DNA from: a virus
Lineage: Duplodnaviria > Caudoviricetes
Strand: one strand, 5' to 3'
Virus record (IMG/VR): IMGVR_UViG_2811995317_000003
Span: 23,425 to 87,424 of that record
DNA length: 64,000 nucleotides
Of the stretch, positions 1 to 64,000 are shown in pieces (positions within the stretch are counted from its first letter, which is position 1; every line of letters starts with the position of its first letter). Made by a program: the position numbers and the translations under genes. The notes under the pieces were generated by a model. That model ran no database searches. It saw nothing but the letters and a program-made list of their open reading frames with translations, and had not been told where the DNA came from.

Positions 1-14
1 CGAGGATATCGAGA

Positions 15-788
15 ATGCCCAAGACGAAGCGCCGCCAGGCATCGGCGAACTTGGCGACAAACCGCCAGAGTCGCCAGGCGGAGATCCGATATCGAACGAG
101 CCTACGGCAGATAGCGCGGGCGGTCGGAGATATCGTAAATGGGCGCTACGATGGTTCAAACGATAGCGTCACCGAAATAATGGATGCGCTGGAGCGCTAC
201 AGCGAAATCATCACCCCCTGGGCGAAGAAGGTAGCTGAGAACTTCACCGCAGACATAGCGCGCCAGAATGAAAAGCAGTGGCGTCAACACAGTCGGAATA
301 TCAGCGCAGAACTGCGCAACATGGTTGACCGCGCCCCGGTAGGCCAGGTGATGAAATCCATCGTCGCCGAGCAAATTAAGTACATCAAATCGCTACCTCT
401 TGAGGCCGCCGATAGGGTGTATGACATTCAGAACAAAGCCATCGAGGCCGTTGTGACTGGTGGCCGCGCTGAGCCATTCGCGAAAGAGATAGCGGCGTCA
501 GGTGACGTGTCACGCTCGCGAGCGAACCTTATCGCCCGTACCGAGCTTGGACGCGCAACCGGCGCGCTGGATCAGGCGCGTGCGTTGTCAATCGGTTCGA
601 ATGGTTATATCTGGCGTACAGCCGAAGATGGCGATGTCCGGCATTCTCATCGTGAGATGGAGGGCAAGTTTGTCGAATGGGGCCGACCTCCAACGCTTGA
701 CGGCATGACCGGTCATGCTGGCGAGCTCCCGAACTGCCGCTGTTACAAAGAGATTGTCTTCCCCAACCCTCATTCTTATCTCGCCTGA
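15..788 (+). CDS. Head morphogenesis protein (SPP1 gp7/Mu F-like)
   Basis: IARTE and H..PNCRC motifs; position before the protease/scaffold gene. Confidence 0.85.
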   Translation: MPKTKRRQASANLATNRQSRQAEIRYRTSLRQIARAVGDIVNGRYDGSNDSVTEIMDALERYSEIITPWAKKVAENFTADIARQNEKQWRQHSRNISAELRNMVDRAPVGQVMKSIVAEQIKYIKSLPLEAADRVYDIQNKAIEAVVTGGRAEPFAKEIAASGDVSRSRANLIARTELGRATGALDQARALSIGSNGYIWRTAEDGDVRHSHREMEGKFVEWGRPPTLDGMTGHAGELPNCRCYKEIVFPNPHSYLA

Positions 789-802
789 ATCGCAGGTAAA
801 CC

Positions 803-2035
803 ATGAAATATTTTTTCAATACCCGGCTGGGGGAAACCCGCTATCAGCTGGCTGACGGCTCTCTGTTGTGTAAAGACGTGCCGATAGGTCGAACGGGTAA
901 GCAGCTCTACGGCGCTGCCGATCTGTCAAACCTCAAACCCGATAAGCTCGGTGAGATAGTCGTAACGCGCTCTCCTGAGCAGGTATTCCACCCGGCCACG
1001 CTCGCCTCATTCGAAGGGATGAGCATCACGATCCTGCATCCTGAAGATGAAAACGGGAATGTGCGGCTGGTAAATCCCGAGAACTGGAAAGAGCTTGCGG
1101 TCGGGCATCTTCAGAATGTCCGGCGCGGGACGGGTGTGCAGTCTGATTTGATGCTGGCTGACCTTATCGTCAAAGACGAAAACGCCATTCAGCTTATCGA
1201 AGATGGTCTGCGCGAAGCGTCGTGCGGCTATGACGCTGAGTACGAGCAGACCGAACCCGGAAAAGCCGAGCAGGTCGATATTACCGGAAACCATGTGGCT
1301 CTTGTCCCTAAAGGCAGAGCCGGAAATCGTTGTGCAATTGGAGACAGAGACACAATGGCAAATCAAAAGAAAAGCTGGTGGACCCGCATGCGCACGGCCA
1401 TCAAAACGGGTGATGCTGACACCATGAACGAACTGCTGGACTCTGCGCCAGCGGCGGTAACGGGCGATGAAGGGGATCTGCCGAGCGGCGTTAACCTCAA
1501 CATTAATCTTTCACCGCAACAACCATTGCCGGACAAAAAGCCGGAAATGGGCGGAGAGCCAACCGGCGACGGCGAGGACGATATCAAAACCTTGCTCAAA
1601 GCCCTGCTGGCTAAGCTGGAAGGTACTGCAACGGGCGATAACGACGATAAGCCTGACGGCAAAGATAACAAAGACCCTACCTGCGACGGTGAGGACGACG
1701 AAGAGGAAACCACGATTACCGGTGACGCTGCTTATCGTGCCGAAGTTATCGTTCCGGGTATCGATCTGAGCCGTAAGGTGAAACCTACCGCGTTCAAACG
1801 TGATGTGCTGTCCGCCGCTGACAAAACACTGGTTCGCCAGGTTGTCGGTGATGCGGATATCCGCAAATTGCCCAAGCAATCGGTAGATATGGCGTTTAAC
1901 GCCGTGTCAGAGATTGCCAAAGGGCGAAACACCCGCAGCACCACGGGCGATGCACAACGTACAAATATGGGCATGACCAGCATCGCTTCCCTGAACAAAC
2001 AAAACGCCGACTTCTGGTCTAACCGCAAAGGATAA
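803..2035 (+). CDS. DUF2213-type prohead protease/scaffold
   Basis: ITxLHP, SCGY and GNHVALVPKGRAG motifs; acidic low-complexity C-terminus. Confidence 0.8.
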   Translation: MKYFFNTRLGETRYQLADGSLLCKDVPIGRTGKQLYGAADLSNLKPDKLGEIVVTRSPEQVFHPATLASFEGMSITILHPEDENGNVRLVNPENWKELAVGHLQNVRRGTGVQSDLMLADLIVKDENAIQLIEDGLREASCGYDAEYEQTEPGKAEQVDITGNHVALVPKGRAGNRCAIGDRDTMANQKKSWWTRMRTAIKTGDADTMNELLDSAPAAVTGDEGDLPSGVNLNINLSPQQPLPDKKPEMGGEPTGDGEDDIKTLLKALLAKLEGTATGDNDDKPDGKDNKDPTCDGEDDEEETTITGDAAYRAEVIVPGIDLSRKVKPTAFKRDVLSAADKTLVRQVVGDADIRKLPKQSVDMAFNAVSEIAKGRNTRSTTGDAQRTNMGMTSIASLNKQNADFWSNRKG

Positions 2036-2039
2036 TCCA

Positions 2040-2543
2040 ATGACTGCATATCTCTACCGGATGCCTGTTGGCATTGCCGGGGCTATCTCTCGCCCGCAGG
2101 ACTTAACCGTCGAACCGGTGATCCTTAAATCCGCTAACGCCTTCGCTGCCTATGGTCTGGCTGGCAAATACGACGATGACGGCTTTTTCGTACCGCTGGC
2201 GGACGGTGACACCGCCGACAAGGTGAAGGGTATCTACGTTCGTCCGTATCCGACCACATCGCAGCCAGATATGGTTCGCCAGGTGGGGACGGATAAGAAC
2301 TTCCCGGGCGACGCCATGAAGCGTGGCTACATGACCGTTAACCTCGGATCTGGCTTTGATGCCAGCACCATCAAAAAAGGCGCGCCTGTCTACGTGGTTG
2401 TTTCGCTCGATTCAACCATTGACGTGCCGCTGGGCGGTTTCATGTCCACGTCAGTCAGTGGCAAAAACGTGGCGCTGACCAACGCCGAATTCACAGGGGC
2501 CGGTGACGCTAACGGCAATGCAGAAATCTCCTGGAAGATTTAA
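2040..2543 (+). CDS. Head decoration/cement protein
   Basis: Lies between scaffold and capsid genes; small beta-rich protein; RBS AAAGGA. Confidence 0.6.
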   Translation: MTAYLYRMPVGIAGAISRPQDLTVEPVILKSANAFAAYGLAGKYDDDGFFVPLADGDTADKVKGIYVRPYPTTSQPDMVRQVGTDKNFPGDAMKRGYMTVNLGSGFDASTIKKGAPVYVVVSLDSTIDVPLGGFMSTSVSGKNVALTNAEFTGAGDANGNAEISWKI

Positions 2544-2554
2544 GGAACAGACGA

Positions 2555-3496
2555 ATGATTACTTTTGATCAGGCAACCGTTGATGGCTCTGGTGCCTTTC
2601 TCATCGGGGAGCTGGAACGACTCGACCAGACGCTGAACCTGCCGCTGGTGGGTTACACCTGGACCCGCGATATTCAGCTGCGTGAAGACGTTTCTATCGC
2701 AGATGACATTTCCAGCTGGACTAATACCAGCTTTGGCGCTGCGGGTACTGGTGCAAATCCGAACGGTAAAAACTGGGTAGGCAAAGACTCTACCGCCATT
2801 GCTGGCGTGAACGTTGATATCGGCAAAGACGGCAATCCGCTGAACCTCTGGGGCATGGAGCTGGGCTGGACCGTTGTAGAGCTGGCAGCAGCTCAGCAGG
2901 TAGGTCGCCCGATTGACACCCAGAAGTACGACGGGATGCAGCTCAAATGGCAGATGGACAACGACGAGCAGGTTTACATCGGTGATGACGCGCTCGGCCT
3001 GAAAGGTCTGGCAAACCTTGTCGGTGTGACGCTGAACAACGCGCCGAAGACCTGGGCGAACTCCACCAACGACGAGATCCTCGATAGCGTGAACAGCATT
3101 TTGTCGAATGCCTGGGCCGCTTCCGGTTATTCCGTCGTGCCTTCTGATCTGCGCATTCCTCCAGAGCAGTATTCACTGCTGGCGAGCCGTAAGGTTTCCG
3201 AAGCGGGTAACCAGTCGCTGCTGACCTATCTGGCTGTGAACACTATCGCTTTCCACCAGAACGGCGTTCCGCTGGAAATCAAAGCGGTCAAATGGCTGAA
3301 ATGGCGCGGGGTTGGCGGTAAAGACCGTATGGTCGCCTACACCAACGACAAGAAATACGTGCGCTATCCGCTGGTGCCGTTGCAGAGCGTTCCTGTCCAG
3401 TATCGTGGTCTGTACCAGATTGCGACCTACTACGGCAAGCTCGGTGCGGTTGAGCCAGTGTACAAAGAAACCCTGTCCTACGTGGACGGTATCTGA
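2555..3496 (+). CDS. Major capsid protein (DUF2184-type)
   Basis: Size 313 aa, position, RBS AAGGA, high-expression codon usage. Confidence 0.8.
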   Translation: MITFDQATVDGSGAFLIGELERLDQTLNLPLVGYTWTRDIQLREDVSIADDISSWTNTSFGAAGTGANPNGKNWVGKDSTAIAGVNVDIGKDGNPLNLWGMELGWTVVELAAAQQVGRPIDTQKYDGMQLKWQMDNDEQVYIGDDALGLKGLANLVGVTLNNAPKTWANSTNDEILDSVNSILSNAWAASGYSVVPSDLRIPPEQYSLLASRKVSEAGNQSLLTYLAVNTIAFHQNGVPLEIKAVKWLKWRGVGGKDRMVAYTNDKKYVRYPLVPLQSVPVQYRGLYQIATYYGKLGAVEPVYKETLSYVDGI

Positions 3497-3506
3497 TAAC
3501 CAGAAC

Positions 3507-3522
3507 GGCCCCGAAAGGGGCC
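3507..3522 (+). other. GC hairpin with GAAA tetraloop directly after the capsid gene (no U-tract)
   Basis: GGCCCC-GAAA-GGGGCC; possible mRNA stabiliser or partial attenuator. Confidence 0.5.
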
Positions 3523-3537
3523 AGAAGGAAACTTAAA

Positions 3538-3927
3538 ATGGCGAAAGAAAAGCTGGTTACCATCCATGTTCACACCCCGTTTACGCTGACGCTCGGCGAT
3601 CAGTCAAAACAGGAGTTTGGCCGGGGACGGCATAACGTACCGGAAGAGGTTGCGTCGCACTGGTTCACCCAGGCGCACTCTGAGCTTTCCGAAAGCGTGA
3701 TTAGCGAAACCGATGATCTGCAACCCATTATCGACAGCCTGCAAGCGCAGATTGCCGACAAAGATAAGCAGATTGTCGATAAAGATCAGCTGATTGCCGA
3801 TCTGAAAGAAGCGCTGCTCAAGCTGCAAGAGCAGAACGACAGCCTGCAAGCGCAGATTGCTGCCGCCCAGACTGGCGGTAATGGGGCGAAAGATGCCAAA
3901 GAATCAAAGCCTGCCAACAGTAAGTGA
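3538..3927 (+). CDS. Head-associated hypothetical protein with coiled-coil C-terminus
   Basis: ORF after capsid gene with RBS; heptad-like Q/L/I repeats. Confidence 0.6.
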
Positions 3928-4300
3928 TTTTCGGCGCGACTTCCCGCAGTTTGCTGACCCTGCCAAATATCCCGAAGCGCAAATCCAGTTTCGTCTGAAT
4001 CTGGCCGATGTGCTGCTGAGCGAAAACGTCACTGGCAAAGAGTTGTTTCCGTACTTTGCCGAGTTGTTCGTGGCTCACTACATGACGCTATGGGCGGCAG
4101 ATAGCCGGGCAATGCTGGTTGGCGGCCCGGGCGGTTCAACCAATGGTGTTCAATCCTCCAAGTCCGTTGACAAGGTAAGCGTCAGCTATGACACCAGCGC
4201 GACGCTAAACCCTGACGCAGGCTTCTGGAATAACACCCGATATGGCGCTGAATTTTATCAGCTGATCACGATGTTCGGTGCGGGCGGTCGCCAGCTATGA
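3893..4300 (+). CDS. Head-tail adaptor (DUF4054-type)
   Basis: FRxDFPQF, SVSY and TRYG motifs; start moved to ATG 3893. Confidence 0.75.
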
Positions 4301-4851
4301 GTTTCAAAAGCGGTGTAACAACGAGGGTGGATAATGCTCAGGCCATTCTGGATGTGCTCAAATCCATCAGTAAAAAAGAAGTGCTGGTGGGCATCCCGGA
4401 AGAAGACAGCGAGCGTGAGGATGTTCCGTTTGGTAATGCCGGGATCGGTTACGTCAACGAATACGGCTCACCAGCGCAAAACATCCCCCCACGCCCGCAC
4501 CTGATCCCCGGCGTTAAATCGGTAGAGGAACAGACAGTGCCGCAGCTTAAAACAGCGGCGCAGGCTGCGCTTGATGGTAATGCGGCGGGGGCGGAAAGAG
4601 CGCTCAACCGCGCCGGAACGCTGGCCGCTAATGGCGTCAGGCGTTACATGACCATTACCGGCTTTACACCGCTTGCTGATAGCACCGTTGAGGCCCGCGC
4701 ACGTCGAGGGCGCAAAGGGGCAAAAGCGGAACTTGCGCGGCGCGCTGCTGGTGAGTCTCCTGGAACCGATCTGGTGAAACCGCTAATCGACACCGGGCAA
4801 TATCGCAGAGCCATTACCCATGTTGTGAGGGATAAAGATGCCGACTCTTGA
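4297..4851 (+). CDS. Neck/tail-completion protein
   Basis: NEYG..IPPRP and KPLIDTG motifs; ATGA coupling. Confidence 0.6.
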
Positions 4852-5227
4852 TGTAACAGACGTGCTTTTTGACCCCGATTTTTGCGACTTCAACCTGTGG
4901 GTAACGCGTCGCGCGCAAACGGTGGACGAGGACGGGATCGGCAGCGACAGCGAAGTTAAAACGCAGTTTGCCGGGGTTGTTACTGTTGACCGCTCCCTGG
5001 AAAACCGTCGTATGCAGTCCGGGCAAGTAATCAGTGGCGCGATTCTCATCGTGACGACTGAACGACTTACGCAGGGGCAGACTGGCCGTGATGCCGATAT
5101 CGTGACGTATCAGAACCGTGATTATCGTGTGACATTCGTTGACCCGTACACGGCTTACGGTGCTGGCTTTGTCCAGGCGCATTGTGAATTACTGCCGTTT
5201 GATGGGGGAACTCCCGTTGAGCAATAA
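4838..5227 (+). CDS. Head closure/stopper protein
   Basis: Position in neck module; overlapping translational coupling. Confidence 0.55.
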   Translation: MPTLDVTDVLFDPDFCDFNLWVTRRAQTVDEDGIGSDSEVKTQFAGVVTVDRSLENRRMQSGQVISGAILIVTTERLTQGQTGRDADIVTYQNRDYRVTFVDPYTAYGAGFVQAHCELLPFDGGTPVEQ

Positions 5228-5765
5228 CACCAGCACAGAGCGCGGCTGGCTGACGCCCACCAGCGGCGATCCGGATTATGACGAATCGCTCGACAGGCTG
5301 TTAAGCCAGTGGATGCGCAACGTTTCCGGCTTGCCGGCTGGGATGGTTCGCCCGCGCTGGCAGAAAGACCAACCGCCATTGCTACCCATTGAAACGAACT
5401 GGTGCGCGTTCGGCGTTACCGGATGGCCCATTGATAACAGTCCTGCATTCACCAATCAGACCGACGAGGGCGCTCAGCTCTGGCGGCATGAAACGTTCGA
5501 GTGCATGGCGTCGTTCTATGGCCCGGCTGGTATGTCTTATGCGTCCCGTTTTCGCGATGGCATATCTGTCCCGCAAAACAATGCTGAGCTGAACGCGCTT
5601 GGTTTGTCCCTGGGCGACTATACCGATCTGACCCCTTTCCCCGAACTTATCAACCAGCAATGGGTTCGCCGCTACGACATGACGGTGCGCCTGCGCCGGA
5701 AGGTTGTGCGCGAGTACGGAATTAAATCGCTGGTGGAAGCGCCAGTCACCTTTTTTGGAGAATAA
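5217..5765 (+). CDS. Tail/sheath terminator protein
   Basis: Precedes sheath gene; probable TTG start at 5217 after GGGGGA. Confidence 0.55.
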   Translation: MSNNTSTERGWLTPTSGDPDYDESLDRLLSQWMRNVSGLPAGMVRPRWQKDQPPLLPIETNWCAFGVTGWPIDNSPAFTNQTDEGAQLWRHETFECMASFYGPAGMSYASRFRDGISVPQNNAELNALGLSLGDYTDLTPFPELINQQWVRRYDMTVRLRRKVVREYGIKSLVEAPVTFFGE

Positions 5766-5768
5766 ACT

Positions 5769-6929
5769 ATGACGCAGGGCTTACCTGTATCCAACGTTGT
5801 AAACGTTGATGTGATCATCTCGCCGAAAGCGGCTACTGGTCGTAACTTTGGCGCGCTGCTGATCCTCGGTTCTTCCACTGTCATTCCGGTGCAGGAGCGC
5901 GTTCGCCTTTATGCGTCTGTTGAGGACATTGGCGAGGACTTCGGAGTCGACAGCCCGGAATATGAAGCGGCGCAGGTTTTCTTCAGCCAGTCGCCGAAGC
6001 CGACGCAGGTTTATGTTGGCCGCTGGGCGAAGACGCTGACCTCTTCCGAAGGTGGAAGCGTGGAAACCATTGTGCAAGCTGTTAATGCCTGCCTGCAATA
6101 TACCAACTGGTATGGGCTGGTTGTCGCTGATGATGTTGCTGATGGCGGTGATGTGCTTGATGCTGACGACGTGATTGAGGTTGCTAAACTTATCGAAGCG
6201 TCCAGTTTGAGCCGCATTTTCGGGGTAACATCTGCCGACGCCGAGATTATCAGCACGACTTCGACGACCGATGTTGCGTCGAAATTAAAGGCTGGCAAGT
6301 ATTCCCGTACCTTTATTCAGTATTCCACCAGCAGCCCTTATGCAGCGGTTTCAGCTTTCGGTCGCGCGTTTACTGTCAATTTCAACGGCAGCAACACCAC
6401 CATTACCCTGAAATTCAAACAGGAACCGAGCGTAACCTACGAAACGTTGACGGTAGGACAGGCGGCGGCTGTGGGTGCGAAGAATGCGAACGTGTTCGTG
6501 TACTACGCCAACGACACGGCGATCCTGCAACAGGGTGTTATGGCGAACGGTGACTTCTTCGACGAGCGCCACGGGCTCGACTGGTTGCAGAACTACGTTC
6601 AGACCAACCTCTATAACCTGCTTTACACCAGTACCACCAAAATTCCGCAGACTGATGCTGGTGTGACCCGCCTGCTTTCCAACGTTGAACAGTCCATGGA
6701 TCAGTCCGTCACGAATGGTCTGGTAGCGGCTGGCGTGTGGAATGGTGGCCCTATCGGACAGCTGAATTCCGGCGATACGCTGACCAAAGGTTATTACGTG
6801 TATGCGCAACCTCTGTCCGAACAGGCGCAGGCCGACCGAGAAGCTCGCAAAGCACCGTTAATCCAGGTGGCCTGTAAGCTGGCTGGCGCAGTTCATTATG
6901 CCGATGTGCAGATCAACGTGGTTCGCTAA
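5769..6929 (+). CDS. Tail sheath protein (DUF3383-type)
   Basis: [11 protein letters not shown]-terminus, [21 protein letters not shown]. Confidence 0.8.
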
Positions 6930-6939
6930 GGAGCGATAA

Positions 6940-7380
6940 ATGGCAACTTATTCTTTTCTCGATGTAACCGCGTCGCTCACCGGGCCGACCGGCGTTATCG
7001 ATCTTGGTCAGGGTTCTGCCAACTCTGAGGAAGGTATCACCCAGACCATGGGCGGCAACAAGAACACCATGACCATCGGTGCCGATGGCGAAGTGATGCA
7101 CAGCCTGCACGCCGATAAGTCAGGCACCATTACGGTGACGCTGCTGAAAACCTCCCCGGTGAACAAGAAGCTGTCTCTGGCGTATAACGCGCAAAGCCAG
7201 TCCTCTGCCACCTGGGGTAATAACGTGATCGTCATTCGCAACACGGCATCGGGAGATATTTCTACTGCGCGTTCGTGTGCATTCCAGAAACAGCCTGATT
7301 TCAATAACGCCAAAGAGGGCGGAACTGTCGCCTGGGTGTTCGACTGCGGCAAGATTGACCAGCTGCTCGGGGAGTTTTAA
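6940..7380 (+). CDS. Tail tube protein (DUF3277-type)
   Basis: Follows sheath; IGADGE..HS and GTITV.LL.TS motifs. Confidence 0.75.
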   Translation: MATYSFLDVTASLTGPTGVIDLGQGSANSEEGITQTMGGNKNTMTIGADGEVMHSLHADKSGTITVTLLKTSPVNKKLSLAYNAQSQSSATWGNNVIVIRNTASGDISTARSCAFQKQPDFNNAKEGGTVAWVFDCGKIDQLLGEF

Positions 7381-7383
7381 CGC

Positions 7384-7809
7384 ATGGAATTCGAAATTAA
7401 AGGCGTGAAATATCGCACTGCAAAGCTCAGCGTTTTCGAACAGCTGAAGGTGTCCCGCAAGCTGTTGCCGGTGCTGGCCGGGATGGTTTCTGACTTCCGG
7501 AGCGTTCAGGAGAAGATCAGCAGCAAAGACACAGAAGGCGCGATGGCTACCATCCTGCCAAAGATTGCCAATGCTGTGTCCGATCTGAGCGATGGCGACG
7601 TGGACGCTATCCTGTTCCCCTGCCTTTCCGTCGTTTCACGCGAGCATATGAAAGGCTGGGTGCCGGTCTGCCAGCATGGCGAAATGGCGTTTGACGATAT
7701 CGACCTGCTTACCATGCTGCAACTGGTGGCGCGGGTGGTCGCCGACTCGCTGGGAAATTTTTTGCAAGGACTCCCTACCAGCGAGACGCCCACCCCGCCA
7801 GCGGAATAA
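7384..7809 (+). CDS. Tail assembly chaperone G
   Basis: Lies between tube and tape measure genes; slippery run near 3' end. Confidence 0.75.
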   Translation: MEFEIKGVKYRTAKLSVFEQLKVSRKLLPVLAGMVSDFRSVQEKISSKDTEGAMATILPKIANAVSDLSDGDVDAILFPCLSVVSREHMKGWVPVCQHGEMAFDDIDLLTMLQLVARVVADSLGNFLQGLPTSETPTPPAE

Positions 7810-7997
7810 CCTTCAACAGCCTGCCGGGCGGTGAAGATTTTATTCTTCGTCCGGCGCTTGCCTTCCATATTGACCAGAAAGACCTTAACAGCGGTGCGGT
7901 AGACCTTTGCCGCATCGCGCTTCTCAATGACTACCTCGATATGCGCGAGGATAACGACGCCCGGGTAGATAAATGGAGAGCGGCCAATGAGCGGTAA
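7384..7997 (+). CDS. Tail assembly chaperone GT via programmed -1 frameshift at 7752-7764
   Basis: GGGAAATTTTTTG in the G frame; the -1 frame is open to TAA 7995-7997 and has no start of its own near its 5' end. Confidence 0.7.
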
Positions 7998-10254
7998 CGC
8001 AGATACGATTAAAGATTTCCTTGTTTCGCTGGGATTCGATATCGATCAGGCTGGCGCTAATAAGTTTGAAGCCGTGCTGAAAGGCGTTACCGCGAACGTT
8101 CTGAAGGTCGGCGCGGTGGTGGAAGGCGCAGCGCTGAGCATTGTCGGATTTACCACCCAGATCGCGAATGGTCTGGATAAAATTTACTGGGCATCCCAGC
8201 GGACGGGGGCCAGCGTCCAGGGCATCAAAGCGCTGGGCTATGCCGCATCGCAAACCGGTGCCAGCGCCGAGTCGGCCATGTCCTCCCTCGAAGGGCTGGC
8301 CGGTTTCATGCGTAGCAATCCGGGTGCGGAAGGCTTCTTGAACCGTCTTGGTGTCCAGACCCGCGATGCCAGCGGAAAGATGCGTGATACTGCTGCCATC
8401 TTTACTGGCGTTGGGCAAAAGCTCAACAACATGCCGTATTACCGCGCGAAGCAATACGCGCAGATGCTCGGCATCGATGAAAACACGCTGATGGCGATGC
8501 GGCGCGGCATGAATGGCTTTACCGCCGATTACCAGTCTATGCTGCAAAAGACGGGGTTCAACGCTGATAAGGCGGCCGTTCAGTCCAACAAATTCATGAC
8601 GTCCATGCGCGGGCTTACGTCGCTGTTCGGCATTATGCGGGACAAGATCGGCTCAAACCTCGCTGGTGGTCTGGCTGGTTCGCTGGACAGCCTGCGGCGG
8701 CGCATCCTCGACAACTTCCCGAAGATTGAGGAGACGCTGACCAAAGTTATTAAGGGCGTGATCTGGCTTGCAAACGCCTTCACACGAATGGCGTGGCGGG
8801 TGATACAGGCCGCTGGTTCTGTCATTGACTGGTGGAAGCGTCTTGATGAAGGCAGTAAAAACCTGCTGAAAATAGTCGGAGCTTTACTGGTCGCCTGGCG
8901 CTTGCTTAATGCTGCGTTTCTGAAATCACCTATCGGCCTCATCACCACGCTTATTCTGGCGATCGGATTACTGTATGACGATTACAAGACTTGGAAGGAG
9001 GGTGGCAAAAGCCTGATTGACTGGAGCAAGTGGGAGCCAGCAATAGAAAAGGCGAAAAAGGCAATTCTCTGGCTGCGCGATAAGCTGCTTGGGCTAAAGG
9101 ATTCTGTCGGTGGGTGGCAGAACTCGCTGGAAATTTTGGCTACCTTCATCGCTGGGGTATGGGTAACAAAAGTGTTGGGAGCATTCGCAAAAATATCCGG
9201 TCTTCCGATACCTCCATGGCTTAAATTATGGGGAGCGTATGCTGGTTACTTGGTTTCAGATCGTGAAAACATAAAAGCCAGTGCTAAATCATCTTTGGAC
9301 TATACCAAAAGGAACATTGGTGATGCTCTTGCTACGGTTGGCATCAAAACCGACCTTGGGCGAAAAGATGTTAGCGAGGTAAGAGAATGGCCCGCATGGA
9401 TGGATTGGCTGCATGGTGGCCCAGGTAAGATTATTCGTCAGGCGCAAAGCAATGGCGTCGTTTATGGCGATAATGTTCAGCCTGACATTCCCGGGACGGA
9501 ACAGCATGTTCGTAGTAATGAAATTGCCCCGCATGAAAGAGATGAAATAAAAAACCGTCAGCAGGCTGCTAATGGTTATCTTGAAAAGATCTCAGACGGG
9601 ATTGCCAAAATCGGTAATTTATTTTTCTCACCGGCTGGCGCTGCTGAAATCTCTCCAAATATACCGGGTGACCTCGCCCAGTTAGCTCAATCAGTTAAAC
9701 GCCCACAAGCTACAGCACAGGGCAAGGTTTTGCTCGACTGGATGGGGCCAATGTTCAATAAGCTGGAGTCTCTTTATCAGCTGCCTGCTGGTCTGTTGAA
9801 AAGCGTGGCGATCACTGAGTCGGGTGGTAACCAGTTCGCCACGTCCGGCGCTGGTGCAAAGGGGCTGTTCCAGTTCATGGATGGCACGGCGCGAGACATG
9901 GGCCTGCGTGGTAACGATGTGTTCGACCCGGAAAAGTCAGCTCAGGCCGCAGCTAAGTACCTCAGCCAGCTATTGCGGCAGAACGGTGGGGATCTTAGCA
10001 AAGCGCTGGCGTCGTATAACTGGGGGATTGGGAATGTTAAGCGTTATGGCATGGGGCTAATGCCGCAGGAAACACGCAACTACATTCCGAAAGTGATGAG
10101 CAATATGCCCACCAGCGCCCCGGTGATTCAGCAGGAAACGAACATTAACATCCACGGCGTTTCCGATCCGCGCGAGGCTGCCCGTTTGACTGTTGACCGT
10201 CAAAAGGGCGTGAATTCACAGTTAACCCAGCAACTCCCCGCAGGACCGAGATAA
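7987..10254 (+). CDS. Tape measure protein with C-terminal lytic transglycosylase (SLT)
   Basis: Long helical protein; AITESGG, GAKGLFQFM and ALASYNWG SLT motifs. Confidence 0.85.
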   Translation: MSGNADTIKDFLVSLGFDIDQAGANKFEAVLKGVTANVLKVGAVVEGAALSIVGFTTQIANGLDKIYWASQRTGASVQGIKALGYAASQTGASAESAMSSLEGLAGFMRSNPGAEGFLNRLGVQTRDASGKMRDTAAIFTGVGQKLNNMPYYRAKQYAQMLGIDENTLMAMRRGMNGFTADYQSMLQKTGFNADKAAVQSNKFMTSMRGLTSLFGIMRDKIGSNLAGGLAGSLDSLRRRILDNFPKIEETLTKVIKGVIWLANAFTRMAWRVIQAAGSVIDWWKRLDEGSKNLLKIVGALLVAWRLLNAAFLKSPIGLITTLILAIGLLYDDYKTWKEGGKSLIDWSKWEPAIEKAKKAILWLRDKLLGLKDSVGGWQNSLEILATFIAGVWVTKVLGAFAKISGLPIPPWLKLWGAYAGYLVSDRENIKASAKSSLDYTKRNIGDALATVGIKTDLGRKDVSEVREWPAWMDWLHGGPGKIIRQAQSNGVVYGDNVQPDIPGTEQHVRSNEIAPHERDEIKNRQQAANGYLEKISDGIAKIGNLFFSPAGAAEISPNIPGDLAQLAQSVKRPQATAQGKVLLDWMGPMFNKLESLYQLPAGLLKSVAITESGGNQFATSGAGAKGLFQFMDGTARDMGLRGNDVFDPEKSAQAAAKYLSQLLRQNGGDLSKALASYNWGIGNVKRYGMGLMPQETRNYIPKVMSNMPTSAPVIQQETNINIHGVSDPREAARLTVDRQKGVNSQLTQQLPAGPR

Positions 10255-10856
10255 TGGATATTTTATCAGCGATTTTTCGCCAGCAATCCCGGCGAATTGG
10301 CCTGCTGATCCCCAGCGTGGTCGTTTCCGAAAAGCATTCTGATGCGCTCGAAATTACTGAGCACCCGGTGGAGAAGCCAACAACTAATAGCGCCTCGGGT
10401 TTCATTGCCGATCATGCGTATAAGCGCCCCAGCGAAGTCACAATGGAATGCGGCTTCGCTGGGGGCGGTTCGTTGCTGGACTTCATTGATACATCTTCAA
10501 TCGGCCTCAGCGCCGGACTGAGCCCGAAAGATACCTATCAGCAACTACTGGATCTCCAGTCCTCCCGGGTGCCGTTCGATGTGGTGACCGGGAAGCGGGT
10601 GTATAGCAATATGCTGGTGCGAGCCATCGAGGTGACAACGGACAAAACCAGCGAGAACGTGCTGAACTGCACGCTTACCCTGCGTGAAGTGATCATGTCG
10701 CAAACGCAGAGCGTTAGCGTTGCTGATAAATCAGATATGCAAGATGGCGTCAGCACATCGGCGGTGCAAAATGCCGGGACGAAATCCACTACACCGCCAA
10801 ACGAATCCTTGCTGAGCCAGCTGGGCGGAAGCGTTACATCAGCATTCGGGGGATGA
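10254..10856 (+). CDS. Baseplate/tail tube initiator
   Basis: After tape measure gene; ITEHPVE motif. Confidence 0.6.
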   Translation: MDILSAIFRQQSRRIGLLIPSVVVSEKHSDALEITEHPVEKPTTNSASGFIADHAYKRPSEVTMECGFAGGGSLLDFIDTSSIGLSAGLSPKDTYQQLLDLQSSRVPFDVVTGKRVYSNMLVRAIEVTTDKTSENVLNCTLTLREVIMSQTQSVSVADKSDMQDGVSTSAVQNAGTKSTTPPNESLLSQLGGSVTSAFGG

Positions 10857-10857
10857 T

Positions 10858-11163
10858 ATGCAGTTTAACGAAATACCGCTTTCTCCTGACAATCAGCAGT
10901 TTCGCGTTTTGCTGGGCAATACCACGTATACGCTCAGGATCATCTGGCGCGACGCGGCTGGCTGGATCATGGACGTGATGGATAGCGGCGGAGCTGCGCT
11001 TCTCTCTGGCGTACCTCTACTGACCGGCGTAAACCTGTTGCGGCAATATCCACAGCTTGGCATTGATGGCGCACTGGTGGTGGCGACCGATAACGGCGCA
11101 CCAGACGAGCCCACCAAAACCAACCTCGGCACATACAGCCACCTCATTTTCGTACAGGAGTAG
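10858..11163 (+). CDS. Small baseplate protein
   Basis: Gene order; counterpart of 53410-53715. Confidence 0.55.
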   Translation: MQFNEIPLSPDNQQFRVLLGNTTYTLRIIWRDAAGWIMDVMDSGGAALLSGVPLLTGVNLLRQYPQLGIDGALVVATDNGAPDEPTKTNLGTYSHLIFVQE

Positions 11164-11165
11164 AA

Positions 11166-12227
11166 ATGTCTCTTAACTGGATGCGCCATTTTGAGTTGCA
11201 GCTGTTGGACCAGAACGGGCAGGGAGTTTCCCTGTCTGACTTTAAGGTCACGTTCCAGATCGAGTGGGCAGACACACGCTGGCCGCGCGTGGCAAACGTG
11301 AAAATTTACAACCTTTCGACCGATACCACGAACAAGATACTGGGGCAGGAGTTTGCCAAAATTCGCATCATTGCCGGATATGACGGTATAGCGCCGGATG
11401 TTGATGCGAGCCAGGTCGGTGTCGCCCGTGAGATTTCACCAGACCAGATAGGGCAGGTGAACGGTCAGAACTACGGCCTGATTTTTGACGGTGATATTCG
11501 CTTCACCGTCACCGGTAAGGACAACATTACCGATTCATGGGTGTTGATTCAGGCCATTGGTGATCACGAAGCGTTCCTCTATGCGACCACCATCACCACG
11601 CTTGCAGCTGGTTATACCGTTGCGGATCTGCACCGGGCGACGATGCAGGATTTTAACGCGTTCGGCGTGACGCAGGGCATTACTGGAGATTTCCCTGATA
11701 CCGTATTCCCACGTGGCCGCGCGATTTACTCATCCACCCGCAACGTGATGGATAATATTGCTGCGCAGTGCAAAGCGACATGGCAGCTGGTGGATGGTCA
11801 GGTCCAGATGGTGCCGGAGGATAAATATATTCACGAGGCCATTGTGTTAAATGCCAATACTGGCCTGATCGGTATGCCGCAACAGACGATGGGCGGCGGC
11901 GTAAACGTGCGGTGCCTGATAAACCCCAACATTCGCATCAATGGCCTTATCCAGCTCGATCAGGCTTCGGTGTACCGCGCCACGCTCGGCAATAGCGAAA
12001 TCGCACAGTCGCCCGGGCGTATCACCGAAACAGAAGAGAACGGCAACCGTGTGCTGACCGGTACGACGTCACAGGCTGCCAGCATTGCGACGGATGGCGT
12101 TTATATCGTCAAAGCTATCGACTATACTGGCGACACCAGAGGTCAGGCGTGGTATATGGATTTGATGTGCTTCGCGCGTGGCAGCCGCGACTTGCAGAGT
12201 AACGCATCACTTAACCGGACGTTTTAA
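11166..12227 (+). CDS. Baseplate hub protein
   Basis: Size and position before the spike gene; GLIGMPQQT motif. Confidence 0.65.
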   Translation: MSLNWMRHFELQLLDQNGQGVSLSDFKVTFQIEWADTRWPRVANVKIYNLSTDTTNKILGQEFAKIRIIAGYDGIAPDVDASQVGVAREISPDQIGQVNGQNYGLIFDGDIRFTVTGKDNITDSWVLIQAIGDHEAFLYATTITTLAAGYTVADLHRATMQDFNAFGVTQGITGDFPDTVFPRGRAIYSSTRNVMDNIAAQCKATWQLVDGQVQMVPEDKYIHEAIVLNANTGLIGMPQQTMGGGVNVRCLINPNIRINGLIQLDQASVYRATLGNSEIAQSPGRITETEENGNRVLTGTTSQAASIATDGVYIVKAIDYTGDTRGQAWYMDLMCFARGSRDLQSNASLNRTF

Positions 12228-12230
12228 AAA

Positions 12231-12581
12231 ATGAAAAAACTCATCCTGATGATTGCTTGCAGCTCTTTAGCCTTGGCGGGCGTGGCTCATGCTGATTCCC
12301 AGTGTGGGCCTTTCCACTTGGGCACGAGCCCAACAAATGATGGATGGGCACGCATTAACGGTGCGAAGCCTGAAAGTCAGAAGGTAACGTTCCTTAAGCA
12401 AAAAGAAGACTACGAGAACATTAAGATGGAATGGCGCATGGCTACTGACCAGCCTGGCCGGTGGGTAGGGCTCGAATACATCAAGCGTAACGGCAAAGCC
12501 ATTCTCAACGCACAGTGGTTGCAAGCCAGCATGGACGCTCCGCGCCAGTATGCTACTTATGATTGTGTAAAAGTTAAATGA
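12231..12581 (+). CDS. Small exported protein of unknown function (extra gene in tail operon)
   Basis: Signal peptide MKKLILMIACSSLALAGVAHA; mature part has two Cys. Confidence 0.65.
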   Translation: MKKLILMIACSSLALAGVAHADSQCGPFHLGTSPTNDGWARINGAKPESQKVTFLKQKEDYENIKMEWRMATDQPGRWVGLEYIKRNGKAILNAQWLQASMDAPRQYATYDCVKVK

Positions 12582-12592
12582 CAAGGTGAGTT

Positions 12593-12922
12593 ATGACAAC
12601 GTTTAGCAGGATGCCGTCCCAAAAAAGAACTGTCCATCACACATCACCTGATGGGAAAGAATTTACGATTGAAGTCGAAATTTATGACACGCCAGAAGAA
12701 CAAAATTATTGGTCCGTATTTTATCGCGTTGATCATGAAGATTATGGCAAGGTAGGACTATATGGCGTTTTCCCAAAAGAAAATTTTCCAACTTTCGAAA
12801 ATGCAAAGTTAGTTTATCTTGCGCAGCCGCTTGAACGTGTCAAATCGATACTAAATAGTGCAAACGAAAAAGGATTTATAAGGCAACTTATTACAAGTCC
12901 TGATGGCTGGTATATCTTTTAA
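12593..12922 (+). CDS. AT-rich hypothetical protein (moron)
   Basis: RBS AAGGTGAG; low GC relative to flanks; followed by a terminator. Confidence 0.6.
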   Translation: MTTFSRMPSQKRTVHHTSPDGKEFTIEVEIYDTPEEQNYWSVFYRVDHEDYGKVGLYGVFPKENFPTFENAKLVYLAQPLERVKSILNSANEKGFIRQLITSPDGWYIF

Positions 12923-12926
12923 AAAC

Positions 12927-12950
12927 AAACCCGCTTCGGCGGGTTTTTTT
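12927..12950 (+). terminator. Intrinsic terminator
   Basis: AAACCCGC-TTCG-GCGGGTTT plus T-run. Confidence 0.85.
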
Positions 12951-12961
12951 ATGGGGTTTTT

Positions 12962-13600
12962 ATGCCAATTCCAACTCAATCACAGATCGGCGGTGAGCAG
13001 CAGACCGCGCAGGCCATTGCCGATTCGGTGTCTACCCAGATGCGTGTAGCGATGCCAGGCATCATTCAGTCGTTCGATCCTGACACTGTTACCTGCACAG
13101 TAGAGGTGGCGCTTCGCGGTATTGTTGGCGATGGCTCCACCGAATTAAAACCGCTGGTGGATGTGCCGGTTATCTTCCCGCGCGGCGGCGGTTGCACGCT
13201 GACCTTTCCCGTTAAAGAAGGCGACGAGTGCCTGTTGATCTTTGCCGACCGTTGCATCGATTTCTGGTGGCAGAGCGGCGGCGTGCAGGAGACCGTCGAC
13301 CCGCGCCAACATGACTTATCTGATGCGTTCGCCATCGTTGGCCCACAGTCGCAAGCGCAGAAAATCAGCGGTATAAGTACCAGCTCGGTAGAGCTGCGCA
13401 GCGATGACGGCGTCACAAAGTTAAGCCTTAACCCATCCAGCGGGGCAATAAATGGCACTGCACCGGGCGGATTCAACCTTAACGGGCTCAAAATCCTGCC
13501 TGACGGTCGCTTGCAGCTGGTGGACGGTTCTATCGTGGATAAGCATACCCATGGCGGCGTTGAGAGCGGCGGAAGCAATACTAAGCCGCTGGGAGGTTAA
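12962..13600 (+). CDS. Baseplate central spike (Gp138-type)
   Basis: DVPVIFP, GDECLL.FADRCID and C-terminal HTHGGV metal-binding motif. Confidence 0.8.
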   Translation: MPIPTQSQIGGEQQTAQAIADSVSTQMRVAMPGIIQSFDPDTVTCTVEVALRGIVGDGSTELKPLVDVPVIFPRGGGCTLTFPVKEGDECLLIFADRCIDFWWQSGGVQETVDPRQHDLSDAFAIVGPQSQAQKISGISTSSVELRSDDGVTKLSLNPSSGAINGTAPGGFNLNGLKILPDGRLQLVDGSIVDKHTHGGVESGGSNTKPLGG

Positions 13601-13603
13601 TCT

Positions 13604-13957
13604 ATGCGATACCGTCGTGAAGATGCTGACGGCGATTACACTTTCGGGCAGGGTGACGACACCTTCCTTATCGACAGTCCGGAATGTGTCGCCCAGGCCG
13701 TAAAAACCCGTTTCGAGCTGTGGCGCGGTCAGTGGTTTCTCGATCTGACGGAAGGCACGCCGTATGTTCAGTCAGTGCTTGGGAAACAGCGATCAGACGT
13801 CTACATCCTGGCTATACGCGAACGCATACAGGACACGCCGGGCGTTCTGTCGATTCTTTCCTTCGATACCAATTATGACGGCACCAGCCGCCGCGTCACC
13901 TTCACTTCCTCCATTGACACAATCTACGGCCAGACGACTGTAACAAGCGAGGCATAA
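13604..13957 (+). CDS. Baseplate wedge/sheath initiator
   Basis: GQWFLD..EGTPY motif; precedes J. Confidence 0.65.
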   Translation: MRYRREDADGDYTFGQGDDTFLIDSPECVAQAVKTRFELWRGQWFLDLTEGTPYVQSVLGKQRSDVYILAIRERIQDTPGVLSILSFDTNYDGTSRRVTFTSSIDTIYGQTTVTSEA

Positions 13958-15157
13958 ATGGCTTTGAACCTCGACACGCTGGGGCTATCGGCAACGGTAA
14001 CCGCCCAGGGGATTAGTGCGCCTGATTACCAGACAATCCTCGATACACTGACCAGCTATTTCAGGCAGATTTACGGTAGTGATGCCTACCTCGAACCAGA
14101 CAGCAAAGATGGGCAAATGGTCGCGCTGGTAGCTCTTGCCGTGCATGACACTAACAATACCGCTATCGAGATCTACAACTCGTTTTCACCGACGACAGCG
14201 CAGGCCGCAGCGCTTAGCAGCAATGTGAAAATTAACGGGATCACGCGAAAAGTAGCAACAAACTCTACGGCTGACCTTCTGTTAACTGGTACGGCGGGCA
14301 CGACTATCACGAATGGCTCCGCACGGGATAAAAACGGCATTATCTGGAATTTTCCAGCGAGTGTGGCGATCGGCGTTGATGGTACTGTGCTGGTGACGGC
14401 AACATGTGCGAATAGCGGTTCGGTTGCGGCGATGGCCGGGACTATCACCACCATTAACACACCGACTCGCGGCTGGGTGTCGGTAACCAACCCGGCTGCG
14501 GCTACTGTCGGTTCACCAGCCGAAACTGACGCAGAGCTGCGCATTCGGCAGGGGCAAAGCGTCGCGCTACCATCGATCACACCGTTTGAAGGCGTCGACG
14601 GCGCAATTGCTAATGTCACTGGCGTGACACGTCACAAGCTGTATGAGAACGACACAGGAACAACAGACAGCAACGGGCTGCCGCCGCACTCAATTTCCGC
14701 CATCGTCGATGGTGGGGATGTTACCGAAATAGCCCAGACCATCAGGGGGAATAAAGGGCAGGGAACGGCAACCTACGGGACAACTTCTGTCACAGTGCCG
14801 GATACTTACGGTAATCCTCACGTCATCAGTTTTTCACGCTCTACCGATGTGCCAATTTTCGTAGCCATTACCCTGAAAGTTTTTACCGGGTATACATCTC
14901 AAATCGGCGAGCAGATCAAACAGGCTGTTGCCGACTATATTAATGGCCTGACAATTGGCGACGACGTTCTGCTGAGCCGTATTTATTCCCCGGCAAACCT
15001 TGGCGTGGTGAGCGGCGGGAATGCGCGCTATTACGATATTACCGATCTGCTGATCGGTAAGTCATCTGGCAGCGTATCGGCATCAAACATTGATATTGCC
15101 TATGATGCTTCTGCGTCCTGTAGCACCGCGAATATCAGTATCACGGTGACCTCATGA
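13958..15157 (+). CDS. Baseplate J/gp47 family protein
   Basis: ETDAELRIR motif; size and position. Confidence 0.85.
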   Translation: MALNLDTLGLSATVTAQGISAPDYQTILDTLTSYFRQIYGSDAYLEPDSKDGQMVALVALAVHDTNNTAIEIYNSFSPTTAQAAALSSNVKINGITRKVATNSTADLLLTGTAGTTITNGSARDKNGIIWNFPASVAIGVDGTVLVTATCANSGSVAAMAGTITTINTPTRGWVSVTNPAAATVGSPAETDAELRIRQGQSVALPSITPFEGVDGAIANVTGVTRHKLYENDTGTTDSNGLPPHSISAIVDGGDVTEIAQTIRGNKGQGTATYGTTSVTVPDTYGNPHVISFSRSTDVPIFVAITLKVFTGYTSQIGEQIKQAVADYINGLTIGDDVLLSRIYSPANLGVVSGGNARYYDITDLLIGKSSGSVSASNIDIAYDASASCSTANISITVTS

Positions 15158-15834
15158 GCAAATACACCGAACTAATAACTAACTACCACGCTACCAAGCC
15201 ACTCTTTTTTGACCATATAGATCTGAGCACCCGCCCGCTGATTGATGTATCCAGCACTATGTCAGGGCTTGTAACAGCCTTCGATATCGATACGGCGGTC
15301 GGTGTGCAGCTCGACACGCTCGGACTCTGGATGGGGCGAAGTCGTATAGTCAGCCAACCGATCACCGGCGTTTATTTCAGTTGGGACACTGAAGGGCTCG
15401 GATATGACCAGGGCATCTGGCAGGGGCCGTATGATCCGGATTCCGGTTATACGTCCCTCAGCGATGATACCTACCGCATCATTTTGAAGGCGAAAATCGC
15501 CATCAACAACTGGGACGGGCGGAACGACTCGCTGCCACCCATTCTGGACGCTGCAACTGCTGGCTCTGGCCTGAAGATGCAGATCGTCGACAACCAGGAT
15601 ATGACGATATCGGTATGGGTTTTTCCCGAGACTGATATTTCGGATGTGTCTCTCGAACTGATCGCCGCTATCAAACAGGGCTATCTCACCGTTAAAGCAG
15701 CTGGCGTATGGGCCGGTGATGTTGAAACGCCTTCGATAGAGACACCTTCCGAGGGCTCTAAATTCTTTGGGTTTGATATGGATAACGAATACATCGGCGG
15801 GTTCGATGTAGGAGCATGGGGGACTTTACTCTAA
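15154..15834 (+). CDS. Baseplate wedge protein (DUF2612-type)
   Basis: FDIDTAVGVQLD and LSDDTYR.ILKAKIAIN. Confidence 0.75.
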   Translation: MSKYTELITNYHATKPLFFDHIDLSTRPLIDVSSTMSGLVTAFDIDTAVGVQLDTLGLWMGRSRIVSQPITGVYFSWDTEGLGYDQGIWQGPYDPDSGYTSLSDDTYRIILKAKIAINNWDGRNDSLPPILDAATAGSGLKMQIVDNQDMTISVWVFPETDISDVSLELIAAIKQGYLTVKAAGVWAGDVETPSIETPSEGSKFFGFDMDNEYIGGFDVGAWGTLL

Positions 15835-16457
15835 TGGCAACAAATAACTTTAAAGCGTTCGCGCTTGATCCTAACGCTAATGTTATGTCCCAGGCTGACT
15901 GGGAAGCGCTTCCGGCATTGCTGTCTGGATTTACAGCGGGTAAAGCGGCCAGCGCACAGGTAAATAAAGCACTGCGCCAAGGTTCCACCATTGCAGCTGT
16001 GGTTGGGCAATTTATTGCGAACTCTGGTGTGGATGCTCTGGATAATGGGGATGTGTCCGGGCTGGTGACAAAATTCACGAATGCGCTTATCGCAAACCTC
16101 GGTTTGGGAACAGCGGCCAAAAGAAACGGAATTACAGGGAATATAGCAAACCCAGGGTATTTAAAAATTCCAATGACAATGGGGGCTACTGAACGAACTT
16201 TTATTATTCAGTTTGGTGGTATTAATAATGGTGGTTCAGGAACAGCGGGTAGTTCGACGTTTCCTATAGCATTCCCTAATACGGCTGTAGGGGTGATAAT
16301 GACTGGTCAGGATTCTTCAAATGGTGGCTTCTGCGTAACATCAAACTCCATGACCAGTACTGGTGTAAGCGCGACATTCCGCGACATATCGAATGCGCCA
16401 TATCCACACGTGCCGACCCGTTTGCAATCGGCAGTTTATTTTGTCTTTGGATACTGA
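15834..16457 (+). CDS. Short tail fibre
   Basis: MATNNFKAFA anchor; C-terminal GYLKIP..FIIQFG..FPIAFPN fibre-tip motif; start at ATG 15834. Confidence 0.75.
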   Translation: MATNNFKAFALDPNANVMSQADWEALPALLSGFTAGKAASAQVNKALRQGSTIAAVVGQFIANSGVDALDNGDVSGLVTKFTNALIANLGLGTAAKRNGITGNIANPGYLKIPMTMGATERTFIIQFGGINNGGSGTAGSSTFPIAFPNTAVGVIMTGQDSSNGGFCVTSNSMTSTGVSATFRDISNAPYPHVPTRLQSAVYFVFGY

Positions 16458-16459
16458 AT

Positions 16460-16894
16460 ATGAATAACTTTATCTATAGCCCATCTTTGAACCTTTTTTA
16501 TGATTCCGAATTGGTTCAGGAGTATAAAAATGCAGGGACTTGGCCTGATGATGGTGTTAATGTATCGGATGCTGATTTCTTAAAATATTCTGGTCCAGCC
16601 CCTGAGGGAATGGTAAGGATATGTGGCGGCGAAAACTACCCAGCTTGGGGAGAAATTCCCCCATTAACCCACGATGAAGAAGTTGCGCAAGCTGATGATA
16701 AGCAGCAAGAACTTATTGCCAGTGCAAATGCATACATGAATAGTAAACAGTGGCCCGGTAAAGCAGCGCTGGGAAGGCTCAAGGGTGACGAACTGGTTCA
16801 GTACAACGCGTGGCTTGATTACCTTGACGCACTGGATGCGATAGATACCTCGAATGCCCCGAATGTCGATTGGCCGCAATCGCCAGAAGTGTAA
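16460..16894 (+). CDS. Tail fibre assembly chaperone (Tfa-like)
   Basis: WLDYLDALDAID...IDWP-type C-terminus. Confidence 0.8.
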   Translation: MNNFIYSPSLNLFYDSELVQEYKNAGTWPDDGVNVSDADFLKYSGPAPEGMVRICGGENYPAWGEIPPLTHDEEVAQADDKQQELIASANAYMNSKQWPGKAALGRLKGDELVQYNAWLDYLDALDAIDTSNAPNVDWPQSPEV

Positions 16895-16900
16895 ATAAAT

Positions 16901-16920
16901 AAGGGGCATATTAGCCCCTT
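16901..16920. terminator. Bidirectional terminator between converging genes
   Basis: AAGGGGC-ATATTA-GCCCCTT with A/T flanks. Confidence 0.65.
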
Positions 16921-16925
16921 ATAAT

Positions 16926-18002
16926 CTATTTTGTATACTTAACACGTAATTTAAGGAACGGCTTTTCAACGTACGCATATGTTATCGCTGATGCAATAAT
17001 TGTTACTGGGATTACTACCAAAATCACCTTAACCAAATGCATTGTTGGGTTAGGGTCCATAGGTATTAATTTTCGTTGTAGGATATAGTAAATCGGAAGA
17101 TGCAGAAGATACATAGAGAAACTTAATCCACCAAGGTAGGCTAGTGCCGCATCAACTTTTTGATTCATTGAAAATGTAGCAGCACAATAGGCATAAATTA
17201 CCACTGCCCAGAATGCGGCTTCGATAGTAAGGCTAAAGGTTACAAAGTCAGGGATGCTTTTTTTGTTTAAGTAAAGTACAGCGGTCAGTCCGACTAACCC
17301 TGCAAGCATAATGGCAGCTGCTCTTAATAAACTGATTTTCTCTCTTTTAATGTAAAGATAACCGGCAATCATTCCTATGAGAAACTGATCCATTCTACCT
17401 ATGATTGTATGGTAAAAAATACCGTAAATAGGAGCGCCTTTAAAGGTTACAAGAGAATATTTGACCATCAGCATGACGGCAATCATACCCAGCAGAGTTT
17501 TGATACCATCATTTCTCATGAAAACCGCGAGGAATGGAAATAATAAATAAAATTGAAATTCAACCGCAATTGTCCATATTTGCCCTGTTGGGTAGTATTG
17601 TTGCCCCCACCCGGTTGTGGCGTGTCCAGTATTTAATTGAAGTGTGAGGATTCGGAGTATATCCATCGGGTCTGAGTTTGCACGGTTAACGCTGATTGCG
17701 ATAAAACACAGCAACACAGTCATAGGCGCTATTCGTAAGATTCTGTTTTTTATAAAACTTCCATACGCGATGTCTTTAATACCTGCATTTGATATTATAC
17801 AAAACAGAAAGCCGGATAATACCAAGAACAGACTGACGCCGCTGTTTCCTCCAGTAATCCATAATTTGAGAAAATCAATTGGACCTGAAAGCTCATTGTT
17901 GTATTTCAAAAAACCACGACAATGATAAATTATGACTAACGCCGCAGCGAAAAATCTCAAGTGATCTAATCGAGAAAGATAACTGTTATTAAGTGTTTTC
18001 AT
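16926..18002 (-). CDS. Acyltransferase family 3 (Oac/OafA-like polysaccharide O-acetyltransferase, no SGNH domain)
   Basis: RLDHLR..A...YH, F.VLSGFL and WTIAVEFQFY motifs; about 10 TM helices; AT-rich; start taken at 18002. Confidence 0.85.
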   Translation of the reverse strand: MKTLNNSYLSRLDHLRFFAAALVIIYHCRGFLKYNNELSGPIDFLKLWITGGNSGVSLFLVLSGFLFCIISNAGIKDIAYGSFIKNRILRIAPMTVLLCFIAISVNRANSDPMDILRILTLQLNTGHATTGWGQQYYPTGQIWTIAVEFQFYLLFPFLAVFMRNDGIKTLLGMIAVMLMVKYSLVTFKGAPIYGIFYHTIIGRMDQFLIGMIAGYLYIKREKISLLRAAAIMLAGLVGLTAVLYLNKKSIPDFVTFSLTIEAAFWAVVIYAYCAATFSMNQKVDAALAYLGGLSFSMYLLHLPIYYILQRKLIPMDPNPTMHLVKVILVVIPVTIIASAITYAYVEKPFLKLRVKYTK

Positions 18003-18171
18003 TCCATAGCCCATAAAACGGTTAAAAAGCAATCAATTCTAATTGTTGAGTAAGAGTATCATCTTTCAGAAGGGAGGAAAGTGATCGTGAGTCAACATGA
18101 TTCTAATTTGTTCAGAAATCACCCATCCAGATGCATGCTTGAGGCCTGCGCGGATTTTGCAGTCAGAGCTT

Positions 18172-18189
18172 TGTGCCATTTTTGTGTCA
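18172..18189. promoter_or_regulatory. Candidate integrase arm-type sites, prophage 1 arm
   Basis: TGTGCCA and TGTGTCA direct repeat with 11-bp period. Confidence 0.45.
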
Positions 18190-18295
18190 TACATGGCAAA
18201 TCACCTTCCTCTTTCTTACATCATACGCCATTGAGTTGCGCAATGTGAATGCGGCAAAGTGCATATAAAACAGCTAGTTAAATGTGATTCTACTA

Positions 18296-18341
18296 ATTCG
18301 TAATGCGAAGGTCGTAGGTTCGACTCCTATTATCGGCACCA
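18296..18341 (+). tRNA. thrW: att core: 3' 46 nt of tRNA-Thr(CGU), not an intact tRNA gene
   Basis: ATTCGTAATGCGAAGGTCGTAGGTTCGACTCCTATTATCGGCACCA: anticodon CGT, T-loop GGTTCGA, CCA end; abuts the int 3' end. Confidence 0.93.
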
Positions 18342-18355
18342 GAAAATTCAATCAG

Positions 18356-19519
18356 TTACGTGTTATTCGTACCCTCCTTGTTTTCCATATGGGACAGATT
18401 TGGGACACAATCGCCAAAAATTGAGTCGATTTGCTTGGCATGTTCGGTCAGATGATTTGGTGCCAGGTGTGCATACCGGCGTACCATTTCGATAGACTCC
18501 CACCCGCCCATTTCCTGCAGTACAGATATCGGTACTCCGGCCTGAACTAACCAACTTGCCCAGGTGTGTCTCAGATCGTGAAATCTGAAATCCTCAATAC
18601 CAGCTCGCTTTAATGCTGCCCGCCAGGCGGTGTTGGCGTCATACCGCATTTTCCTCACAGCTGGCGCTTTCGTTCCGTCCGGCTTAGTGCAGCTCTCCTT
18701 ATAGACGAACACCCATTTGTGGTGACTTCCTATTTGTCTTTTCAGCACGCGACATGCAGTATCATTCAGTGCCACGCCAATGGCCTGATTCGATTTGCTC
18801 TGCTCCGGGTGTATCCATGCCACCCGGCGCTGCATGTCAATCTGCTGCCACTCCAGATTGATGATGTTCGACCGACGAAGTCCTGTAGCCAGCGCAAACT
18901 CGACAACAGACTTTAGCGGCTCCGGGCATTCATCAATCAGCCTTTTAGCCTCGTGCGGCTCCAGCCAACGGATACGCTTATTCTTTGGCTGGGGAACCTT
19001 GACGATAGGGGCCTTATCCAGCATCTTCCATTCACGTTCTGCCGCACGGAGAAGCGCCTTGATAAATGAAAGGTGTGTGGCCTTTGTCGCCACCGATGCC
19101 GGGCGCGGAACGTAGTCAGGCGTTTCCTTGCCTTTCTTCGTTTGCGCAGCGTTCATCAGCTTCCAGTTTTCCTCATGCCTTCGGTTGGTCATCTTCTGTA
19201 TGGCGGCGTAGATCCGCGATTCAGTGATGTCCTTCAGTTGCATGCCGGCAAAGTGCTGGAGCCAGAATCCGATCCGGCTCTTATCATCATCCAGCGACTT
19301 CTTGTGCGCCTTCTCCTCAAGCCACCTGACACAGGCATCCTCAAATATCATGTCAGGAACCTCACCGAGCTTGCTCACCCGCCAGGCTTCGGCCTTTAGC
19401 TTGTCATGGAGTTCCGTGGCCTGCCTTTTGTCCTTTGTCCCAAGAGACTGCTTAAATCTTTTGCCGTCCGGCAATGTGAAGCTGGCGTACCAGGTTTCAC
19501 CTCTGCGAAAGAGTGACAT
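18356..19519 (-). CDS. int: Tyrosine integrase, P22-type (387 aa)
   Basis: [15 protein letters not shown] start; TGLRR, HDLRH and Y catalytic motifs. Confidence 0.95.
18390..18407. promoter_or_regulatory. Candidate integrase arm-type sites, prophage 2 arm
   Basis: TGGGACA twice with 11-bp period inside the int 3' end. Confidence 0.55.
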
Positions 19520-19746
19520 ATTAATTCCTCTCGTATGCCATCGCCCGCGCTCACCTGGACAGTATGCAGCGGTGACTTGAGCGCCGCAATGCAGGCCTGT
19601 CGGGTAGTGAGGTAAGGGGATTTTGGTTTGGATGGGTCTTTGCGGGTTGCCTGCAGTCTGCCGGTGCGGATCCAGTTCGCAGCTGTTGGTCTGGATATGC
19701 CCAGCATTGCGCAGGCCTGATTGAGAGTGATGCTGTATTGTTCCAC
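19396..19746 (-). CDS. xis: Excisionase, P22-type (116 aa)
   Basis: [20 protein letters not shown]; long overlap with int. Confidence 0.9.
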
Positions 19747-19760
19747 TGCGTTCTCCAGGC

Positions 19761-19787
19761 AAAAAAATGCCCTCGCAATGGAGGGCT
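19761..19787 (-). terminator. Intrinsic terminator upstream of xis
   Basis: GCCCTC-CATTGC-GAGGGC plus T-run on the minus strand. Confidence 0.7.
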
Positions 19788-19853
19788 GAAAGGGGGATAA
19801 CGTGGCAGTGCTTTCGCACCCAATAGCCAGCTCATAACTGGCTATCAGTTGCG

Positions 19854-20606
19854 TCAGCCTGGAATGACCACGATGACGGTATTCACCATCGTTCCAGATG
19901 ACTTAAATGCACCTTCTGGCAGTTCTTCGATGTGTCCGCCGCGCTGTTCGATGAGTTGACGGAAATCAGTTGTCAGCTTGTTGCTTCGAAACGTCACAGA
20001 CGAAGCCATAACCGATACCAACAGGCCGCCAGGTTTAAGGAATTTCAGTGCGTGAGATACATGCTTAATATCTGCCTGTCGGCCAAAGGGAGGATTCATA
20101 ACAATGCGATCGAAAGATGCCATGGGCTCAACAGAAAGGAAGTCTATGGGGTCACCAATTTTCGCGTTTTTGATATTCATACTGTGAAGGTGAGCATTAT
20201 TTTCTGGCATCAGTTCGAACATATCGACTTTAACGTCCAAAGCTGATTGTTGAGCGGCCAGCGCTAAGGCTCCCTTACCAGCACTTGGCTCAAGAACTCG
20301 CATGCCGTTTTGAATATCTGCCAATTCTATTACTCGTTCGGCTACAGCTGGCGGGGTCGGGAAGAACTCAAAATCATCCTTTGGTACAACGACGTCACCG
20401 GTGAGAATAATTTGCTCGATGCGATCTGAGGCATCGGTATCAAAAATGTGCGCTTTGGCTTTGCGATTCCATTTCCCTCCAGCGGCCTCCAAAACTTTAT
20501 TTGTTCTGGTGTAGAGGTTACGATCAAGCTGACCGGTAAGGAAGAGTTGCGGGCCATTACACTCTGCCGCGCTCAGTACGTTCAAAACTTCATTATCTAC
20601 TCGCAT
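19854..20606 (-). CDS. Orphan class I SAM-dependent DNA methyltransferase (N6-adenine type)
   Basis: FFPTP, VLEPSAGKG and IVMNPPF motifs. Confidence 0.85.
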   Translation of the reverse strand: MRVDNEVLNVLSAAECNGPQLFLTGQLDRNLYTRTNKVLEAAGGKWNRKAKAHIFDTDASDRIEQIILTGDVVVPKDDFEFFPTPPAVAERVIELADIQNGMRVLEPSAGKGALALAAQQSALDVKVDMFELMPENNAHLHSMNIKNAKIGDPIDFLSVEPMASFDRIVMNPPFGRQADIKHVSHALKFLKPGGLLVSVMASSVTFRSNKLTTDFRQLIEQRGGHIEELPEGAFKSSGTMVNTVIVVIPG

Positions 20607-20624
20607 TCGTTGATCTCCGGGCGT

Positions 20625-20644
20625 AAAAAAAGCCCTGATGGGCT
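20625..20644 (-). terminator. Intrinsic terminator
   Basis: AGCCC-ATCA-GGGCT plus T-run. Confidence 0.6.
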
Positions 20645-20650
20645 GGGTGA

Positions 20651-20764
20651 TTAAATTTTGTTTTCAGTGGCGTCATTCAAGCTTATTGAGAAGGGAGATA
20701 TAGTCGACGATGGCGGCACCAAGGCCCCGGACATGACAGCTAATGCGATGGATGTTCGTTTCAT
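20651..20764 (-). CDS. 37-aa ORF with signal-peptide-like N-terminus
   Basis: RBS GGGAG; MKRTSIALAVMSGAL; absent from the ORF track. Confidence 0.4.
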   Translation of the reverse strand: MKRTSIALAVMSGALVPPSSTISPFSISLNDATENKI

Positions 20765-20815
20765 GGATGCTCCCGGAACTGTCGGTTAATTCGGTTGAAG
20801 GTGAATGCCAGCAAT

Positions 20816-20838
20816 AAAAAAGGCCGCGATAGCGACCT
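20816..20838 (-). terminator. Intrinsic terminator
   Basis: AGGTCGC-TATC-GCGGCCT plus T-run. Confidence 0.7.
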
Positions 20839-20852
20839 GGGGATTAGTGCTT

Positions 20853-21044
20853 TCATGCTGCGCCGCCTTCATTCTTTTCGGCTTCGACCGCCATCTGCTC
20901 AAGCCGTCGCGATAGCTCGGCGGCCAGCGTCTGGAATTCTTCCTCTGTCGCCACCGGGATCGGCACAAAGCGAATCCCGATTTGCGCGAGGTTATTGGCA
21001 ATTTCGAGGCTCTTCCTCAAATCAACTGGAGAGACTCTGTTCAT
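20853..21044 (-). CDS. Small conserved phage protein (DUF1382-like)
   Basis: SPVDLRKSLEIAN..GIRFVPIPV; ATGA coupling. Confidence 0.7.
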   Translation of the reverse strand: MNRVSPVDLRKSLEIANNLAQIGIRFVPIPVATEEEFQTLAAELSRRLEQMAVEAEKNEGGAA

Positions 21045-21337
21045 GCGGCGCGATCCTCTTCCTGGAAGATAATTTCCATTTCCAGCTTCTCGGCCAGGGC
21101 ATTCTCCGCTCGGGCACCAGCGGAGTGCTCCCAGCCTTCAAGCATGTAGATAGCATCAGCACAGCGAAGCATTGCCAGGCAGATGTCCATGTACTCGGCC
21201 TGGGTTAATCCATCTGGTAGACGGGCGGGATTCAGAACAATATGGCCTTTTGACCAGAGATGAAAATGCGCATGGTTAAAAGCGGCGCGGTTAAAATTAG
21301 GTAGGCCGCTCATGGGCCCGGCAATATAAACTTTCAC
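21041..21337 (-). CDS. DUF4406-type protein (nucleoside deoxyribosyltransferase-like fold)
   Basis: VYIAGPMSG, LNPA and W..S.GARAE motifs. Confidence 0.8.
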   Translation of the reverse strand: MKVYIAGPMSGLPNFNRAAFNHAHFHLWSKGHIVLNPARLPDGLTQAEYMDICLAMLRCADAIYMLEGWEHSAGARAENALAEKLEMEIIFQEEDRAA

Positions 21338-21552
21338 GATTCCACTCCGAAGCGGCGATTAAGCCTGCCTGTGTATACGACGAACTCCAGGAGGCTAACT
21401 CCCAGAGCTTCAATTTTCTTGTGATGCTTGTTGATGATGGGTGGCACCGTTTCGTTCCAGTTAGGCTTTGGCTTCTTGCGCATGGCCTGCTGGATTTCCT
21501 CGGTGCAGCGGCGGCAGGCGGCGCGGACGGCGTTTTCATTTGCTGGCGTCAT
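21334..21552 (-). CDS. Hypothetical phage protein
   Basis: Coupled by 4-nt overlaps on both sides. Confidence 0.65.
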   Translation of the reverse strand: MTPANENAVRAACRRCTEEIQQAMRKKPKPNWNETVPPIINKHHKKIEALGVSLLEFVVYTGRLNRRFGVES

Positions 21553-22208
21553 GCGGCCTCCGTTTTCACAACATCGATGGCGCAGCCGGGCAGCAATTCA
21601 ACCGCGGCGGTGTCGCACTGATTTCCCCAGTGATCCCAGCCCGGCGCCGCGCAGCGGCTGAATAACTCAATGCGTGGCACATCGCCGTACAGCAACTCCA
21701 GCCGATGACGCACTTCCCACGGCTTTTCGCTGTGAGCGCCCAGCGGGCTGTAGACCACCTGCTTAATCCCGGCGTGCTTTCGCTCCAGCCCGGCGCCGCG
21801 GGTGGCAATCAACAGGTCTTCTGTATTGGCCCGGGTGTGGTTGCCTCCATTCATGCGCGTCTCGGCGTTAAGCAGATCGAGGAAGTCGTAAAAGTCGGTG
21901 ACTTCACCCTCGGCCAGCGCCTTGTTGATGCGCAGCTCGGCGTTCTGATTCAGCTTCACCCAGGTAAAGCCCTTCATAGTGCGAACGGTAAAACCCCACG
22001 CCTCGGCCAGTTCGATAGCCTCCTGGTTATGCGTCCCGGTGTACCACATCGCCAGCGCCGCGTTTTCGGCGGCAAGTTCCCACACTGGCAGGCGCTTGAT
22101 GTCGATGAGTTTCATGGTGGAGTAGTGATCGGCAGCGGCGCCGTTGCTGATTGTGTTGCCGTAAGCCCACGGAGGATCAGCATAGATAAGAGAGTATTTT
22201 CCGGTCAT
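21549..22208 (-). CDS. MT-A70 family DNA methyltransferase
   Basis: YADPPW, HSEKP and IELFSR motifs. Confidence 0.88.
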   Translation of the reverse strand: MTGKYSLIYADPPWAYGNTISNGAAADHYSTMKLIDIKRLPVWELAAENAALAMWYTGTHNQEAIELAEAWGFTVRTMKGFTWVKLNQNAELRINKALAEGEVTDFYDFLDLLNAETRMNGGNHTRANTEDLLIATRGAGLERKHAGIKQVVYSPLGAHSEKPWEVRHRLELLYGDVPRIELFSRCAAPGWDHWGNQCDTAAVELLPGCAIDVVKTEAA

Positions 22209-22669
22209 GCATCCTCCCGCTCCGGATCGCTAACATCCCAGCCATTACGCTCAATATTGGTTTGCAGCCGCTTATCTCCGACCTCATCGATGCTGCGGCC
22301 GGTAATCGCTGCGACTTCAGAGTTTGAGTGCCGCCACAGCAGCGCCAGCTCTTCGGTAGTCCATTCAGGCATGACTTTTCCCCCTGCCGATCGGGCAAGT
22401 GAGTTGCGCTTGCTGCGCACGGAGTGGATAGAGCGGCCGGTGGCCGCGGCGATTTCTTCGGGAGTGAATCGGCCAAACAGAAACAGCTCTGCTTTGGTCC
22501 ACCTCCTGAAGTTCGTACTGGCTGGGAATTTCACATCGAGGCGAGCCGCCTGGGTGTAAACGGCGCGCTCTGTTCTTTCCAGTTTTTTGGCAATCAATGA
22601 GATGGGCATCTGTCCTGCAACTTCATGCAGGAACAGGTTTTCCCACGGCTGCCAGTGATTGGCGCCCAT
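22205..22669 (-). CDS. Protein with repeated HTH/Myb-like motifs
   Basis: Three W..E...L repeats each followed by IA...GRS/RT; start set at ATG 22669. Confidence 0.65.
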   Translation of the reverse strand: MGANHWQPWENLFLHEVAGQMPISLIAKKLERTERAVYTQAARLDVKFPASTNFRRWTKAELFLFGRFTPEEIAAATGRSIHSVRSKRNSLARSAGGKVMPEWTTEELALLWRHSNSEVAAITGRSIDEVGDKRLQTNIERNGWDVSDPEREDA

Positions 22670-22671
22670 GA

Positions 22672-23358
22672 CTATCTCCACTGTTCCCCGAACGTGAATC
22701 CGATCTCCGCCAGCGCCTCGTCCATCTTCTCAATAAACTCCGGCACCATTTCGTTGAAATCGGACATGTACTGCGGATCCCGCTCAACGACGACGTGGTG
22801 AATACCTTCGCGTTTCATGCGCGGGTCGTAGTTGGCAAAAAACCAGGCGTCTTTCCCGGTCACCCACATGCTGTACTGCACCTGGGCCATGTACGCGGAC
22901 TTGATGGCTTCGAAACCGCCAAGGCGGAATTTCATGAAGTCTCGGGAGGTGAACGGGCATTTCAGTTCGAGGCCGAAATTATTACTGCAAAGGCCGTCAG
23001 GGGAGCACGCGGTGCGCATGCTCTCGTCACGGAACAGGATCGGAGACTCCGTGACTTTCACGTCGGTGGTGAACTCGAAGAGAGTGCGGGCGTCTTCCTC
23101 GTACTGCTTGCCCCAAGCGAGAGCCTTGGCGTTAACCTCTGGCGCCACGCCGGTGCATACCTCGGCGAGCAGCGTGTGGAAGTAGGACATTTTCATGTCT
23201 GTCCATTTGGTGCCAGATCGAGGCTTGGAAATGACGTTGTGAGCGTCAGAGGCAGTAATAACTCCGAGTCTCGCCCTTGCCCATGTCTCGCTGCCTTGCT
23301 CAATTTGTGCAATTGGCCCAAATATTTGCTCAAATTTAATGAGCCACGTGTTATCCAT
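22672..23358 (-). CDS. exo: Lambda-type exonuclease (YqaJ family)
   Basis: [28 protein letters not shown] and LELKCP. Confidence 0.92.
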
Positions 23359-23971
23359 ATTTCCTCTCCTTACGGCAGTTGGCTCTTGGCGGGATGTTTA
23401 TGCCTCTATTGTTGTAGCCGTGACACCATTTGTGGATGGTTGCTGATTTCACGCCAAAATGATTCGCCGCGGCTCCGGCGCTTTCAAAACGCAACCCATC
23501 AACAAACCAGTAAAACGATGTGCTTCTGTTTTCCGCCTGTTTGGTAACCGTTGCCCATCTGCAATTGTCTTTTGAATACGGGCCTTCATTGTTCTTCCGA
23601 TCTAGCTGATGCTTAGGCGTAGGAGGTGGCCCCATATCTTCAAGAAATAGCTCGAACGTCAGCCACCTTTCGCAGATGCCGCGCTTACTGTATTTTTCGA
23701 AGTCTTTGTTGTTCGGGTTCGTGCAGCGGTTTTTCATTCCGCTCCAAATCCTGTAAACGCGGGTATTGCGCTGGCCGTGAGTAGCGTTTTTTCCTGTCAT
23801 GCATCCGCAGCTGCTTATTGAATTGTTTTTAAGCTGATTTGCGGCTCTATAGCAGGAATTACCGCACACACAAAGGCATAGATACATCCTTCTACCTCTC
23901 AGCATGTGCGAGTATTCTTTGACGGTTAAGTGCCCATATTTTTCACCGGGCATAAGCGAATTGGCGTTCAT
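23351..23971 (-). CDS. HNH-like homing endonuclease
   Basis: CxCxCG..SCGC N-terminus, LDRKNN..YS.DNCRWAT core, C-terminal HTH. Confidence 0.7.
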
Positions 23972-24885
23972 GCTGCCGCCTTCTTCTTGAGGAAGCCTAG
24001 GGCCTTAACTGCCTCGGCTTGGGTAAGCTCGGATGAATCGCGAATATCACGACGGAAAATTTGCGAACAGACTGGGAGCAGGTTTTCTTCCCATGTCTTA
24101 TCCATTGCGATAAGGACGTCGTTAATCTCCTTGATAATTTCGTCCCCTGCTGGGGTTACATCGCGTTCTGGCTGGCGTTCTGCTGAGAAGTTGATACCTT
24201 CCTCACCCTCGGTATTAACATGGTCGATGGCGGCGTCCAGGCGCTCACGTCGAGGCCAGTATTTTGCTGCCTGCTTCACGACCGTCTTGAGGATCATCTG
24301 CTCTTCATCGGTGACCCAGGGACACTTCTTGCTGTTGTCAGATTTGAACTTCTTCCACGCTTCAGACCGGTCACGGATGGAGTAGATGGCATCGATGCGC
24401 ATCGTATGAGTGAGGTAATCACCATCGTCAGTTTTTACAGTTACATACGCCCCTACGATGTCTCCGCGCTGCTCTTCGGTATCAAAATCGTTGTAGATAT
24501 GGATCGGCGGCTTATCGAGCCCTTCCCGGCGGAACTGGTCGTTTCTTCGAACAATAGCCGACTGGCACCACTTAATGGCGCCAGACTGCTGCGCGATATG
24601 CATCAGGCCCATGTAACTGATGTCGAGGCAAATAGCCCCTTTACGCGGAACCAGGTAAGCCAGCTTCTGAGCTGGGTTTAGCGAAATACCGATAGCCGCA
24701 ACGTTGATGATCGCGTTCTGTGTGCTGGTCTGGTTCTGGAATGCAACTTTCGCGAGGTAGTCGTTGTTCTGAAATAGCTGGATGGCGAACTGACTTTCCT
24801 TCGCCCACACCATCCGCTCGTCAGTGGCCGCCTTAATGAAAAGCGGCTCCTGTTGTTTGACGAAATCAACAAGGGTTAAGCTCAT
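23968..24885 (-). CDS. recT: RecT-family ssDNA annealing protein
   Basis: [18 protein letters not shown] and M..KTVVK; Red-beta-like C-terminal [15 protein letters not shown]. Confidence 0.85.
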
Positions 24886-24894
24886 AGTCCCTCC

Positions 24895-25176
24895 TTAAAA
24901 TGGGCAGATTGGATGAAGGCGATCCCACTCTTCTTCGGCGCGGTCGTAACAGATGCGTGTGACATAGTCGTTATAGGCTTCCTCTGCCTTTTCACCGACT
25001 AGTGCCATTTGCGCTTCTTTTGGGAGAAACAGGCTACTCATTTGCAAAGCATATTTCGGGAACATGGCGATCAGTTCTTTCGCTCTGTCGTCGATCCACT
25101 TCTCTTTCTCGTCGGTGAGCTGCTGCTCAACCCACCGCCGATCTTCGATGCGGTCGTAAGTGAGGTATGCGTTCAT
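24895..25176 (-). CDS. gam: Gam-like host nuclease inhibitor
   Basis: MNAY..DRIE N-terminus; canonical gam position. Confidence 0.6.
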   Translation of the reverse strand: MNAYLTYDRIEDRRWVEQQLTDEKEKWIDDRAKELIAMFPKYALQMSSLFLPKEAQMALVGEKAEEAYNDYVTRICYDRAEEEWDRLHPICPF

Positions 25177-25682
25177 AAATTCTCCGGTTTTCTTTCTTCA
25201 TGAACGGCATGTTTGCCGTGCATGCGCTCTCTTGCTGCAACGACAACGGCCCTGGCCTCATTAAGGTCGGTGAAATTTCCAAGGTGGTGTTTTTTGCCGT
25301 CTATAGAGCAGCGCGCATGCCAGCGTTTATCTTTCTTGTTCCAATAAACGCCTTTTACGCCGCTTGTGTTATTTTTTGGAGAGAGCTTATTGAGTTGATT
25401 AATCCAGTGAGGAACGTCTCTGAGGTTGCATAACCGGTTATCAGTTCTGATGCCGTTTATGTGGTCTATTTCGTGCTCGGGCCATGAACCATAGGAATAA
25501 AACCATGCAAGCCGGTGGCACAAATATCTTTCGTGGTCGATTGAGATACGAAGATAGCCAAAGGGATTTAATGATCCGGCTATAGTTCCAGAAACCATTC
25601 CACCGGCTGTTTTGAGCCTGGTGAAGATTCCTGTCTCTGCATCGTAGTGAAACAATTCCTTTAACCTCTGAATTGAAAGCAT
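25173..25682 (-). CDS. HNH homing endonuclease with AP2-like C-terminus
   Basis: HRLAW, IDHING.RTDNRLCNLR and SGVKGVYW. Confidence 0.85.
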   Translation of the reverse strand: MLSIQRLKELFHYDAETGIFTRLKTAGGMVSGTIAGSLNPFGYLRISIDHERYLCHRLAWFYSYGSWPEHEIDHINGIRTDNRLCNLRDVPHWINQLNKLSPKNNTSGVKGVYWNKKDKRWHARCSIDGKKHHLGNFTDLNEARAVVVAARERMHGKHAVHEERKPENL

Positions 25683-25728
25683 GGCAATGCCTCCCGGTTA
25701 GGCCAGGCCGATCGGTTGAATATGGGGG

Positions 25729-25941
25729 TTAGTGCTGGATAGGGTTGCCGTGACCGTCCAGAAGGACGTCAATCACGCAGTCACTGAGTCGGATGATTTC
25801 TGCATCGGTGTGCAGATACACCCATTTGCGCTCCTGAATGACTGCTGAGACGCGATAGGTGCGGCCTTCATGCATTGCCATCATACCTGGAGTGACGCAC
25901 TGGCGAATGAGCGGGGTGGTGCCGTAATGCATTCCGTTCAT
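25729..25941 (-). CDS. Hypothetical pL-operon protein
   Basis: ATGA coupling at 25938-25941. Confidence 0.6.
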   Translation of the reverse strand: MNGMHYGTTPLIRQCVTPGMMAMHEGRTYRVSAVIQERKWVYLHTDAEIIRLSDCVIDVLLDGHGNPIQH

Positions 25942-26138
25942 GAGCTCTCTCCATTGCCGTTTCTGCATTCCCATAGCTCTGCATACTCTTGCATTAATGA
26001 AGCTATGTTTTGTTTCAGGAAAACCTTATTGCCGTTGCTTGCATCTGATTTATCTATCAGACTCTTCAATCTTTCTTTAAGCTTTGATCGGCGGTTTTTA
26101 TTCACGTTTTTTTGTCGATAGTGAGAGGGGATGCTCAT
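25938..26138 (-). CDS. Hypothetical basic protein, AT-rich
   Basis: Coupled overlaps on both sides. Confidence 0.55.
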   Translation of the reverse strand: MSIPSHYRQKNVNKNRRSKLKERLKSLIDKSDASNGNKVFLKQNIASLMQEYAELWECRNGNGESS

Positions 26139-26293
26139 ACCTTCACCTCAACCTGTACCAGGAGGCCAGCCATATGCATCTGCCAGCGGTTAAGTACCAA
26201 CTTTTCACGCGGTGCAGATACCGACGTCAGCTGCCACTCGTTATCGTTGAGCTTTTTGGCGGTGTACTGCTTGCCGTTGTGGGTGACTTTCAT
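26135..26293 (-). CDS. 52-aa hypothetical phage protein
   Basis: MKVTHNGKQYTAKKLNDNEWQL..., RBS GGAGG, coupled overlaps; absent from the ORF track. Confidence 0.65.
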   Translation of the reverse strand: MKVTHNGKQYTAKKLNDNEWQLTSVSAPREKLVLNRWQMHMAGLLVQVEVKV

Positions 26294-26538
26294 GATGCCT
26301 CCAGCTTTTCTTTGAAGTCGGCGCGGAGGTGAATCTCTTTCCCATCAGCTGTCGGGAATATCAGGATGTCATCACGAACCGCGAGAAGATGGGCCACTGC
26401 AAATAGCGCCTCGTCTGTTACATCAAATTTCTCACCAGTGAACTCACGAACGCCGGGCGCCAATTTGCTTGGCTTTGACCGACCCGCGAAAATTCGCTTC
26501 GTCAGGCCTGAAAAACCTACTGTGATTGGGTTGCTCAT
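26290..26538 (-). CDS. Hypothetical phage protein
   Basis: Coupled overlaps. Confidence 0.6.
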   Translation of the reverse strand: MSNPITVGFSGLTKRIFAGRSKPSKLAPGVREFTGEKFDVTDEALFAVAHLLAVRDDILIFPTADGKEIHLRADFKEKLEAS

Positions 26539-26792
26539 GATGCCCCCCGGGCGCGAAGCATTGCGTCAGCTATCTGGTACGCTTCGGTTGCTGTGCGGTC
26601 ATCGCTACACAACCAGTCAGGATTCGCTAATCGACCCTGCATGGCCTTAGCCGCGAAGTAATCTCGCATCGTCATGCCACTAAAGTTAGCTGTCTTACCA
26701 GGAGCCAACTCAATGCCGAATGTGTTCATTGTCTCGCTGGAATTGTTAACAAGTACGTATGGGAATGCTGGTCCGCCTGCCTGAATTTTCAT
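26535..26792 (-). CDS. Conserved phage protein (GMTMRDYFAAKAMQG family)
   Basis: GGPAFP and RDYFAAKAMQG motifs; start at 26792 after GGAG. Confidence 0.7.
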   Translation of the reverse strand: MKIQAGGPAFPYVLVNNSSETMNTFGIELAPGKTANFSGMTMRDYFAAKAMQGRLANPDWLCSDDRTATEAYQIADAMLRARGAS

Positions 26793-26909
26793 AATCATCT
26801 CCGCGCTTAAGCCGCGCCGCTGAACGTTAACAAAGACTTCTGCGCTAATGGGCGGTGTATGGCCGCCGGTTGTCATAACTTGAGTCACTCGTAAATGACT
26901 CCAGGTATG

Positions 26910-26934
26910 AAAAAGGCCGCCTACCTGGCAGCCT
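26910..26934 (-). terminator. tL-type intrinsic terminator
   Basis: AGGCTGCC-AGGTA-GGCGGCCT plus T-run. Confidence 0.75.
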
Positions 26935-27011
26935 CAACCTGAATGAGTGCCGGGGTATTTATCCGCGCCCGGCGCGCGCTTTCCCGCTATTCCCCAACAG
27001 CAAGAAATCGC

Positions 27012-27353
27012 TTACTCTTTAATCTCCCCAACAGTAGAAAGGATATATTCATGCAAACCATGCGGACCGTGTGCCCTGACTGCGGAAGTGAGATGTTCAA
27101 CCAGCCCGATGATTTTGACTTTGAGACAAATTTCACCGGCGTCAGTTGTGCTGACTGTGGTCGAGAAATCACTAAGGACGATGTTGTCAATCAGGCCACG
27201 GACACGGTCAAAAAACAGATCGACGACATGCTCAGGAATTCCCTCAAAGGAACTGGCTGGAAGTTCAAGTAGCTTTAAAAGCTCCCCAGTCTGAGTAAGC
27301 ACCTCGCTGGCGTCTACGTTAAGCAGTAGTGGCGCCGTTTTTTTATCTGACAT
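27012..27353 (-). CDS. First pL-operon ORF, hypothetical; not N or Nun
   Basis: RBS GAGGGG just after putL; no Arg-rich motif; partly antisense to a zinc-ribbon gene. Confidence 0.45.
   Translation of the reverse strand: MSDKKTAPLLLNVDASEVLTQTGELLKLLELPASSFEGIPEHVVDLFFDRVRGLIDNIVLSDFSTTVSTTDAGEICLKVKIIGLVEHLTSAVRAHGPHGLHEYILSTVGEIKE
27051..27272 (+). CDS. Small zinc-ribbon protein
   Basis: CPDC...CADC; RBS AAAGGA; opposite strand to the pL operon. Confidence 0.7.
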   Translation: MQTMRTVCPDCGSEMFNQPDDFDFETNFTGVSCADCGREITKDDVVNQATDTVKKQIDDMLRNSLKGTGWKFK

Positions 27354-27413
27354 ACACACCCCTCTGATTGTTTACCGTCAGCCCCTCGCAAAGAGCTGTT
27401 GGTAAATCGCTTT

Positions 27414-27481
27414 GCCATAATTGCCGCTCTTCCTGAGCCCGCCTATGGTCCGACGCATGGTTTACTGTCGCGCCGTTCGAC
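27414..27481 (-). ncRNA. putL: putL-like cis-acting antiterminator RNA (HK022 type)
   Basis: GTCGAACGGCGCGAC-AGTAAACCATGCGTCGG-ACCATAGGCGGGCTCAGGAAGAGCGGCAATTATGGC just after pL; two-stem architecture matching recalled HK022 putL. Confidence 0.85.
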
Positions 27482-27513
27482 TGACCGAAACGCTGTGTTG
27501 TTTCGATGGGCTT

Positions 27514-27556
27514 ATAATGTACTGAAAGTTCATTCATGTAAAGTACCAATAGTACA
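27514..27556 (-). promoter_or_regulatory. pL promoter with OL1 and OL2 operators
   Basis: -35 TTTACA, 17 bp, -10 CATTAT; 15-bp TGWAC-N5-GTWCA sites at 27518-27532 and 27542-27556. Confidence 0.8.
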
Positions 27557-27616
27557 TATTTTAGGTAAAAAAAGTCCATTTTGTCATAACATAATGAACT
27601 TTAAGGTAATTTATTT

Positions 27617-28324
27617 TTATCCGAACCGACGATAATCTATCGACTGACGAAGCAAGACCTTGGCTACCACGTGAAGCTGGTCTTCGTCAGCTTCTTCAAT
27701 ATGCCAGCGCTCGTATATCGGATTGTCAGATATGACAACTAGCTTGTCTTTCTGCATCTGCAGGCGTTTTACATGAAGGGTTCTGCCATAGACGAAAACA
27801 TAAATTCCGTCAGCATCAAAATGGTTAACGGACACATCAACGAAGATCTCGTCACCAGGATTGATAGTCCCCTCCATGCTGTCGCCACTAACAGTGATGA
27901 CTTTTATATGGTCTTGAGGCCTGCCATTAAATAAAGTTCTGGCGTGCTCAGTTGTGTACTCAATAGCCCTGACCTTCTCAATGAATTCATTGGAAATCAT
28001 AGTCCCCGGCCCAGCACTCGCTTGAACATCTAATACGTCCACTCGATAAGAGTCGGACACCTTAGAGGCGTGGTTAGGTGTGATACCGTCCTCTGTAGCG
28101 TACCCATGAAGGTAAGCAGCTGTAGTCCCCAGCACCGATGCTAGCAACTCCATCTTCTCCTTTCTTGGAACCGATTCGCCATTAAACCACTTACTTACGG
28201 CCTTCGGTGTGAGTTTCATTCTAGCAGCTAGATCAGCCTGCCTGCCATGTTGTGGAAGTCCCGCCTTATCACAGGCCAGCGCAAGCCTTAGCGAGAATTT
28301 TTCACGCTCATTTTGTTGAACCAT
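27617..28324 (-). CDS. cI: CI repressor, HK022-like (HTH plus S24 peptidase), 235 aa
   Basis: MVQQ.ERE.FS.RLALACDKAGLP N-terminus; ASAGPG cleavage site, GDSM and VKRL. Confidence 0.92.
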   Translation of the reverse strand: MVQQNEREKFSLRLALACDKAGLPQHGRQADLAARMKLTPKAVSKWFNGESVPRKEKMELLASVLGTTAAYLHGYATEDGITPNHASKVSDSYRVDVLDVQASAGPGTMISNEFIEKVRAIEYTTEHARTLFNGRPQDHIKVITVSGDSMEGTINPGDEIFVDVSVNHFDADGIYVFVYGRTLHVKRLQMQKDKLVVISDNPIYERWHIEEADEDQLHVVAKVLLRQSIDYRRFG

Positions 28325-28388
28325 CAGTTCAACTATATCTGTACTTGACTGTACTATCAGTTCCGTCATAATATGAACTACAAGTTCA
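28317..28388. promoter_or_regulatory. OR operators and pR
   Basis: TGAAC-CATCA-GTTCA 28317, TGTAC-TATCA-GTTCC 28350, TGAAC-TACAA-GTTCA 28374; TTGACT...CATAAT. Confidence 0.8.
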
Positions 28389-28403
28389 CCACTGGAGATG
28401 CAA

Positions 28404-28634
28404 ATGAACGAAGTTACGTTTGGACACGTCATTAAATCCGTTCGTGTGTCTGTTGTGGCTGAGGTTTGCGGACTTACGCCCAAGGCCATTTACAAATGGA
28501 TTGAGCGTGGTTCTCTGCCGCGTACCGAGTTTACAGGAGAAACCGAGTACGCGGACAAGATCGCCAAAGCATCAGGCGGCAAGTATTCAGCAGCACAGAT
28601 TCGCCGTATCGGTAAGCAGAAATTAGTCATGTAA
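28404..28634 (+). CDS. cro: Cro repressor, HK022-like
   Basis: Divergent from cI; CGLTPKAIYKW HTH, LPRTEFTGET. Confidence 0.88.
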   Translation: MNEVTFGHVIKSVRVSVVAEVCGLTPKAIYKWIERGSLPRTEFTGETEYADKIAKASGGKYSAAQIRRIGKQKLVM

Positions 28635-28640
28635 TAAAAA

Positions 28641-28655
28641 TGTACTTTTAGTACC
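28641..28655. promoter_or_regulatory. Extra operator downstream of cro (OFR-like)
   Basis: TGTAC-TTTTA-GTACC matches the operator consensus. Confidence 0.65.
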
Positions 28656-28715
28656 GAACGGCCCGGTATATGGTCGGGTGCCCGGCGTGGTCATGGATGA
28701 CTGTCAATGGTGCAC
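28652..28715 (+). ncRNA. putR: putR-like antiterminator RNA
   Basis: TACCG-AACGGCC-CGGTA-TATGGTCGG then GTGCCC-GGCG-TGGTCA-TGGA-TGAC-TGTC-AAT-GGTGCAC; same layout as putL. Confidence 0.78.
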
Positions 28716-28772
28716 GATAAAAAGAACAAACATTTATCAATTAACTATTTCACACCAAAGGAATTATCACAT

Positions 28773-29072
28773 ATGGAAAACTCAATTAATCGCAACAAGG
28801 CCAATGCCCAGCGCATTTTGTCCTGGTTGCTTAACCAAATCGCCATGAAAGGTGGCAACAACGTAGCTAAAGAGATCGGCGTCGATAAGGCACAGATAAC
28901 ACGCTGGAAAGAAACGTGGCTGCCGAAGATGGCAATGCTATTGGCAGTTCTGGAGTGGGGTGTCGTTGATGACGATATGGCGCGGCTGGCAAAGCAGGTT
29001 GCAGAGATTCTCACCAATAAAAAACGCCCGGCGGCAACCGAGCGTTATGACCAGATGAATATGAACTTCTAA
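28773..29072 (+). CDS. cII: CII-family transcriptional activator
   Basis: A.RI.S.LLN.IAM.G...VA..IGVDKAQI.RWK..WLPK.AMLLAVLEWG. Confidence 0.88.
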   Translation: MENSINRNKANAQRILSWLLNQIAMKGGNNVAKEIGVDKAQITRWKETWLPKMAMLLAVLEWGVVDDDMARLAKQVAEILTNKKRPAATERYDQMNMNF

Positions 29073-29089
29073 TAACTCAGAGGTGAATT

Positions 29090-29791
29090 ATGCCAGGAAT
29101 TATGATCTCAGGCAACAATGCCAAAATTGGCACTGATGAGCTTCTTTCCATTATCAATCAGGCCCGATTAGAGCATGGAGAAAAGCCAGTTCGTAACAAT
29201 GATTTTATCCCTCGGGTCAAGGATGAGCTTGAAGGGGAGCACTACGAAACTTTCGTAGTTCAAAATTCAAACGGCACAAAATCAGAAAACCTTGTGGTAT
29301 CCAACGACCAGGCAGTATTGATTGGCATGAGGGAGTCGAAGGCGGTTCGCCGAACTGTCCTCACAAAACTAAAGGAAAAGGAGCCTCCATTATTGCCTCA
29401 AACGCTGCCTGAGGCGTTGAGACTTGCAGCTGATTTAGCTGAAGAGAAAATTCAGTTAGAGAGTCAGTTAGCCATTGCCGCCCCGAAAGCACAATTCGTG
29501 GATAGCTACGTCAATGCATCTGGATCTCTCGGCTTCCGCGAGACCTGCAAATTACTCCACATCAAAGAAAACGCCTTCCGTCAGTTCCTGCTCGAAAGTG
29601 AAATCATGTACCTGCTTGCAGGCAAGCTAACGCCGTATGCGCAGCATATTGATGCTGGGCGTTTCACTGTGAAAACAGGCGAGAACCAGAATAACGGCCA
29701 CGCCTTCACCCAAAACAAATTCACGCCCAAGGGCATCCAGTGGATCGCCGGACTGTGGGCGGCACATCAAATCGGAGACAAGGCGGCATGA
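29090..29791 (+). CDS. Phage antirepressor with KilAC-type C-terminal domain
   Basis: LPQTLPEALRLAADLAE, APKAQFVD and FTPKGIQW. Confidence 0.8.
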   Translation: MPGIMISGNNAKIGTDELLSIINQARLEHGEKPVRNNDFIPRVKDELEGEHYETFVVQNSNGTKSENLVVSNDQAVLIGMRESKAVRRTVLTKLKEKEPPLLPQTLPEALRLAADLAEEKIQLESQLAIAAPKAQFVDSYVNASGSLGFRETCKLLHIKENAFRQFLLESEIMYLLAGKLTPYAQHIDAGRFTVKTGENQNNGHAFTQNKFTPKGIQWIAGLWAAHQIGDKAA

Positions 29792-30516
29792 GCAGAGCAG
29801 CAACGGACTGGGCGTGGGGCCTTGAACTAAAAGCATCACAAAAACTTCTGATGCTCTCTCTGGCAGACCGCGCTGACGAATCGCACTGCTGCTACCCGAG
29901 CATACAGCGCCTCGTTAAAGACACCGGCATGGACAGGAAGACCATCGGGAAGTGGGTCGGGCAGATGATTGACGATGGACTGATTACCGACACCGGAGAG
30001 CGTAAAGGTAAGACAAAACAGGTTCGCGTTTTGCGTCTCAATATCGAGGTTAAAGAAGCCCAAAAACGGAACAGTACCAAAAACGGTAACGATACCAAAT
30101 TTGGACACGAAACAAGCCCAAATTTGGACACGAAACGATCCCAAAATTGGGATACAGAATCAGTCATTGAACCCAACATAGAACCAACTCTCTCTGGGGG
30201 CGATGGTTTTGTGAGCGACGCAGCGAAGACAAGAATGGGCCTGCCGACTGGCAGCGGAATTCCTTTCCCGGCTCAATTCAAACCTTCTGCTGAGCATATC
30301 GCCATGGCCGCCGAGAAGGGGGTCAGCATCGAAACCGAGCTTCTGAACTTCCGTGACTACCACACAGCGCGAGGCACAACCCTGATTGACTGGAATTCAG
30401 CCTTCCGTGTCTGGATCCGAAACGCCCGCGTTAACCCCCTGGCATCAAAGCGCAGCCGCAGTGAGCCAGAAACCCCGCACTGGAATAGCCGTGAAGGCTG
30501 GGAGGACTTCCTGTGA
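29788..30516 (+). CDS. Replication initiator (O-like, N-terminal HTH)
   Basis: KLLMLSLADRAD...CYPSI; internal iterons; start at ATG 29788. Confidence 0.8.
   Translation: MSRAATDWAWGLELKASQKLLMLSLADRADESHCCYPSIQRLVKDTGMDRKTIGKWVGQMIDDGLITDTGERKGKTKQVRVLRLNIEVKEAQKRNSTKNGNDTKFGHETSPNLDTKRSQNWDTESVIEPNIEPTLSGGDGFVSDAAKTRMGLPTGSGIPFPAQFKPSAEHIAMAAEKGVSIETELLNFRDYHTARGTTLIDWNSAFRVWIRNARVNPLASKRSRSEPETPHWNSREGWEDFL
30060..30150. repeat. Replication origin iterons inside the initiator gene
   Basis: CCAAA-NNN/NN-GG units at 30060, 30077, 30095, 30118, 30141; CCAAATTTGGACACGAAAC exact twice. Confidence 0.75.
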
Positions 30517-31289
30517 CAATGCAACTGATGGCAGCAATTCAGAACCGTGACGGCGAGGCGTTTGCCCGGATGTCCGGTAGTTACGACCCCAAAAACGTTA
30601 TCAACATCGAGGCCGAGAACCTTGTCGACTCGCTCTTTCGCCAGCTGAAACAGATATTCCCGGCGGCATCTCAGACCAATCTCAAAACCGACGCTGACGA
30701 GAAGACCGCGAAACGCCAGTGGATCGCAGCATTCTCCGAAAACGGCATCCGAACCAGAGAGCAGCTGTCGGCTGGCGTTCGCCATGCCAGGGCAAGCGCA
30801 TCCCCGTTCTGGCCGTCTCCGGGGCAGTTCATCAAGTGGTGCAAAGACAGCAACTCAGTGCTGGGCGTGGGTATTGTGGATGTGATGAACGAGTTTCACC
30901 GCTACAGCCGCGAGAAGGGCGTTCATGTTGGTGGGGCTGAAAATTTCCCATGGACGCACCCGGTCATGTATTGGGTGGTGACCGACACCCGCCGGGCAAT
31001 GTACCAGCGCCAGCTCAGCGAAGTCGAGACCGAAAAGTACGCAGCTAAAAAGCTTGAAGAATGGGCTTTGAAGGTGGCATCAGGTGAGCAAATTCCTGCC
31101 CCGGTAGTCGCGCTCGAATATCACGAAGAGGTGATCCCAACGACTCACGAGAGCCGCAGAACAGGCTATCACCCGGAAGGGAAAAGCTTTGGCTGCATGC
31201 CAAATGCCGCATCACTGGGCGCGCTTACTCCGGCGCAATGGTTGTGGGAAGAGTATCGCAGGGGCGTTGAGCGGGGGCTTATTCGATGA
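30513..31289 (+). CDS. Replication protein P-like helicase loader
   Basis: LF.QLKQIFPA, KRQWIAAF.ENGIRT.EQ and FWPSPGQF. Confidence 0.8.
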   Translation: MTMQLMAAIQNRDGEAFARMSGSYDPKNVINIEAENLVDSLFRQLKQIFPAASQTNLKTDADEKTAKRQWIAAFSENGIRTREQLSAGVRHARASASPFWPSPGQFIKWCKDSNSVLGVGIVDVMNEFHRYSREKGVHVGGAENFPWTHPVMYWVVTDTRRAMYQRQLSEVETEKYAAKKLEEWALKVASGEQIPAPVVALEYHEEVIPTTHESRRTGYHPEGKSFGCMPNAASLGALTPAQWLWEEYRRGVERGLIR

Positions 31290-31585
31290 AAGGCAAACAG
31301 GCAATTCTGCGTTATCTCGAAACGCACCGGACCTTCACCGCGAAGGATGTGGCCACAGAGTGCGGCATGACCATCAACTGCATCACGAAGAACGCTATCG
31401 ATCTGGAGCGGGCCCGCAAGATTGTCCGCGTGAGCAAGCTCTGGCGAACGGTGACTTATCGCCTGGCGACGCCGGAAGAGCAGGACGGCACCGCGCGCAG
31501 CTGCACCAACGGAATATTTCAGGAGTGCCGCAACAGCGCGGCGATGAAGCGAGTATTGATGGTTTGGTGGAGGGTAGGGGTATGA
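31286..31585 (+). CDS. Winged-helix hypothetical protein
   Basis: ILRYLE..FTAKDVA HTH; coupled overlaps. Confidence 0.6.
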   Translation: MKGKQAILRYLETHRTFTAKDVATECGMTINCITKNAIDLERARKIVRVSKLWRTVTYRLATPEEQDGTARSCTNGIFQECRNSAAMKRVLMVWWRVGV

Positions 31586-32085
31586 AACAGAAATTTATCG
31601 AGTGGTTTACCAAGAACAACAACGGCTGCTCGCCAGCGATGGAAGACGACAGAAGCTTTGTGTACGAGATGACGCGGCACATGTTCGAAGCGTACCAGGC
31701 TGGCGTGGCTGAAGGTGAAGCCAGATGCGCGGCGCTGGCTGCGGAGAATGCGGGGCTGAAGTCGGTGTGTGAAGACCGTCGCACGTTCATCATGAATGGG
31801 GTGCAGCTGGGTTATATCCAGGTTCCGACAGTGGAAACAGACCCGGCACTTGAAACCATTCGCGTTGCTGTGTCACCACAAGAACCAACCCCTGCTACAG
31901 ATGCTTTCCTGGCTGAAGTGCGTGCGCAGGGCCTCAACGCTTTCATCCAGCATCGCAGTGCAGAACTGGATGCGCATATTAAAAACGGTGGTGAGCAGTT
32001 CGACGAAAAATCAGTACGCATCAGAGACATCATCGTCTCAGCCCGCTTGTTCAGGGAGCAGATTCGCAAGGAGGCCGCCAAATGA
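31582..32085 (+). CDS. Ea/Ead-like mosaic accessory protein
   Basis: ALAAENAGLK and TPATDAFLAEVRAQG modules; true start 31582. Confidence 0.7.
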   Translation: MKQKFIEWFTKNNNGCSPAMEDDRSFVYEMTRHMFEAYQAGVAEGEARCAALAAENAGLKSVCEDRRTFIMNGVQLGYIQVPTVETDPALETIRVAVSPQEPTPATDAFLAEVRAQGLNAFIQHRSAELDAHIKNGGEQFDEKSVRIRDIIVSARLFREQIRKEAAK

Positions 32086-32495
32086 GCAACATCGACAAAC
32101 GCGCATTACGTGAAGCGGCTGAACGTGCAGGACAAAATGACTGGGAGTACGTCTACACCAGCGACCTCAGCGCCCCAGGGCGGGGATATATCACAGTAGG
32201 CGGAGCAGAGGCTATCTACTGTCTGAATAAAGCCGCAGGGGGAGTGAAACAGTCTGAAAACGTTTTGAGATATATCGCCGCAGCCAACCCAGCCACCGTG
32301 CTGGCACTGCTAGATGAGCTGGAAGCCAAAGACAAGAGGATTGCTGAGCTGGAGGCGAAGCTCGATAGCGCAGATAAATTGCAAGATAGCGCATTTCGTC
32401 ATGGTCTTCAGCATGGCTTCAGTTTAGGTCAAACGGATAATCAGGCTGGATTTGAAGAGTGCTTATCTTCCTATGGAACCGGTAAAGGAGAGTGA
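32082..32495 (+). CDS. Ead/Ea22-like protein
   Basis: IDKRALREAA and YIAAANPATVLALLDELE. Confidence 0.8.
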   Translation: MSNIDKRALREAAERAGQNDWEYVYTSDLSAPGRGYITVGGAEAIYCLNKAAGGVKQSENVLRYIAAANPATVLALLDELEAKDKRIAELEAKLDSADKLQDSAFRHGLQHGFSLGQTDNQAGFEECLSSYGTGKGE

Positions 32496-32770
32496 ATGTG
32501 AAAAATTATCTCAGCAATTTAGCCAGCATGCTTCAGGGGATTGCAGGTGTCATTTCAGACGGCGAGCGGGTGCAGAAAGAGTGCCCTGCGCACTTAAAGT
32601 CAGCACTACTCGAGGCTTCTCACGCGCTAGATGGTCAATCGGTCAGGGTCAATTATCCGCCTAATGGAAAGCCTGAAATTGTTAATGCCCGCGGACACCA
32701 TCGACCGCTTACCTTCCGGGAACGAGTGGCAATCCGCTTACTTGGTGGCAGGACGGAGATTCGCCCATGA
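32492..32770 (+). CDS. Hypothetical phage protein
   Basis: GTG start, coupled overlaps. Confidence 0.6.
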   Translation: MNVKNYLSNLASMLQGIAGVISDGERVQKECPAHLKSALLEASHALDGQSVRVNYPPNGKPEIVNARGHHRPLTFRERVAIRLLGGRTEIRP

Positions 32771-33087
32771 GCACTATTACCAGAGAACTGGCAAAGCTGT
32801 TCAGAAAAATTACGAATTCTGAAATTGATGCGGAGGGTAACGCTCATGTTGTTTTATCTCCTGCTGATAGCCTCCTGATTAATAATGCGCGTATCGCGCT
32901 GGCATCGCTCGAAGCGGAGCCTGTGGCGTGGCTGCTGTCAGGCGGCGGCGCAAAAAACAACGTCAGCTTCGATAGTGGCAATGCTTATGCCGACCCGCTG
33001 CGAGAAGTAACGCCGCTTTACACCGCCTCGCCACCGCTGCTATCTGCATCACCTGTCATTCAGAGATCGATAACGGAAATGGATTGA
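32767..33087 (+). pseudogene. Eaa-like gene apparently truncated at a deletion junction near 33030
   Basis: IALASLEAEPVAW and PLYTA modules, then runs out of frame into a foreign remnant. Confidence 0.5.
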
Positions 33088-33176
33088 GCCGTGACGAACG
33101 CCGCCAGTTAATGGACCGCGCCATTGTACTGACCGTTATCCAGATTGCCCGTCGTGGCTTGGTGGTGCCCGCATGA
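33030..33176 (+). pseudogene. 3' remnant of a CxxCH (HNH/DUF1364-like) nin-region gene
   Basis: Startless frame ATAAICITCHSEIDNGNGLSRDERRQLMDRAIVLTVIQIARRGLVVPA* coupled by ATGA to rusA. Confidence 0.6.
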
Positions 33177-33532
33177 AAATCTACGACATAACACCAATCG
33201 GAAAGCCTCGCATGACCCGCGCGGATAAGTGGAAGCAGCGCCCACCTGTAATGCGTTATCGCGCTTTTTGCGATGAGGTCCGCCTGCGCAAGCTGACCAT
33301 GCATGAATCAGGATCACATGTGACATTCGTCCTACCAATGCCACCAAGCTGGAGTAAGAAGAAACGAGCGGAGTTCGCCGGGAAGCCCCACCAGGCCAAG
33401 CCAGACTGCGACAACATGCTGAAGGCCCTGATGGATGCGCTTTATGAGGATGATGCTCACATCTGGGATTGCCGCATCACAAAGGTCTGGGGAGAGAAGG
33501 GGCAGATCATCATCGGAGAGTGCGCGCCGTGA
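33173..33532 (+). CDS. rusA: RusA family Holliday junction resolvase
   Basis: KPDCDNMLKALMDAL..DDAHI. Confidence 0.9.
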   Translation: MKIYDITPIGKPRMTRADKWKQRPPVMRYRAFCDEVRLRKLTMHESGSHVTFVLPMPPSWSKKKRAEFAGKPHQAKPDCDNMLKALMDALYEDDAHIWDCRITKVWGEKGQIIIGECAP

Positions 33533-33639
33533 CCAGAGACGAGATAACCCGGTACCAGGCAGAAAGCGTTAAGCGCGCCAGCCTACCGCCAGTAGCAAAG
33601 CACAGCCAGACCAAACAACCTAAGAAGGAAGCAGCATGA
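33529..33639 (+). CDS. 36-aa ORF between rusA and Q
   Basis: GTGA and ATGA overlaps at both ends. Confidence 0.55.
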   Translation: MTRDEITRYQAESVKRASLPPVAKHSQTKQPKKEAA

Positions 33640-34259
33640 GAAAGCTCACACCAATTTACTCCATGGTCAACTTTGTCGATGACGCTCACTTCCGCCGTGT
33701 CTGGAAGCATCCCAAAAAGACCATAACCCCAAAGCAACGGGCATGGGTGCAGTACATGCTGACTGTGTGGGGTCGCATTAACCGTGGCGATGATTCTCCT
33801 GCCGGTGCCATTAACGTCATTGGCCGATTGATGATCCGCAGCCAATGGAGTCCTGATATGGGTGGACACATCGAGAGGATGGTCAACTGGCTTTATAGCG
33901 ATGAAGGAGGGGCGCTGAGAGGTGAGGCGCTTTATAAAAAAGCTCGCGAACTGGTTATCCCTCAGTCATCAGCCAGCAACATCATCGCTCTCGCCAAAGA
34001 ATCAGATGATGCCGCATTCGTAGAAAAAGTGATGGTTAAGCTGTTTCACCGGGAAAGCCCAGTCCGCGATTATGCAATTAAACGTTATTGTGAGCGCAAC
34101 TGCACTCAACATATCGCTCAGGCAATGAGCAGAGTAACCGGCGTGGATGTGCAGCAGTGCCGCCGCCGGGTCGTGTGGTGCGAGAAGGTTTTTGAATCAG
34201 AACTCTTTTATGCCTTACAACGTGAGATGGAGAAAGAAAACGAACTTCAGGCCACTTAA
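33636..34259 (+). CDS. Putative late antiterminator Q (non-lambda type)
   Basis: Position between rusA and the late promoter; C-terminal HTH-like region. Confidence 0.6.
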   Translation: MRKLTPIYSMVNFVDDAHFRRVWKHPKKTITPKQRAWVQYMLTVWGRINRGDDSPAGAINVIGRLMIRSQWSPDMGGHIERMVNWLYSDEGGALRGEALYKKARELVIPQSSASNIIALAKESDDAAFVEKVMVKLFHRESPVRDYAIKRYCERNCTQHIAQAMSRVTGVDVQQCRRRVVWCEKVFESELFYALQREMEKENELQAT

Positions 34260-34283
34260 TTAGAAAATATTTATCTGAAAGTG

Positions 34284-34311
34284 TTGATTTGGCGAAATGA
34301 AAGTGCATAAT
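34284..34311 (+). promoter_or_regulatory. Candidate late promoter pR'
   Basis: TTGATT-16bp-CATAAT just after Q. Confidence 0.5.
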
Positions 34312-34458
34312 TCAGTATATGCTCGGACGTCAAAGGCGAAAGAGCGCGGTGATGAAGTGCAAGATGACAGCGCTCATGAATCGGGGACATCGAAAGCCCA
34401 AAAGCTGAATTGTGTGGCGACAGCAAAAACGCGACTTGAGCCATCACCAATAATTTAG

Positions 34459-34486
34459 AGCCACTGGTTAACGCCGGTGGCTTTTT
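34459..34486 (+). terminator. tR'-like intrinsic terminator
   Basis: AGCCACTGG-TTAACG-CCGGTGGCT plus T-run. Confidence 0.8.
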
Positions 34487-34577
34487 CATTTCTGCATAAC
34501 GGAAATCGCTTTGAGTATGTGACGGCATCCCGGTGAGACCAGGTACATTTCCCTGGCGCGGCAAAGCGATCCCCGTT

Positions 34578-34645
34578 GTGGTGAATGTCCTGATGGCGTC
34601 GTAAAGCGATAGCCATGAATGCCGGATAGCAGCACCGGTCACCAC
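34578..34645 (+). ncRNA. C4-like structured RNA
   Basis: Outer GTGGTGA/TCACCAC stem, ATGGC/GCCAT arm, CCGG-ATAGCAGCA-CCGG arm. Confidence 0.55.
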
Positions 34646-34706
34646 ACCCAAACCCACTACCTGGGACCCTTCGGCCAGAGAGCCGACATTGCCTTACCCT
34701 CACATT

Positions 34707-34729
34707 GCCAGCCTGTCGCTGGCTTTTTT
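34707..34729 (+). terminator. Second late-leader terminator
   Basis: GCCAGC-CTGTC-GCTGGC plus T6. Confidence 0.8.
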
Positions 34730-34805
34730 ATTTGCGATGTCCGGTCGTTGTTTCCTGGCATCCTTCCACTCTACACAAACAGCACCCCGTTCTTTCGGAG
34801 GTGAT

Positions 34806-35123
34806 ATGGCTAAACGTATGCAAGATAAAGAAAGCATTGCCGGAGTGTCATGGTTGATTGTCCTTGCTCTGTCATGCTGGGGCGGCCTGGTCCGATACCT
34901 TATTGACGTTAAGCAGAACAAAGCCGCCTGGAGCTGGGTCAATGCGCTGGCGCAAATTGCAGTGTCCGGCTTTACCGGTCTTATTGGTGGCCTGATTAGC
35001 GTTGAAAGCGGGCTTAGCCTTTACATGATCCTGGTTACTTCTGGTATCAGCGGGGCGATGGGGTCCGTGGCACTGACGTACTTCTGGGAACGGCTGACGG
35101 GGATGAAGAATGCAAACCAGTGA
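34806..35123 (+). CDS. Holin with dual-start motif
   Basis: Three TM segments; M-A-K-R-M starts at 34806 and 34818. Confidence 0.8.
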   Translation: MAKRMQDKESIAGVSWLIVLALSCWGGLVRYLIDVKQNKAAWSWVNALAQIAVSGFTGLIGGLISVESGLSLYMILVTSGISGAMGSVALTYFWERLTGMKNANQ

Positions 35124-35553
35124 TAAATGCATTGCCATGATCAAGCAGTTCGAAGGCTGCAAACTCACAGCGTACCAGGACAGCGTCGGAGTGTGGACGA
35201 TCGGATACGGATGGACTCAGCCTGTCGACGGTAAACCGATCCGCGCAGGGATGACGATTAAGCAGGAAACGGCAGAGCGTTTGCTGAAGACAGGGCTGGT
35301 CAGTTACGAAAGCGATGTGTCCCGCCTGGTTAAAGTCGGGCTGACTCAGGGGCAATTCGATGCTCTGGTGTCGTTCACGTATAACCTCGGCGCCAGGTCA
35401 TTGTCGACATCGACTCTCCTGCGAAAACTCAACGCCGGTGATTACGCTGGCGCTGCCGATGAGTTCCTGCGCTGGAATAAAGCTGGTGGAAAAGTCCTGA
35501 ATGGGCTGACCCGTCGGCGTGAGGCGGAGCGCGATTTATTTCTTGGGCAATGA
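35110..35553 (+). CDS. Endolysin, GH24 lysozyme
   Basis: FEG..L.AYQD.VGVWTIGYG catalytic triad, FDALVSF.YN.G. Confidence 0.92.
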   Translation: MQTSDKCIAMIKQFEGCKLTAYQDSVGVWTIGYGWTQPVDGKPIRAGMTIKQETAERLLKTGLVSYESDVSRLVKVGLTQGQFDALVSFTYNLGARSLSTSTLLRKLNAGDYAGAADEFLRWNKAGGKVLNGLTRRREAERDLFLGQ

Positions 35554-36038
35554 GGTGTCTTGTGAAAGAACTTTCTGATTACCTTGAAATAAATAATAGA
35601 TCGCCAAGTGGTCTTGTATGGAAGAAATCGCCTGGCGCGAAGATTAATGCCGGAGACCCAGCATTTACGACAGTTACACGTTCAGGTTATTACGCTGGTA
35701 AGTTCTGCGGTGCGCGATTGTCAGCCCACGTGGTGGTTTTCTTCTTACATAATGGGTTTCTACCAAAAGGTGAGGTTGACCATATTGATGGGGATAGGAC
35801 CAACAATGATCCGAAAAACCTAAGAGATGTCAGCCGCTCTGTCAACGCGCAAAACAGGAAGAAAGCAAAGGGCTACAGCTTTCATAAGCGTATCAATAAG
35901 TATATTGCCACCATAAATGAACCTGGAACTGGTAAGCGTTTGCATCTCGGTTACTTTGAAAATGAGATTGATGCAAGGAACGCCTACCTTACTGCCAAAA
36001 GGTCATTACACATTGGTTACGTAGGAGAGCATTCGTGA
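35550..36038 (+). CDS. HNH homing endonuclease inside the lysis cassette
   Basis: [21 protein letters not shown]; AP2-like C-terminus. Confidence 0.8.
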
Positions 36039-36505
36039 TTAGCGCACTGGTTAAGCATTACTGGCTGCAGTTGCTGGTGGTGGCGTTAATCGGCGTGCTG
36101 GCGTTCTTCGTGAACCACTACCGCGACAACGCCATCACTTACAGAGACCAGCGCGATAAGGCCACTGAGAAACTCCTCCTGGCGACCGCCACCATTAAAG
36201 ACATGCAGACCCGCCAGCGTGATGTCGCTGCACTGGATGCCAAATACACGAAGGAATTAGCAGATGCGAATGCTGAGAATAACAGGCTTCGTGCTGATGT
36301 TGTCGCTGGTAAGCGTCGGCTGCAAATCGCCGCCACCTGCTCCAAAGACGAAACCACCGGATCCTCCGGCCTGGTTGATGGCTCAAGCCCTCGACTTACA
36401 GCAGATGCTGAACTCAATTATTGGCGTCTCAGAGACGGGATCGCCGCCGTCACAAAGCAACTGACCGGCCTGCAGGAATACGTTCGGACTCAGTGCCTGA
36501 AATAA
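36035..36505 (+). CDS. Rz: i-spanin
   Basis: N-terminal [29 protein letters not shown]. Confidence 0.9.
36264..36464 (+). CDS. Rz1: o-spanin lipoprotein embedded in Rz
   Basis: Lipobox VSVGC, Pro-rich PPPAP..PPDPPAW, shifted frame inside Rz. Confidence 0.85.
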
Positions 36506-36518
36506 TACGGAGGTGAGC

Positions 36519-36593
36519 ATGTATTCGTATGGCGAAAGACCGCCTACGCATTCCACACTGCAATGCCGGGGTCATGCATCCGTTACCACATGA
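36519..36593 (+). CDS. Possible 24-aa peptide
   Basis: Strong RBS GGAGGTGA; no other support. Confidence 0.25.
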   Translation: MYSYGERPPTHSTLQCRGHASVTT

Positions 36594-36600
36594 ATAACCA

Positions 36601-36904
36601 AGCCTCGCAATAGCGGGGCTTTTTACTAACCGAGGAAACAAAATGTCCGTTCGCGCTAAATTCCGCTGTCACTTCATTCAGAAAGCAGAAGACGATTCAC
36701 ACCGCACAATCCACATGAGTCCTGTAACTGCAGATACCACCGAAAACAAGTCGTGGTCAAAGTACACACCTGGCGGCCAGCTGCAGATGGTCATCTCGAA
36801 CCCTGCAGCGTTCGAACACTTCGAGCAAGGCAAAGAATACTTCATCGACATACAACCGGCGAAGTAATAAAGAAATTTCCAGCCTCGCAATAGCGGGGCT
36901 TTTT
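36601..36904 (+). repeat. Exact 24-bp direct repeat of a terminator (36601-36624 and 36881-36904) flanking one gene
   Basis: AGCCTCGCAATAGCGGGGCTTTTT twice. Confidence 0.9.
36643..36867 (+). CDS. 74-aa conserved hypothetical protein
   Basis: RBS GAGGA; VRAKF.C, ENK.WSKYTPGG.L.M.I.NP.A. Confidence 0.75.
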   Translation: MSVRAKFRCHFIQKAEDDSHRTIHMSPVTADTTENKSWSKYTPGGQLQMVISNPAAFEHFEQGKEYFIDIQPAK

Positions 36905-36935
36905 CATGCGCATCTCACGCGCACATCAACGAGAG

Positions 36936-37027
36936 CCTTTCAGTAAGCGAGCCTGAGAAATGCCGTATATGGTGGCGACCATCTCGGGGCGGCTTTTCTG
37001 TGCGAACAGGCTCATCTTTCTAAAGGA
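36936..37027 (+). promoter_or_regulatory. Long hairpin leader that sequesters the rha RBS
   Basis: GAGCCTG/CAGGCTC, AGAAA/TTTCT, GCCG/CGGC and CCTTT/AAAGG pairings. Confidence 0.55.
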
Positions 37028-37035
37028 ACATCGCC

Positions 37036-37722
37036 ATGCAATTAGTTGAAATCAAGAAGCTCGACCTGGTCACCAACTAGGCAGTGATCGCCAGTGGTGT
37101 CATGAAGGATCACAAGCCAGTGATTCAACTCATCAGGAAGTACAAAAGCGACCTCGAAGAGTTCGGAAGGGTGGAATTTGAAATGCGACCCTTTCAAACC
37201 GATGGAGGCATGCAGAAGCAGGAAATAGCACTGCTAAACGAACAGCAAACCACGCTGTTGATCACCTACATGCGAAACAATGAAGTTGTGCGTGAATTCA
37301 AAAAGCGCCTGGTAGCTGAATTCTTCACTATGCGCAGCGCGCTGGCGAAAAAGAAGATGGACCGCAACTCCGCGCGCCTGGAATACAAACCCATGACCGA
37401 CGCCATCAAGCATGAGCGTGAGGCGCAGGGTAAGCAAATCGCCCCGCATCACTTCAGCAACGAAGCTGACCTGATTAACCGGCTGGCGCTGGGCATGACG
37501 GCGGCCAAGTTCCGTGTGCATCACGAAATCGGGAAGAAAGAGCCGATCCGCGATTACCTGACGCCGGAACAAATTCACTGCATCACCGAGCTACAGCGCG
37601 CCAACACGGTATTCATCAGCATGGGGTGGGACTTCGAACAACGCAAAGAAGTGCTGCGCGGCATGTTCGAGCGTAATCACCGCCAGCCGCTTATCGAAGA
37701 ACAGCACCGCCTGGCTGCATAA
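37036..37722 (+). pseudogene. rha: Rha-family regulator with in-frame TAG at codon 15 (37078-37080)
   Basis: MQLVEIKKLDLVTN*AVIASGV..HKPVIQLIR, LLNEQQ.TLL, V..FKK.LV.EF; same frame across the stop. Confidence 0.75.
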
Positions 37723-37817
37723 CCACAAATATGTGGTTTTAGAGAGCCACTTTCACAACGGTTCTTCATTACAGAAGCTCTTCACCGAGGGGCTTCGATA
37801 ATGATCTGTGTAACCCC

Positions 37818-37890
37818 GCAAGGATGGTGATCACATCTTGCTGACGGGTAAGCCGTAAGTGGCTAAGCACTTCCGAGAAGCAGGGCAACA
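37818..37890 (+). ncRNA. Candidate multi-hairpin RNA or leader
   Basis: Three adjacent hairpins: 37818-37841, 37844-37856 (loop GTAAG), 37857-37872 (loop GCTAAG). Confidence 0.4.
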
Positions 37891-37915
37891 GCTGCGACAA
37901 GGCAAAGAGGTAATC

Positions 37916-38134
37916 ATGTCCGACATCTACCAAATAACGCTAACAACCCAAACAGGCGAAACCTTCACGGGCAAGATGTCACGACGTCAGCCTGAGCTGG
38001 TTAACGGCTTTGTGCCGCTGGCAACAGAGACGGGACAGTGGCTATATTTCGCTCCGGCCGATGTGAAACGCGTGCAGTTCACGCCAGTACCGGAAGAGCA
38101 GACCGAACAGCCAGTAGAACTAACAACGGAGTAA
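37916..38134 (+). CDS. Small conserved hypothetical protein
   Basis: RBS AGAGGT; start at ATG 37916. Confidence 0.7.
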   Translation: MSDIYQITLTTQTGETFTGKMSRRQPELVNGFVPLATETGQWLYFAPADVKRVQFTPVPEEQTEQPVELTTE

Positions 38135-38137
38135 CCC

Positions 38138-38257
38138 ATGGCTAACGATGACGAGCGCAGGCCATACCCGCCAGTGAACTTCATCGCCTCCGACAACTGG
38201 CAGCCTGTCGCCGTTCTTCAACACTACAACGAACAAGTTCAACGTCTTCAATCTTGA
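38138..38257 (+). pseudogene. 5' fragment of a putative phage metallopeptidase-type gene
   Basis: MANDDERRPYPPVNFIASDNWQP resembles a recalled conserved N-terminus, then ends abruptly. Confidence 0.5.
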
Positions 38258-38540
38258 TACGACTGTCACCTTTAAGGTGAACGTCATTGGCGCATGGAGT
38301 GGGTCATCCACAAACCGAAGCATGACCATCGACTTCCCACAGACGAACGGTAACTCGTTGACCAAAACGCGTGACGCTCAGGTGACGGTTGATGCTCTGT
38401 CATTTCCGACATTTTTCAGCGTCGACAAAGACGGCAATCTTGCGACTAACGGTAGCGACATCACTATCGTATCGAACGGCGCAACTTTCACTGAAACAGA
38501 CATCCTGTTAGTGGCTGAACAGATGACCCCATCCTCATAG
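38205..38540 (+). pseudogene. 3' remnant of a beta-rich accessory or structural gene
   Basis: Open frame LSPFFNTTTNKFNVF...AEQMTPSS* with no RBS/ATG; begins where the previous gene breaks. Confidence 0.5.
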
Positions 38541-38547
38541 GTGACAT

Positions 38548-38796
38548 ATGACATTGACTAACGTCTCAGTAACCAAAGGTGGCTGGGTTCAGGTATACGC
38601 AGGAACAAACGCCGCTACCGTAGTGGCATCCGGATTCACTGGTGAGATTTGCCAGTCAGCCTCTCAACCATCAAACACATTAATCGGGCTGCCATTCGAT
38701 GGTGCATCCCTGATTCGCTACATCTACAACTCAACTGCCGGCGACCCTGTATGGGTGAAGCCATACGATGACGGCATTGTGATTGTTAACGCTTAA
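38548..38796 (+). CDS. Hypothetical beta-rich protein
   Basis: RBS AGGTGA; intact ORF. Confidence 0.6.
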   Translation: MTLTNVSVTKGGWVQVYAGTNAATVVASGFTGEICQSASQPSNTLIGLPFDGASLIRYIYNSTAGDPVWVKPYDDGIVIVNA

Positions 38797-38807
38797 AGAG
38801 AAATGAA

Positions 38808-38954
38808 ATGTCTAAACCACATATCAAAAAGGTGTACCAAGGATGGATGGCGTCAGTGGGAGATAAACCTTTTAACTCCTTTAGAGCTATCGGTGTAACG
38901 CCAAAGGATGCTCTTGAAAAGCTTAATGCGTCTGTGTCTGGAGTGAAAAAATAA
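38808..38954 (+). CDS. 48-aa hypothetical protein
   Basis: Fills the gap and abuts the terS start; absent from the ORF track. Confidence 0.45.
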   Translation: MSKPHIKKVYQGWMASVGDKPFNSFRAIGVTPKDALEKLNASVSGVKK

Positions 38955-39503
38955 ATGGCAAAGCTCACCGACAAACAAGAGCTGTTTGCCCGTGAGTTCA
39001 TAGTTGACCTCAATGCCACTCAGGCAGCCATAAGGGCGGGCTACAGCGAGAAGTCATCCCGCAACCAGGGCGCTAGGATGATGGCAAATGATGACATTTT
39101 AGACCGCATTGCTGAGCTTAAGGCCGAGCGCAATGAGCAAGTAGGCGTAGATGCAACTTACGTATTGCGACGTCTCACGGAAATCGACCAGATGGACGTG
39201 CTCGACATCCTGCTTGCCAATGGCGAGCTTAAGCCGATTAAAGACTGGCCGAAAGTATGGCGAACAACGCTATCAGGAATGGATGTTGTCGAAATGGCAT
39301 CTGCAGACAGCGCCGCCCTACTGAAGAAAATCAAGTGGCCTGACAAGGTGAAAAACCTTGAGCTGCTAGGCAAGCACGTAAATGTGCAGGCGTTTAAAGA
39401 AAACATCAAAACAGAAATCAGCGGTGCTGGCGGTGGTCCAATCGTTACTACCGATATGTCACCTGAAGAAGCTGCAGAGAAATACAAAGACCTCATGGGA
39501 TAA
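38955..39503 (+). CDS. terS: Terminase small subunit
   Basis: LTDKQELFARE...DLNATQAAIRAGYS; ELLGKH. Confidence 0.9.
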   Translation: MAKLTDKQELFAREFIVDLNATQAAIRAGYSEKSSRNQGARMMANDDILDRIAELKAERNEQVGVDATYVLRRLTEIDQMDVLDILLANGELKPIKDWPKVWRTTLSGMDVVEMASADSAALLKKIKWPDKVKNLELLGKHVNVQAFKENIKTEISGAGGGPIVTTDMSPEEAAEKYKDLMG

Positions 39504-39506
39504 ATC

Positions 39507-41114
39507 ATGCCAATTCCTTTCCCTTTCGACTTCCGAAATCCGGATTATGTCCAGGTATTCGAATGGCGACAGGAAAGAATTCTGCGCATTCGAAACAACC
39601 CGGCCGCAATTCCATCGCTTGTTTCATTCTATAAGAACAACCCAGCCCAGTTCATTATCGACTGGGGAATGACCTATGATCCGCGAAACCCTGAGCGAGG
39701 GCTTCCGTCATACATCCCATTTCTGCTTTTCCCAAGACAGGAAGAGTGGATGGAATGGTTCATGGATAGGTGGAAAGCACAAGAGCCAGGTATCACTGAG
39801 AAGACCCGCGATATGGGTATGAGCTGGCTGACGGTTGCTTTGGCTTGCACGGTATGCAACTTCAATAAGGGCATCAGCGTAGGCATCGGCAGCCGTAAAG
39901 AAGAGTACGTAGATAAAATAGGCGTACCAAAGTCTCTGCTCGAGAAAGCGCGTATGTTCATGTCGCTTCTTCCTAGTGAGTTTCGATTTGGATGGAATAG
40001 AGACAAAGACGCGCCGCATATGCGCATTAAGTTCCCTCACACCAATTCAATTATCTCCGGAGAGTGTGGAGATGGCATTGGTCGAGGCGATCGCGCCAGT
40101 TTCTATATCGTCGATGAGGCCGCTTTCCTTGAGAGACCAACACTCGTAGACGCTTCACTTTCAGCAACGACAAACTGTCGGCAAGATATTTCCACACCAA
40201 ATGGCAACGCCAACAGCTTCGCTATCCGCAGACATGGCGGAAAGATACCTGTATTTACCTTCCACTGGCGCGATGACCCTCGTAAAGACCAGTCATGGTA
40301 CGAGAAACAGGTTGAATTGCTGGATCCGGTAACTGTCGCTCAGGAAATAGACATCGATTACAACGCATCCGTGGAAGGCGTAATCATTCCTTCTGCTTGG
40401 GTGCAGGCTGCTATTGATGCTCACATTAAACTCGGCATTGAGCCATCAGGAGAGCGTAAAGGCGCGCTTGACGTTGCTGATGAAGGTATAGATAAAAACG
40501 CCTTCTCATCTGCGAAAGGCATTCTGATAGATGTCTGCGAGGAATGGAGCGGTAAAGGTTCAGACATTTACGAAACGGTGGTGAGAGCCACCAACCTTGC
40601 TGATGAGCATGGTTGCAGCAACGTACTCTATGACGCGGATGGAATTGGCGCTGGCTGCCGTGGCGACTCCAAGCAAGTAAACGAGTCTCGCAAGAGGGAA
40701 GCTAAAAAGCCGGTTACTTTCTCTGCATACAAAGGAAGCGCAGGTGTTCTTAATCCTGACAAGGTGCTTATGAGGGATGCAAACGGAAGAAATATCACCA
40801 ATAAGGATTTCTTCTATAACTTCAAAGCGCAATCCTGGTGGCATTTACGCACCCTGTTCCTGAATACCTATCGTGCAGTAAATGGCAGGAAGTACGATCC
40901 GGATGAAATCATCTCCCTTTCTTCAAAGATGAATGGAATTGCAAGATTAACATCTGAGCTAAGCCAGCCAACCTACAGCAAAAACTCTACGGGCAAAATC
41001 GTCGTCGATAAAAAACCAGATGGAGCACTTTCACCAAACTGTGCAGATAGCCTGGTTATTCTCAAATCGCCGGAGAGGAAGCCATTCCATATTCCTGACG
41101 AGATACTCCAATGA
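39507..41114 (+). CDS. terL: Terminase large subunit
   Basis: [32 protein letters not shown] and PN.ADS. Confidence 0.92.
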
Positions 41115-42586
41115 CAAGACGCAAGCAAACAGCGCAACCCACTCGGCGGGAACTGGCAAAAATCACGCAGATGCATCTTGATAGTGCCTCTGTAGCAAAT
41201 GACGAGAAGCCGTACGCTGAATTTAAAAGATATGAACCGCTCCCCGGGGTAATCCCTGAGGCGAAGAAGGAGGCCACTCTCGCGATGGATGCAACGCCGT
41301 ACGATGTGCTTAACAGCATGTCTATCGGAACAGAGTATTCAGGCTTCCGTGGCTACCCAATTCTGGCCGCCATGTCTCAGCAGGTCGAGTATGCGAACAT
41401 GCACACCGTTATGGCCGACGAGATGACGCGCAACTGGATTGAGGTTAAGAGTAAAAAGGATGGCGATCCTGACGTAAAAGCAATGGAAGAGGCGCTGGTT
41501 AAATATGATATTAAGCGCCTTATCCACGAGGCCGTGCGACAGGATTCAGAGTACGGAGTCGCCCACATCTTTATCGATGTAGGTGCTGATGAGATCGAGA
41601 ACGAAAAGCCACTTTTCCTCGACCCAAGGAAAATCACCAAAGGAAGTCTGAAGAACTTCAAGATTGTTGATCCGAACTGGGTTTACCCGGCGATGTATAA
41701 CTCAAACAAACCACTCAGGCCCGACTTTTATAAGCCGCAGGCGTGGTTTGTTATGGGTGACACCGTTCACGAGTCAAGGTTTATAGATATCGTGACTCGC
41801 CCGGTTCCAGACATCCTCAAGCCATCGTACAACTTTGGTGGGCTATCCCTTACGCAGTTGATGGAAGACTATGTTGTCGACTGGCGAGACGCCAAGAAGA
41901 ACGTAATCAAGATTCTCCGTACGCTGCGTATGAGGGCCTTAAAAACTGACATGGACGCTCGGCTTCAAGAGCCAGGTCAGTTTGATAAGCGCATCAAGTT
42001 ATTTACTCAGTATCAGGACAACTTTGGTATCTGGGCGATTGACAGGGAAGAAGACCTTCTGCACATGCAGACTTCCCTGAGTGAATTGTCAAACATTCTG
42101 TCGAACTACCAGGAGCAACTTTGCATCCCATCGAGAACGACAAACCTGAAGATGTTTGGCAACGCACCAGCTGGACTTAATGCGAGTGGCGATTCTGAGA
42201 TTGAAACGTGGCATGAAACGATATCCGGCTCGCAGGAGCTTGATTACCGTCGCGCAATTGAAAATATCTTCAAGATTATTCAGTTATCGGAGTTTGGTGA
42301 GATTAAGCAGGATATCTACTTCGAGTTCAGGCCTCTGGACGAGGTTAGCGAAGAAGATGCGGCCAACACCAACAAAACGAAAGTCGAAACGGTTGCCATT
42401 GCTGCGGATAGCCAGCTCATCAGTAGCGAAGAGGCAAGAGATGCACTGAAGAGCATCAAGGGTGCTGGCTTCGAAAATCTGGATGGTGATTATGAACCGG
42501 AAGAAGACGAAGAGTCTGAAGCCAGTGAACTACAACGCGGGAAACATCAGGTGGTACCAGAAAGAGCTGCTCAGAACGATTCGTGA
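41111..42586 (+). CDS. Portal protein (DUF1073-type)
   Basis: Follows terL; [12 protein letters not shown] motif; about 490 aa. Confidence 0.85.
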
Positions 42587-43295
42587 GATGAACGATGACG
42601 TTAAGGCAGAGATAGTCACCATCATGCGGGATAACCCGCTGGCTATGGATATGGCGATGGATGCTAATCCGGTTGACCTGGTGAAGAGAGCCATATCTTC
42701 ACTGGCTAAGAAGTGGATAGACAACTTCATCAGGAAGGCGATCCCGGTTTCCGATGAGATGACAGACAGGACGCTTGAGGCTGTCGACCGTGGCATCCTC
42801 GCATCTGCCCGCAAAGACTCGCTGGTTATCAACCTGCAATGGACTGATGCCATGCTGCAAAAGCGTGACGCCATCATTGCTGAAAACGTGTCTCTGATTC
42901 GCTCAATACCAGAGAAGTACTTCAACGAAGTAGAGTCGATGGTGTTTCGGTCTATCGCCAAAGGTGGTGACCGCAAGCAACTGGCTGATGAGATTGAGCG
43001 TGAGTTTGGCAAGCGCCATGGTATCACCAGGCGTCGAGCTGAGTTTATCGCTCGTGACCAAGTGCGCAAAGCTACCAGTGCGCTATCAAATGCACGACAG
43101 CAGGCGGCAGGCATCAAGAAAGGTATATGGCTTCACAGTGGTGGCGGAAATCAGCCTCGCCACAAGCATGTGCAGGCTAACGGGAAAGAGTTCGATCTCG
43201 ATAAAGGGCTTCCGATTGGCGATAAAGGCCAGTATGTGTTGCCAGGTGAAGAGCCAAATTGTGGTTGCACGTGGAAGCCTGTTTTGCCGTTTTAA
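42492..43295 (+). CDS. Head morphogenesis protein
   Basis: IARDQ, W.HS, H..ANG and PGEEPNCGC; start at 42492 overlapping the portal 3' end. Confidence 0.85.
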   Translation: MNRKKTKSLKPVNYNAGNIRWYQKELLRTIREMNDDVKAEIVTIMRDNPLAMDMAMDANPVDLVKRAISSLAKKWIDNFIRKAIPVSDEMTDRTLEAVDRGILASARKDSLVINLQWTDAMLQKRDAIIAENVSLIRSIPEKYFNEVESMVFRSIAKGGDRKQLADEIEREFGKRHGITRRRAEFIARDQVRKATSALSNARQQAAGIKKGIWLHSGGGNQPRHKHVQANGKEFDLDKGLPIGDKGQYVLPGEEPNCGCTWKPVLPF

Positions 43296-43311
43296 TACGA
43301 AATAAATCATC

Positions 43312-43335
43312 AAGGTCACTTCGGTGGCCTTTTTT
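43312..43335 (+). terminator. Intrinsic terminator in the head operon
   Basis: AAGGTCAC-TTCG-GTGGCCTT plus T-run. Confidence 0.8.
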
Positions 43336-43358
43336 ATTGCCTGAAGAAAGGTAATCCA

Positions 43359-43460
43359 ATGGTTTTTACATCCAGCAAGCTTCCAGGCGGTGGATATCAG
43401 CCGAAAAGAAATGGCGAAGACACCACTGAAAAAATCAGCCCGCCACCCAAGCGAAGGTAA
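43359..43460 (+). CDS. 33-aa ORF flanked by a duplicated RBS/start
   Basis: MVFTSSKLPGGGYQPKRNGEDTTEKISPPPKRR*; AAGGTAATCCAATG at 43348 and 43454. Confidence 0.5.
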   Translation: MVFTSSKLPGGGYQPKRNGEDTTEKISPPPKRR

Positions 43461-43464
43461 TCCA

Positions 43465-44682
43465 ATGCCAGTACATCAGAAAGACGGCTCCTGGTGGTGG
43501 GGTTCAAAAGGTCCTTTCCCATCAAAAGAAAAAGCCGAAGAAGTAGAGCGAGCGGCATACGCGAACGGCTACGCCAAAGACTCTGCATTAGCATTCGACA
43601 GGGCAAGCGTGCGCACCTATGACGCGGATGGAAAGCTCCACGTAGAGCTAACCCCAATCAGCAAGGCTAACGTCTGCGTTTACTACGGTCGCGAGATTCC
43701 AGGTTGCGATGAGTTAGGGCTCATTCCTGATAAAGCATATCGCCTCCTGCGTGATCCTGAAGAACTGCGAAAGGCCGCAGACACATTCAACAACCAACCG
43801 CTGCTTAACACGCATATTGCCGTGTCAGTGCTTGACCCACCGAAAGAGGCAATCATCGGATCAACTGGTGAAAGCGCTGAATTCGACGGCACCTACCTGA
43901 AAAACTCTCTCGTCATTTGGGATGTGAATTCCATCATCGGCGTGGAGAACAAGCAGCAGCGCGAAATTTCATCCTCATACCGCTACCGGCTCGATATGAC
44001 CCCGGGTGAGTACGAGGGAGAGGCATACGATGGCGTCATGCGTGACATCGTTTGTAACCACGTGGCAATCGTGCCATCGGGTCGTGCAGGCCCGGATGTA
44101 TTTGTTTACGACTCACAACCGACAGGACTCAAACTGATGTCAAAAATCAAATCACTCATGACTCTCATCCGGCCATATCTGGCTAATGATGAGAAGTCCG
44201 AAGAGGTAGAAAAGAAAGTCGAAGCCATCATCAAAGATGAAGACGAAGACAAGAAGAAAGCAGAAGACGAAATGTCCGAGGAGGAGAAGAAAAAACTCGC
44301 CGAAGACGAAGAGTCGGAGAAAGACAAAAAGGCTGAAGACGAAGCCGAAGAAGAGAAAAAAGAGAAAGATAAAATGGCAAACGACAGCAAGTTAGCGATG
44401 GATGCAGCGGTTAAAGCTGTTGAGCAGCGCTTCATCGACCTGCGTAAAGCTGAGCGTGATGTACGTCCGGTAGTAGGCGAACTGGCCTGTGACAGCGCAG
44501 AAGAAGTGTATCGCACCGCCCTGAAGCAACTTGGCTGTGATGAGCACGCTTCAATCCCTGCTGCTGCACTGAGCTCTGTGTTCAAAGCCTATGCACGCCA
44601 GCCGTCATCCATGGCGCAGGACTCCGCAGTTATTACCACGTCTTCTCGCGAAAACGTTAAAAACTTCTTTGAGGGCAAATAA
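43465..44682 (+). CDS. DUF2213-type prohead protease/scaffold
   Basis: PLLNTH, SSSYRY and NHVAIVPSGRAG; charged helical C-terminus; start at 43465. Confidence 0.82.
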   Translation: MPVHQKDGSWWWGSKGPFPSKEKAEEVERAAYANGYAKDSALAFDRASVRTYDADGKLHVELTPISKANVCVYYGREIPGCDELGLIPDKAYRLLRDPEELRKAADTFNNQPLLNTHIAVSVLDPPKEAIIGSTGESAEFDGTYLKNSLVIWDVNSIIGVENKQQREISSSYRYRLDMTPGEYEGEAYDGVMRDIVCNHVAIVPSGRAGPDVFVYDSQPTGLKLMSKIKSLMTLIRPYLANDEKSEEVEKKVEAIIKDEDEDKKKAEDEMSEEEKKKLAEDEESEKDKKAEDEAEEEKKEKDKMANDSKLAMDAAVKAVEQRFIDLRKAERDVRPVVGELACDSAEEVYRTALKQLGCDEHASIPAAALSSVFKAYARQPSSMAQDSAVITTSSRENVKNFFEGK

Positions 44683-44684
44683 CA

Positions 44685-45173
44685 ATGGCTTTCCAACAAG
44701 ACGTTAAAGTTTACTCTGGCGTTGGTCAGGCTGGTCAGCCTGCTTCTAACAGCCCAATCATCGCCGCCGCAGGTGGTCCTGATGCATATCAGGCAGGCGC
44801 AAGTGGTCTGGTTATGGCGCGTTTCGCATGGCGTGACGGCACTAACCCACTCCTGCTGAACAACACCGGCACCGGTAAGCCTGTTGGCTTCATCTACAAC
44901 AACGCAAACGCCACGATCACCTATCTGCAAAACTCCAGCATGACTATTCCTGCCGGCCGTGAAGCATCTCCGGTGGTTGGTGGTGACTACTGGGCTCTGT
45001 CTGCAACCGATGCAATTGTTGGTCAGAAAGTGTTTGCGGTACTGGCTGACGGCACACTGAAGACCGGTGCAGCTGGCGCAACCATCTCTGGCGCTGTTGA
45101 AACCGACTGGTACGTGGCTAGATCTGCAACAACCGGCAATCTGTTAATCATCTCTACCTGGAGCAAAGCATAA
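44685..45173 (+). CDS. Head decoration/cement protein
   Basis: Position between scaffold and capsid genes. Confidence 0.6.
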   Translation: MAFQQDVKVYSGVGQAGQPASNSPIIAAAGGPDAYQAGASGLVMARFAWRDGTNPLLLNNTGTGKPVGFIYNNANATITYLQNSSMTIPAGREASPVVGGDYWALSATDAIVGQKVFAVLADGTLKTGAAGATISGAVETDWYVARSATTGNLLIISTWSKA

Positions 45174-46198
45174 TGCCTCAACTGACTCAGGCTGATTTCG
45201 CTGCCTTTAAAGCGGAAGCCGAATCTCGCGGCATTTACCTGCCTGCATCGGTAACTAAGTTAGCAATGGATGCCGACCCTCAGCCGGGTCTTGGCGCAAA
45301 CGGCGGTATTCCTGCTGTAGTATCAACCTTCATCGACCCTGAAATCGTGCGCACCATCTTCGCTAAGCAGAAAGCGACTGAGATTCTGGGTGAGAAGAAA
45401 AAAGGCTCATGGGCTCAAGACACCATGATGATCCAGCGCGTTGAGCAATCCGGTGACGTTGTGGCGTATGACGACTACAGCGAACAGGGCGCGAACCAGG
45501 TAACTTCCCGTTGGGAAAACCGTCAGGTGTTCCGCTACCAGACCATGGTTACCTATGGTGAACTGGAGCAGGAACGTTATGGCCTGGCTATGCTGCCATA
45601 CGTCGCAGAGAAACAACGTGCTGCAGCGTGGACTCTGAACCAGGCGCAGAACAAGTTCTACTTCTACGGCGTTTCCGGCCTGCTGAACTACGGCATCCTG
45701 AACGACCCATCACTGCCGACTCCGATCACCCCGGCAACTGTTGGCGGCGTGACCCTGTGGAAAGACAAACAGGTTATCGACATCTACAACGATATCCTGG
45801 CGCTGTACGAAGACCTTATCACCCGTACAAATGGTGCAGTGGGTGATGGTGTTGATATGGCCTCACCTCTGGTTCTGGCGATGTCTCCTAAGACTTCCGT
45901 TTGGTTCAAAAAATCAAACGAAATCTTCGGTAACTCCGTTGAGAAGATGGTCAAAGACACCTTCACCAATATCCGCATCGAAGTTGCTCCTCAGTACAGC
46001 ACTGATGCCGGTGAACTGGTACAGATGTTTGTTGAGACCGCCCAAGGTCAGGATGCTGGTTACTGCGCATATAGCGAAAAACTGCGTGCTCACCCGGTCA
46101 TCACCATGACTTCAAGCTGGAAACAGAAACACTCCGGCACCACCTATGGAGCGGTTATTACTCAGCCGTTTCTGTTCGCTCAGCTTCTGGGGGTTTAA
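45173..46198 (+). CDS. Major capsid protein (DUF2184-type)
   Basis: YGLLNDP-type motif YGILNDPSL; size and position. Confidence 0.8.
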   Translation: MPQLTQADFAAFKAEAESRGIYLPASVTKLAMDADPQPGLGANGGIPAVVSTFIDPEIVRTIFAKQKATEILGEKKKGSWAQDTMMIQRVEQSGDVVAYDDYSEQGANQVTSRWENRQVFRYQTMVTYGELEQERYGLAMLPYVAEKQRAAAWTLNQAQNKFYFYGVSGLLNYGILNDPSLPTPITPATVGGVTLWKDKQVIDIYNDILALYEDLITRTNGAVGDGVDMASPLVLAMSPKTSVWFKKSNEIFGNSVEKMVKDTFTNIRIEVAPQYSTDAGELVQMFVETAQGQDAGYCAYSEKLRAHPVITMTSSWKQKHSGTTYGAVITQPFLFAQLLGV

Positions 46199-46201
46199 TC
46201 G

Positions 46202-46528
46202 ATGGCCAAGCCTTCAACCTACGTTATCGGTTGCAAACTTCCAAACGGCCTGTCATTCCGTCACGGTGATCAGAAGATCACCCTGGCGGGAGCCAACTCC
46301 TCTCAGCTTGTAAACGGATTCGGCCTGACAAAAGGCGTTCCTGCTGAAGCATGGGAATCTTTCGAGAAGAATCACAAAGACGCGCCATTCATTCGCAATG
46401 GCATCGTCTTTGCTGTTACTGATGAGAAATCAGCAGCAGATGCTTCTCTGGAGCGCTCACGCCAGAAAACAGGCCTTGAGCAGGTTAACGCTAAAGACGC
46501 AGGCGTAGAGGAAGACAAAGAGGAATAA
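46202..46528 (+). CDS. Head-associated hypothetical protein
   Basis: GCKLPNGL and TGLEQ motifs; follows capsid gene. Confidence 0.65.
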   Translation: MAKPSTYVIGCKLPNGLSFRHGDQKITLAGANSSQLVNGFGLTKGVPAEAWESFEKNHKDAPFIRNGIVFAVTDEKSAADASLERSRQKTGLEQVNAKDAGVEEDKEE

Positions 46529-46531
46529 ACC

Positions 46532-46936
46532 ATGGCTGTCGTGACTCTGGATATTGCCAGTTTCCGCGCCATGTACCCTGAATTCTCCAACGTTCCAGAT
46601 GCAATCCTTCCATTCCTGTTTGACCAGTCCACTGACTATCTGAATAACACCGATTACTCACTCGTCGATAACGTCGTGAAGCGAGAGCGCTTGCTCTACA
46701 TGCTCATGGCGCATCTGGCGTATGTGCGTTACGGCGACAATCGAGGTCGTGGTGGCTCAGGAATGGTAGGACGCATTGCATCGGCTACAGAGGGCAGTGT
46801 GTCAGTTTCATCTGACCTCGGCCCTATTGAGTTCAGGTATGCGTGGTATACGCAGAGCCCATATGGCTTGGACTTCTGGCAGGCGACGAAAGTCTACCGG
46901 ATGGCTAATTACTATCCTGGAGATAACTATGTCTGA
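46532..46936 (+). CDS. Head-tail adaptor (DUF4054-type)
   Basis: FRAMYPEF, GR..SATEGSVSVS and QSPYG. Confidence 0.8.
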   Translation: MAVVTLDIASFRAMYPEFSNVPDAILPFLFDQSTDYLNNTDYSLVDNVVKRERLLYMLMAHLAYVRYGDNRGRGGSGMVGRIASATEGSVSVSSDLGPIEFRYAWYTQSPYGLDFWQATKVYRMANYYPGDNYV

Positions 46937-47375
46937 CGGCCTCGATAAGTACCTGGAAGGAATGGCTGAGCGACTCAATGCCACTGAGGTAAGAGCCGGC
47001 TTTCTCGGCGGCTCTACCTATCCAGACGGAACCAGCGTCGCGATGGTTGCCACTCGTAACGAGTACGGTGACCCGGCAAACAATCAGCCCCCACGCCCAT
47101 TCTTCCGCAATGCAATCGCAGACAAACAGGAAGAGTGGAAGAAGACGATTGAGCGCGGACTTGCTTCAGGTCTTGATTCCAGAACGGTGCTTGAGGTCGT
47201 CGGCGCTCAAGTAAAGGGTGATATTCAGGAGTCGATTGCCACGCTCATTGAGCCTGCGCTCTCCGAGGTCACGCTTGAGCGACGCAGAAACAGGAAAGTA
47301 ATGCCTAACCAGTCAGATAAGCCTCTCGTCGACACCAGGGTGATGATTGGCGATGTTAACTACGAGGTTACCTGA
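46929..47375 (+). CDS. Neck/tail-completion protein
   Basis: NEYG...PPRPFFR and KPLVDT; start at 46929. Confidence 0.65.
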   Translation: MSDGLDKYLEGMAERLNATEVRAGFLGGSTYPDGTSVAMVATRNEYGDPANNQPPRPFFRNAIADKQEEWKKTIERGLASGLDSRTVLEVVGAQVKGDIQESIATLIEPALSEVTLERRRNRKVMPNQSDKPLVDTRVMIGDVNYEVT

Positions 47376-47743
47376 TGAACCTGCATCAAATAGTTCGCGG
47401 GGCGATCACAACGGTTAACCCTGACGTTCCCGGCGTGCTGAAAGTGAATAGCGGATTCACAACTGCGCCAGGCGGTAAGCGCGAGCAGTCATACACCGAT
47501 GTGGATGTGATTGTGCAGATGCAGTCCCTGTCATCCACCGACCTGAAGCAGGTTGATGCGATCAACGTTCAGGGGATTCTGCAAAGCGCATATCTGAATG
47601 GAAACTTCAATGGTATTAACCGCCCAGAGCAACAGGGTGGAGACATGCTGATTGTTGATGGAAAGACATGGCTGGTAGTGAAAGTAGCAGAGCTTTATCC
47701 GGACTGGTGTCACCTGATTGTTAACCTGCAGAGGTCGCCATGA
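47375..47743 (+). CDS. Head closure protein
   Basis: Neck module position, coupled overlap. Confidence 0.6.
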   Translation: MNLHQIVRGAITTVNPDVPGVLKVNSGFTTAPGGKREQSYTDVDVIVQMQSLSSTDLKQVDAINVQGILQSAYLNGNFNGINRPEQQGGDMLIVDGKTWLVVKVAELYPDWCHLIVNLQRSP

Positions 47744-48288
47744 CAGCCACAGTAGATATCACCGAGCTTGACCTGCGCATAGCTCTGCAGGCGTTTTTGA
47801 TGGATATCACCGGCCTCACCATCGACAACGTGCTGGTAGGTCAGCAGAACCTTACGCCAATGCCGCTTCATGACTTCATTATCATGACTCCTCTGAAACA
47901 GATAGGCCTGTCAACAAACCGAGTCAAATACGACGACAACGGCGTGTATGGCGAAGGTAAGCAGCTCAACCAGCGCAGCACCCAATGGCCTTGCCAGATT
48001 GACTGTTACGGCGAGAACGCGGCGGATAACGCTGCAATCATCGGCACGCTAATCCGCTCAGACTTTGCCTGTGAATGGTTCCGACAAAATGGCAATGTCA
48101 TTACCCCTCTTTACTGCTCAGACCCTCATCAGACGACGATGATAAACGGCGAGCAACAATACGAAGGCCGCTGGACGATGGAATTCATCGGGCAATTCAA
48201 CCCGTCTGTTACCACGCGTCAGGACTTCATGGACAGCATTACAGTCGGCGTTATTGCCGCAGATTTAAAATACCCTCCGGAGAGTTAA
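47740..48288 (+). CDS. Tail terminator protein
   Basis: QIDCYG motif; precedes sheath gene. Confidence 0.6.
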   Translation: MTATVDITELDLRIALQAFLMDITGLTIDNVLVGQQNLTPMPLHDFIIMTPLKQIGLSTNRVKYDDNGVYGEGKQLNQRSTQWPCQIDCYGENAADNAAIIGTLIRSDFACEWFRQNGNVITPLYCSDPHQTTMINGEQQYEGRWTMEFIGQFNPSVTTRQDFMDSITVGVIAADLKYPPES

Positions 48289-48291
48289 TAA

Positions 48292-49770
48292 ATGGCAATC
48301 CCATTAAGAAAGGACGTCCAGATTAACCCTGGCGTTTTGCCTGCTGGCGGTTCAGCGCTTGACTTGAATGGCCTCATCCTTACCGACAGCGCTTATGCTC
48401 CGGTGGGGAGTGTTATCACGTTCACGAACAAAGAAGACGTAGCGGCCTATTTTGGCAGTACTTCTGCTGAATACAGCATGGCTGAAGTGTATTTTCAGGG
48501 CTACGACAATTCCACCAAGACCCCTGGCGCATTGCTGTTTGCACGGTTCAACCCGGAAGCAGCGGCAGCATGGTTGCGCTCAGGCTCTATGGCGGCCGTA
48601 ACGTTAGACCAGCTCAAATTGCTGAGTGGTGTGCTGACACTGACCGTTGACGGAACTGCGCACACATCAGCCAGTATCGACCTGAGCACGGCAACAAGCT
48701 TTGCTATGGCTGCTGACCTGATTGAAACAGGTATCGGCTCCAGCGTAACGGTAGAATACGATACAACGCAGAAGCGCTTCATCATCACCAGCGCGACTGA
48801 TGGCGCGGCGAGCACTATTACCTACGCAACCGGTACTTTGTCTGCTGGCCTGAAACTGACAGCCGCAACTGGCGCTCAGTTGTCACAGGGCGCAGATGCA
48901 GCAGTAGTCACCACGGCGATGCAATCAGTGCTTGACAGCTCTCAGAACTGGGCAATCTTCACTACATCCTTCACGCCGACCGAACAAGAGGCGCTGGACT
49001 TCTCGGCCTGGGTTAACGGTCAGAATTACCGGTTCGGCTACGTGCCATTCACGCTGGAAGAATCCGCGCTGGTATCTGGCTCAACTGATACTCTGGCGTA
49101 CAAAATCATCAGCACATACGACTATTCCAACGTCGTACCGGTGTTCGGTGACCAGACTCACGCAGCGAGCGTAATCGGCTATGCAGCATCTCTTGACTTC
49201 GACCGTCAGGAAGGACGCGTGCCATTCAAGTTCCGCTCACTCGGCGGACTGCTGCCAGAAGTAACCACGTCAGCAAATTACGATGCGCTGATTGCCAACG
49301 GCTACAACTTCTACGGCGCGTACACGGCGAATAACTACGATACCCGCTACTGGGCTGATGGCACCATTACAGCTGACTTCAAGTGGTTTGACTCCTTCTG
49401 CTTCCAGATTTGGCTGAATGCCAACCTGATGCAGGATGCTATCGAGCTGTTCCAGTCTAACCGCAGCATTCCATACAACGCACGCGGCAAGGCAATCATC
49501 GAGGCGTCATTCTCCGATACGCTGAATCAGGGCATCACCTTCGGAGGTATCCGCACCGGTGTAACACTGTCCAGCTCTCAGATTTCCGAGATTCAGAACG
49601 CGGTAGGTGCTGACATCTCCCCATCGCTGATTGCCAAGGGTTATTACCTGTATATAGCAGATGCCACTCCTACGCAGCGTCAGGAGCGCACAAGCCCTAG
49701 CATGACCCTGTGGTACTGCGACGGTGGTTGCGTACAGAAAATCACTCTTGCAAGCATAGAGGTGCAATAA
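48292..49770 (+). CDS. Tail sheath protein (DUF3383-type, long form)
   Basis: [19 protein letters not shown] and WYCDGG. Confidence 0.82.
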
Positions 49771-50211
49771 ATGTCCAACACTATTACAAGCGCTGATTCA
49801 ATCTTTGCCCTCACTGTTACCAACCTATTCCCTAGCGCTCAAACGCTGGAGGGATACGCAGCGGACGCGATGTTTGCTCTGGGTGATACAGAAATGGCGG
49901 TTTCCGTCCGTGGCGCTGACGGCAAGCTCTCTGGCGGGTTTGTTTTCGGTGAGTATCTGCAGACGATCACTATCATGCCGGACAGCCCATCTCGTGACCT
50001 GTTCGAGACCTGGCAACTGACGTCACTGACCTCGAAGGCGGTATTCCGCTGCAACGCAACAATCATCCTCCCGGCGATTAGTCGTAAGTTCACGCTGACC
50101 AACGGAATTCTGCAACGCGTAAAAGCCATCCCTGATGCGCAGCGCGTACTGCAGGCAATGACATTCCAAATCAATTGGGAATCAGTCGTGGGCGAAGCGT
50201 ACAACGCATAA
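49771..50211 (+). CDS. Tail tube protein
   Basis: Follows sheath; RGADGKLSGG, ITIMPDSPS. Confidence 0.75.
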   Translation: MSNTITSADSIFALTVTNLFPSAQTLEGYAADAMFALGDTEMAVSVRGADGKLSGGFVFGEYLQTITIMPDSPSRDLFETWQLTSLTSKAVFRCNATIILPAISRKFTLTNGILQRVKAIPDAQRVLQAMTFQINWESVVGEAYNA

Positions 50212-50219
50212 GGACTAAC

Positions 50220-50624
50220 ATGGCACGCAAAGAGATTTTCTACACCGTCGAAGATAAAGGCCGTGACAATGGGAAGATGTTTTACATTCGCGAAATGTCA
50301 GCTTCTCAGGCTGAGTGGTGGGCAATTCGCGCCGGACTGGCAATGGCTAAAAACGGCGTTAATCTTCCGGATAACTTTTCAGATATGGGTATGGCAGGCA
50401 TGGCGAAAGTCGGCCTCGAAATGGTGGCTAAAATCCCTCCAGAGGATGCACGGCCTCTCCTGGACGAGCTTATGAAATGCGTTCAGGCAGTGCCAAACCC
50501 GGCAGATCAAAACATCAAGCGACCACTGATTGATGATGACACTGAAGAAGTTATGACTCGCCTGAAACTTCGCGGTGAAGTCTTTAAGCTGCATGTCGAT
50601 TTTTTGACCGCCGCCGCCAGTTAG
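50220..50624 (+). CDS. Tail assembly chaperone G
   Basis: RBS AAGGA, start 50220; ends at a T TTT TTG slippery site. Confidence 0.75.
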   Translation: MARKEIFYTVEDKGRDNGKMFYIREMSASQAEWWAIRAGLAMAKNGVNLPDNFSDMGMAGMAKVGLEMVAKIPPEDARPLLDELMKCVQAVPNPADQNIKRPLIDDDTEEVMTRLKLRGEVFKLHVDFLTAAAS

Positions 50625-50836
50625 ACATCCCTCCGGTAATGGGTCAGCAGATTGCTGGCCTTACCGACTATGCCAACGTACCTAAAACAATAGCGACGGT
50701 CCTTTCATCGGGTAAATGCTCGTTGACAGAGCTAAGCACAACGCTTGGCGTAGAGGATTTATGGTGGTGGCTTGAGATAATCACAGTCGACAATTACAAC
50801 CAAATGGTCATCAACAGGGCTCAGGAGAATGGCTGA
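50220..50836 (+). CDS. Tail assembly chaperone GT via -1 frameshift at 50600-50606
   Basis: The -1 frame is open from the slippery site through ORF 50639-50836 to the tape measure start. Confidence 0.7.
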
Positions 50837-52605
50837 TGCCAACGATTATTGACTCACTGGTAGTCACTCTTGGTCTTGACTCTTCCGGATTCAAGAAAGG
50901 CCAGACAGAAGTAAAAAAAGGCCTGGACGATACCAGAAAGAATGCTGACCAGACAGCTAAAGACATGGAGGCCGCAGGTAAAAGGGCGGCCTCATTTTTT
51001 GGTTCAATCCGCACTGAATTACTTGCCCTGGTAGGGATCACGCTATCCGCTCAAGGCATCAAGACCTTCATCACAGGTATGACTTCAGACCTGATGAGGT
51101 TGGGCATTGAATCTCGCGCTCTGGATATCTCCGCAAAGTCTCTTGATGGCTGGGAGAGAGCTGCTGCTGCTGCCGGGTCAACCGCCGATAAAATGGCGGG
51201 TACACTTGGTAATTTCCAGAAGACGCTTACCAATATCCGGACCGGTGGTGGGCAGGATGATCCGCTATTCGGTGCGCTGGCATCATTCGCCGGGGCTACT
51301 GGCGCTAACTTCGATTATCAGAATGATAACTCCGAAAAGATAATGCGCAAAATTGCCGGTAACTGGGGCAAGTTAAGCAAAGATGCGCAGCGTCGATTTG
51401 GCGGGATGTTTGGGTTTGATAATGCCACGCAGCAGGGATTATCAAATGGCTCTCTTGTGCAGGATGCTGACCGGTTCGCCAAGATATCCAAAGCTACCGA
51501 TGAGGCAACCAAGAAGGCGCTGGAGTTTAACCGCCGCCTTGAGGAGATGAAGCAAAACTTCTCTGCCGCAGCACAGGTTCTTTATGAGGCATTAATCCCT
51601 TACGTTGAAAAGCTCGTTCCCCTTATTGAGAAGTTTGGTATATGGATTAGCACTCACGGCCCTGAAATTAGCAAATTCTTCTCAGATACGGCAGATGAAA
51701 TCAACAAGGTAGTTGACGCTGTTGGTGGGTGGGAGAGCGCCCTAAAAATCCTGCTGGCTTATGTTGCCGGGAGTTGGGCTTTAGGAATGATCGGCGCGGT
51801 GGCAAAGGTTGCAAAATCATTTGGCCCCCTATTGGTTGCAATGGCGGCAGTTAGCGCATGGGACAAGCTCGGCAATGCAGATGAGGAAGCCAAAAAGCAG
51901 AACATGAGCACCGGCGAGTATCTTGTAAAAAAAATGCAAGATAATGACGCCGAGAAAGACTCTCCAAAAAACAGATTCTTAAAATGGTGGGGTAGCTTAA
52001 AGTCTGTTGATAACACGTATGATGCATATGGAGCAATGCCCCGCGGCATCCGCAATAATAATCCGGGCAACCTGAACTATGCCGGGCAAGTTGGCGCGAC
52101 AATGGAGGGTGGTGAAGGTGGTCGATTTGCGGTGTTTGAGTCAATGCAGCACGGTGTTGCGGCGCTTTACAAGCAATTGCAGCTGTACTTCAATCGCGGC
52201 ATCAACACCCTATCCTCAATAGTCAAAACCTACGCCCCTGCCTCGGACAATAACAACGTCGATGCTTATATTTCTGCGCTCACCAAAGCGACAGGAAAAG
52301 GCGCTAACGAGGTTCTGGATTCAGGTGACACAGCGACGATTGCCAGACTAATGAAGGGCATTGTCGACCATGAGAACGGTAAGGGATACATCAGCTCATC
52401 TGACATCATGGGCGGCATTCAGTTAGGTGCGGGTTCATCTGCATCTCGCAACATGCAAGCGGCGGCCGGAAGCCAGACTAACATCAACATCGGCAAAATC
52501 GACATGCAGACATCGGCAGGTAACGCCAATGCTCTGGGTGCTGATATCCAGAGAAACCTTCAGAGAAACCGCCTGGTGAATCCAGCGATGTCAGGGCAGG
52601 GATAA
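50836..52605 (+). CDS. Tape measure protein with a putative muralytic domain
   Basis: IIDSLVVTLGLD N-terminus; RGIRNNNPGNL lysozyme-like motif. Confidence 0.82.
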   Translation: MPTIIDSLVVTLGLDSSGFKKGQTEVKKGLDDTRKNADQTAKDMEAAGKRAASFFGSIRTELLALVGITLSAQGIKTFITGMTSDLMRLGIESRALDISAKSLDGWERAAAAAGSTADKMAGTLGNFQKTLTNIRTGGGQDDPLFGALASFAGATGANFDYQNDNSEKIMRKIAGNWGKLSKDAQRRFGGMFGFDNATQQGLSNGSLVQDADRFAKISKATDEATKKALEFNRRLEEMKQNFSAAAQVLYEALIPYVEKLVPLIEKFGIWISTHGPEISKFFSDTADEINKVVDAVGGWESALKILLAYVAGSWALGMIGAVAKVAKSFGPLLVAMAAVSAWDKLGNADEEAKKQNMSTGEYLVKKMQDNDAEKDSPKNRFLKWWGSLKSVDNTYDAYGAMPRGIRNNNPGNLNYAGQVGATMEGGEGGRFAVFESMQHGVAALYKQLQLYFNRGINTLSSIVKTYAPASDNNNVDAYISALTKATGKGANEVLDSGDTATIARLMKGIVDHENGKGYISSSDIMGGIQLGAGSSASRNMQAAAGSQTNINIGKIDMQTSAGNANALGADIQRNLQRNRLVNPAMSGQG

Positions 52606-52606
52606 T

Positions 52607-53410
52607 ATGGCCTTTTCACTGAACGAAACAACGCTACTCAGCGCGATAAACAGCGGCAATATCTTCTCCATAATCAACAGTACCCTTTCGCCTGGTTACG
52701 GGATTTACCTGAAATCAGGCTTAAGGGCATTGTCTCCGTCTTCGTTCCTTGGGATTGAGTATGGGGCTGATGCTTCAGTGGTATCAGCTCCAATTGAGCA
52801 GGCTTCTTACAGCAGCTTTAACAAGGTAAAACGTCCGCCAATTATCCGGGTGCTGTTTACCCTGGAGGGATGGACGGGATTTAGCGGTAGCATTCCCAAC
52901 CTGACCAACTTCACGCTGACGAGTCGCTCAGACATGCTGGCAGCCCTTGATTCGATGGTTGCTGACGCTCAGGTGTACGACATTGAAACGCCTGACACCA
53001 CCTACGAAGATTACGATCTGGTTCGATACAATTACCGGACATCAGATCGCGATGTGACCCTTCTGACGGTGGAAGCAATATTTCAGGCTGTTTTGCAGGA
53101 GGCTGAAGTTACCCTGACAAGCACAACAGCCAATAGCAATACCACATCAAACGGAACAAGCAAGGCAGCCAGCGTCGTAACGGAGAAGGCTAACTCAACG
53201 GCGACAAACTCCACTCTTGAGGATGTCAAAGGCGCACTAACTGGCCTGAAAGAGTCGATATCCAGTGCTGCAACAACAGTAGCCACATCCGTCACAAATG
53301 CCGTCAGCAATGCAACATCAGGCGCGACAAGTGCCATTAATGGAGCGGCAACGTCGGCTATCAAAAACCTTGCGACAACGGTGGATGAACTGGTAGCGGG
53401 GTTATCCTGA
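52607..53410 (+). CDS. Baseplate/tube initiator with Ser/Thr-rich tail
   Basis: APIEQ.SY.S.NKV motif; position. Confidence 0.6.
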   Translation: MAFSLNETTLLSAINSGNIFSIINSTLSPGYGIYLKSGLRALSPSSFLGIEYGADASVVSAPIEQASYSSFNKVKRPPIIRVLFTLEGWTGFSGSIPNLTNFTLTSRSDMLAALDSMVADAQVYDIETPDTTYEDYDLVRYNYRTSDRDVTLLTVEAIFQAVLQEAEVTLTSTTANSNTTSNGTSKAASVVTEKANSTATNSTLEDVKGALTGLKESISSAATTVATSVTNAVSNATSGATSAINGAATSAIKNLATTVDELVAGLS

Positions 53411-53715
53411 TGCAGAACATTTCTCTCAAGCCACTCAAGGCTCAGGAAGTCAGCGTTAACCTTGATGGTCAGTCAGTCACCCTGCGCATCGTACAGCGCT
53501 CCACAGGGCTGTTTATCGACGTTGGTCTGGATAATTTGTGGATAGCGCAAGGCGTGCTTTGCCATAACTGCAACAAGATAGTCCGCTACCCATACCTGGG
53601 CTTCAAAGGTGAGCTTTTCTTCGCTGATACAAAAGGAAGTCTTGACCCTGTTTATGACGAGCTTGGGACGCGATTTAAGTTGTTCTACGCGACAGCAGAA
53701 GAGATGGCAGCATGA
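53410..53715 (+). CDS. Small baseplate protein
   Basis: Gene order; GFKGELFF.DT.G. Confidence 0.6.
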   Translation: MQNISLKPLKAQEVSVNLDGQSVTLRIVQRSTGLFIDVGLDNLWIAQGVLCHNCNKIVRYPYLGFKGELFFADTKGSLDPVYDELGTRFKLFYATAEEMAA

Positions 53716-54566
53716 CCTATAAAAAGAGAACACTGAAATTTCAGTTCACCCTTAGTGAAGGGGCTTTTGATGAGTCGGGAAATAACATCCTGACTATTGA
53801 CAATATCAAAGCAGAGGTTGAAATCGGTGCTTATGGCGGCATTTCTGGAACAAGTCTTGAGGCAAGGATATTTGGCCTTAGCCTGGAGCATATAGCATTG
53901 CTCAGCTACAAAGGAATCCAGCTGAATGGGGCTAAACAGAACATGGTTAAGGTTTGGGCGGATGACCGGCCTTTATTCTTTGGTTCCATAACGGGTAGCT
54001 TTGCCGATTTAAACCAGATGCCTGATGCCCCGCTTATCATTAGCGCCTTTTCAACCGGATTTGACCAGTCGATAGTCAGCCCTCCCTTCTCTAAAGAAGG
54101 GATTGCCAGCGTTGCTGAAATCATTACAACGATTGCTGCTGGAATAGGCTACACCGTCATAAATAACGGTGTGAATTTGAAGGTGGAAAACCCGTATTTT
54201 GTTGGAAATCCGATAGCTCAAATTCAGCAGTGCGTTGAACTGGCAGGAATCGAAGCAGACTTCCGCCTTGGTGCAATATATATTTGGCCGAGAAATGGAA
54301 GTGTGGACGACCAAATACCATTCATATCCCCTCAGACAGGCCTGATTGGATATCCGGTATTTACGAAGATAGGAATTAATTTTCAATGCCAATATAGCGA
54401 TCTGATTATTCGCGGACGGAAAATTCAACTAGAGACATCACTTCCAAATGGGAGTGGCATCTACACAGTCCAATCAGCGACCCATCATCTTTCAACGTGG
54501 ATGGAAGGCGGACCATGGACAACAATGGTCTGGTCTTCTATAGGTCAGTTGACGGAGAGGCAGTAA
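53712..54566 (+). CDS. Baseplate hub protein
   Basis: TGLIGYP motif; AT-richer than flanks. Confidence 0.65.
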   Translation: MTYKKRTLKFQFTLSEGAFDESGNNILTIDNIKAEVEIGAYGGISGTSLEARIFGLSLEHIALLSYKGIQLNGAKQNMVKVWADDRPLFFGSITGSFADLNQMPDAPLIISAFSTGFDQSIVSPPFSKEGIASVAEIITTIAAGIGYTVINNGVNLKVENPYFVGNPIAQIQQCVELAGIEADFRLGAIYIWPRNGSVDDQIPFISPQTGLIGYPVFTKIGINFQCQYSDLIIRGRKIQLETSLPNGSGIYTVQSATHHLSTWMEGGPWTTMVWSSIGQLTERQ

Positions 54567-55267
54567 TGAATTTATTTACTTCGACTCCTCAAGACACGAC
54601 TACTGAGACGAACGCTCAGCAATTTCTGATGCGTCAATTCCTCATGGGAAAAGCGTTTATTACCCTTGCTATGGTTACATCAGTAAGTGACTCAGGGGAG
54701 GTTGTGTCAGTAAAACCAATGGTTGAGGGATTTACTGGAGGCGGAGACCTAATCCCAAACTCAGTGATTCATGGCGTTCCGGTCTGGAGACTGCAGCGTG
54801 GTGCCAGTGCGGTGATAATGCCACCAGTCGAAGGGGATATTGGTATGATTGCCATTTGCGATCGCGACATCACAGCCGTTAAGAAGACAAAACAATCCGC
54901 ATTACCAGGGTCAAATCGCACGCACAGCTATTCTGACGCCATCTACCTTGGTGGGGTGCTGAACTCAGAGCCAAGCCAGTATGTGAAGTTCGCAAATGAC
55001 GGGATAGATATTGTCTCGCCTCTGGTTGTCCAGGTTAATGGAAATACTGTCATTGTTAATGCCGACGATAAAATCTCGCTCAATGCCCCAATTATTGAGG
55101 CAAACGGCCAGCTTACTCAGGGCTCTGGTAGCTTCGGTGGTGACGCGACATTTGGTGGAAATATTACTGCTACCGGAGAAGTCACAGGAAACGGCATCCA
55201 TCTGAGTACGCATAAACATGGTGGCGTGGAAACTGGCGGAGGCCAGACAAGCACACCGACAAACTAA
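54566..55267 (+). CDS. Baseplate central spike (Gp138-type)
   Basis: GVPVWRLQ.G, GDIG.IAICDRDI and HKHGGV; start 54566. Confidence 0.8.
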   Translation: MNLFTSTPQDTTTETNAQQFLMRQFLMGKAFITLAMVTSVSDSGEVVSVKPMVEGFTGGGDLIPNSVIHGVPVWRLQRGASAVIMPPVEGDIGMIAICDRDITAVKKTKQSALPGSNRTHSYSDAIYLGGVLNSEPSQYVKFANDGIDIVSPLVVQVNGNTVIVNADDKISLNAPIIEANGQLTQGSGSFGGDATFGGNITATGEVTGNGIHLSTHKHGGVETGGGQTSTPTN

Positions 55268-55287
55268 CCCGCTTCGGCGGGTTTTTT
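55266..55287 (+). terminator. Intrinsic terminator
   Basis: AACCCGC-TTCG-GCGGGTT plus T-run. Confidence 0.85.
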
Positions 55288-55303
55288 ATTGCCCGGAGTT
55301 TAC

Positions 55304-55660
55304 ATGCTCACCAAATCACTGCTTTTGACAGACCAGTGGGATATCACCCTGGACGACACCGGAAGCATGGCTATTACTGCCAACCCATACGCAGTAGCAC
55401 AGGACGTAGCGTGCGCGTGCTCAACATTCCTCGGTGAAGCCTGGTATGACACCACGCTAGGGATTCCGTATTACGAGCGCATTCTCGGTCACTGGCCTGG
55501 CACTCAGCTCATCAATACCAAGATGGCAACCGAGGCCAAAAAGCTCCCATATGTTCAGTCAGCATTCTGCACCACAACGGTTGGCAAAGCAGATCGCCTT
55601 GCATCCGGCGTGATGACCATAACCGACACAAACAACGTTCAGACCACAATCCAATTCTGA
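55304..55660 (+). CDS. Baseplate wedge/sheath initiator
   Basis: GE.WYDTT.GIPY; start 55304. Confidence 0.65.
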   Translation: MLTKSLLLTDQWDITLDDTGSMAITANPYAVAQDVACACSTFLGEAWYDTTLGIPYYERILGHWPGTQLINTKMATEAKKLPYVQSAFCTTTVGKADRLASGVMTITDTNNVQTTIQF

Positions 55661-55668
55661 GGTAACAA

Positions 55669-56901
55669 ATGGCTGAAGTAACAGTTAGCACAGCCGTCCC
55701 CTCTGTCACGTTTTCCGCTACCGGCATTGCCGTTCCTGATGAGATAGACATTCTCAACGGGCGATTAACTGACCTTGACACCGCCATGGGCGGAGGGATG
55801 AGTAAGAGTCTGACGACTCCGCAGGGACAGATTGCCATGAGCGACACGGCAATCATCGGAGACAAGAATGACAATCTGGCATGGCTGGTTAACCAGATTA
55901 ACCCTGACTTTGCTGAGGGTCGCATGCAGGATGCGATAGGACAGATTTACTTCATTGACCGTATCGCAGCAATTGGCACAACGGTGACGGCGACCTGCAC
56001 CGGCCTTGTGGAAACGGTTATCCCGGCTAACAGCATTGCTCAGGATACCAGCGGTTACCTGTACTTCTCACTGGCTGATGCTGTTATCCCTTCCTCTGGC
56101 GCTGTCGATGTCGTGTTCCAGAATCAGGCATCTGGCCCCATCGCATGCCCCATTGGTGCTTTAAACACGATTTACCGCGCAATACAGGGATGGTCTGGCA
56201 TTACCAACGCCACCGCTGGCGTGCTGGGAAATGAGGTGGAGAGCCGGGCAAACTTCGAGTATAGACGCAAGCAGTCTGTAGCCGGTAACTCCAACAACCA
56301 ACTTGGAGCAGTGTACGCAAACGTGCTGGCAGTCAGTGGTGTCACTGATGCATACGTGACGCAAAACAACACCGGGCTGACGGTAACTAAGGGCTTCACA
56401 AACGTATCACTGGAGTCTCACTCGCTCTATGTGTGCGTGTATGGTGGCGCGTCTGCAGATATCGCAAAGGCAATCTGGCAGAAGCTCCCCCCTGGCCCGT
56501 CAATGGTAGGCAACACCACATACACGGTGGTAGACGATGTTAACTACGTTCAGCCTTACCCTGAATACGAAATAAAGTGGCAGACACCATCAGCGGTAAG
56601 CGTCTATTTCAAGGTAGAACTGGCAGAAAATAACGCCCTTCCTGGTGACATCGTTGACAGAGTTAGAACCGCCATCCTTAGCTCTTTCAATGGCGAGGAT
56701 GGCGGAACAAGAGCGCGTATTGGCTCAACCATTTATGCAGGACGTTACTACGCTGGTGTTCAGGCCATTGATAGTGACAACGTAGATATCTTCAGTATCA
56801 CTATCAGCCGTGACGGAACGACATATCAAACATCTGCATCCTTTGGCATTGATGAAGTGCCAACACTGGACGCATCTAACATCTCGGTGACACTGGCATG
56901 A
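55669..56901 (+). CDS. Baseplate J/gp47 family protein
   Basis: ESRA.FEYRR; size and position. Confidence 0.85.
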   Translation: MAEVTVSTAVPSVTFSATGIAVPDEIDILNGRLTDLDTAMGGGMSKSLTTPQGQIAMSDTAIIGDKNDNLAWLVNQINPDFAEGRMQDAIGQIYFIDRIAAIGTTVTATCTGLVETVIPANSIAQDTSGYLYFSLADAVIPSSGAVDVVFQNQASGPIACPIGALNTIYRAIQGWSGITNATAGVLGNEVESRANFEYRRKQSVAGNSNNQLGAVYANVLAVSGVTDAYVTQNNTGLTVTKGFTNVSLESHSLYVCVYGGASADIAKAIWQKLPPGPSMVGNTTYTVVDDVNYVQPYPEYEIKWQTPSAVSVYFKVELAENNALPGDIVDRVRTAILSSFNGEDGGTRARIGSTIYAGRYYAGVQAIDSDNVDIFSITISRDGTTYQTSASFGIDEVPTLDASNISVTLA

Positions 56902-57485
56902 TAAACGTCGCGGATACCATCCTGACGCAATATGCCGACAGCCCGAAACTAAAATCCCTGATTTATTCGTTCAATGAAGCCGTAGGTATCGAAGGCTTTC
57001 TCGATGATTTCTATGACGTGATATGGAACATCGAGACGGCAGATACTTACGGTCTGGATGTATGGGGAAAAATCGTGGTTGTCAGCAGGCAGCTGACGGT
57101 GACAGAAAACCAGATTTATTTCGGCTTCAACGAAGCATCTTCAGAGCCTCCGGTTGTTGATGACCCTCAACCTTTTAACCAGGCACCTTTTTACTCCGGC
57201 GAGCTTCTCACCTCGACCGTAACTCTAACGAATGATGCTTATCGCAAGCTAATCATGATGAAGGCAGCGGCAAACATCTCTGACTGCACCATCCCACAAC
57301 TCAATAAATTACTGACTTTCATGTTTGGTGAGAGCGGACGTTGCTACGTCAGAAATGACGGAGAAATGGTCATGAGTTACGTATTCGAATTTCAGCTTTC
57401 AACAGTAGAACTGGCGATAGTGCAAAGCTCTGGCGCGCTTCCTGCCCCAATAGGGGTAACTGTTAACATTGTTCAGCAGGTATGA
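56898..57485 (+). CDS. Baseplate wedge protein (DUF2612-type)
   Basis: QYADSP, TA..YGLDVWG.IV and L.NDAYRKLIM.KAAAN. Confidence 0.8.
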   Translation: MINVADTILTQYADSPKLKSLIYSFNEAVGIEGFLDDFYDVIWNIETADTYGLDVWGKIVVVSRQLTVTENQIYFGFNEASSEPPVVDDPQPFNQAPFYSGELLTSTVTLTNDAYRKLIMMKAAANISDCTIPQLNKLLTFMFGESGRCYVRNDGEMVMSYVFEFQLSTVELAIVQSSGALPAPIGVTVNIVQQV

Positions 57486-57486
57486 C

Positions 57487-58524
57487 ATGAACTTCACAGA
57501 TATCCCGGCACGGATTCTTAAAGCCTTTGGCCTTAATGGCCTGAAAAACACCATCCCTACGGATTCCAGCACCTCTACGGATAACAACGGCGTTGCCACA
57601 TTCGATAAAGGTTTTCCGCAAATCACAATGCAGCCATTAAGCGCAGGTGGCATTCCTCCTTCCGGGAAGGATATGAACGGCATTCTGTATGCCTTAAGCC
57701 TGAAAGAACAATGGGCAGATGCAGGCATGAGCTACCCGTTCAACAGCGACTTTGCCACCGCCATATCGGGATACCCGAAAGGCTCAGTTCTACTGAACTC
57801 TCAGCAGTCTGGGAAATGGCTGAACCTAACCGATGGTAACTCTACTTCTCCAGAATCACTGACGGGTGCAAGCACCGGCTGGGTGCCGTTAGATAACTAT
57901 GGCGTTACGAACATCGCAGGGCTGGCGGCAACCAATGTCACTTTAAGCTCATTGCAGGCGGCAAAAGAAAGGATCGTGCTTACCGGCACGCTTACAAGCA
58001 ACATTGCCATCATTTTCCCGGCATGGATGGCTTCATGGACGGTGGTAAATAACTGCACTGGTGCATTCACTGTAACCTGCAGAACGGCTTCAGGTGGCGG
58101 CGTAAACGTTCAGACTGGTACAACCGCATATATCACCTGCGATGGGGTCTCCATTACTGCAGAAAATCCAATCATGGTAGCTGCAGGATCAAAAAGCTCA
58201 CAGGCAGTTAACTTTGGGCAATTTGCATCGACATTAGGCACTTCGGGCCAGCAAAAGTTACCTAGTGGACTGATTATTAAGTGGGGAGAGCAGCTATTGT
58301 CCACTCAAAATATGAATGTCACCTTCCCTGAGGCATTCCCCAATCTATGCATCACATTGATCCCAACGCATTTGCTGGAAAGCACTAATGACTATGTATT
58401 TGCTCAATGCGCATCAAAGTCTGCATCAGGTGGCGTCATAGCACTTTATAGGGCCGCTCCGGGTAGCGCTCCTTTAGCAAACACATTTAACGTAACTGCC
58501 GGATGGCTGGCGATTGGATTCTAA
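57487..58524 (+). CDS. Tail fibre
   Basis: GFP.ITMQP..AGG.PP.GKD.NG anchor; QKLPSGLIIKWG..FPEAFPN tip. Confidence 0.8.
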   Translation: MNFTDIPARILKAFGLNGLKNTIPTDSSTSTDNNGVATFDKGFPQITMQPLSAGGIPPSGKDMNGILYALSLKEQWADAGMSYPFNSDFATAISGYPKGSVLLNSQQSGKWLNLTDGNSTSPESLTGASTGWVPLDNYGVTNIAGLAATNVTLSSLQAAKERIVLTGTLTSNIAIIFPAWMASWTVVNNCTGAFTVTCRTASGGGVNVQTGTTAYITCDGVSITAENPIMVAAGSKSSQAVNFGQFASTLGTSGQQKLPSGLIIKWGEQLLSTQNMNVTFPEAFPNLCITLIPTHLLESTNDYVFAQCASKSASGGVIALYRAAPGSAPLANTFNVTAGWLAIGF

Positions 58525-58536
58525 GGAGTCAGCATA

Positions 58537-60867
58537 ATGTCATTCTCTGATACACAAAGCGCCAAAAAATATGCATCGATTGCAGAAGTTGCAGCGGCGC
58601 AAGCAAAGATTTATGCAGATAAATTAGAAGAAGCACCCGATTATGCGGCCCAGGCAGAAGCAGCTGCCGCTCAGGCCAGTGATTCGGCTCAGTCAGCGCT
58701 AACGGCACAAAACAATGCGAATTCCGCAGCTGGTCAGGCTGTGGATTCTGCTAATGCCGCCGCTCAGTCAGCTGCTGAAGCAGAAGGCGCGTCAGAGGCA
58801 GTATTTGCCAGTTCACTACATGCCCCGACAGGGGAGGTGTTAAGCACACTCCCTTCGGCGGCGGATAGAGTTAACACAGTTCCTGTGTTTGATGGTGCTG
58901 GCGATGCTGCTGTAAAGGACATTGCTGATTTCGCTATCCTGGATTCGAACGGGAAGATTCCCGTATCAATGATTCCTGCAGTGGCCTTGTCAGAAGTGTT
59001 TGTGGTGAACAGCCAGGCTGCAATGCTCGCTCTTGATGCTCAGGAGGGAGATGTTGCGAAGCGTACAGACCTTGGTTACTCGTTTATCCTCGCGTCAGAG
59101 CCAGCATCAACTCTGTCTAACTGGGTGCAGGTTAGTGACGATGTTCTGGCGCAGCTTGGCCTTTCAACGGGGGCCACTGAGGTAGGCGCAGTTGATGATG
59201 ATAACAACTCCACTACCGTTCAGGGAGCTCTTGCGCTGAAGGCATCTAAGGCGTATTTGTCAGCAACCACTGGTGCGACAAGGATCAACACATCAAGCGG
59301 CGCTACTGTGCAGGCTTTGTTTGACCAACTGACTGGTGGGACATTCAACTTAAAATACAGAAACTATACTGTTTACAACAGGCTGGATGAAGAGCTTAGT
59401 GTGGCTTCCATTTCTGGAGTTGACCCTACAGGAGTGGCAGACTCAACAGTTGCCCTTCAAGGTTTTTTTAACTCCCTTCCAAATGGATCGGAGGTGTACT
59501 TCCCGGCTGGCACATACAAAATCACTGGACTGGTAATATCAAACAACTCGCTTAAAATTCGTGGAGCATATAGATACGCCTATGGGCAAAGCACCACAAA
59601 AATAAAAGCTGGATCACCAAACATCACATTGATGAAGTTCACTGGTAATGGGTGCAAGATTGAAGGTCTTTTATTTGAGGGTTATGAGGCGTCATCCGCT
59701 AACGAATTCGGGAAAAGCACGACATGCAAAGGTGCAGATTTTGAGCCAGCCACTGGTACTCTTGCTGATATCGATTCATTCGTAAATGATTGCATATTCT
59801 GGTACCTACAGACAGGTGTAGAGGGTCACGGAAGGAATCTAACTGTAACAAATACAATGTTCACATTCTGTCGTTTCCCAATTGATTTGTATGCAGTTAC
59901 AAACCAGCAATTTAGAGGGCATATCCTAAATAACAACCGATTCCATTCGTGCGGAGGGGTAGAGGCTGCAACTAACGCTACAATTCTAAATTCGGTGTGT
60001 ATCAGGTTAACTACGGCAAATACTAATAATGTTGATAATTACGCCGGTAATATATCAATTTTGAACAATGTTAGTGATGGTGGATGCTATCAATTTTTTA
60101 AAGGTCCGCTTCACCGTGGCAGCATACTGGCAAACAACACCATGTTCCGCATTGGTAGCTCAGGGGCTGTGGTTATCGATGTTGACAACACTTCTACTGC
60201 AGGTAATACAAGTTCTGATGGTCTAATTATTTCTGACAATATAATGGGCGGCTTTGACCTTCCGGTGTATCAGGATGGAATTCAATACTGCCCTGATATG
60301 GGTATCCGCTTAACACAGGTGCGAGGCGCTATCCTTTCTGAAAACCTTATTAACAAGGCTTGGAAGGATGGTATCAAGCTGGTTAGCAGTTCTGAAGTTA
60401 TTATCACTGGTGTCGTCAAGGACCCTAGTTCAATTGCAAACCAATCGACTTCAACCCTCTATAGCTCAGTTGATATCGACGCTAATTGTGCTAACGTGAT
60501 GATTCCACACCTAATGACTAGAACAACCGTTTTTAACGGTAATCAGTTGGCCGCCTATGTCAAAACTGCATGTGCATCAACGGTGGTTGGAGACCTCTAC
60601 GGAAGCGCAAGCTATACTCCATCCGGCCCAGTGGTTGAAACAGGTAGTGGATATGCTGTTGGCGATGTTTTCGCCGTATCATCGAAAACAAAGGTAACAG
60701 CGATAACCGGCCTTATAAGTGGGTCAAACTACCCAGCAGGGAACTATAAGCCTGGTGATGTTTGCAAGTATCTGAACCCGGCAACCACAGGCTATAAAGA
60801 GGCTGTTTGTACTGTTGGGGGCAATGGTTCTGCTGTGACATGGAAGAACTCAGGTTCGCTAGTATAA
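58537..60867 (+). CDS. Tailspike/depolymerase with parallel beta-helix
   Basis: Ala-rich N-terminus, DPTGVADST.ALQ, VYFPAGTYKI and Asn-ladder repeats. Confidence 0.8.
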   Translation: MSFSDTQSAKKYASIAEVAAAQAKIYADKLEEAPDYAAQAEAAAAQASDSAQSALTAQNNANSAAGQAVDSANAAAQSAAEAEGASEAVFASSLHAPTGEVLSTLPSAADRVNTVPVFDGAGDAAVKDIADFAILDSNGKIPVSMIPAVALSEVFVVNSQAAMLALDAQEGDVAKRTDLGYSFILASEPASTLSNWVQVSDDVLAQLGLSTGATEVGAVDDDNNSTTVQGALALKASKAYLSATTGATRINTSSGATVQALFDQLTGGTFNLKYRNYTVYNRLDEELSVASISGVDPTGVADSTVALQGFFNSLPNGSEVYFPAGTYKITGLVISNNSLKIRGAYRYAYGQSTTKIKAGSPNITLMKFTGNGCKIEGLLFEGYEASSANEFGKSTTCKGADFEPATGTLADIDSFVNDCIFWYLQTGVEGHGRNLTVTNTMFTFCRFPIDLYAVTNQQFRGHILNNNRFHSCGGVEAATNATILNSVCIRLTTANTNNVDNYAGNISILNNVSDGGCYQFFKGPLHRGSILANNTMFRIGSSGAVVIDVDNTSTAGNTSSDGLIISDNIMGGFDLPVYQDGIQYCPDMGIRLTQVRGAILSENLINKAWKDGIKLVSSSEVIITGVVKDPSSIANQSTSTLYSSVDIDANCANVMIPHLMTRTTVFNGNQLAAYVKTACASTVVGDLYGSASYTPSGPVVETGSGYAVGDVFAVSSKTKVTAITGLISGSNYPAGNYKPGDVCKYLNPATTGYKEAVCTVGGNGSAVTWKNSGSLV

Positions 60868-60872
60868 AAAAA

Positions 60873-60890
60873 TGGGGAGGCATCTCCCCA
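60873..60890. terminator. Bidirectional terminator
   Basis: TGGGGAG-GCAT-CTCCCCA between converging genes. Confidence 0.7.
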
Positions 60891-60894
60891 CTTT

Positions 60895-62661
60895 CTAACA
60901 TTTGTGGTAATAGTATTTTTGATTCGCATAACTTGCAATGGTGATTATCCCAGATACGCCATAAACGTTACACGCTTCAGAATAATCAATAGAGTTGACT
61001 AGCCTTGAGCCATTATTATAGTTTGCAAAACCGTAAGCCCTCTCATTGCCAATAACTCCGCGTATTATCTGAATGCCTGTGGCGGCGTAAATATTCATTG
61101 TGTAAAAATTATTTCTTCTCTTATCATTGCTCTTTACGAATTCGTCCTGCACTATGCTTTTGGGAATGAAAATAGCAAGTCTAGAGTTTTTCAAACCATT
61201 ATCATCTTTAACCCTTTCAATATATTTTATAAGGTTTGATAAATTCCCATTAGAAATCTTACCAGCCTCTTTGATTTTTTCGTTTTTTATGTATTTAATC
61301 TTATTCTCTATTCTCTTTAATGACACCTCAGGGAAAGAGAGTAAAGGTTGATATACAAAAAACGATAAAAATGAAAGTGCCATCAATAAAAACGCAAAAC
61401 CAATATTATTTGAGTCTGTTGGAACTACACGCTGGATGCATGATAAAGCCACTATGAAAATTAGTATTGAAGTAGCATAAACCCCCTGGAAAAAATAGAA
61501 CTTATCACTCCAGCTAAATGATTTCATCACGATTGATAATGTGCATATAAGAAGAAATGAAACAGTTATACCAAATATAACCCTAATGGTTGATCTATTT
61601 CCTGTGGCGTAAAACAAAACACCAATAAGTAAAATCAAAACAGGCATTGTAGACGCATATCTTATTCCAGAGGTATAGATTAAATCACACAATCCAGCGA
61701 CGCTTAGGCTGTCTAAGGAAGCTTCTGAACCTATGCCGTATGAATAATTAATAAACCTTTGATAGACAAAAATAAATATAATCAAAAAAGCTGCACATGC
61801 GTACATGCGAACCTTGCGGTAATCCCTAAAAAATGAAATCGAGAACACTATCATTATGTAAGCTAACCCGGTGGATATTTTACCGAGGCATAGGAGAACC
61901 GATAATGCGGATGCTAGGATATATCCCTTGACAGATGGTGATTCGCTTTCGAAAACAAATCTGAATGTAAACATCGCTGTAACCATTAATAATACGCTTG
62001 GCATCCACAGCGCGTGAGAGGCAACTGAATGCCACGACGAAATTATTAAAGGAGAGGATATTAAAAAAAACACACATTGCCTAAACTTACCTGTTGATAA
62101 GCTTTGACACAAGACGAGGCACAAGCAGACAAATATTGATGCTTTTGTTAGGCTTGTCAAACCATAACTATTATATGGATCAAGACCTGACACGGTCAGC
62201 AATATTGCATCAAAATAATGAGTTAGGACATGATATGCGGTGAGCCTATGACCATCAAGACCAACACTTGGATAGCCAAATGTAATAATGCTTTGTATAA
62301 TTGAAACATTAAATGAGGTATCTTGATGCCATTTGTTGTGCACGTCGACATCAAATATCGGAGAAAAGCTATAGTATTGTGATAGGTAAGAATCATACAT
62401 GCTTAAGGAAACAAGCAAGCATAAAATCCCCAAGCTAACAGGTAATAGTGAATCACTTAACTTATCTACCGATTTTAAGTGATTTTTATTGCAAAATACA
62501 TACAATACACAAACAAAGGAGAATGCAATTATATTGTAAATCAAGATCCCTTTGGTTGGCAGAGCAAAAAATGCAACTTGGAACATAGTTGTTGCCAAAA
62601 AACAGGACAAAATAGATAATGCCTGCACTGAAGGAAAGTATTTATAATTGACAAATAACAT
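60895..62661 (-). CDS. gtrC: Serotype-specific glucosyltransferase (GtrC position), polytopic membrane protein
   Basis: Third gene after gtrA-gtrB, TAATG coupling, many TM helices, very AT-rich; the call is positional. Confidence 0.7.
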   Translation of the reverse strand: MLFVNYKYFPSVQALSILSCFLATTMFQVAFFALPTKGILIYNIIAFSFVCVLYVFCNKNHLKSVDKLSDSLLPVSLGILCLLVSLSMYDSYLSQYYSFSPIFDVDVHNKWHQDTSFNVSIIQSIITFGYPSVGLDGHRLTAYHVLTHYFDAILLTVSGLDPYNSYGLTSLTKASIFVCLCLVLCQSLSTGKFRQCVFFLISSPLIISSWHSVASHALWMPSVLLMVTAMFTFRFVFESESPSVKGYILASALSVLLCLGKISTGLAYIMIVFSISFFRDYRKVRMYACAAFLIIFIFVYQRFINYSYGIGSEASLDSLSVAGLCDLIYTSGIRYASTMPVLILLIGVLFYATGNRSTIRVIFGITVSFLLICTLSIVMKSFSWSDKFYFFQGVYATSILIFIVALSCIQRVVPTDSNNIGFAFLLMALSFLSFFVYQPLLSFPEVSLKRIENKIKYIKNEKIKEAGKISNGNLSNLIKYIERVKDDNGLKNSRLAIFIPKSIVQDEFVKSNDKRRNNFYTMNIYAATGIQIIRGVIGNERAYGFANYNNGSRLVNSIDYSEACNVYGVSGIITIASYANQKYYYHKC

Positions 62662-63614
62662 TATTCCTTTCTCCAAGATGTTTCTTCAACAAAGTATTTA
62701 GGCCTTCCCTTGCTCTCCATGTATATCTTTCCTATATACTCACCAATAACACCAAGACAAAGCATTTGAACCCCGCCAATAAAAAGAACAGCCAAAATAA
62801 CAGAAGCCCATCCGCTTACAGTGTGGCCCATAAAATACTGAGCAAGTGTATAAATTATGCCAAGAGAGGATAATATGGATATTACAAATCCCAGGGCAGT
62901 AACTATGCGAAGCGGTGTAACAGAAAAAGATGTAATGCCTTCAAGGGCTAACGCAAGCATCTTTCTTAGAGGGTATTTAGATTCACCAGCAGTTCTCTCT
63001 CTCCTGGAGTAATACACCTTTTCACTAGGAAAACCAATAAGAGGAATGAGGCCTCTGATATAAAGATTTTGCTCTCTATACTGCAATAAGGCATCTAGTG
63101 CACGCTTGCTCAAAAGCCTAAAATCAGCATGGTTTTCGACCTGACTAACGCCAAGCTTCGTCATAACTTTATAGAAGGTCTCAGCAGTGAATTTCTTGAA
63201 AAAACTATCCGAGGTCCTATCATTACGAACACCATACACTATGTCATGTCCAGACAGATAAGAATCAACCATCTTTTCGACAACTGCTGTATCATCTTGT
63301 AAATCAGCATCAATGCTTACTGTTATATCGGAGGCAACGCAAGAATATAGACCTGCCATCAATGCAGTCTGATGACCTTTGTTGCGGGAAAGTTTCACCC
63401 CCTTTACTAGAGGGTTATTTTTAGACTCTTCTTTTATAAGATTCCATGTTAAATCCTTGCTTCCATCATCAACGAAAACAATATGGCTAGTTTCATCAAT
63501 TTTACCCTTATCCATCATATTGGCTAATACTGATGATAGTTCGTTTAGGCATAAGGAAAATACATCTTGCTCATTATAGCAAGGTACAACTATCGAAAGA
63601 ACTGGAGCTTCCAT
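62661..63614 (-). CDS. gtrB: Bactoprenol glucosyl transferase (GT2)
   Basis: SIVVPCYNE, VDDGS.D.T, SRNKGH, DADLQD, DFRLLS and GEYIGKIY. Confidence 0.92.
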   Translation of the reverse strand: MEAPVLSIVVPCYNEQDVFSLCLNELSSVLANMMDKGKIDETSHIVFVDDGSKDLTWNLIKEESKNNPLVKGVKLSRNKGHQTALMAGLYSCVASDITVSIDADLQDDTAVVEKMVDSYLSGHDIVYGVRNDRTSDSFFKKFTAETFYKVMTKLGVSQVENHADFRLLSKRALDALLQYREQNLYIRGLIPLIGFPSEKVYYSRRERTAGESKYPLRKMLALALEGITSFSVTPLRIVTALGFVISILSSLGIIYTLAQYFMGHTVSGWASVILAVLFIGGVQMLCLGVIGEYIGKIYMESKGRPKYFVEETSWRKE

Positions 63615-64000
63615 TATTTCATGACCCATAATTTATTAATAATAAAGCCAGAGATTGTGTAGAAAAACATCCCTGTCAACTGAATAAAGTATACGTTTTC
63701 AACGCCAGAAATAATGATCGACTTCATGGCAAATAGATTTATTAAATAACAAACGCCGCAGCATGTTAAAAACTTCACGAGTTTCGATACAGTAGGCTTA
63801 GAAGAAAACGTAAATACGCTATTAAGGATAAAGCTAAACAAGACACCTGCTGCATAACCAGATAAATTGGCAAAATACAGCCCTGCACCTCCGGCAGTAA
63901 GTATGATGATCACGCCAGCGGTCAACGCAGTGTTCATTCCTCCCACAAGACAGTAACGCAAGGCCTGGCTACGGTAAATGGAGGTAAGGTTGAAACTCAT
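63614..64000 (-). CDS. gtrA: GtrA-family flippase
   Basis: RYCLVGGMNT, AN..GY..G..FSF.LN..FTF; four TM helices. Confidence 0.9.
   Translation of the reverse strand: MSFNLTSIYRSQALRYCLVGGMNTALTAGVIIILTAGGAGLYFANLSGYAAGVLFSFILNSVFTFSSKPTVSKLVKFLTCCGVCYLINLFAMKSIIISGVENVYFIQLTGMFFYTISGFIINKLWVMK

Follow-up and report, generated by a model that had tools for sequence, protein, structure and literature searches.

Two questions are raised by the start of the leftward early operon in this DNA: how its transcripts would pass the terminators that lie ahead of them, and what a small extra hairpin is doing at their 5' end. The put RNAs are the textbook example of RNA polymerase being reprogrammed by an RNA, with no protein involved; in HK022-type phages they bring about terminator readthrough in cis without a phage protein, and the trait is abolished by mutations of the beta-prime zinc-binding domain (rpoC-Y75N). 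An earlier note had proposed, from the letters of the sequence, that a putL-like RNA with an additional 5' hairpin lies here directly after an HK022-like pL promoter. Within the stretch of DNA analysed (64,000 nt, referred to throughout as the window), positions 27507-27414 of the minus strand very probably belong to a mosaic lambdoid prophage, in which they begin the pL transcript and encode an HK022/HK639-type putL antiterminator RNA. This identification is supported by sequence identity, conserved polymerase-contact nucleotides, covariation, genomic context, and the fact that no N, Nun or nut was detected by the searches described below.

Both hexamers of the pL promoter are of the sigma-70 type and match, column for column, the pL hexamers annotated in the HK022 immunity region of phages O276 and HK75, and HK022-like operators overlap them; the promoter proposed in the earlier note, directly upstream of put, thus stands. 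By homology to A1 of HK022 (numbering of Hwang et al., 2022; PMC9378689), transcription is predicted to begin at the A at 27507. The order on the minus strand is pL, the extra hairpin (designated P0), a 3-nt linker, and put (27482-27414), and the features of the locus and its surroundings are listed in Table 1. HK022 put position n corresponds to window position 27485 minus n, and this numbering is used for all put nucleotides and pairs below.

Table 1. Window positions of the features of the putL locus and its surroundings, with the evidence for each.
Feature	Position	Strand	Sequence or remarks	Evidence
pL promoter	27514..27542	-	-35 TTTACA (27542-27537), -10 CATTAT (27519-27514)	consensus scan; alignment to annotated HK022 pL of O276 and HK75
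P0 hairpin	27486..27505	-	CGAAAC, 8-nt loop, GUUUCG	fold; 14 distinct sequences
putL stem I (HK022 positions 3-34)	27451..27482	-	identical to HK639 put	pairing scheme from cryo-EM description
G35 junction and putL stem II (positions 35-71)	27414..27450	-		sequence; alignment
Third hairpin	27372..27405	-	UUUACC..CAGCUCUU..AGGGGCUG..GGUAAA	fold; HK639 alignment
First pL gene	27012..27359	-	115 aa, HK639_45 homologue	PHROG scan; HK639 comparison
Terminator-like hairpin	26910..26933	-	GGCUGCC-AGGUA-GGCGGCC + UUUUU	read from sequence and folded; unlisted by consensus scan
Three terminator-like sites	20838-20821, 20644-20631, 19786-19769	-		consensus scan; fold
Immunity genes	27617..28634	- and +	cI-like repressor (-), longest ORF 27617-28489, start probably further in; cro (+), 28398-28634	PHROG matches; S9-5 and HK022 annotations
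putR	28652..28715	+	between cro and cII	alignment with annotated putR of O276 and HK75

The sequence fits the two-stem scheme of the cryo-EM structure; two stems had been read from it before. Stem I consists of a duplex of positions 3-7 with 15-19, a pseudoknot-like duplex of 10-14 with 30-34 (CGGCG/CGUCG, the loop-to-3' pairing, which is kept as claimed), a third strand at 21-25, and a bulge at 26-29 that includes U28. Stem II has a lower stem CCAUA/UAUGG, the conserved internal element GGCGGG/CGGCAAU, an upper stem GCUC/GAGC, and the loop AGGAA. The exchanges relative to HK022 that the earlier note had listed are all present: pair 5-17, A-U in HK022, is U-A in the window (GAC/GTC to GTC/GAC), pair 48-58, U-A in HK022, is C-G (GTTC/GAAC to GCTC/GAGC), and the base stem of stem II has been replaced. 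Pair 3-19 is an A-A mismatch, and a C2-G20 pair is possible instead. The 28-nt stem-I pattern occurs once in the window versus none expected (100 shuffles), and no second putL-like copy was found in the window using the putL pattern with up to 3 mismatches.

Polymerase contacts, made with the beta-prime zinc-binding domain and the beta flap tip, involve eleven put nucleotides (A8, A9, G11, U28, U32, C33, G34, G35, A63, A64 and U65; Table S2 of Hwang et al., 2022, PMC9378689; PDB 7XUE), and all eleven are identical in the window. Positions at which mutations inactivate HK022 put (the 3-7 duplex, U28, G35, G45, A64, and the G43-G47 block; PMC9378689) are also all retained, with pair 5-17 altered compensatorily. 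The lower part of stem II carries no bulged nucleotide of the HK022 U68 type, and A36 lies opposite A72, unpaired; deletion of U68 from HK022 put in vitro causes loss of antitermination but not of anti-pausing (PMC9378689). The A72 allele is recurrent, with core and flank identical in at least eight IMG/VR loci besides the window, further loci carry UAUGGCA, and other putL variants have a lower-stem bulge at shifted positions. From this recurrence in natural sequences, we read the A72 difference as one that is probably tolerated.

Thermodynamic folding of the whole leader was unexceptional (z = -1.55), which is expected because the folding program cannot model a pseudoknot and a triplex, and the fold gains no support from it. 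Rfam 15, searched with the gathering cut-off and again with E values of up to 10, gave no hit beyond chance snoRNA-like matches. IMG/VR was scanned with one strict stem-I pattern, resulting in at least 120 putL loci, so that both the spread and the mosaicism of put go far beyond the ten put sequences used in the 2022 structural paper (Hwang et al., 2022; PMC9378689). From the loci listed, 37 distinct putL sequences were aligned, and the cryo-EM pairing scheme was found to be paired in 92.3% of cells, against 23-48% for slid controls. Cells changed on both sides numbered 128 versus 46 in shuffles, and none of 500 shuffles reached the observed value. Such changes are found in half of the pairs overall (11/22) and in 9 of the 12 pairs of stem II, which is the main carrier of the covariation signal; the duplex 10-14/30-34 is invariant and uninformative for covariation, its bases having been fixed in the search pattern. 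A minimum-free-energy fold computed for the complete leader, in which the 5' strand of stem I pairs beyond stem II, was rejected, and covariation supports the cryo-EM scheme.

BLAST against deposited phages aligned window 27489-27301 with coliphage HK639 at 96.8% identity over 189 nt; the put core matches at every base (100%) the feature labelled "putL-like antiterminator RNA" in HK639 (GenBank HM208537, misc_feature 34187-34312). Alignment to HK022 and other put-bearing phages places the element in the HK022 putL family. The window and HK639 have in common a put core that runs from GGUCAGUCG to UUAUGGC, as well as the third hairpin downstream of it and the first pL gene; they differ in promoter, immunity region and leader, which is long in HK639, whereas the window has the 20-nt P0 hairpin behind an HK022-like pL. 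In HK639, moreover, A36 pairs with U72 (A72 in the window) and C71 is bulged out, and no put is annotated in the examined part of its rightward operon, whereas the window prophage has an HK022-type putR. The HK639 put has reportedly been tested and found to give readthrough. The put RNA here is an already described element and the locus is a further mosaic member of the family; because the put core is the HK639 one, the locus adds no new principle.

The locus resembles HK022 in having put after pL and after cro, in the two-stem fold with its two stem-I duplexes, in all contact and mutation-sensitive positions, and in its operator and promoter layout, but the first pL gene of HK022 is nun, whereas an unrelated 115-aa ORF takes that place in the window. 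In its upstream part the locus agrees with S9-5 and vB_SalP_ABTNLsp11242, phages with an unannotated putL that have the same pL, operators, P0 and stem I (95.5% identity over 202 nt, 27620-27419) but a stem II with an HK022-like upper part and a lower stem CACCA/UGGAUG. Since these phages share stem I but not stem II, the homology breakpoint of the mosaic window lies inside put. The putL loci collected here offer recombination breakpoints within the element as well as a rich covariation set backing the cryo-EM pairing scheme. Two other IMG/VR loci (L064:1202-1279 and L081:2780-2857) have an intact put stem I followed by the boxA-like CGCUCUUUAACAA, which replaces stem II; they resemble a put/nut recombination hybrid, joined where the window switches from S9-5-like to HK639-like sequence.

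The rightward counterpart, putR, was detected by reading the cro-cII spacer and then by alignment. Two positions separate it from HK022 putR, and an OFR-like operator (AATGTACTTTTAGTAC, ~28641-28655) precedes it, as in HK022. Exactly two put-like sites are present in the whole 87-kb IMG/VR provirus record; because an HK022-like putR is one of them, the prophage has the complete two-site HK022 design, its HK639-type putL core notwithstanding. The neighbouring genes on the right are cI, cro, cII, an Ant-like gene, O- and P-like replication genes and a Q-like gene. The leftward genes are the 115-aa ORF, kil, a gam-like gene, recT, exo, two HNH genes, methyltransferases, and int.

No N or nun gene and at least four downstream terminators had also been claimed for this DNA, and the searches bear out both points. 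No PHROG match to an N-like family was found among the first nine pL genes, the first pL gene encodes a protein that lacks an arginine-rich motif and is neither N nor Nun, tblastn with Nun gave no match (best E = 1.7), and the exact lambda boxA, CGCTCTTA, is absent from the 64 kb. The lambda N/nut system (boxA-boxB) has the same function and the same positions after pL and after cro, but the window, with no N-like gene, arginine-rich first pL protein or boxA, is not a member of that family. Four hairpin-plus-U-tract sites lie downstream on the pL strand and, as consensus-type matches only, are candidate terminators: one is found immediately after the first pL gene, and the other three flank a methyltransferase gene, upstream of int (18356-19819). 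The third hairpin (-16.6 kcal/mol, z = -2.46), which separates put from the first pL gene's ribosome-binding site, is kept in HK639, inside the HK639 feature annotated as put, and is not a terminator because no U-tract follows it.

Could the put-like sequence be an inactive relic, with early antitermination achieved through an unrecognised protein or not needed at all? Its lower stem II is unlike that of HK022, and no function is known for the first pL gene or for several others. Against this, core and flank recur unaltered in the further IMG/VR loci noted above, the core is that of HK639, every contact and mutation-sensitive nucleotide has been kept, putR is intact, and no arginine-rich motif is found in the first pL protein, and we consider an inactive relic scarcely credible.

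By analogy with HK022 (PMC9378689), the nascent leader RNA would fold into the two-stem, V-shaped put structure and remain attached to the transcribing polymerase through its beta-prime zinc-binding domain and beta flap tip. Bound put would hold the polymerase in a non-swivelled, pause-resistant state and oppose hairpin formation in the exit channel, and the polymerase so modified would pass the terminator-like sites at ~26.9, 20.8, 20.6 and 19.8 kb, allowing kil, gam, recT, exo, the methylases and int to be expressed without an N-like protein. For the rightward operon, putR would act likewise. Polymerase binding, terminator readthrough and dependence on the beta-prime zinc-binding domain are what we infer for this putL, from its identity to the HK639 element and its preserved HK022 contact surface. 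P0 would lie outside the put fold, at the extreme 5' end of the transcript, and join put at A3. The published pair list puts the A3-U19 pair at the outer tip of stem I, well clear of the interface with the polymerase, and HK022 putR works although it is ~270 nt from its promoter (PMC9378689); for both reasons a 5' extension such as P0 should be sterically tolerated.

P0 occupies +3 to +22 of the predicted transcript and has a 6-bp stem; folded with its two flanking pairs, it reaches -7.3 kcal/mol (z = -3.67), and none of 200 shuffles folds as well. The hairpin is thus real, and it is missing from the HK022 leader, as the earlier note had stated: HK022 put begins at transcript +3. Because HK022 lacks it, P0 is not required for put activity as such. 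It is a small conserved 5' hairpin and the only previously undescribed feature of the locus. Among the matches listed it is found in 12 of 120 IMG/VR putL loci, and it is also present in the deposited Salmonella P22-like phages S9-5 and vB_SalP_ABTNLsp11242 and in single-representative genomes of Kluyvera sichuanensis, Escherichia sp. ESNIH1 and Lelliottia sp. P0 is combined with at least six promoter/operator (immunity) types and at least five stem-II types, and it invariably starts 2 nt past a conserved CAT. In one P0-type putL, on a Lelliottia sp. WAP21 contig (L135), UAAACCAU is replaced by UAAUCCAU; this natural A24U substitution falls within the third strand of the stem-I triplex and also within the proposed -10-like element discussed below.

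Pairing within P0 is seen in 100% of cells in the 14 distinct sequences. In 4 of the 14, one A-U pair is G-C instead; it is the sole compensatory pair. Three single changes to G-U or U-G pair solely on the pL-sense RNA, being C-A on the opposite strand or asymmetric as DNA. With a single compensatory pair, this pattern tentatively favours a constraint at the RNA level over a DNA operator. A caution against over-reading P0 comes from phiEt88, which has a 22-nt leader, of the same length and similar 5' sequence, that cannot form the hairpin.

It is conceivable that the CGAAAC/GTTTCG repeat acts as DNA, as the site of a regulator that roadblocks or modulates pL just past its start. It is a perfect 6+6 palindrome, the A-T to G-C double changes preserve the DNA palindrome too, and HK022-type phages use the roadblock-like operator OFR after cro. 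Its half-sites, however, are unlike the adjacent HK022-type operators, variants (CGGAAC and CGAGAC with GTTTCG, and TGAGAC) break the DNA symmetry while keeping G-U pairing in the sense RNA, and the occurrence of the repeat with so many immunity and operator types speaks against a repressor-specific site. A DNA site is therefore very unlikely.

The leaders of other putL loci bear on the origin of P0. HK639 (L001:2948-3007) and about half of the IMG/VR putL loci listed have a highly conserved leader of ~58 nt before put, with two GCGAAG motifs and a base helix in common with P0. The flanks of this long leader are those of P0 (AUCGAAAC ... AUUCGGUCAGUCG), and ~45 nt replace the P0 loop. The leader of locus L032 is an intermediate form, and because of it and of the common flanks, P0 and the long leader are taken as versions of one module. 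Thermodynamic folding of the long leader was not significant (z = 0.16), and the variants of this leader differ too little to show covariation; no description of the HK639 leader was found in the open full-text literature. P0 might accordingly have no function of its own and simply be tolerated, either as a remnant of a shortened HK639-type leader or as a hitch-hiker of a shared pL initial-transcribed module. This fits with RCIP0114 and Omnitron, non-put phages that have the same promoter and a CAUCCAAACAACAC start, with the module relationship just described and with the leader of phiEt88; HK022 put works leaderless, and putR works far from its promoter. Retention of the pairing in 14 of 14 distinct P0 versions and across the immunity types speaks against it, as does a set of changes made up of one compensatory and three wobble changes with no disrupting one, and we regard the absence of any function as possible but doubtful.

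The leaders also place put at different distances from the start site, with A3 at +3 in HK022, +26 in the window and ~+61 in HK639, which makes them a ready-made test of a published suggestion. The -10-like AACCAU, at +23 to +28 of HK022 putL, was proposed to cause a sigma-dependent pause that aids folding (Hwang et al., 2022; PMC9378689). AACCAU is located at +46 to +51 in the window and ~+81 to +86 in HK639, and the P0-type Lelliottia L135 has AUCCAU, without the key A at position 2 of the -10-like element. This shift and this substitution suggest that AACCAU owes its conservation mainly to the RNA fold and the U28 pocket.

P0 could, alternatively, tune put activity and have no bearing on mRNA stability. 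By moving put 23 nt further out it might alter the timing of folding relative to sigma-70 release or to the proposed pause, whose -10-like element is displaced here and in HK639, or it might compete transiently with the third strand of put, since the GUUU of the P0 3' arm reads as complementary to put A22-C25. This alternative pairing, however, comprises just 4 bp, leaders of 0, 23 and ~58 nt all precede the same put stem I, so that spacing seems free, and L135 does without the key A of the element; a tuning function appears improbable to us.

Certain E. coli mRNAs, ompA among them, carry 5'-terminal stem-loops that stabilise them. P0 has in common with these a stable hairpin, at most two unpaired nucleotides at the predicted 5' end, and a long transcript, and the likeness is a resemblance only. 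Our best guess, a tentative one, is that P0 is a protective or insulating 5' stem-loop of this sort, which would shield the long pL mRNA from 5'-end-dependent decay and prevent mispairing of the leader with put. That P0 is a neutral remnant is nearly as likely as this protective role, and a tuning role is possible. A broader proposal would make P0 an accessory module with a function in one subclass of putL leaders, where it would control the capture of polymerase by put (its efficiency or timing) or the lifetime of the pL message; on the evidence given here this is unlikely. If it were true, the HK639-type leader would be a larger build on the same base helix, and the leader series would indicate that it is RNA structure and contact with beta-prime, rather than a promoter-proximal sigma-dependent pause, that preserve AACCAU. 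The locus singles out a conserved 5' hairpin whose role is readily testable.

Three further features were observed in the surrounding sequence. Nested antisense in the first pL gene is a 109-aa ORF (26943-27272, plus strand) with a weak PHROG match (phrog_4852, E = 1e-8). On the minus strand, a strong terminator-like hairpin (29023-29046) lies opposite the 3' end of cII, where lambda has the terminator of its oop RNA. The Q-like gene (33636-34259) is followed on the plus strand, at 34284-34484, by a promoter-like site and a terminator with a 12-bp stem, which is the expected pR'/tR' late control region.
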